The notes beneath the pieces are model-generated. The model was not told the DNA's origin, did no database searches, and was given only the letters and a program-made list of their open reading frames with translations. Source: Amoebidium appalachense (taxonomy: Eukaryota; Protista; Ichthyosporea). Taken from it: a DNA stretch of 64,000 nucleotides. Of this stretch, positions 1 to 64,000 are shown piece after piece. Position 1 is the stretch's first letter; each line of letters starts with the position of its first letter. Made by a program: the position numbers and the translations under genes. Where the stretch lies: assembly GCA_963693365.1 (NCBI GenBank), contig CAVNZM010000003.1:2196768-2260767 (forward strand). Direction: 5' to 3'.

Positions 1-1169
1 AACCTACGGGTGGTGATGGACAAGTGGAGGATTATCCAATACGACGCCTTCCAAGTTCTGATCGTCAAACCCCCCACAAACGCCTCATGTGACCCCTACC
101 CCGAGCTTAAACCCCTGCCTGCCCTTGCACCCCCCACTGCCTGCCAAGATCCTACCGCCTGTCAGGTCTATTCGGGAAACACATCGACGGGTTCCCTTGC
201 CTCAATTCAACTGCAAAGCCCGGCAAAGGTCTTTGTGTGGTTTCAGGTGTGTTCCTAACCACCCCACCCCCCCCCCCCCCAAAAAAAAAAAGAACAAAAA
301 AAAAAGAACCATAATGAAAGTTAGATGTAGGCCTCTGACGACATTTTTTAACCTACCTCGGCCCTAAGGGTCATCATCCCTTTAAACCTCTGTCCCCCCT
401 CCCCCCCCCCCCCCATCCCCCCCCCCTCCCACCCCCCCCGGACGCCCCTTCCCCCCTCCCCCCACCCACCCACTCTTTCTTTCCCCCCACCCACCTCCCA
501 TGCCGCACCCGGCCAGTTAAGTGTTCTGCTACTAAGCATACAAATGGCCACCACCGTGACCACATCAGCTTCAACCTATGTTTTTAGATGAACAAACACG
601 GCTTTCGTCCCCTTCATCCCTTCTTTCCCCCCCTCCCCCTTCTCCCAGCCCAACCCATCCATTTTTTTCATAAATTGGGTCAAACCTTCCATATATAGGC
701 GTAAGGCAAGTACGGTCTTAACCTCGAGCTCAACAACCAAACCTTCCATAACTAGGCCTACGGCTATTGTGACCTTAACCTCGTACTTAACAACCAAACC
801 TTCCATATATAGGCATACGGCAAGTACGACCTTAACCTCGTGCTTATCAACCAAACCTTCCATATATAGGCATACGGCAAGTACGACCTTAACCTCGTGC
901 TTAATGACCATCTTGAGGACTATGTTGTTGGTGACCCCCAGAGCTGGCAGACACTGGACAACACCACCTGTCACATGGTATGTTTGCTGCATCCCCCCCC
1001 CCCCCCCCCCCCCCCTCCCCCCCCCCCCCCCCCCTCCTCACCTTCCTTCTTCCCCTCTTCTCCCCCTAACACACACAAATATGCACACATGCACAATATG
1101 CACACACACTCACACACTCACACACACACACACATGCACATGCACACACAGTGCATACACACACACACA

Positions 1170-1212
<43 letters not shown>

Positions 1213-2700
1213 TTATGCCAATAAATATGTTCCCTACCGTGTGTGAGCTCTTTTCACTTGCCAGTTTGCTGGTTACACAATCAAATCTGTGCCCTCATAC
1301 CATGTTCAAAATTCTTCTAACCCCCACTACTCCTAATGCGGTCTACTATTACATCTACACACATTCCATACGTCCTATATCCCGTACCATGACCTAGTCC
1401 CCCTAAACCCCCCTCCCCCTCCCCCCCCCCCCCTCACCTGCCTCCCTGCATTCGAGTAGCATCTGAAGTAAACAGATCAAAAAGAGAGCATGGACACTAA
1501 GACCCTCCCCGCCCCCTCCTCCCCCCACCCCCCACCCCTCCCCCCCCCCCCCCCCCCTATCCCCCCCTCCCTTCACCCCCCCCCCCCCCCCCCCCAATCT
1601 TACAGGCGGGCACGTACGCTTTGAATCTTGAACGTGAGGATCTAGCCAGTGAGGATTCCACGTACAAGATGTACGTGCTCAAGGTGCCCCATTCCTGTAC
1701 GGACCCCCAAGGCTTTGCAAATGACCCGCAGGACAACACTACCTCCACGGATGCACAGCAGACATCCGTATACGTCCAGGTATGCATGCAACATCACTTT
1801 GCCTCTCCCCCCCCCTCCCCTCCCCCCCCTCCCCCCCCCCCCCCCCCCGCCCCCCTCCCCCCGATCCCCACAACCACCACCACCACCACCATCACCCTCT
1901 TTCCTCCCCTCCTCCATCCCCTTCCCCTCCCCCTCTCACCCGTCCGCTTTTGAGAAGCATGTAGAAAATGTAACCGAGCCGGACACTACGTTCCAAGTGC
2001 AATGCTTTCTTTCTATGCTGTTTTGGGTATTCATGCATATGAGTCCCTCCTTTTCCCTATCCCTTTGTACTGTGCACCACGTCAGAAACCAACCCCGTCC
2101 CGCCTGCCCCCCTCCCCCCCCCCTTTCCCCCCCCCCCCCCCCCTCTCCCCCCCCCCCCCCCCCCCCCCTTCCCCCTTTCCCCACAAACTTCGCCCATTCG
2201 GGGTTTAGAGGTGGGTGGGTGGTGGTGGTGGTGGTGGGGAAGGGGGGAGGGGGGGGGAAGGGGCGGGCGGGGGGGGGGGGGGGGGGGGGGGGGGAGGGGG
2301 GATAGCTGGGCTCATGAGAGACACATCCACTTAGTTCAAACTTTCGAATATGCCCGATTGCACGGAGTGACTGAGTGGGCTTGGTACACTCTGTTCTCGT
2401 CGAGTAAGATGTGCACAATTGGCTAGCGGAGGCTGTTTGCATGCCTCGTGTTGAGCATCTTTGCGCTATTGTTCCCGCACTCTTGGCATCTGACCAAATA
2501 CTGATAGTTCAAAAAATAGGGTTTGTTTCAAAGTGGAATTGCGGTTCCAATCAAATGGCTCACATTATTTCAAGTGGAATTGCGGATCCAATCGGCTCAT
2601 TGGATTTTTTTTTATCCGACTCCCGCCCCGGCCCAGGTGTTATCATCTTTTGGCCCTATGTTCCTCTCTGTATGTGTTGTATGTGAATGATTGGGGTTTT

Positions 2701-2731
<31 letters not shown>

Positions 2732-2879
2732 CACCCACCCCCCCGGCCTCGTTGATTAGGCACACATGCCGTGCAGTGCACTTACACTTTGCCACTTGCA
2801 GGCCACGTCCACCGCAACAGAGCTTCAAGTCTCTCTCCTGATCCTGGCTGCCAGCCTGCTAGCAAACTCGCAGCTTTGA
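1..2879 (+). CDS. 3' part of a spliced gene for a probable secreted/GPI-anchored surface protein of unknown function. Exons: <1-246, 870-977, 1606-1779, possibly 2637-2669, 2802-2879
   Basis: Phase-0 GT-AG joins give ...SPAKVFVWFQ|AYGKYDLNLVLNDHLEDYVVGDPQSWQTLDNTTCHM|AGTYALNLEREDLASEDSTYKMYVLKVPHSCTDP...TSVYVQ|...|ATSTATELQVSLLILAASLLANSQL*. There are several N-x-S/T sequons and a hydrophobic C-terminal tail. The last two exons are less certain. Confidence 0.55.
681..909 (+). repeat. Tandem repeat, 4 x 57 bp, overlapping the 3' splice site and the start of exon 870-977
   Basis: Units start at 681, 738, 795 and 852 with CAAACCTTCCATA...TAGGC.TA.GGC...CTTAACCTCG. Confidence 0.9.
2526..2601. 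repeat. Short direct duplication (~42 bp period, 2 copies)
   Basis: AAGTGGAATTGCGG(T/A)TCCAATC occurs twice. Confidence 0.8.
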
Positions 2880-3485
2880 ACACTTGATCATACATCCTCC
2901 CTACAAGCATGAACAGACAGCACACGACGAAGGACACATGCACATGCGTACATAAATGGATCATTCCATGGCGCACACACATGTATGCACACGTACGCGC
3001 AAACACACGCACGGAAAAACCTACACCGTATGTGCGCTTGAGTGGTACACACGAGAGACAGGCATGCATGAACCGTGCGGGGTCACTCAAGCAATGACGG
3101 AAAACAAATCTAAAGGATCTGCAAGAAGACAGTCATCCGAATGGAATGCCCCGTTTTTTGTTTTCTTTCTTTCTTTCTTTCTTTCTTTTTTTTTTTTTCT
3201 TTCTTTTTTTTTAAAGTTTTGTGCGTACAGTGTGGACATATGTACATGTTCACGGAGTGTTGGTCATTTCCCCCTTCTGTGGATATCAAATATTCGGATG
3301 TCGCCACTCCGTAGATGTTTACTTTGTGTATGGTGCTGGGCGATAGCAACAATACTTTATAAACTGTGAAGTCCTCTGCACACACACGCAATGTGTAGTT
3401 ATTTCGTATTGGATTTGGCATTTTCCTCCCTGTCCACATGTGCACACCCTGATGATGAAATTCAGCGGAAACGATGCATGAACAT

Positions 3486-3585
3486 GAGATTTTTTTTTAT
3501 TTAGTGGTGTTTATATAAAATCAATACCAAATATCGAGATTTTTATTTGTTTAGTGGTGTTACTATAAAAGCAATACCAAATATC
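3486..3585. repeat. Tandem duplication, 2 x 50 bp
   Basis: GAGATTTTT...TTAGTGGTGTT...ATAAAA.CAATACCAAATATC starts at 3486 and 3536. Confidence 0.85.
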
Positions 3586-4140
3586 TAAGGTGGGGTAGTA
3601 CACGGCCCTCTGGGGTTGGTAGAGCTAGCCTGTACCTGTTAATTTTTGATACAGTTACAAGAATGTGTAAGGGTGTACATGTTCAAATTTATATCTGACA
3701 TTTGGTACGAATTTCTGTATATATACATCCGCAGTTGTGATTCGTAGGCTGGCGACTGGTCGCTCAAAAGAGTACTACGTGTCAACGTAGGGACTCTTTG
3801 ATGCAAGAAATACAAACAAGCAACTTTTTTTTTTTTTTTTTTTTTTTTGTTTTGTTTCGTACATACACACCAGTACTGCGCGGCAGGCCACACTGGGTGT
3901 ATGAAACAGAAAAAAAGGTGTATGCGTATGCGTATGCACACTTGAAAAAGAAAACAACATTATAAATTTCAGGAATGATATACATAGGTTACACCGTAAT
4001 AACTCCATTAGGAACTTCTCTACTTGCACTTTATCAACTTCCATCGGACCATTGTAGTGTTTGGTTATCTATAAACCATAAAAAAGAAACCGGGTAGTGG
4101 CTCACGGTGAGTCAGAAGGTGATGTGCTCTTTCTAACTTC

Positions 4141-4224
<84 letters not shown>

Positions 4225-4259
4225 GTGTGTGTCTGTGTTTGTGTGTGTTCGCGCAATGT

Positions 4260-4300
<41 letters not shown>

Positions 4301-4741
4301 GTGTGTGCGTGTGCACAGTGTGTGCTTTTTCTTCTTTTTGGTGCGTGCACGTGTGGGTGTGTTCTGGGGAGGAAGGGGGAGGGCGGGGGAGTGGCCATAG
4401 ATCATAGGGATGCGGTTGTTGGCCACGTACCATGCACACACGTGCACATGACTATATTTACCGTCAGACTTAGCGGTGGTGACGAGAGGATAACAAAAAT
4501 TTCAAGATTAAATTTATGATTTTATTTCAGCTTGCTACTGATAATATTTCAACACACGCTCTAGAATTACAATTTTTAAAAAGGGCTGAACCGCTAATTA
4601 TCTAGCTTAGTTTGGAGAAACACCTGCGAAATACAACCAATCATCAGGGTTAATGGGTCAAAACTGACACTGACTACGGGAAGGTACCCATGTCAATATT
4701 AGGCTCACATATCTTACTTATATTCTCGCATTGTTTACTTC

Positions 4742-4818
<77 letters not shown>

Positions 4819-5337
4819 TGCGTGTGTGTGTGTGTGTGCGTGTGTGCGTGTGTGCGTATGTGTGCACGTTTGGCAGGTGTGGATGCGAGTGTGGGCTTGC
4901 AAACATGCATGTAATATGACATAAGATTTCTCCCTTCTACTGCATGCTCTGTAATACATATTTTACACACGTAACAACTTGTTTGCTCCTCACAAACCCT
5001 AACATGAAACCTGTAAGCACATCGAAAAAAAACGAGAGGAGGCACTAATAGGAGAAGTTGAGGGAGGGCTAAAAAAGACAGGAAGGAAGATGGGGAAAAG
5101 GGGGGGGAAAAAAGGAAAAGAAAAGAAAAGAAAAGGAAAGGAAAGGGAAAAAAAGAAAGAAAGAAAGAAAAGAAAAAACAGGGGAAAGGACAGACAGGAA
5201 ACAACGAACAACAAAAAGCTAGAAAGGGAAAAGGTGTGCAACAACACACAGGCCACAGAAGGTTCGAGAACTAGCTAATATAAAGTGCTCGTAACTAACC
5301 ACACGACCTTTTATCAGAACACACCAACAAATCCATC

Positions 5338-14044
<8,707 letters not shown>

Positions 14045-14659
14045 AACGCCTACCCATGCCTGGGTGGGGGCACAAAGGGTTGTCTAATAGGTACCTAGTT
14101 TGTAGTGTGTACACGTAGAAATGCTTACCATTAATGTGCTTGCATGTGCAAGGGTTTGCTAGGGTGGGCAAAGATAGGGACAACACGAGCACAGCTTGTG
14201 TGCGTGCCTGTGTGCGGGTGTGTGCAATTGTGGGTGTGTTTGTGCGGATGTAAATTTGCTCGGCAGTGTAGAGGAAACTGTGTCAACTCAGAGCCTGGTC
14301 TGAGGTAGACAGCCTGCTGAGGGCACCAAAAGTAGCCTACCACAACCGTTAGTAACTGGTGCCGTTGTGTTGGAGGGACATAACACGTCAGCTCTTTCTA
14401 TGTTGAAGAAACCTTCTTACGAACCCGTGGACACAAGTAGCTTTATATATGATGGTTACCCTGCCTATTGTTGTTATAACTCGGTGCTTCGAAGAAAAAG
14501 TGTGGATGGTGGGGAATCCGGGAATCCCTCTTTGGGGAGGACCCGACGTCGACAAGTGCGGCACGAGTCTCAGTGGCACACATTCGAACCATCATGATCC
14601 GTACATAAGATCGCTACCTTTCGCAGCAGACGTGAGGCTCGACGTCGGCTTCCGACGCG

Positions 14660-14679
14660 ATATATATATATATATATAT

Positions 14680-14724
<45 letters not shown>
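14660..14724. repeat. (AT)n microsatellite
   Basis: Directly visible, with two AC interruptions. Confidence 0.95.
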
Positions 14725-14725
<1 letters not shown>

Positions 14726-15980
14726 TATAGTTCTTTGGCTCAAGGCATCCTTTGAGACCAATAAGAGAACGTGTGGTTTGATGACGACAAGCGCTAATTA
14801 GCTGGACCTTGCCTCAAGTGCATCTAGATCTTGTTCCTGGACAAATGCTGTTTGCCAAAAATGTGCGAGAAGGCTCTTTCATTGGGTCTTGAACAAAACA
14901 ACATTCCCCCTGTATCAATTATCAAGGGTTTGAAAGCAATGTATGTAGGCATGCGCAACGCAAGCAGTGAGCACTCAATCTGGAACTAAATGAAATGCAA
15001 TCTAATATTAGTTGTCCACGACGTTGCTACAACCGGCCACATGTGTATCAATGTAATAAAATAAAAGAATTATCCATGTAAGGTGGTTTTTTTTGTAGGA
15101 TTTTTTGATGTGATTGGTTAGGTCGCGTAACCGTTACCTGCTTCACATCAACCATTATGATTTCGAAGTCTGAGTGAGACTCAGAGTCTATGCATCTACA
15201 TGTGCCAGCCGGTCAGGCACTGCGGCAATTTTGCATATTATGTAGCCGGGTACCTTCTGACCTGTAGCGGCATAAAAGGCTACAGCATGACATTTCTGTG
15301 AAATTGTGCCAATAAATTCCCGTGAGTATTTGTGACCACTGGTCCTGGAATAAACGTGCTCTCTCATGACAGCGTGCGGCAGGCGGCCTCTGTACGACAG
15401 TACGACTACGAGTTGAAAATATTAAAGAGCGAATTCCAGTCTGATACACACCAATCCAAACACAGAACATTTATTGTATCGAAAAAGGACCAATGGATCA
15501 GCCCAAATTGTCTTCTCCCTAGATCGAGAAAAGACGACAAACCAGTACTGAGCAATAAACCCATGGTGTATCATCGCCTTCATCGGGTAGCCGCCCAACA
15601 CTGCACTTTTTCTGGCGGCATCATCCATGGCCACGTGCATCTGCTACATACTCAAATCAAACTCCGTTCGACTATATAAAATATTTAAGGTGCAATAAAA
15701 AGGTCTGGTCGCATTAGCCAAGATGCAATAATAAACCCCCAACATGAGCACAAAACCAAAAAAACTTCGTGATTCAGAACGGGCAAATATTTCAAATTTT
15801 GATCATGACCCGAGTTCTCGACTGGCGGCGTTCCATGTGCCCACGTGCACGTGTGACGAGTCGTACAGCAAACACATGTGTGGCAGTGCACGTGTCACAG
15901 CGTCCGTATAGTGCCACGTGTGCTTTTGCATTGTGCGTACACTAATATATAATCTTAGACCCCTTCCCAGAAAACCCCCC

Positions 15981-16016
<36 letters not shown>

Positions 16017-16421
16017 CCCCCCCCCCCCCCCCCCCCCCCAAAAAGGCTCGCCATTCGGCTTCGCCGGGGGTTTACACTTGTGTGGCACTGTCGGGGGCCC
16101 AGCCACACTCGACGGCCTACTGCGTTTTTCAGCGCAGCCAATCAAATGCAGCTAGTGAGATATGTACATTCTAGGCAACAATTAGCGCCATCGTAGTATA
16201 CGACACCCCTATTACATATTATGGCCAATTGCAAGCAGAGGCTAGCATCGGTAGCTCCGGAAGAAAGTTAAGACATCGTATCACAATATCATACTGTGCA
16301 GCATTAATAAGGTGATAAGTGTGTAAACCCTATACCTTGAACTGACGAATTGGAATTTGTGGCCATAAATGGCCATAACAAATTTTGTCTTAGCGTATGG
16401 GTGGGTGGATGGGTGTTGGGG

Positions 16422-16459
<38 letters not shown>

Positions 16460-16594
16460 GAGAGAGAGAGAGAAAGAAAGAGAGAGGGGGGGGGGGGGGG
16501 GGGACTCACCACCCTTCCGCAAGCTTGTGGAGGGCTGGGAGAGGGTGTGTGTGTGTGTGTGTGTGTGGTGTGTCTGTGTTTTTTTTTTTTTTTT

Positions 16595-16625
<31 letters not shown>

Positions 16626-16820
16626 GGGGGAGGAGGAGGGTAAGTAAGGAGACTCAGATGATCACCATCCGAGCCCAGGGTGGCCCAACTTCAATCATTA
16701 TGCCCGACTGACTGAGAATGATTCATCATGATATTTGACATAACTTAAAACTGTACTTATGATAACATGATGATGCCAAGTGCCATAATCATGGTATCTG
16801 AAATAATCAACCTCACAGTT

Positions 16821-16866
16821 TCAGTCTGACCTTCTTGCACTAAATTAGCTAGTAGCCCTCCTGCTC

Positions 16867-16904
<38 letters not shown>

Positions 16905-16970
16905 CCCCGCTCGTCAGTCTGACCTTCTTGCACTAAATTAGCTAGTAGGCCTCCTGCTCCGAGTCCCCCC
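16821..16970. repeat. Direct repeat of ~52 bp plus a poly-C tract (period 93 bp)
   Basis: TCAGTCTGACCTTCTTGCACTAAATTAGCTAGTAG.CCTCCTGCTCCGAGTCCCC starts at 16821 and 16914. Confidence 0.9.
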
Positions 16971-17268
16971 CCTTCCCCCCGGCCGCCTGCCACGGCTTAT
17001 TATTCCCGACACGACCTCTCAGCCCCCTTTTCGACTGCAACTTCCGAGTACAAATCTTTTTAAAGTTGGCCTGGATGGTGCATTCGAGAGATGATCATCA
17101 TAGCTTACTGGAACCACCACTAAATCACGTTGGAAAGTAAACACTCTCGGCAAGCCGGCACCAGCAGTTTCATACGCAGGCACACACATGAGCATACATA
17201 GTCACGCACACACTCATACACTCACACATCAGACACACGCTCACGTACCCATGCTGCAGGCGAGCACG

Positions 17269-17382
<114 letters not shown>

Positions 17383-17731
17383 ACTCACTAATTCACTCAC
17401 TTACCCACTCACTCACTCACGAACTAAACAGATAGCCAGGATAAAAACAGCACCGTAACTCGTGCATGCAAGCATTCACTGACGCACACATGTACCCATG
17501 GGCACATAGGCACACACACACGCCCCGCACGTACGCTCACAGGCATGCTCACGCTGTTTTTCAACTGCTGCAGGACAAGATGCTACTAAACTTTGTGGTG
17601 GCACGTAGTAATGGTGTGTGCACACGTGCACACGTGGCACACTTTCTTGACTTTTTTTTCTCTCTTACTCCCTTTATACTCCCCCATTCCCCATCCCTCC
17701 ACGTCCCGGCAGCCCTCTTTCTCTCCGCGGG

Positions 17732-17776
<45 letters not shown>

Positions 17777-18320
17777 AAGGAGGGGAGGGGGTCGAGGAGG
17801 GGGCCGGGGAGGGGAGGGGGGGGGGGGGGGGGGGGAGGAGAGGTGGGGGGAGGGGGCGGGAAGGGGGGAGGCGCGGGACATAAGCCAGTTCTAAGTATGC
17901 ATAGTGTGGATGTGACCGTGTATTCAAGTATATCCGCATGCAAATTTCCATATCCGAGAGGGGGGGGGGGGGGGGGGGGGAGGGGGGAATTCAAGACATG
18001 AGACGTTGCAAACATGTTTTAAACAAAGTGATTGTTGAATGCGAATGTATGAAGCATTACACCACGCCAGGCATTTTGGGGAGGGGGGGGGTGGTTGTGT
18101 GTTTGTGTGTGTGGGTGGGGTGGGGTGGGGTGGGGTGGGGGGTGGGGGGGGGGGGGGGGGGTGATTTCGTACATGAAAAGAATAAGACACCATATCTGCA
18201 GTGTATACATTTATAAAATCACGCCGCCGTTGTACTCCCAATCAGCCTATTTTTTTGTAGCGTCAAGATCAACTCTGCCTATATCGATCCCGCTAGGAAA
18301 GGCCTGATTCCTTCTAACTC

Positions 18321-22515
<4,195 letters not shown>

Positions 22516-23696
22516 ATGGAAAAAAGGCCAAAAACACTGCCTGTTGGTTCCGTGTTCAAAGTATCGTCAGCATTGTCTTCACACTGATTGTTATCTATGT
22601 CGTAGATTTCAACCTCACGCGCACGGTCACAAGGTGACTCTATTTGGTGATTTTGTGCTAGCTGGTGGGTAACATGCTTTACCATGTGGTTGGGGACTTG
22701 TTTGGTGATGTATAAATGCATTTTCAAGTACTAGCAGTACTTACAAAGTTATTGAACGGTGGTGCATATGCTATTTATGTTTCCACTGTTTCGTGAAAGG
22801 CCGGAGGTTGCTATTTGCATGTGACCATAGAGCATATATAACGAACATTTTATTGACACTCAACGACATACACTATAGAATAAATCACTCACAAGTCCCC
22901 AAGGGGCTTCGCGTTTGCACATGCCATGTGCAGTTTTTAGTTTTGATTACGTATTAGTTTTGCTGCTGTGGGTACTAATATGATATGAAACAATTGCTGC
23001 ACATCTCCAGGTAACCCCACAGCTGTGCCTGGACAAGCAAATCACTGAAAAATCTGGTCGTGTGCATGGTGCAAGTAGAAAAAAATCCAATACAGCGATC
23101 GTTCCCTTCAACCTCCTTTGAACAAAAAACGTCAACGTTTGTTGGTGTATGGTTGGTGTCTGCTGCGACAAGCTGCGACAGTGGTCTGGAAAGCTGGTCG
23201 GGTCTACTGGTCGGGTCAGAGGTCGGGTCTGGAACGAACTCCAGCTGGGGGGCCAGTGGAGGTCGCCCAGATCCCGCCCGAAGTCGACTGTCGACGTTCT
23301 ACAGTTGTTTTGCCACCGTCAAAAGAACGTTTGGGTTGGTTGACACGGCACCATGGTCTATCAGTCTGTGACTTTGCAGCCGACTCAAGAGAGTTTGAAG
23401 GCTAATTTAACCCTATAGCTAGCTAATTTGTATACTCATGTAGGGTAGATATATTTAATAAATTCTGTGGGCACGACGGACAAAACACTTATGGAGCCCG
23501 CCGTTGCCGGCGCTTCGAGTTTCGAGTTTTTTCAAATTGGTGGAGTCTGCCCTGCAGATATAGATCAGTGGTCATCCTTATTTTTTTTTAAAAAAAAAAG
23601 AATTTCACTCCAGATCGTCCTTCGATTGCAAATTTTGGCATCATCATGACCGGTGGTAACAGGCACTCTGTTATTCTAATCAAAGCTTGCGCATAA

Positions 23697-23737
<41 letters not shown>

Positions 23738-25262
23738 TTACCCACCATGCATCCTGCATGCCCTCTACACCACCACCACCACCAACAACCAAATCATCAC
23801 CACCACAACCACAATAAGTTAACACCACGATGGCCACCAACACCACATACATACACAATGATATGGGCCGTGCACCATGGCCACCTCGTGCACCACTAGT
23901 ACCGGGCACCACCACCATGCATGCATGCGCAGTGCTTGTGCTCCACGGGTACCAGGTCCTTCTGCACGTGCACACACACATAATAAGCATGTGCATGTAC
24001 GCCCAGGCTGGGGCAAACATATGTATTCATTTGGCCACCCACCCAGTGGTGGCCACCCACGTGCACCCGAGGCTATCCCATCCAATACGAGTCCCATTCC
24101 CTGAAGGTCGACATTATGACAATGCACACCCGAATTAAGCAGTACGTATTATACTACTTATGCACATGGGGGGTTGGGGGTGGGGTCGACCCATACGCCC
24201 GGAATCTGCTGGCAACCAACACGTGTGCGTGCCCATATATCCATCTAAATACATGCATCGGCACATACTATCATATGCATATGCATGACATAAGGTTACA
24301 AAAATGTCTACCTAAACTTACGCCGCCTTTTAGGAAGCCCAGCGAAACAGATGGGAAACACACGAGTGCACCACTGTTGAACCTTTATTAATATTAGACA
24401 TGTACATACATGAAATGGCAACACAAGCACGTCTAGCTGCGAAGAAATCGTAGGTTTAGGTTGAAACCTAAGATTAGCACTACAAACACAAACAGATTTG
24501 TTCTTAATAAACAGGCTGTCTATAGATTTAGCAGTCGGGGGGGGTAATATTACCGGCTGTGGTGCCTAACAAGGGGCCCTATTATCCATAAGGATTTAAC
24601 TCCAAACGATAAGCCACATAATGTATTCGTAATACAACCAGTACTACGCCATACTGCCTCGTTAAGACTGTTAAGTGAAAGTATGTTACAGGTAGTGGGT
24701 GTGCCTCTCGTCCTTGGTAGTATACAATTATGCTATGAGTGGGCAAATTTCAAAAAAAAAACATATAAATCAGTGGTGGGTACTACAGGAAACCCAAAAA
24801 CAGGATCAATCGGCAAAATTCTTCCCGTGCGGAAAGAGAAGGGGGGGGGGGGGGGGGGGGGGATGGGAACTCGTGGATTGCAATGTATTGATACTTGTGA
24901 ATCCTGCTTGGCAAATGATTGCGCATACTGAACGTGGGTATGTGCATGCCTGCATGCGCCCGTGTGTGAACACCTGCGGATCCGAATATCTGCCGAGCAC
25001 CCAAGCAGTGCAGAGGTAGGCGTCTCTACACGGCGTGTGTGTGGGTTTGTGTGAAAGGGAACATGAGGGGGGGGGGGGGGGGGGGGGGCAGTGAGGGACG
25101 GAGGGAGAGAGGAGGAGGGGGGAGGGGGGGGGGGGGGGGGACGGGAAGGGGGAGGGGAAGGGAGGGGGAGCACCAAGGTGGTTTCTCTTGTTGACGACCA
25201 TGGTTAAAAAAGGAGCAATCCATTGGCGGTTTGTACGGACCGATCCGACTCCCGTCAGCCAA

Positions 25263-31078
<5,816 letters not shown>

Positions 31079-32572
31079 TCCTGCGAATGTGAATGCATGT
31101 GGTCAACACAGATACGATAATAGGCTACATATATGCAGATAGAAAGGAATAGACGAAAATATATGACATGCAAAACAAACCCCCCAATAAAAGGAATCCT
31201 ATGGCGATTCATTGTGCTGCTGTATAGCAATGCATTGGATTACATAGCAAATGAGCAAAGAAGGAGAAAAAAACCCACCCGCCAAAGGCGATTTGCCAAT
31301 GATTTAGACCTCGTGAATTACAAGGGTCTACATACTCCGATCGATGGGCTATGGGGTGAATACGAATTCTCCATCCAAAAGATGGCGGTGTGGAACAACA
31401 CGCTTATTCCAAGGAAAAACAGAACCAAAAGGCCGATGTTTTTGCACCCTTACCCGATTCTGTTACGTCCTACCAAATTCCGTTAAGCAACGACACCGGT
31501 GATCCCCCCCCCCTCCCCCCCCCCCCCCATCCCCCCCCCCCCCCCCCCTCCCCCCCGCGCGGATTGCCTGCCAACACCACCCGTCTTCATACCACACAAC
31601 CACCGCCCATCCATCCAACCATCCTTCTTTCAGAAACTGCATGCTAGATGTCCTTTGGCACTAGTCGGTAAAAAGACGAGCATTTTTTCCCAAAACCAGT
31701 TCCAAAAACAACCCACACTCTTGGAGACTGCAAAGCTGGGTACAAAGGACATAGCGCACATGTAACGACGACAACACAACGCAGATTATACAGAAAAAAG
31801 AGCAGATACATAGAGTTTGAGGGAAGGAAGGATGGTACCGTAGCGTTGGTAGGGAGTGCACATACACCGCATCTGGTTATGTAGCGATGCCAAGAGCATA
31901 TGGCATTCACAGAGCACACAGATGCGTGGGAGGAGCAGGAGAAGGAGAGGCAGGTGGGTCAGGGGAAGGGGGAGGAGGGGGAGGGGCAGGGGAGGGGGGG
32001 GGGGGGGGAGAAAGAAAACCCCTAGAAGTAGGGAATGATGGTTTTATATAAAGAAGCAAGGTGCAATACAGGAGAAAATATGCCACTGCCAGGATATCAT
32101 GCCATATAGAGGCGGCATTCAAAAGGAGAAGTCGGCCAAGCTATGTCTCGAGCTGCCCATCGCAACTACTCAACTAACAACCAACTTGGGTCGACCAACT
32201 CAACCACCATACCAGTGCCGGTATATGGATTCTATACCAAAGCGCAATCGTTTGTGATAGATTAGAATATGCCACACATGGCCGCAAAATCAGAGCCCAC
32301 AGGCTGAAAAAAACTGCAACACGTGGACACTTGAAAACAGGGCTGGAGGGGGGGGGGGAGGAGGGGGGGAATAAAAGCACGTAATCCATACACGGCAGAA
32401 GGTACGAATATACACAATCTTCACGACACTGTTCAGACAAAACTATGACAACCAGTTAAATTGCAGGGGGTTGGTGTGTGTGTGTGTGTGGGGGGGGGGG
32501 AAGGGGGGGGGGGGGGGGGGGGGGAGGATTCTTGTCGGTTGACATGTGCTCTGGGGGTGGTGGGTTGGGGGG

Positions 32573-32611
<39 letters not shown>

Positions 32612-35600
32612 AAGGGGGTGGCAGGAGGGGGGGTGATCAGCTGTTAGTGTGTGTGTGTGCGCGCGGGGAAGGGGGGGGGGGGGGGGGAGGAGGGGGGAGG
32701 GGGGGGAACGTGGGTGTTTCTGTATGCTTGTGCCTGTATGCCTGTTCCTGCGTGTGTGGTTGAGTGCAGTGTTTGTGTGCCCCTGCGTTGGGGTGCATGT
32801 GGGTGCGTGTGTGTGTATGTGTATGTGTGTGTGTGTGCATGTGGGTCCGCGGGTGGATGCATGCAAGCGCAGTTGCGCGCTCGCGCGCATGCGTGAGCGT
32901 GGTTGTTGTTGTTTTTTTCTGTGTTTGCAGCTGTGATTGCCCAACCGCTTGTTTATTCTTGTGTTCAACTTAGGCTGTGTGTATGCCGTGCTTGTTGGTG
33001 CCCAAGGGCCTGGATATGTCTGCGCGTGCAGGTGCGCCACACATGTATGTACGCCTTCGTGTACGCACGAGCTATCGTAAACAAATGGAATGTACGCGCC
33101 TGATTATGCATGTCCATGCGCTTACACACAGAAAAGTGCTAAGATACAAATTAAAACCCAGTTATGAGCTCACCTGGTGGTTTCTTTTTCGATGAATCCT
33201 CCAAACCTCTTAAATATCACACTTGGAATTGGAGAATCGTGGAAGCTCTGTAGAAGTACTTTTGCTTTCTAGCCAACGGTCCTCGAGCACAGTGTCTTGC
33301 TGGGCTTATCTTGCGAAGCAATACTTCCGATGAACGTCAAGTTGAAAGAAACGAAGGGTGAATGTCTTCGGAATGCAGACCAAGCGGAAGGATGTGTACT
33401 TGAATGGAATCCTAGCGAGAAGGATTAACAGTATTTGAGATGGCCAAAAATGAACGTACGTGTACTAAGGTAAACGGAGAACATCTAATCTAATACTAAT
33501 ATGTTACCTTTGTAGGACGGTATATACGCAGGAGCCTGAAGGCAGGGTAACTTGGATTTGCTTACCAGCTCGCTAATCGCTTTATCATATTTCTACTCTC
33601 CAAACCCGTTAAAAAACAGTGCGTTGAGCCTGAACTTCTCGAAAACCAAGGCAGCTCTGAAACGGCCGTTCGAAAAGAAAATAAAGACAGCCGACTCGAC
33701 TGAGCCGAGCCAAATTTTCTTTGTTCCTGTACGGTTTCGGTTTGCTTCGCTCTGGTTCGAAATTCCAGCGACAAGATAATGATTGGCTTAACGCGCATCG
33801 TTGTGAGCCACGAGGAGAAAATAGCTTTACCCAATTTTAGTTATATATTGCATACTCTGATTCGCTCACTAAAACTGTGACAGGCGTCGCCGACTCGCCG
33901 CGTCATGATAGGCGGCCATGGCATAGCGAAATGTCTACAGCTCTCATCGACCCCGGGGTCCCCGTCACGCCGTGACACACAAGGCTACACACATGTACAG
34001 TATGCACATACAAGCACACGCTGAGCATACACCCTTACTTTCCAAGTCTTCAAACCCGTGTCTCTGTTTGGTTCAGGCAAAATATGTACTACATCGGACC
34101 ACGTGCCCAGTGTGTACACGTGTAGATCGATGTCAATGTGATGAGCCCGGGCCGAAACCATTGCTACGGACCACTCTACTGAGAGCAGTGAGGTTGATTC
34201 AATCAAATTTGTGCCAGAGACATATATACATAGCCTCGCGAGGACTAAGCTTTGATGGCCATGCAACCAAGCTTATTGGTTGCAGGTTCCCGCGGCCGGG
34301 CCTATTTAGAAGCTGCTCTGCTCCCTGGCAGTCGACGTCCGGATCCCCTCACTCTCTCTTTCCGTGACTTTGAAATTCTCTGCCCTGTCAGGCGGTCCCT
34401 TTTTAAAGCCCCCGTACCCCCCTCTTTCCTTCCCCACATTCTTCTATAATACTGACACTCATTTTACTCACATAGACCATACAGTACATTACTGTACTGT
34501 GCTGCGGTACACTTCCCCCCCCCCCCCCCCCTCACCGGTACCCAGGGAGCTGGCTAGGGGGTCATCACAGGTAGACTCACTCCAGGTGTCCTTATAAACT
34601 CCTCCTCCTTGTGGGGTCCACAAAGATGCATTGCTTAGTAAGTTTTTTTCTCTTGACTGGGATTTATTGATCAGTGGTCCAGTGGATATGAGGGCAACGT
34701 GCAGCCACAGGCTACATGACCACCAAAATAACCGACTTCGAAAGAGCCACAGCGATGAAATAAAAAATAAAACAACAAGTGACCAAAGGACACCAGCGGG
34801 CAAAGGTACAAGTGCACGTGTATGCGTGAAACTAGTTTGCTCCAACTAGTCATATGCAGCGATGATGACCATGCCACACTCCGCAAGAAGACATCATTAC
34901 TGCTGCTCCCCAACAGGCCCCCCTCAAAACCTACCGGGGCACAGCAAGCAAGTCAGCCCTTTAAAGAGCAATGCAGACCAAATCCGAGCGAGAAAACAAT
35001 CCCCACGGGCCCTCCCCCTAGAAAGCCCGCAGAAGCTGTCTCTAACTGTTTGATAAGGTGGCCTAGTTGTGGCAGGACACACAGGAAAACACAACTACAG
35101 AATGCATGCAAGCAAACCCAGTCATTGCCATACTGCTGAAGGCTGAAAACACGGCAGCCACAAGGAAAGCTCCTCGACGACCCAGGCTACCCCTCCACTC
35201 ACGCAGCGCAGAAGCAGTTGAAGAAGTTGCAGCAGCCCACCGCCAATAACTCGCGTAGAAGCGTAGATAGCGTGTAGAAGTCACCGTAAGTTGCAGTGGG
35301 CCACCAGATGTCGAAGAAACCACTCCTCAAGCGAGAAACTCCACGAAAGGGAGATGTCCCCACACTCTCACAACAGCAGGAATAGACAAGGCCGCACTAC
35401 ACACACACAGTGTCACGTTCCCCTGAGTGGGACCCCTTCCCACCACAAAAAGAAAAAACGAAAGCCTTTATATACCTGCCATAGTAAAGAATCGGGAAAA
35501 AAAGTTGACGTGACAGCTAAGAGATCGAAGTAAAAGTGAAGTCCACCGGTTGTCACATAATATCCTTTCCACGTGCCCTCGAAAACAATGTATATTCGTG

Positions 35601-36441
35601 TGCAGTTTTCTTAGTATATCCTATATCACTGTATTGATATCACTGCCATCATGACAGTATATACGGGCCTTTCAGGCTCACCTCAGTTAAATTTGATTCA
35701 GAAGGGAAGGAAGGCCGTTTCCGAAACTTTTAGAAGAAGTTGGCCGTGGTGCAGATACACAACTAACTCAAACTGTGTCAGCCTAGCATCTAGGAGACTC
35801 CATGCTTTGATTCACGTGCCCGTGCTGAAGTGGAGATCCAACACTACTAATGGCTTTGATAATTTGCAGTATTTTTTGGACAAATAAAAGGCATTTAGGT
35901 GCGTTTGTGGTAATATGGATTTATCCGGGTTTTGAGGTAGGTGGACGTGTGTGTACATATGTGTGTATGTGGGTGTGTAGGTCGGTGGGTGGGTGGGTGG
36001 GTGGTGGTGGGGGGAGGGGGGGGGGGGGGGGGGGAGGAAGGGAGGGAGGGGGGAAGGAGGTAGGGGGAGGAAGGGTAAATTCGGCCTATGTGCACGTGTG
36101 TTATGTGCATCAATTGTAAGGGGATGGAGGAGTCTTGGTGAAATAGGGAGGGGGGCCGGGGAGACCTTCCGGAGGGGCAGGGGGCGGGGCGGGGGGGGGG
36201 GGGGGGGGGGGGGGGCGGGGGAGGGCCCGGGGAGGGGGGGGGAGGGGGGGGGGGGGGAGGAGGAGGAGAATGGTTTCGGACTTGCATTACGATTAGACTA
36301 ATAAATATTCTGAGAAGTGTGTTCAATTAAAGCCGTTACACCCTTTTTTCTCCTCACTGAACGGATGCCGTAACCCGTCAATTGGGAGGTTTTTTCAAAG
36401 TACTCTCTGGCAGCTTTTGTTTTTTATTTTATCCTTTTTTT

Positions 36442-36498
<57 letters not shown>

Positions 36499-37195
36499 AT
36501 ATCCGAGGGCAGGATTTGTGCACAGCAAACTTTTGCAATGCAGCCCAATTCGAATGCAGAATCCGTGTGAAACAACCGTAAAATCTCATGTACCGCAAGA
36601 GTATAGTAACCGATTTTCCCCTAATCAAGCCCCACAATCTGAATCAGTCAGAAGAATGCACAATGGCTTGCTATTAAGTGGGTGGCTATTTCAGGCTAGT
36701 ACTGAGCTGGTATGCCTCGTGCAACTATCGTCTAAGACGGTGTGGTAGCCGAGGCCGCTTGAGTTCAGCAAGAATGGTGATAGCGATAGACCACATGAAT
36801 GCAACAAATGTGCTCGGGAAGTTGCAGGCCACCCAAAATCGTAGCAAAAAGTTTTGCAGATGCATTACGCACACCGAATTCGAACGTTTCGATGATTCTT
36901 TCTTGGTAATACGATTTTAGATCTGTGTACTTGAAACGACACTTCAAGAACCCAGTTTACTAGCTTTAGTCAATTCGGTGGTAATGGTAGGCACTATAGC
37001 TTCTAAGAGGTGAACCATCAGGAATACTTTCAAAAAGTTTGAAAGGTCAGATGAAAAAAGCTTAAACAGAAAAAGAGAGAAAAGAGTAAAAAGGGAGCTC
37101 TAATTTTTAGTTTTTGAAGTAGTACGGGGTTTTCTAGCTTTATGCCCCTCCCCCCCCCCCCCCCCTAGTTTTTAAATAATTACGGGTTTTATTTT

Positions 37196-37231
<36 letters not shown>

Positions 37232-37351
37232 CTGCCGCCAAAGAAAAGCTTCGGGGGAAGGGGGAGGGGAGGGGGGGGGGGGGGAGGGGAGTTGCGGGGC
37301 AAAACAAACCCCGTACTTGTTCAAACCCCCCCCCCCCCCCCCGCACACACA

Positions 37352-37436
<85 letters not shown>

Positions 37437-37710
37437 ACACACACACAAACACACACACCGTGCACACACACATACACAAGCCCACACACACTCCGTTCCT
37501 TTCTCTGTCTCCTAACTGCCTGCCACCTGGTCCCATTTCCTCCATCCAGTCTCCTTCCCCTTGTTCTCTTTTTCTATTCCCTTTTTACCCAAATCGACCA
37601 TAAAGTACAATGCCACAGTGTGTTGTGGTACCCCCACCTCCCCTCCCCATCTCCCCCCCTTCCCCCTAAGGCGAGGGATAGCCTCGGTGAAGGAGGGAGG
37701 ACTCGACCCA

Positions 37711-37778
<68 letters not shown>

Positions 37779-38356
37779 GATCCAGGTTTTGCATGTATCA
37801 TCAGGCTATCATCGTAATAGACGTGTGTTCAATTATAACCGTTACACCTTTGTTTCTGTTCACTGACGCCCGCACGCATGCCCTTGCCCGCACACACACA
37901 CACACGTACCCACCCTGCCCACCAAAAAAACGGTGTGAAAAGCTCTTTTGTTTCGGAATCAGGACAGGCATCCTAGGCTGAACTTCACGGTAGGGACCAG
38001 ATGTATGTGGGGACAGACCAAGGGCCTGCTGGAACTGGCTTGCAATAAGCTCCACCCGTGCAATCCACGACATAATGTTATCTTGTGCAGGATTCGACCA
38101 ATCAAATATGCTGGATGTGCTAGGTGTGTTGACTTGTCGGACTCAAATATTCTGAAAAATGTATCCACAACATTTCACCAATTCAATTCGAGGTTACTAA
38201 GCCCGGCATGTCACGATGTGTTCACAATCCGGGGATACTAGTAAAAAAAAACGGAAGATCAGGTTATAGAATCACTTATGCAAACAGACGACTTAAGTGT
38301 TTACAAACACGGAGGATGATGAAGCCAATAAGTGTAAATACTGCAGCATGCCTTCA

Positions 38357-38389
<33 letters not shown>

Positions 38390-38459
38390 TTCCCACCTTA
38401 CTTCTCTCCCCCCCCCCCCCCCTCTCTCTTCCCCCCCCCCCTCCTCTCCCCGTCTCCCT

Positions 38460-38497
<38 letters not shown>

Positions 38498-38501
38498 CTA
38501 T

Positions 38502-38541
<40 letters not shown>

Positions 38542-38549
38542 ATATATCT

Positions 38550-38599
<50 letters not shown>

Positions 38600-38625
38600 T
38601 GTGTGCGCGTGCGTGTGCCACTCAT

Positions 38626-38682
<57 letters not shown>
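38460..38682. repeat. Compound microsatellite (CT)n-(AT)n-(CT)n-(GT)n-(CT)n
   Basis: Directly visible. Confidence 0.9.
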
Positions 38683-38685
<3 letters not shown>

Positions 38686-39575
38686 CTCCCCCCCTCTCCC
38701 CCCTTCCCCCCTCCCCCCACCCACCCACACCCCTTCCTTTCTCCAAATTTCCCCTAACATCCACCGGCCTTATACACCCCAGCATCATACTTCCCTACAG
38801 CACTGTACGTAAAGCCTTTTATCTCCAACAGTTGCTTTCAACGGCTCGGTCCCCTCCCTCCACCCGCCCCTCTCCCCCCCCCCCCCTCCCCCCTCCCTTG
38901 GGCCCTCCTCACTAAATGCCTGCCTGCACACCAATGAAAAGGTGGACAAAGAAGGAACACAGGGGGAAGGCTGCGCGGGGGGGGGGGGGGGGGGGATGGG
39001 AGGGGAGGAATTGTGCACGGCATTAAGGCATTATCGGATTCGTTCTACCCTAAGTAAAAGCTGTTCCCACAATCAAACTTCCAAAATCATGGTCAAATAG
39101 TTGGTTGTACAGGCCTGGTATCCTATGGGTGGTCAATAATGTTTGTGAGCGCTCATTGACGGCTCTATGATCATGGAGCTTGTTCTGCTCAATCTGCTGA
39201 GCCAAACCTTCATCAATTGAATCACCCCATCATGCATGGCTGAAAGATGTTGTCGAATGCTCGAGGAGCCCATATGTTCTATGTGAAATAAAATGACCCT
39301 GGGGCACTCAACAGTGTACGAAGTTACACAATTATAGGACATGTCAATGTCATGCAAAATGCCAACATCGCCCCTGCGTAGCTATATATAAACCAATAAA
39401 ATGAGCAAGTGGCACTGCTAGCCAAGCATCTTTGAGCATTATTTCGATCTGGTGGAGAGTAAAAGACATCACTCTGTATGTGTGTATGGCAATTCTTGAT
39501 ATCTCCCAGCAATTCGAAGCATGCGGGTACTCAGTGTGTGGGCGGTTGTGGAGGTGGGTGGGAGTCGAGGGAGAG

Positions 39576-39651
<76 letters not shown>

Positions 39652-39977
39652 ATAGAGAGAGAGAGAACGAGAAGAGGAAAAAAATGATGTTCTGTGCAAT
39701 GAAGGGCAAATACGAGGGAGAGGGAGAGGGACGAATATGGTATATGTTCCATCTCTCTACCGGCTCCCGGGCGGAATGCATATGCCAAACATCCGTAAGT
39801 TATATGTTAGTAGCCAGTCCAGCTGACATATCACATTTTCAGACAAATAGCACCTTCACGCAATTCTTTAAGAAGCTTCAGTTACCAGATCTATCGTCAC
39901 CTTCATATCTAAAACGCTTGTTGGTTGGGTGATTGGTGCTTTTGTGTGTGCGTGCATGTGTGCATGTGTGCATGTGT

Positions 39978-40037
<60 letters not shown>

Positions 40038-40462
40038 GCACATGCGTTGTTTGGGGGGGGGGGGGGGGGGGGGTTGCAATCAACAGCTAAATAAGTCTAG
40101 GTTCAAGGCATAGCTGACAAAGTTTATGCAAGAATAAACGATGTTCTAGCCTATGCTGGAATGTATAGCCTATAAAGAGCCTTTGCAATGCTCACAAGTA
40201 TTACACAGTATTTTACCATAGTATATCTCACACATTTTAGATATCTCCCGTCACCTTGATACACAACATGACTTCTTCACATATCTGCTGCCTACATTAT
40301 ACATATACCACCAATCACATTCAAGTTTGCTTGTCTCAATTATTTAAATATTCCTACTTTTTTGTGTGTTTTATAAAACTTGTGTACCAATAAGAGAATC
40401 ATGGCTTGCAGTACAGAAAGCATTTCATCTGTTTATGTATGTCGGATGTCAACAGTAAATCC

Positions 40463-41648
40463 TTATGCATGCGGGGTTAAGGTAAGCGTAGGAGCTACCC
40501 TATTTCCACAAAGCATATAGTTATCGTATATAGCATGCACTGTCTGATTAGGTGCCCAATCCTGGCCGATACCGCCGAAAAACGACGTAAACATAAATTG
40601 ATCAATAGCGAATTGGTCCGTACGCCGCCATACCATGTTTGGCCTGGACACCACGTGATCTCCATCGAACCACGTGTCTAGAATCCCGTCTGTCTCGTTG
40701 GGCGTGTTCATTCGAATCCGCACGAGAACGTGGTGCCATTGCCCCGGGATGAACGTCCTGCGATAAATCATGTCAGAAAAATTGAAGGAAAAGGGGGGGG
40801 GGGGGGGGGGACTTTGTGTGGAGGTATTTAACCTGCGTATGGGTGAGCAGACGCGGATGTTCAAGGATTAGGTAGGGGGAGGAGTTGTGTGAATGCAACC
40901 GAAAGATGTGTCCTAGTCTAGTTAATAGAGGAGAGGAGATCAGCTATTAGGAGTGATTGCAATCATGGAGCTGGGGTGCAGGCATGTGAACCCAGAAGAG
41001 GGAGAGGTGGGAGGGGGGTGGGTGGGTGGGGGGGGGGGGGGGGGGGGGGGGGGGAGGGAGGGGGGGGGGGCAGGACAGGGGAGAAGTGTGATAGCTGATC
41101 GGTGAGCGTGTTTGTGTGTGTGTGTGCGTGTGTGCGCGCGTGCACGTGTGCTCCTGTGCAAGTGTGTGTGTCTTGGTGTACTCGCACGCCAGTGTGTGAA
41201 ACATGTCTGCAACAATAAAAAAAAGGAAGACCAAAAACGGAAAAGAGAGAGAGAGAAAAGAAAAACGACAACACACCTGTTTGCAAGGGCATTCTCGCCC
41301 TCCCCGTTCGATTTTACTTCCTGGTCCGTGTAGTAGAGATAGTTCATGGCCGACCCATGTTGCCGCCACATATAGGCCGAGTTGAACCCATCAAAGCCCG
41401 TCGGTATACCGTTTGCCGTTTGACACGTCCCACCACACAGGCCACCTGCCAGCTTCCCGCCCTTCACAAAGACGAAATTGTGGGACAAGCGGACGAAAAA
41501 GCCAAGGTAGGCCTCTTGCAGGGGTGGCGAAATCTGCATGAATGAAAATGTGAGCTTTTGAAAGATAACTGTGTTGATATGGAGGCGAAACAGAAAAGAA
41601 AACGAAGAGGGAAACAGAGATATGGATGACGAACAGGTGTGTGTGTGT

Positions 41649-41687
<39 letters not shown>

Positions 41688-42169
41688 AGGGGGAGGGGGC
41701 AGCCGACATTTTGTGGCGGCGAGGGGGGGGGGAGGGGAGGGGAAATGGATGGAGGGGAAGGGGGGGGGGGGGGGAGGGGGGAAGGGGAGAGACAGGGCAG
41801 CCTGCTTTACCTGTGATCTGAAGCGCACGGTGCACTTGAACCCAACACATGCCTCATTGTACACGACCTTGAGACCTCTAGTCATGTTGTACCCCATGGT
41901 GTACTGCAGGGCTGACCAATTCCCCTGGGCGGGTTTTTTCGGGTTTTCCGGACCGAAATCCGCAATCATTTGGTCGTAGGTGTATTGGGCACGGTAGGAC
42001 CCATAGCCTGCCGTGAGGTTGTCAAAGTCCACTGAAATGACTTGTTCGGTGCCGGCTGGGCAGTGAGCTGTAGATGGATTTGAGTGTGTGTTGTGCATGT
42101 GTGTGCGTGTTTGTGTAAGGGGGGGGGGGGATGGTTTTTGTTTTTGTGTTTGTGTTTGTGTGTGTTTGT

Positions 42170-42212
<43 letters not shown>

Positions 42213-42925
42213 CACGAGATGTTAGAGTGATTCGGGGGTTATGGGGATGAAAATGGAGGTAAAGGTGCAGTGCACAAAAAAAAAAAAAAAAAAGAAAGAA
42301 CAGCCCAGCAAGCAGCCAAGAAGAGGAAATGGTTGAGATTTCAGTACACGTGGTTGAGAGGGGGGAGGAGAGCAGAGCTGGAAATGGGCCCACACCGAAC
42401 AGAGCGAGATAATGGAAAAGAATGGAAAGCAAGGGCTGAAACACCAGAAACTGGCAAGGGGCCAGCTCGTATAAAGCAACACTTCAGGCCTAAGATTCGA
42501 AGAACCCACTTTCTGCCAAGATCTACACACACACACACACACACACAGGCTCCACCAAAAAAGTCATTCAACCAGACCAAGCAAGCTTCTTCGGCCTAAT
42601 TACCTTTGCAAGCACACAACCGACACGGGCAGGAATCTGGTGTCGGGTTCGGCAAGCCACATCGTTGCTGGCACCATTCGTCAGAAACATCTGCTCCATA
42701 AATTGATGCATAGCCAAGGCCAGGCCCACCACACACGCGTGTGCCATTACGACACGTTGGCATGTTTTCCGACGTGGCAATGTATGAGAGATAGTCTTCA
42801 AAGGCGTCAACTGAGCGAATTCTCCTTGAAACACTCCGACAAGCAACCCCTAGGTGAAGGGAGGAAAAGCACAAGAACACCAGTGCATAGGCACCCAAAC
42901 TGGGTATGTCGGACGGGTAAGACAT
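40463..42925 (-). CDS. Secreted polysaccharide lyase family 14-like protein (alginate lyase-type) with an N-terminal Cys-rich module. Exons: 42925-42604, 42067-41811, 41533-41277, 40757-40463
   Basis: Signal-like MSYPSDIPSLGAYALVFLCFSSLHLGVAC. PL14-type motifs: YLGFFVRLSHNFVFVKGGKLAGGLCGG, GFNSAYMWR, NYLY, FIPGQWHHVLVRIRMNTP..TDG, FTSFFGG...WA. There are three in-phase GT-AG introns. Confidence 0.85.
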
Positions 42926-44598
42926 TTTGAGAGCGTTGATGCCTTTGAGGGATGTGTGGCTAAACATAGAACTCGTAGACCATGTGGGTTGATGTGACGA
43001 AAGAGAACTTATGCAGTGTTGGTGTATGCATACCCAAAAGCGAGGCCTTGGTGGCTAAGAGAGTTGCTTGGCACCTTTCCCTCTCAGATTGAATGTGCGT
43101 TGCACCTGAAAACTCTCGAACGTGTAAACTCGTTGTGGTTCAAAAAAACAATACCCAGGCTGCAAAGAGACTCTTGTTTTGAGAGAAGCCGCAAGGGAGA
43201 TTCTTGAAGCAAAAACTTGTGTGTTGGCGTTTTGTGTTCACGCGGGCTTCTATAATTCGACTCACCAGATGACTGTCGCTACGTTATAACGTTATAGTCC
43301 CGCCACTACGTTTGCTCCAAAAGAATACTCTTAGAAGACACCTACTCTCAATACCTAAGAGCAAAGGACAGTAGCTACCAGTCGTAGAGGTCGCATAATA
43401 CCAACCAAAGTTGGCAAGCTGGCAGAATCTGCACAAGGCAAGATGTCAAAATTCAGGTTGTCTTTCAGAGGTTTCCGCACGTACTTTCCTATATACCTTC
43501 TCAATAGTATAAGGAAAACCCTTTCAGTGTGAAGTTTAGAAGCCGTGACGGCACATGTAGAAAGATTAGTCTATAAATTGCGTACCATTCAATCGATTTA
43601 CATAACTCAGGTATGTCATGTAAGTATTGTTTCAATGCTAAGATGACCAAAATGACGTAAGAAAATCCGTCATATGTTTGCGGACTAGCCAAGCGCCAAA
43701 CATTGTGCGATGTTTTGAGAATCACAGATGGCAAGTCAACAGAGAATCCAATCAGAGCTGGCTGCGGGAGAGTTCCCCCTACACAACATGTGGGGGAAGT
43801 AGAAACCCCCACCGAGTTAGTCTTTCGCATTGTGAAGATCTTTTCCCCACTATAACAAATAGCTTTTCCCCCATAAAATACTTTGAAATGCTAATAATAA
43901 TGTGCCAAAATAATATGCACGATTGAGAGAAGGGCCGGAGCGGCGGAGGGAGTCTGAAGCTCGTATTACAGTATATATCTCAAAGATGTAATGATTTCAA
44001 TTGTCTAGATCTAAATGCATTTGCATATGCATATATAGTTTTGGAGATCCTCAGTGTTGTCGCAATTATGTCAGAACTTCAGGATGGAGTAGAAAGGGGA
44101 GCATTTTCTACTGAATTGGAAGTGGCAGCCGCACAAAGGCTGGTGTCAACAATTGGAAGTGCACCTTTTTTGAATTGCGACTTGCGAGATCAAAGCAAGT
44201 CTCACATTTTCGGATAGCAGCCAACTATGAGCCCCCAAGCGGGGCTATTTAGGAGGCTCTTTTTCGCCATCGAGTGCGCTATTTTGATTGGCGTATGAAC
44301 TGTCACCAGCCAATCGGACAGGGTCAGAAAATAAAAAAATTCCCGGGCCTGGCAGGGTGTGAACTTCCTCCGGTACGGCTTCGGACACTCTATGAAAGTT
44401 TGTTAGTGCCATAATAGGTCCACAAACCGGTTTGGGGTGTTCCTTTACATATTTGAGCTACGTGGGGCCACTGGCTTAGAAATCAATTTAGCCTCGTGAT
44501 GTGATCTGAAGAAGTTAGGAACATTTCACTTGCTTCTGCCTTAGAAGGTTCTTCTGTGGCCGTCAATTTCACGCCCTGCAACGCCTGGGGGGGAGAGA

Positions 44599-44667
<69 letters not shown>

Positions 44668-45444
44668 GGGGGGGAAAGGGGGGAGAGGCAAGGGGGGGGG
44701 GGGGGGGGGGGGGGGGGGATGCACACACACAGGCCAAACATGCATACACACACGCATGCGGGCCCGCACGCACCCATTGTCACGCATCACGTACATATTG
44801 CAACACGTGCATTGTACAAATATAAAGGCACTGTGTCACAAGTACGTACACACATGTGCACACACACGCACACGCGCGCACGCACACACACACACGCACG
44901 CACACACAAACATACACACACACACACACACACACCCCCCCCCCCACACACACACACATGTACACACCCACGCACACACACACGTGCACACTGTCACACA
45001 CATTGCGCTTAGCGCTCACGCACACGCAGCCACACATGCACGCGCGCACACACGTACACAGACACCTAGATGCACACGCACACATACACACGTACACATA
45101 TGCACACGCACACATCCACACGTGCCCATCGTGGCACACACACACACACACGTCACAACATGCATCATACTACACTGTACATGTGATCTATTCATCACTA
45201 TCATGGCTACTCCGTCACACGCACGTGCACAACCATCGTCACGATGGATCACATAGCAACAAACACGCATAATACACACACGCTCACTTGAAACACACAT
45301 GCACAAACACACACACAAACACACGAGCACACACACGCACACACACACAGACCCACACACACATGTAGATCGACGCACGCACACGAATCGAATATGGCGG
45401 TTGTATTGCACGCACACGCACACACACTGAAACACACACACACA

Positions 45445-45522
45445 CGTCTAGCCTACTAAGTATGGCAAACAGACCAAATCGCCTCGAGTCGATCTGCTCT
45501 GTTTGCCATACTAGGCTAGACG
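45445..45522. other. 78-bp imperfect palindrome / hairpin
   Basis: The left arm CGTCTAGCCT(ACTA)AGTATGGCAAACAGACCAAATCGCCTC pairs with the right arm GAGTCGATCTGCTCTGTTTGCCATACTAGGCTAGACG, with one 4-nt bulge and 3 mismatches. Confidence 0.9.
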
Positions 45523-47099
45523 AGGGTCGTTGGCGTCCTCTCTACAAGCTATTAGTTAGTATCATCAGCGCTTCCAACCCCCCCCCCCCCCCCCCCCTCT
45601 CTCTTCCCCCTTTAACCCCCACGTATGCGCGATAGTACCATGATGCCCAAATTGAGTGCTGCCCTTATTACAGGTAGATAGGTAGAGGGGGGGGGGGGGA
45701 GAGGGGGGGGGGGGGGGGGGGGGTGGCTGTCTCTACTGAATTAAGTTAACACTGATTTAAATACATCAAATGTTCTAAATAAGCATTCGCCAAATTGAGC
45801 GAACTCGGTGATTTCCCTCTTCTAACATTCTAAATGCGTTGGAATCCACGGTACCCCTTTCCCCCCCCCCCCCCCCCCCCCCGCCCCTCACCCCCCATCC
45901 ACTCTCGGTGCAGTACCGTGGGTGCATATCGTGCCGTCTGCTTGCAAAACTCCTCAAAAATGTAGCTCAGTGCATGTCCCTATTATTAGACACGCCATTA
46001 TGCCATAGAGGGTCACGGAAAGGGGGCTGGTTCGGCCGGGATGGAGTCGGGGTGAGAGGGAACAGGTGCGTGTGGTGGTGGTGGTGTTTGAAGACTCCGG
46101 GGGGGAGGTGGGGGGGGGGGGGGGGAAGGCAGCGTGTTTCATGATAGGTCATTTTGCGAATAAAAGAATCCCAAAACTAAGCCGTGGATTTCTTTTAGAG
46201 ACAGGCAGGCCCGGCCCGCTTACACATGTTAGGCTTGTGCGCTAGCGTTGTTTGAACTTACGTGGTTGGAATCGCCAAGATGAACGGTATCTGTAGCTAG
46301 TCACCAGAGTAGGTTCACATTGGACTCTTTGCTTTGAAATCCCTATAACATGGACCCTGTAAACAGAACCCCCTCCCCCTCCCCCCCCCCTTCCCCCCCC
46401 CCCCCCCCCCCCTCCCCCTCTCCCCCCCTCCCCTCCTCACCTCCCCCCTCCCCTCTCCCCCCCCCACCCCCACCCCCTCCTCATCCCTCCCCTCATATTC
46501 CCCCGACATGCTACTCTTGGCTCTCTTTTCATCAAAATGTCGGTTACTGCTATTTCATGTTCAAATATTTCGCTACTAGGCAATATGTCAACAATTGTTT
46601 ACTAACAAATACACACCTGGCCTATCCGCCACATAAATGACAGCTACTAAAACTCGGCTTTTCAAACTGAGGGACATGGACTAACTTCTCGTAGGTATTC
46701 GTGACCGGAAGCTCGTCCCATTACTGGGTATGTATAAGCTTATACCTTATCAACATTTCGAAGGTTATGACCCTGTTTAAAATGTGAATAAGGAAAACAG
46801 TTTACATATGTGTACACTGTGCGCGTGTGTGTGTCACTGTGTAGGGAGAGTGAGTAGCCTTGAGCTTAGACGGATAGCAAGAAAAGCAGAGGCATATCCA
46901 GCGAGAGAACAACTCAGTAATTAAGGGAGGACGGATATGTGGGCAACAGTTTGTGTGACTGCAGTGACTCAGAAGTGCATACTACAGCATGCTCTACGTA
47001 GCCTGTGTGTCTCAGATTGCATTGTTAAACGTGCTCCGTACCATTTCACAGTGTGTGTTCACGTTGTGCTCATAATGTGACAAAAATGCCACCACCGTC

Positions 47100-49104
47100 A
47101 TTAAGCATCCGTTTTTATTGTGCTATTTGGATAATCTGTATTGATACAGTAAACGTGCCGGTGTATTTAGTCTAAATGAGAACTCTCGAACGGGTTTTTG
47201 CGCTGCTTTCAACGTGCTGTATAATCTTTCAAATGCTTGCCAATATTCCCGGCGTGGTTTCACTTTTATGAATCTTATGACTACGGCGTAGTTCGTCATA
47301 TTTTCTTCTCAGGCCATGCCGACTTGCCTATTTCCTGCCATTTTAAGCTTCAAATTGTCCTACAATCAAGTTGAGAAACTATCTACTCAACAGCGGGGCT
47401 GCTACTTGCATGATTTGGGTGACCACCCACACATGATGTTCGTTGCTTGCTACAGCTGGGCATCTTTGATCACACCTGTGGGTTTTGTGAAATATCCCAC
47501 ATGGACTATATTACTGTGGTCATAAAAGGGTAACTCGTTCATCTCTGCTATATACACAAAGTAAACGTGGCATAGTATGCCCCCTAAGCCCTTCCACTCC
47601 AAGTGAGATCTATGAAATGCCCTTTTTCTTGGCTCGCCACAGTGTGCATCGGCAATTTTGTTTCTGGTGGCCCGAGGCTTTCCTCTTCATAAAAGGTGAT
47701 GGGCCATTCTCACTAGGATAGTCAACTAGTTGCATGGAGGCGGAGAGGGGACGGTTACTCTCTGGGGTGGTTTTTGTGATTGTGTGTGTGTGTGTGAATT
47801 GGGGGGGAAGGGGGGGGGGGGGGGGGGGGGGGGGCCGGAGGGCAGGAAGGGAGGGGAGGGGGGAGGGGGGAGGGGGGGGGGGGGAAGGCTTCATTTGGTT
47901 ATTTTGTTGTTTGAACTTTTGTTATGCCATCGAACTGCTGATTGGATGTGGGCCATAAAGGGTAGGTATATAAGCCTGAGAAAGTGATGGAAAAATGACT
48001 TCATCGAACATGGTGATACGTCCCTTCCCCCCCCATCCCCCCTTCCCCACCTCCCTCCATCCCCATTCCCTCCCACACTGTCACGCACGCGCACACAAGC
48101 ACACACACACACGTACACGGACACGCTCACACACACATACACACACATGCGCGCATGTGCACACGCGTGCGAGAGTTCAGATTGACGGACATGAGCACAC
48201 ATGGAGCACCACTGTCCGTAGCTACCTCCTTCTTTCGCCTTTTGCCCTTCCTTCATCCTTTAATTTCCAGGCATCATCATCAGGCTCAGTGGACCACAAC
48301 GGTTTGCCTTCCCTATTGTCTTCAATTTAAGATTTTCTGGCTTGTCGCCTCCAAACATTCTATTGTTGAACTTCCTAACCGTAACGGGTTAAAAGGGGAG
48401 CCGAATGGTTGGGTCACGGTTGGGTGCGTAGGTGGGTGGATGGGTAGGGTGGTGGTGCCGGGGGGGGGGGGGGGGGGGGGGGGGGGGAGGGGGGTCGTCA
48501 TCTGAACCAGAAAACAGCTGGAGGTAACCAACCATCTATCGAAGATCATTGAAGTCTGAGTGGTAAGGACGGAAAATCAATCTGGCTGTCTCACGTTATA
48601 TGTGTTCATGTTGGAAGCATGGAAACTGAGATCTGACTGACTAAAACAAACTAAACTGCAGACTCTGAGCAAATGGTGCTTCAAATGAAATACAACTTGA
48701 AACCTTCATATTTCACAGAATATGATTATTATGCAAATTATTCGATTTGTTTTTCAATCTATAACCCCCCCCCCCCCCCATCCCCTCCCCCCTCTTCCCC
48801 TCCCTCCCTGTCCCTTCCCCCCCTTCCCCCCCCCCCCTCCCCCTGCCCCCCCTCCCCTCCCCCCCCCTCCCCCCCCCCCCCCCCACCACCACCACCACCA
48901 CCACCACTGGGCCACCACCATCACCACCACCGCAATCATGTGCTTTGTTCCCCCCCCCCCCTTCCCCCCTTCCCATGACACACACATCCTCACGGAAAAA
49001 TGCCTTGAACAACTGAAACGGATTGAAAATTGGACCCGATTAAATTAAAAGTAACATTGTCCCTGTGCGTTTTTTTCTGCATATACGGCTTGGTGTGAGC
49101 TCAG

Positions 49105-49163
<59 letters not shown>

Positions 49164-49870
49164 ACCCCCACCCCCCCCACCCCGGCCTCCCATTTAGGCT
49201 ATATATCTGTACTGATACAATGATCTTCGGTGTTTTTTGGAATTGGTATAAATGGGAACATTCGAACGAGCAGGCTTTCGCGCTTTCTTTAACGTGCTGA
49301 ATAATGTGTCAGATACACCTCAATATTCTCGGCTTGGTTTCTTTTTTTTTTTTTTTTTAACGTTACTACTACGGCGCAGGTTGCCAGCAATTCTGCTCGG
49401 CAATGGCATGCCGAATGCCCCTTTTTTCTGCCATTTTGCGCTTCAAATTGTCCCACAATCAAAGTCGAGAAACCATCTGCTTAATAATAGAGGGGCTACT
49501 GTTTGCATGATTTGGGTGACCACCCACACATGATGCATGCTGCTTGCTGCAGCTCGGAAAGGAAATCGTCATAGACATGAAATGTCCCACGTTGGTGTCT
49601 ATCGAGGATCATAAAAGGGTCACCCATACATCTCTGCTGAATACACAAAGTTAACATGGCATAGTTTGTCCCCTGCATCTATGCCATCCCAAGTGACTCG
49701 GATGTATGCCATGCCCTTTCTTTGCCCCTCCAATGTGTATTTCTGTTTCTGATGGCCCGAATATCTCTGCTCCGTAAAAGGTGATGGGCCATTCTTCTAA
49801 AAATATTCACAGTGTTGCATTGGTTTGGGGGGGGGGGGGGGGGGGGGGGGTGGTTACTCGACTGGGGTGG

Positions 49871-49967
<97 letters not shown>

Positions 49968-50317
49968 CTGGCGGATGGGGGGTTGGGGATGGGGGTGGGG
50001 GGTAAAGATAAGTTTCTTTTGGTGATCGATTGTGCGGCCTGAAAATTTGTTGTGTGAATTGCTGGTTGGATGTGGGCCACTGGGTAGGTAGAAGGTAATG
50101 AGCTGCACAGCAAAAAAAGTGATATCATCTATTTACAGGTTGGTGATACGTCTCTTCCCCCCTCCGCACCCCTCATACACACACTCTCAAGAGCGTACAC
50201 ACACCTAACACACAAAAAAAGGTACGCACATACACGTGCACACGAGTACACATGCACACCCACACCCACGCACCACACGCCCAAGCAAAAACGTGTGCAA
50301 TGCCATGCGCTTGCACG

Positions 50318-50386
<69 letters not shown>

Positions 50387-52566
50387 CAGACACACACAGA
50401 CACACACACACACGCACACACACGCACACACACAAACCCCCCCACACACAACACGCACGCACACAGCCCGCGCGCACGCACACGCGCACGCACACACAGT
50501 GCAGGTGTGCGCGCACGTGCACGCACGCACGCACAGGTACATACACACACATGCGCACATATTCACGGGCATAAACACACACGAAGCACCTTTGTCCCAC
50601 CACCTCCTCTCACTTTGCCCTTCCTTCTTCCTTTTCCAGGCATTCTCTTGGACCACAACTGTTTGCCTGCCCTACTGTCCTTCTTTTCTAAAAATTTTCC
50701 TCTTCACCCACACACATTCCTTTTTTTCAATTGTTTCCTAACTGCAAACACGTTATTGATGGGGCCTGATGGTTGGGTCACGCTTGGGTGGGTCGGTAGG
50801 TGGATGCGTAGGGTGGTGGTGGTGGCGGTGGGTGGGTGGGTGGGTTGGTGGGTGGATGCGCAGGGTGGTGGGGGAGGTGGGGGGAAGGGGGGGGGGGGGT
50901 CCATCTGCAGCAGAAAACAGCTGTAGGTAAACATCCAATATCGAAGGTGATGACTGAGGGGTGAGGACGGAACATCGATCTGACTGCTTTATACGTTCAT
51001 GGTGAAAGGCTAAAATTGAGATCTTTTTGGCTAAAGAGAAACTAAGCTGCAGACTCTGAGCCCATGGCGTTTTAGCTGAAACACAACAGACACCTCATAA
51101 TCCCACAGAAAAATAAATATCAATTGTTTGCCAATCTTTAACCTCAACCCCCCCCCCCCCCCCCCCTCCCCATCTCCCGCCCCGAGACACACACATGTGC
51201 ACGGGAAAAGAGATGTCAATATCGATTTTAGCCGGATTGGGGAAAGGACTTCACTTGAGATTTAACAGCATTAGTGCTAGAAATCTGTTTTGATCACTGT
51301 CGGTCTATTTGGAAGTAGTCTTATTGAGAACACGATCTTTGTCCTGTTTTCAACGTGCTGAATATGTTATCGTTCAAACACTCGATGTCCCCACCATCGT
51401 TTTTCACTTTATGCATATTACTGCTATGGCGTAGGTCGCCATCAATTCTGCTCAGGCCATGCCGAATGGGCATTCATTTCTGCCATTTTGCATTTCAAAA
51501 CGTCCCACAATCAAAGTCGAGAAATCATCTGCTCAACATTTTTGGGGCTACTGCTTGCATGATTTGGGTGACCATCCACACATGATGCCTGCTGCTTGCT
51601 GCAGCTTGGCATCTGAAATTCCAGCCTGTTTCGTGAAATTTATTGCTACGGTCATGAAAGGGTCACTCATACATCTCTGCTGAATTCGTACATACACAAA
51701 GTAAACGTGGCATAGTAGGTCCTCCGCATCCATGTCCATCCCAAGTGAGACCTATGCATTGCCCTTTCTTTGCCCCTCCACTGTCTAGTTTTGCTTCTGA
51801 TGATCCAAGTCTCTCTGCTCCATAAAAGGTGATGGGCCATTCTACCCGAATTATCCATTTAGTTGCATTGGGAAGGGGGGGGGGGGGGGGGGGGGGGGGG
51901 GGGAGGGGTATAGGGAGGCTCCTTTTGGTGGTTGCTTTGCCTGCCTTTTGGCTACTCGAATTACATATTGTATGTGAGTCACAGGGTACATGCGCCTCAG
52001 AGGGTGATGAGCTGCAAAGCAAAAGAAACTCGGTGACCCTCCGCCGGGGGGGGGAGGGAGGGGGGAGGGGGGGGGGGGGGGGAGAGTGGGGGGCCGGGGG
52101 GAAGGGGGGGGGGGGGGAGGGGGAGGGGGGGAGGGGGGAGGGGTCATCTGCTCGCGCAAAAAAACAGCTGGGAGGTGATCTGAAAAGCAGACTCAGTAAG
52201 TGGCGCTTTAGTGCTAGTTGAAACTCAAAGGAGCCTTCATACTCAACAGAAAAATAACTATGCTTTTTTGGCAATCTTTAACCTCGAGCCCCTCCCCCCC
52301 CCCCCCCCCCCCCTGCACCCCCCCCATCTTCCTTCTCGTCCCCCCCCCCCAACCACCACCACAACCATGTGCCTTGTCCCCCCCCCCCCCCCTCCCCCCC
52401 CGCCCCTGCCCCCCCCCTCCCTCCCCTCTCCCCCGCACATAAATGCACGGAAAAAAGACAGTAACGTATTGTGAATATGACTCCAATAGGAAGTAGCGTT
52501 GTCCTTTTGTTATTTTTCCGAAACCATTTAGTTGGAACGGGGGTGGTTACTCTCTGAGGTGGTGTT

Positions 52567-52611
<45 letters not shown>

Positions 52612-53098
52612 TGTGATGGTGGTGGGGGAGGGGGGAGGGGGGTAAAGACAGGCTCCTTTTGGTTATTGTGCCACCTCATTTTGTTATGTGAACTGCTGAT
52701 TGGATGATTGGATGTGATATAAAGAGGTAGATGCGCTTGAGAAGGTGATGAGCTGCACAGCAAAAAAAACTCGGTGATTTTATTAATATTTATTGACAAG
52801 TTAGTCATACGTCCCCCCCCCCCCCCCCCCCCCTCCCCTTTCCCCCCCCCCCCCCCCCCCCCCCCCCTCCTCCGAGACCCCTCCCACAACACATTCTCGA
52901 ACACACACACGACCTACGAACCCACAAATGCACGCACATACACTTACACACAAGTACAAACTCAATCACACACAAGGCTTCGCCCACACACAGCACACCC
53001 ACAAGCAAACAGACGCACGTGCACACACACACGCACGACCAAGCACACACACAAACGAGCAAGCACACACAAACACACGCACACACACACAGACACAT

Positions 53099-53181
<83 letters not shown>

Positions 53182-53685
53182 CTGGGCATATTCGCGCGCG
53201 TGAACACACATGCTGCAACCCTTCCCCACCTCCTCCTCTCTCTTCTTGCCCTTCCTTCATCCTTTCCAGGCGTTCCCTTGGACCACAACGGTTTGCCTTC
53301 CCTAATTTCCATTTTTCTAAAATAGTTATCTATTCACCTCCACACATTCCCTTTTTGCTTCCTAACTGAAAATGTTTTTGTCATGTTGCTAACCTCCCCC
53401 CCCCCCCCTCCCCCCCCGCTCACCCCCCTCCCCCTCCTCCCCCCCCCCCCTCCCCCCCCCCGCATCCTCCCACCCACTCTCCCCCCCCCCCTCTCTACTC
53501 CCCCCCCCCCCCCCCCCTTCTCCCCCCGGCTCACACATACACACGGAAAAAGGCCAACATGAAACGGATTGTGATTTGGAATCCAATTGAAAGTAAGACT
53601 GTCACAGCTGTGCGTTTTTTTTGCGTATACGGCGTGGTGTGAGCCCCCCCCCCCACCTCCTCCACCCCCTCCTCCACCCCCTCCG

Positions 53686-53724
<39 letters not shown>

Positions 53725-56700
53725 GCCCCTCCCATTGAGCATCAAGTATCCGATAGGTACGTTTGAGAATGAGATCAACTCCACAGCAAAAAGCTCGGCG
53801 ATTTCATCTAACAATTTCTAATTTCATCTAATAACCGTTGTCGGTGATCCATCTATTAACAGGTTGGTGGTACGTCCCCCCTCCCCCCCCCCCTCCCCCC
53901 CCCTCCCCCCCCCCCCCCCCCCCGCCCCCCCGCACCGGGTCCCCATCTCCACTCCCCCCTCAATGGCCATCCTCTCCCACACACCCATTCACGAGCACCC
54001 ACAAACCCTGTGTCCGCAAATGCACAATTGCAAAGCCACACGCACGCACGCGCATACACGCATATTTGTGGGTGTGAACGCACATGGAGCAGCCCTGTCC
54101 CCACCTCCTCCTCTTTTTTCTTGCCTTTTCTTCATTTTTTTCCAGGCATTTTCAGTGGACCACAACGGTTTGACCTCCCTATTGTCTTCAAATTTAACAC
54201 GTTTTTTGGCTTGTCACCTCGAGGCTTTCCTTAATTCCTTCCGAACAATCAAAAAGGCTAACGTGGGGGCCGGGTGGTTAATGCACGGGTGGGTGAGTGG
54301 GTGGGTGGTGGTGATGGGTGGGGGAGGAGGGGGGGGGGGGGGGGGGGGGTTCGTCTGCAGCAGAAAACAGCTGGAGGTAACCCGGCCATTTATCGAAGGT
54401 GATAACTGGGTAATGAGGACGGAAGTTGATCTGGCTGTCGCGTTATAATGTTCATGTTGGTCCAAAACTGAGTTTTGATTGGCTAAAAACAAAGTTAACT
54501 GCAGACTCTGACCCGCTGGCGCTTTTTGAAACACTGTGACAACGAAGCCTTCGCATTTCACAGAAATATAATTATGCAATTTTTGCCAACTTGCTAACCT
54601 CAACCCCCCCCCCCCCCCCCCAACACACACACACACGCACCCCAAACCACCACCACAACCATGTGCTTTGTCCCCCCCCTCCCCCCCCCCCCCCCCTCCC
54701 CCCGGACTCACACACACACACCGTGAGGGAAAAAAAGGAAACAACAAACTGATTGTGATTTCGACTCCAATTGAAAGTAAGATTGTCTCTGTGCCTTTTT
54801 TCTGCATTTACGGCGTGGTGTGAGCCCTTCCCCCCTCCCCCTGTCACCCCCCCCCCCCCCCCCCCCCTCCCCGTTCTCCCTACACCCCCCTCCCCCCCCC
54901 CCTCCCCCCGGTCACCCTCTCCCATTAGGCAACAAGTATCATTAGTGCTAAATATTTGTATTGATACAGAGACTGTCGGTGTACTTGAAATTAGTCTCAA
55001 TCAGACCACTCGAATTGGCTCTTGCTTTAATGTGCTGAATAATATTTCAAATTACATTTCGGCATCCCTGGTGTGGTTTCACTTTTACGAGCCAGGCTGA
55101 CCTAAACATTTTTCTGCCATTTTGTGTTTCAAATTGTCCCACAATCAAAGTCGAGAAACCAACTACCGTAGCACTCCGGGAGCTACTTCATGCATGATTT
55201 GGGTGACCACCCACACATGATGCCTGCTGCTTGCTAGCTGCAGTTCGAGATCTCTCATAGCCATGATCGTGAAATAACCACGTGGATTTATTGCTGTGGG
55301 CATGACAAGGTCATCCATTTATCTCTGCTGAATCCACAAGAATGTCGCATAGTATATCCCCTGCATCCCTGCCACCCCAAGTGAGATTCTATCTATGCAA
55401 TGCCCCTTCTTTGCCCTTCCAAAGAGCACATTTCTGTTTCTGATGGTCGAAGTATCTCTGCTATATAAAAGGTGATGGGCCCTTCTCCCTTCAATGATCA
55501 ATTTAGTTCTGCATATACGGTTTGGTATGCCCACCTTCCCGGCCCTCCCCCCCCCCCCCCCCCCTCCCCCCCCCCCCTCCCCCTTCCGCCCCCTCATCCT
55601 ATTACATAAGCATCAAGTATCATTAGGCATTTTTGAATTTGAAATGGGAGGTGGGCCGTAGTAAGTACCACCATCACCAACATTAAGTTTGTACTAAGTC
55701 TTCTTCCCTTCGTTTTAACCAGCAATTCGAATTTCCACAAAGTTAGGGCATATCTATCATGCATAACATGTCGCTGGGAGTGTGCGTCTGCAAATATATG
55801 CCGTGTAGACGTGGGACCCTGTGTGTATGTGTCCGTAAGGTGGGTGGGCATTCGGAACTGCTAATCATTGTTGTGGCCTGACAGTGTGCAAGTAAACGTT
55901 GTGCCACATGTGCAAGCTGTGTGGACGCAATGCGCTTTGCATGTGGAAAATTACGATGCATTTCACGTTTGTGCTAGAGAAAAGGGTGTGTGCGCACGTG
56001 TGGGTGTCACTCTGCATGTATGTCTCCGTGCGTGTTTGCCTGCGTGTGTGTTTGTGTGCATATGTGTGCATGAGTTGTGAGTGTGTGTGTGTGTCAGTGA
56101 TTGAGAGAGCTCCCAGCGCATGTGCCTTCCGTGGCATATGTGTCTGAATTGCGATAATATGTGTGTGTGTGTGTTTCTGTTGTTCAGTTGCAAATGAAGA
56201 GCATGCATGATGGCGCATGATGCGTGGATGAAATTGCGTCAGACAAATAACCGGGGGGGAGGGAGGGGAGGGGGGGGGGGGGGGGGGGGATAGATAAAGA
56301 GCGAAAAGAGGGCGAGGTGGTGGTGGTGGTGTGATGGTGGTGGTGGTGGGGGGGGTGGGGGGGGAGGGGGATAAGGGGAAGCAGCTAGAGAGGCCGAAAA
56401 AGGAATTCAGAATGTGTGCCACGTGTGTGTGCGCGCATCATTATGTGACACCATAGAGAATAGCATATTACCCTACGGCAGTCCGATACAGTGAGCGTAT
56501 TGGAGAGCGTGCGCGCAAGGTGTGTGCGCCTGCGTGTGCAAGGGTGCTTTACTGTACATCGTCGAGTCTCAGAAATCAGTGGTCATGAGCAACCAGTCAT
56601 TGCGGTCTCGGTATAAGATCTGAAAGGGTGTAAAGAGGGGGAGGCCCCCACGGGCCAGCGATCGTTTCCCGGGGATGGGGGGGGGGGGGGGGGGGGGGGG

Positions 56701-57042
56701 GATGTTTAGGCAGCCTAGCTAGCTAGTAAGCAGGTCCAGTTTGACGCAGGGCCTGATAATTGATACCAATTAGTGGATGTAGAGATGGTGCCAATGCCAA
56801 TACTTTCAAGTTCGTATCCAATATACAGTTAGTAATATATCCTAATTAGTCATATTTGGGTAGCCCCCTCCTCCCCCCTCCCCAGCCAGCGGAGGGGTGG
56901 TTATTCCCCCCCCCCTCCCCCCCCCCCCCCAACTTACTACTACCCCCCTCTCCGTTTCAAAATCAAAAAAGCCTTAATTAGTGCTACCTATTGCACACGT
57001 ATCTGTATGTATTGGTGATACAGTGAATGTCGGTATATTTTT
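47100..57042. repeat. Degenerate modular tandem array (~2.1 kb unit; about 6 full or partial copies plus one stub), possibly decayed copies of a spliced gene
   Basis: Shared blocks: CATGATTTGGGTGACCA.CCACACATGATG at ~47409, 49506, 51558, 55193; GACCACAAC.GTTTG at ~48292, 50651, 53281, 54158; AAAACAGCTG at ~48511, 50914, 52161, 54364; GAGCTGCA.AGCAAAA at ~50100, 52009, 52750. Confidence 0.85.
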
Positions 57043-57362
57043 GGGGGGGTGCGGCATGCCAGGAGCTACTACTAGAGAGAAGGGGGGGTATGATTGGAGG
57101 GGGGGGTGTTCAGCTAACCTTATATGGATAAAGCAAAGTTACAAGGATTCAAGCCATTGGTTGGGCAAGACCCCTTTTGCCGAATATGGATAACAGATCA
57201 TACACTGCTGTAGGCGGCGGTCAGGAATTGGCGCGCTCTTTACTGGTCACAACCAGTCCGGGAAGGCCATGAGCAGCATTGCCGAGCACACTGGAATACG
57301 GGAATGTTTGCGGTAACGTAGTCGCACTAGGGGGGCAGGGGGCCAGGCCCCAAGTGTTTAAA

Positions 57363-58708
57363 ATGAAGCCAGGCTGCCCTAAGGGCACAACACAGCGCCC
57401 TGGGCATAAAACAGGCGGAGCTAGGGAGGGAGCTGGGCGCAAAAAAAAAGATGCTGCATTTGTTCAGCCTTTAGCGAACTTTGCAGGTTTTGGGACGGCA
57501 AACAAAGCTGTTTTGCAGGAACTAAACGTAAACGTACAACCCGAACAGCCCCCTCTATCTAAGGCCGCCGACATAAGGGCCCGTGTAGTTGAGGCAGGTA
57601 GCGTCCATTCGTTACCAAGAGAAATGGATCGGGCCCCTGCTCCACACCCACCAGACATACAGGTGCAACCCGACGAGGAACCTTTGCTAAATGCAGCAGC
57701 AGATGCGTACCGGGTAGACGAGGATGAAGGGGAGGAAGAGGGAGAAGATAATACGGACGGGGATGACGGTGGAGAGGAGTTTTCTGACGCGGCGGGCGAA
57801 ACAATCAAGTCGCACCTGCACACAGTGAAAGAGAGTCTCAAAGATGAGAAGACGCCTGTGGGGTGGCATCTTCCACCTCCCATTATAGGCTTTAAATTTG
57901 GGGGCGATCCAGCGCCTTTCTACAAGGTGGTGCCGTGCCCCTTCGATGATCACTACGTGGACCCCCACAACCACCCCAACCCACACCGTACTTCTCGCAA
58001 TGGGTTCATGAGCAACCCCGTAGGACGGCGTGTTATCGACTTTGACAGCTGCTACTACATTATCACGGCCCGGTACTTTTGTGACACATGCAAAAAAAAC
58101 TTTGCCGGCACAAACCCCCAGACAATTAAACGCCTTCCACTCTTCATGCGTGATCAGTTTCCGGCCTACCTTAGCCACCGCAGTGGGCTCGACCTAAAGG
58201 TGGTAACATTGTTGCGTGCACTGGCAGACAAAGGTGTGGGCCCAAACGCCTTTGCCACCCTCCTCTCGGAGCTCCACAAGCAGCGATACGACGAGCAGCG
58301 GCTCCTGTATTACTCGAGGGCGCTGCATTGGACCAAGTATGAACTCAAAAAGCGTAACGATTTCCGCCCCCACGACCAGCGCCTGACAGAACTTCCCCCA
58401 GAGGAGCAGGCGGCTAAGTTCTCGGCGTTTGGTGACAAAAATGGTTACGCTGGACATGTGCCTTCAGGCAAGTGTGCACTGCATTTTGGGTGTGTAAATG
58501 GTCCCCATTGTTTTGTATGCACGTGCTTGGGCATTTTTTGGGTTGGCTTGGTAGGGTTTTGTTTTATTATTTTTTATTTTTTTTTTAGGGGGGGGGGGGG
58601 ACTTGGAAATGGGTTTTGGAAGTGTGGTCAATAAGTTTCTATTATGGTGGTGGTGGATGTGTGGTGGTGGATGTGCGCCTGTGAGTGTGCGTGTACTTGT
58701 GGGTCCGT

Positions 58709-58739
<31 letters not shown>

Positions 58740-59007
58740 GGGGGGGGGGAGGGGGGAGGGGGGACATGGTGATGGATTAGGTGGTGGTGGTGGCAATCAG
58801 TCATGGTGGTGGTGGTGGTGGTGGTGGTGGTGGGGGGGGGGGGGGGGGGGGGGGGGAGGGCAGAGGGATCATCAGAGGGGTGAAAGCATAACGGTCCATG
58901 TACCAGTGAGTGTGCTTGGGAAATCGTGGAGAACTGTTATGCCTGAAATTAGATGGTGGGTGTGCGCATGTGTGTCTGTGTGTGTTGGGGGAAAGGAGGT
59001 GGAGAGG

Positions 59008-59059
<52 letters not shown>

Positions 59060-59984
59060 GGGCACATGGTGGTAGACTGGATCTTGGTGGCGGTACTTAA
59101 TGGTTATTATAGTAGTGGCAGGAGGGTGTGGGGGGAAGGGCAAACGGACGTGCAGGGGACAAACTGCAGATGGGGCACAAAGGGGAAAGAAGGTGAAAGT
59201 TGGTGCAATGACTTGGAGGGTTTGCGCGCGCCGGGAGGCGGGGGGAGGGGGGGGGGGGGGGGGGGGAGGGGGGGGGGGGGGGGGCAAACGGCCGGAGATG
59301 GGTGTGTAGCGTTTTTGAGATGGGAAAAGCCATACAGACTTACGAAAATACAGAGAGGTGAGATGAACACGAGGGACTAGAGGGAATGGGGGGGATGGTC
59401 CTGATGGGAGGGTGGTGGAGTTCTAACAGTACTTGGGGTTCAGGCAAATACCTGAGTGCCGTGTATACTGAGTTCAGCGACCGCACGGCAAAGTACCAGA
59501 GCCTGGACACGCAGCTCAAGCCCGTAAACAACGTGCTCAAGGCCGACCACACCTTCCAAATTGGGAAGCTCACCGGCATCAATGGGGAGCCTCTGTACCG
59601 AGGCCTATGGACTTGTGTAAACGAGCTTGGCGGTGTGTGGTCCCTCCTCTTCTCCCCCCTCCCCCCACTCTCCCCCAGGCCCCCTCTCCCCCCTCCCCCC
59701 CCCCCCACACACCCCCACCCCCCCCCCCCCCCCACACACACACACACACACGCCCCCCCCCCTCCCCCCCCCCCCCCCCCCTCCCCCCTCTAGGGCCTTT
59801 AAATCTCTTAGGCTCCACATTTAATGAGGTGGCACACTGTGAGTAGAGGTTTGTAGTATGTGGGTTTTGGGGACAATTCTTGCCCTGTCGAGCAAAAACT
59901 AGGAAGCTCCAGATATGTGTGTATGTGTTTTTGCTGGGTAGAGATTGGGGTGGGCTGGGGTGGAGCTTTCTTTTGGCGGGGAAT

Positions 59985-60021
<37 letters not shown>

Positions 60022-61539
60022 GGGGGGGGGGGGGGGGGGGCAAGCTTCTGCCAAGCAGAATGGGAGTAGGGGCCAGTGATTGCAAGGGATGCAGGGGGGG
60101 GGGGGGGGGGGGGGGGAGAGACACCACCGTCGGGGTTGAAGGTAGAGAGGGCAAGAGGCCCGGGGTGGGGTGGGGTGGGGGGGGGGGGGGGGGACAGTAG
60201 GTGCCATATGGAGGGCTGTCCCATGGTTTGGGGGGAGGGGGAGTGGGGAAGGATCGTGGGCACATGGGTTTGGGGGGAAGGCAGAGAGGGGGAAAGGATT
60301 GTGATCACAAGGGTTTAGGGGGAGGAGGGGGGAAGGATTGTAGGTACATGGGTTTAGGGGGGGAGGGGGGGGGGAAGATTTTGGGGGAAAGGGAGGCCTG
60401 GGGAAAGTATGTGGGCACATGGGTTTGGGGGGAAGGAGGGGGAAGGGTTTTGGGGGAGAGGGAGGGGAAAGTATGTGGGCACATGGGTTTGGGGGGAGGG
60501 AGGGGGAAAGGATTGTGTGGGCACTGAAGTCTCGTGAAGGGCCATGTGGTAAGGGAAGCTAGAACATGCATGGCCGCTCGGAGATGCCCTCTCACACAGT
60601 GCGGCACCCCAGAGATCCGGGCGCAGGCATTTACACGGGACTGCAGCCACCAGGAGATTGAGCCCGTGATCCAGCGCATCTCTGCCACCACGGCGGCGCT
60701 CAACAGCAAGGGCCCGGCCTTCTTCTACACAGATCGGTGCTGCCAAGACCGGGCGTTTGTTGAGCGCATGTTTCCAACCCTAGCCCGGCCAAAATGCCCC
60801 GTCCGTCTGAACGAGGCTGCGCTGGTAAGCGTGACGGACGGTCTGCCTGGGCTGGAGCTGCCGGCCAACTACCCTAAGCCGGTGTACACCGACTGCCAGG
60901 GGGCGGTGGTGGCTACAGCGGCCATTCGTGCCGACCTGGAGGGGCAGCAGCACCGCGTGGTGGGGCTGGACTGCGAGTGGGTCTATCGGGTGGGCCAGGC
61001 GCGGTCCAAGGTTTGCACGCTGCAGATTGCCACCGCACGGGCCGTGTACATCTTCCACTTGGCACGCATGGGCCCCAACCACAGCCCGCCCGCGCGGCTG
61101 GTGGACGAGCTGATTGCGCTGCTTAGGGACCCCAGCATCATCAAGGTGGGCAAGCAGATCGGCACGGACTCGGCCCACCTCAACAAGGACTACGGCACCC
61201 CTGTGGCCAGCTATCTGGAGCTGGGCCGGTTCTGCTATGCCCGTGCAGCTATCACCTCTGCGGCCCGGGGCTTGGCCGACATCACTGCCCAGGTCATAGG
61301 CAAGAAGCTGCCCAAGCCGGCACTTGTTCGATGCTCCAACTGGCACGAGCCGCTATCAGAGGTGCAGGCCACCTACGCTGCCCTTGATGCATATGCGTCC
61401 CTGCAGGTCTACTCGGCCGTGGTCGATAGGCCAAACCTGTCAGGTGTGTATCCCACCTGCTTTTTGCCCCAGTGCTTATGTGCTTATGCCAGATATAGAA
61501 AGATTGTGGGCCCCCCAGAGGGAGAGGGGAGGGGGAGGG

Positions 61540-61576
<37 letters not shown>

Positions 61577-61673
61577 GGCTGACCACATGGGCCAGTGTTC
61601 CAGTTGTGTTATGCTGGGTGTCGGGTGGCTATCAAAGGAGGGGGTGATTGGTGGTGGTGGTGGTGGTGGTGGT

Positions 61674-61706
<33 letters not shown>

Positions 61707-62750
61707 CTATAGCACTGTTAACACGTGCAAGTGCCACACAAGCTGGGCACTGGGAGAGGGGGGGGGGGGAGGGAGAAGGGGGGGGGGGGGGGGGGGGAAG
61801 GGGGTTGCTAAGGAATATGCATTTGATTTTTGTGGAGCGAAGAGAAAAACGTTGGTGCTGTGGCTTTTTGGCTGAGTTTTTTGCTTCCCTCTATGACATG
61901 CAGCGCGGCTTCATGCAAAGGCACTCGGTGAAGGGGTTGAGATTGTGCCCCGGCGGGGCCCACATGCTGCAGCAGCCACCGGGGTGGTGCTGGCTGTGCA
62001 GCCGGAGCGCTGGGGGGGCATGAAGGTGGGCAAGAAGCATGCAGTGGTGCGGGTGGATCAGGTGCTGTCGCCGGCCATGCAGGTGCCCTTTGGCCCCGAC
62101 AAGGGCAAGACCCTGGGAGAGCTGGGCCCGCCGCCCTTTGAGCTGATGGTGCACCTGCAGTGGCTACGGCCCATTCAGCCCCCACCGGACCCAGGTGCCG
62201 AGGTGCCGGTGGTCCCTGACCCAGCCCCTCCCCCTGCCAGTCCTCCCCCTGCCGAGCAGCAGCAACCCCTTGCCGGCCCACAGGCACCCCCCCAGGACCC
62301 CCAGGCAGCCCCGGGGGGCCTTGAGGCAGCCCCAGGGGGACCCGAGGCAGCTCCCAGAGAGGGCATGTTGGGCCAGGCACCGCCTGGGGAGGTGGTGTGG
62401 CAGACTGTGCTGAATGACGCCTTCCACTCCATTGCAAACACGGCGGACGGCACGTACAAGTCACACCCCCGCAGGGCTGAGTACGCACGCGCACTCAGCG
62501 AGGCAATATTTGTGTGGAATGAAGAGGATTACGGACATGTGAAGGTGCCCCCCCCCCTCCCCCCCCCCCCCAAAATAAAAAATAAAAAATAAAAATAAAA
62601 AAAACGGCAACAACAACATGCGTGACTGACGCGCACACACACATACACTCGTTAGCACACACTCACCATTCCACCCACAACCATGCACACCTTCGACAAA
62701 ACTTCTGAGGGAAGAGAGAGAGCCTGAGCCTCAGAGAGAGGGGGGGGGAA

Positions 62751-62797
<47 letters not shown>

Positions 62798-63383
62798 GGG
62801 GGGGGAGGAGAGTGGGGGTTATTCATATGCCTAGAGAGAAATAATGTAGGGTTGTGGGGGGAAATAGCCACATGCATTTTTTACTTGTGTTGGGGGAGAA
62901 GATGGGGGGGGTGGAGGGGAGGGGTCCTACAATAACGGCAGGTATCAAAGTCTACCAAACCCAAATTGCAGTGTGCGTAGTAAATTAATATTGGCATCCT
63001 GCCTCACAGGGGGTGCTGGAGCAGAAGGGCATCGACATTGAAACCGAGCTCAAGGGCGGCGACCTGAGCTACTTCATGGAGCGCATCCGGCGGGTTATTC
63101 CCGACCCATACACGCTGGTCTCGCGGCTGGTGGAGTTCAAAAACACCTACAAGGATGTGCCGCCCGGACCGGATGGCAAGCCTCTGTTCAAGAAGGATGG
63201 CTTTGAAAGACTCGAGGCAACATCCCCCCCCCCCCCCCCCTCCCCCTGCAGGCGCCCAACAACTCCACCACCACAGAAAAGATTCTTCGCTTATTTGTCA
63301 TCCTTGGTTCATCTGCACACACACGCACACCCTAGCCTCCCCCCCCCCCCCCCCCCCCCCCCCCCCAAACATACACACACACA

Positions 63384-63438
<55 letters not shown>

Positions 63439-63510
63439 CCCGCACGGCCCTTGCTGCCTAGCCAGTTGTTTTTTGCCTTTCCCTGCTCGTTTTTTTCCTT
63501 AGCAACCCCA

Positions 63511-63557
<47 letters not shown>

Positions 63558-64000
63558 ACACATACACACACACTACCACCACCACCACCCACCCATCTCT
63601 CTGATGTTTGCTTGTGCCCCCACAGTCGCTGCTCGAACACGCCCAAAATGGCTGTCTGTCGGACCCCCCCGGCCTGCCCCTCTACTACGAGACCACTGCC
63701 GACGCAGATGGGCTCATGCGCTACCGCTGCATCCGGGGCACCAACGAGGTGGAGGGGGCAGTGCACAACCCCCTGGCCACCCACTTTGGGGCCACACGCA
63801 TGTCGCTGCGCCTGCTGGACGCCACCATGTCCAATAGGCGCCACCGCCACAACCTGCGTGCACACTACCGCAACCGCCTGGGCCAGGCATCGGGGCCCCC
63901 CCACTACAGCCCCTGGATTGTTGACGACATGGAGGCACTGGCGCTGATGCTGTACGGCCATCACCTCGACCCCCAGTGGGTACCCGTAGGCTGCTACAAG
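57363..64000 (+). CDS. DDE-type transposase (DUF6729-like N-terminal domain) with an embedded 3'-5' exonuclease. Exons: 57363-58467, 59444-59632, 60613-61443, 61904-62544, 63010-63216, 63626->64000 (3' incomplete)
   Basis: The spliced frame is open throughout. Motifs in order: basic GGAREGAGRKKK; RRVIDFDSCYYIITARYFCDTC...RLPLFMRDQFPAYLSHRSGLD...ELHKQRY; LKADHTF (D, 59545); CVNELG|EIR; YTDRCC (D, 60732); exonuclease; LNDAFH (DxxH, 62416); GCLSDPPGLPLY...YRCIRGTNEVEGAVH (E, ~63752). The family call is from recall of similar fungal and animal TE proteins. Confidence 0.8.
60220..60523. repeat. G-rich minisatellite in transposase intron 2
   Basis: GT(G/A)GG(C/T)ACATGGGTTT(G/A)GGGG recurs at ~60256, 60340, 60411 and 60476. 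Confidence 0.8.
60880..61430 (+). other. DnaQ-superfamily DEDDy 3'-5' exonuclease domain (WRN/EXD2/Mut-7-like) within transposase exon 3
   Basis: ExoI VVGLDCEW (60957-60980), CTLQIA, LLRDPSIIKVG, ExoII IGTDSAHL, RGLADI, RCSNW...LS..Q, ExoIII YAALDAY (61374-61394). Confidence 0.9.

What the first reader, a model, noticed from the sequence alone, without database searches (positions are those of the whole stretch)
57363..64000. Spliced DDE transposase carrying an intact WRN-like 3'-5' exonuclease inside its catalytic core
Seen: joining six exons gives one uninterrupted frame. The order is candidate catalytic D (LKADHTF), D (YTDRCC), then a full DEDDy exonuclease with all ExoI/II/III acidic residues and the Tyr, a short globular segment, a Pro-rich linker, DxxH (NDAFH) and the RGTNxxEG glutamate. 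Established: D..D..(C/D)xxH..E with a large insertion after the second D is the architecture of MULE/hAT/P/Kolobok transposases, and WRN/EXD2/Mut-7 exonucleases trim DNA or RNA 3' ends. Inference: this is a poorly characterised transposon family whose single polypeptide combines strand transfer with end trimming. It might process donor or target ends, or degrade silencing small RNAs. I recall similar hypothetical proteins in fungi but no mechanistic description.
Basis: partly seen in the sequence, partly recalled or inferred. Interest (0 to 1): 0.8.

Follow-up and report, generated by a model that had tools for sequence, protein, structure and literature searches.

The report
Dada transposon with built-in exonuclease
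This is the left part of a multicopy, spliced jumping gene, likely from the protist Amoebidium, whose cut-and-join enzyme carries a predicted DNA-trimming domain inside its core, a design published in 2013 for the Dada transposon group, so it is a new member of a known kind.

Summary
Six exons give a stop-free 1,116-aa frame, and all five introns are joined in contigs of runs guessed to be RNA. The order is D403, D472, DEDDy exonuclease, DxxH, E1034. The predicted fold matches WRN exonuclease (Z 27.9) and, across the insertion, the IS256-family transposase ISCth4 (Z 13.7). The design is not new: Kojima and Jurka 2013 describe this exonuclease at this position in Dada transposases of Laccaria and Ectocarpus. 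Our motifs match the published Dada profile (12 of 13 residues at one block). The element starts near 57044, is multicopy, and sits in a degenerate tandem array, not in an RNA gene. This copy lacks 15 residues that other copies have. One extra result comes from distant relatives (26-36% identity). They have 22-24-bp inverted ends and two 8-bp duplications, and 4 of 25 right ends abut another end across 6-7 bp, the same numbers as ISCth4. A seven-member clade keeps a catalytically altered exonuclease, so trimming is likely accessory. Verdict: new member of a known kind, with a testable IS256-like mechanism.

The parts
47134..57043 (.). Host flank: degenerate tandem array of roughly 2-kb units (68-79% alike) with simple repeats; the element interrupts one unit
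   Evidence: Self-BLAST. 4 of 5 array units align to the flank and stop at 57040-57044; only 2 of the 5 beat all 200 shuffles
57036..57043 (+). Predicted left copy of an 8-bp target site duplication; untested because the right end lies outside the window
   Evidence: Inference from the 8-bp duplications of relatives
57044..57065 (+). Left end of the element (about 57043-57045) and a likely terminal inverted repeat
   Evidence: Contig depth steps from 0-100 to over 2,700 in X5. Contigs of X14 and X15 leave the window here into other flanks. Best of 16 neighbouring positions on the relatives' end profile, but weak: rank 614 of about 128,000
57363..58467 (+). Exon 1: acidic low-complexity N-terminus, zinc-finger-like C192-x4-H197...C240-x2-C243 (57936-58091), DUF6729 (about 58026-58343)
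57925..57928 (+). In-frame loss of 15 residues in this copy, in a stretch that is conserved in a relative
   Evidence: Joint with 47 other letters in X8, X14 and X1, and matching loose ends in X5; P0009; alignment with P0173
59444..59632 (+). Exon 2: first catalytic D403 (59545) and RNase H strands
   Evidence: D in 26 of 27 homolog rows that reach it
60613..61443 (+). Exon 3: second catalytic D472 (60732), then the WRN-like DEDDy exonuclease (about 60939-61418; D551, E553, D617, Y686, D690)
   Evidence: D472 in 33 of 33 rows
61904..62544 (+). Exon 4: small beta-strand domain (about 61930-62169), Pro-rich disordered linker, DxxH (D880 at 62416, H883 at 62425)
   Evidence: D and H in 52 of 52 rows
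63010..63216 (+). Exon 5: helical insertion domain; ends at a GC donor
63626..64000 (+). Exon 6 (cut by the window end): block matching the Dada profile and catalytic E1034 (63752). About 400 more residues, with a C-terminal Cys finger, lie beyond the window in P0009
   Evidence: E in 53 of 53 rows

Best explanation
This is the left end and first six exons of a multicopy, spliced DNA transposon of the exonuclease-bearing Dada group, whose one protein is predicted to cut and join the element's ends with its D403-D472-E1034 site while the inserted WRN-like domain likely trims DNA 3' ends made during the jump as an accessory step. Shown: the gene, its splicing, the conserved residues, other copies with other flanks, and the match to the Dada profile. 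Predicted: the RNase H fold closing around the insertion. Inferred from relatives: short inverted ends, an 8-bp staggered insertion, and an IS256-like ability of one end to attack 6-7 bp beside another bound end. Inferred from families: DNA rather than RNA as the exonuclease substrate. This copy is probably impaired by its 15-residue loss and would depend on intact copies.
For: The triad and DxxH are nearly invariant in 53 homologs. ISCth4 aligns over 249 residues spanning model positions 8-723, across the exonuclease (Z 13.7, rmsd 4.0). Published Dada HMM (PMC5751038 supplement, compared by eye): 12 of 13 consensus letters at states 238-250, 4 of 10 around D1, 3 of 7 around D2; D1-D2 spacing is 70 states in the HMM, 69 here and 68 in Dada-U6_DR. 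The same exonuclease position is described for Dada-1_LB, Dada-2_LB and Dada-1_ES. 29 of 30 metagenome loci that hold both flanking blocks have the exonuclease between them. There is a depth step, and other flanks join at 57043-57044. The exonuclease has all five catalytic residues in 27 of 38 scorable homologs; a 7-row clade (99/94) keeps the fold with altered residues.
Against: No direct search against Repbase Dada proteins or the whole Dada HMM was possible; 3 of about 12 parts of the HMM were read, and not the DxxH or E states. The published finger patterns are matched only as variants (CHCC for CCCC, CCCC for CCHC). The element's right end, TSD and copy number are unseen (no genome held; contig depth is no copy number). 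The relatives with inverted ends are only 26-36% identical to this protein, and only 1 of 7 two-ended loci shows a TSD on its own contig. No activity was measured.
Confidence: 0.85

Rival explanations
1. The transposase is as above, but the exonuclease acts on RNA, trimming or destroying host small RNAs to shield the element from silencing.
For: DEDDy relatives EXD2, Nibbler/Mut-7 and RNase D act on RNA (established knowledge) and score Z 14.5-20.4. The transposase survives loss of the catalytic residues in one clade.
Against: WRN is the best match by a wide margin (Z 27.9, 32% identity). The domain is held in cis inside the catalytic core in 29 of 30 loci, which suits a transpososome substrate better than a diffusible one (inference).
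Confidence: 0.08
2. The exonuclease fold serves mainly as a DNA-end-binding or scaffold module, and its catalysis is marginal.
For: 11 of 38 scorable homologs have altered catalytic residues, and the altered rows with a D2-to-DxxH span still hit the exonuclease profile (E 1e-9 or better). The change arose about 4 times on the tree.
Against: 27 of 38 very divergent homologs keep all five residues, as do most loci with inverted ends. Some altered rows may be decayed copies or misaligned.
Confidence: 0.2
3. It is a domesticated or ordinary single-copy host gene.
For: It is spliced with host-like introns and transcribed. No RNA-gene target and no visible end pair in the window.
Against: There is a sharp depth step and other flanks at the same boundary, it interrupts an array unit, and its relatives have transposon ends.
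Confidence: 0.03
4. The TIR-bearing, non-targeted, exonuclease-bearing elements form a superfamily of their own, apart from the target-specific Dada of fish.
For: The relatives have 22-24-bp inverted ends, 8-bp duplications and varied flanks, with no tRNA in 59 of 59 loci and no Rfam hit in the 18 scanned. Published Dada have no TIRs, 6-7-bp TSDs and RNA-gene targets.
Against: The 2013 paper already files the exonuclease-bearing families under Dada. The sequence blocks match the Dada profile, and the D1-D2 region finds mostly chordate clusters in the Atlas (0.94-0.97).
Confidence: 0.1

Closest known systems
Dada superfamily, exonuclease-bearing families Dada-1_LB, Dada-2_LB (Laccaria bicolor) and Dada-1_ES / Dada-1_Ec32 (Ectocarpus); PMC3706591, PMC12477816
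   Same: DDE with DxxH; DEDDy WRN-like exonuclease between the second D and DxxH; introns; zinc-finger-like motifs at both ends; no RNA-gene target known
   Different: The host is likely an ichthyosporean, a group absent from the 2013 table. Finger ligands vary. The left end is mapped here, whereas the Ectocarpus entry lists its TSD as '?'. This copy lacks 15 aa.
Target-specific Dada lineages (Dada-U6, -U1, -tA, -tL, -5S and others); PMC3706591, PMC8869645
   Same: Transposase motifs and D1-D2 spacing
   Different: No exonuclease is reported for them; they insert in snRNA, tRNA or 5S genes with 6-7-bp TSDs and lack TIRs. This element sits in a tandem array, and its relatives have TIRs and 8-bp TSDs.
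ISCth4 / IS256 family (PDB 6xg8; PMC7780238)
   Same: Best transposase fold match (Z 13.7). ISCth4 has an 8-bp TSD and 6-8-bp spacers between joined ends, as seen in this element's relatives.
   Different: Prokaryotic, small, no exonuclease, 11% identity; copy-out/paste-in is shown for ISCth4 and only inferred here.
KolobokD (PMC9587614)
   Same: A C/DxxH-group transposon that encodes a DnaQ-type 3'-5' exonuclease proposed to degrade intermediates
   Different: Its exonuclease is DEDDh rather than DEDDy, and Kolobok has TTAA-specific 4-bp TSDs.
WRN exonuclease domain (PDB 2e6l, 2fbx)
   Same: Fold (Z 27.9, rmsd 1.7) and DEDDy residues
   Different: No helicase here; the domain is an insert in a transposase.

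Membership tests
Dada superfamily (exonuclease-bearing group) | Catalytic D, D, E with DxxH after the second D | tested here: met
   fold match across the insertion
Dada superfamily (exonuclease-bearing group) | Sequence similarity to Repbase Dada transposases | tested here: met
   By eye against the published Dada HMM consensus: 12 of 13, 4 of 10 and 3 of 7 letters at three blocks, and D1-D2 spacing. No full profile search was run; DxxH and E states were not read.
Dada superfamily (exonuclease-bearing group) | DEDDy exonuclease between the second D and DxxH with its catalytic residues | tested here: met
   compared with Fig. S1 text
Dada superfamily (exonuclease-bearing group) | N-terminal CCCC zinc finger | tested here: inconclusive
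   C-x4-H...C-x2-C here: the spacing fits but His stands for the second Cys; relative P0173 has four Cys
Dada superfamily (exonuclease-bearing group) | C-terminal CCHC zinc finger | tested here: inconclusive
   Outside the window; P0009 has C-x2-C-x6-C-x8-C
Dada superfamily (exonuclease-bearing group) | Repeated in the genome with defined ends | tested here: met
   Left end only: depth step and other flanks at 57043-57044
Target-specific Dada lineages | Insertion inside a tRNA, snRNA or 5S gene | tested here: not met
   No tRNA or Rfam hit in the window; the flank is an array unit; flanks differ between copies. A short half-gene could be missed. Not filed under these lineages.
Target-specific Dada lineages | 6-7-bp TSD and no terminal inverted repeats | not testable with these tools
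   Right end outside the window, no genome held. Relatives have TIRs and 8-bp TSDs.
MULE / IS256 | Pfam MULE or Transposase_mut domain | tested here: inconclusive
   No hit on six separate exons at E 0.1, but the core is split by introns and the insert; the fold resembles ISCth4. Works like, not filed.
KDZ (Kyakuja-Dileera-Zisupton) | KDZ transposase and CxC Pfam domains | tested here: inconclusive
   No hit on six separate exons; the family's domain make-up is recalled, not from a call
KolobokD | DEDDh-type exonuclease | tested here: not met
   Tyr686 makes it DEDDy; KolobokD is DEDDh

The most novel reading that the evidence does not exclude
Exonuclease-bearing Dada elements are eukaryotic transposons that keep the IS256-type asymmetric step: one end attacks 6-7 bp beside a second bound end, making circle or tandem junctions, before an 8-bp staggered insertion, and the exonuclease resolves the leftover donor 3' ends. 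The RNA-gene targeting of fish Dada would then be end mimicry, the target gene posing as the recipient end. That would also explain the published oddities: a subterminal motif repeated in the target at a fixed distance, 8-bp-looking TSDs with 6-bp tandem spacers, and carried-over 6-bp flanks.
Probability: 0.25. Interest if true: 0.75.

Novelty: new member of a known kind. Interest (0 to 1): 0.36.

Why it matters
The headline architecture has been in print since 2013, so the finding itself mainly extends the group to a likely ichthyosporean host and supplies a young, transcribed family with a full-length transcript. The value lies in the side result. I found no report of ends or TSDs for exonuclease-bearing Dada in the papers seen (searches; the Ectocarpus row lists TSD '?'; Repbase and subscription papers were not searchable). 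The relatives' ends, 8-bp duplications and 6-7-bp junctions give a direct test of how Dada transposases choose targets and of what a built-in exonuclease does. Dada has been proposed as a targeted gene-delivery tool.

Tried and rejected
No genome is held for the window, so copies, the right end and the TSD could not be counted. Word-indexed homolog searches found little: the element itself and 3 WRN helicases, itself only, itself and 2 Amoeboaphelidium proteins; the HMMER library found 793 at E 0.001. The left-end DNA pattern found 0 matches in metagenome contigs and 1 in the window, itself. No relative in viral contigs: 13 pattern matches, 0 confirmed. Inverted-repeat search of 50000-64000 returned poly-G/poly-C pairs in the 25 longest of 2,567. 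Rfam at E 10 over 56000-57400 gave 3 chance-level hits. No listed sequencing run is on record as RNA. Two end-profile scores of 16.9 elsewhere in the window (17024, 23213) are about what 128,000 positions give by chance, and no second transposase copy is in the window. The flank of X14 loosely resembles a tRNA D-arm, but only 30 letters are visible, so this was not pursued. Three short exonuclease motifs from the 2013 Fig. S1 matched none of 167 fetched proteins, so the Laccaria and Ectocarpus proteins themselves were not in hand. Foldseek listed only exonucleases and polymerase exonuclease domains in its shown rows; hAT, P and Kolobok structures are not in the top 50 of the wide search, which excludes nothing. 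The 2013 protein alignment (.fa supplement) could not be read. A 7-bp cross-match between different families (L006/L002) was taken as chance.
Full report
Observation. The splicing is not an artefact of picking frames: all 5 of 5 introns appear as joints in contigs of run X14 and 4 of 5 in X8 (one sample, only guessed to be RNA). The protein collection holds an 18-member cluster whose named members are Amoebidium parasiticum transcriptome products, with a 1,538-aa full form, P0009. The host is therefore likely an Amoebidium species; no genome is held for the window. Pfam on the six exons gives DUF6729 and DNA_pol_A_exo1 only above cut-off.

The protein. An HMMER search with exon 6 found 793 relatives at E 0.001, of which the best 150 were listed. 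Of 20 looked up, those with organism names are mushrooms, a mucoralean, a chytrid, an aphelid and Plasmodiophora. I aligned 53 of the longer ones with P0001. The first D is kept in 26 of 27 rows that reach it, the second in 33 of 33, DxxH in 52 of 52 and E in 53 of 53. The AlphaFold model (mean pLDDT 72, pTM 0.55) matches WRN exonuclease best (Z 27.9, rmsd 1.7, 32% identity). Its only transposase match in the top 50 is ISCth4 of the IS256 family, 249 residues aligned from model position 8 to 723, on both sides of the insertion (Z 13.7, rmsd 4.0). I could not measure the D-D-E distances in the model; convergence is inferred from that alignment.

The element. Contig depth in run X5 rises from 0-100 to over 2,700 at 57033-57053 and stays high; X1 shows a similar rise. 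Depth is no copy number, but contigs of X14 (at 57044) and X15 (at 57043) leave the window there into other sequence. Four of five units of the upstream tandem array align to the flank and stop at 57040-57044, two of them above all 200 shuffles. So the left end is about 57044 and the copy interrupts an array unit. No tRNA or Rfam family lies in the window. The window copy lacks 15 residues at 57925-57928 that other copies carry and that are conserved in P0173; it is probably impaired, or the assembly is wrong there.

What is known. Kojima and Jurka 2013 (PMC3706591; parts 1-3 of 4 of the text and supplements S1 and S3 read) state that Dada transposons of Laccaria and Ectocarpus encode a DEDDy exonuclease between the second D and DxxH with all catalytic residues, and that it likely processes cleaved 3' ends. 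A 2025 Ectocarpus paper (PMC12477816; passages and a supplement row) repeats this and lists the TSD as unknown. I compared our motifs by eye with the Dada HMM in the supplement of PMC5751038 (passages and 3 supplement parts): 12 of 13 consensus letters agree at states 238-250, 4 of 10 around D1 and 3 of 7 around D2, and the D1-D2 spacing is 70 states against 69 here and 68 in Dada-U6_DR. The D1-D2 region finds mostly chordate clusters in the Atlas, one with DUF6729 in 11% of members. I file it under exonuclease-bearing Dada, not under the target-specific lineages (PMC8869645; part 1 of 5, passages and the first supplement part). KolobokD is a parallel case with a DEDDh enzyme (PMC9587614, passages). 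The Amoebidium genome paper does not mention Dada in its main text (PMC11244446, passages; supplements not seen). PMC4455052 and PMC13565253 were seen as passages only and add nothing on ends.

Relatives' ends. A scan of metagenome contigs gave 59 loci; many belong to a few families and are not independent. 29 of 30 with both flanking blocks hold the exonuclease between them. Copy-to-copy boundaries reveal 22-24-bp imperfect inverted ends and different flanks in each copy. A profile seeded on these ends finds 14 left-type and 25 right ends in 27 of 59 loci. Eight-base flank matches occur in 2 of 350 pairs: within L004, and between the 99%-identical L039 and L037. Against this, 6 of 7 two-ended contigs show no duplication of their own, which may reflect chimeric assembly or real absence. 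Four of 25 right ends abut another end across 6-7 bp. No tRNA was found in 59 of 59 loci and no Rfam family in 18 scanned. ISCth4 has 8-bp TSDs and junction spacers of 6-8 bp, with 6 the most efficient (PMC7780238, passages). The window's left end fits the relatives' profile only weakly (rank 614 of about 128,000), and these relatives are 26-36% identical to P0009, so transfer to this element is inference. Two earlier AI notes agree (e1-7152242, e1-7271285); they are not independent support.

Mechanism. Shown: gene, splicing, residues, other copies. Predicted: RNase H core around the insert. Inferred: end binding by the finger and DUF6729 region, strand transfer with an 8-bp stagger, and cis trimming of DNA 3' ends by the exonuclease. 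That step is likely accessory: 27 of 38 scorable homologs keep all five residues (15 rows with gaps were set aside), 11 do not, and 7 of those form one clade (99/94). Fish Dada are not reported to carry the domain. The boldest reading is that the group keeps the IS256-type attack beside a second bound end. This fits the 6-7-bp junctions and the published Dada oddities (a subterminal motif repeated in the target, 8-bp-looking TSDs with 6-bp tandem spacers, replaced 6-bp flanks). A plain cut-and-paste element with a liking for sites next to existing ends would give the same junctions, and L052 cannot be a single-element circle.

Verdict. Observation confirmed; interpretation right in substance but already published. 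New member of a known kind, interest 0.36; novel case probability 0.25, interest 0.75 if true.

Noticed in passing
L004:6392-11613; L039:1032 with L037:3916; L002, L006, L015, L020, L040: Metagenome relatives are 4.5-6.1-kb elements with 22-24-bp imperfect inverted ends. There is an exact 8-bp duplication in L004 and one shared between L039 and L037; 6 of 7 two-ended contigs show none on their own.
   Followed up: yes
L021:4430-4437, L029:2091-2099, L041:3917-3924, L052:1575-1582: A right end abuts another element end across 6, 7, 6 and 6 bp: head-to-tail of one family in L041, tail-to-tail with a related family in L052.
   Followed up: partly
P0036, P0058, P0088, P0116, P0123, P0139, P0153: A well-supported clade in which the exonuclease catalytic residues are replaced; the five rows scored still hit the exonuclease profile.
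   Followed up: partly
window 47134-55508: Degenerate tandem array of roughly 2-kb units, 68-79% alike, mixed with CA, poly-C and poly-G tracts; no Rfam or tRNA hit; nature unknown.
   Followed up: partly
window 61930-62169: A confidently modelled small beta-strand domain follows the exonuclease; it has no Pfam hit and was not folded or searched alone.
   Followed up: no
L056: The one locus of 30 with both flanking blocks and no exonuclease between them: an exonuclease-free relative.
   Followed up: no
window 58468-59443 and 63217-63625: Two of the five introns use GC donors, both confirmed by joints.
   Followed up: yes
window 27309-27642 and 36195-37866: Two further local repeats of about 75-79% identity in the self-comparison.
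   Followed up: no
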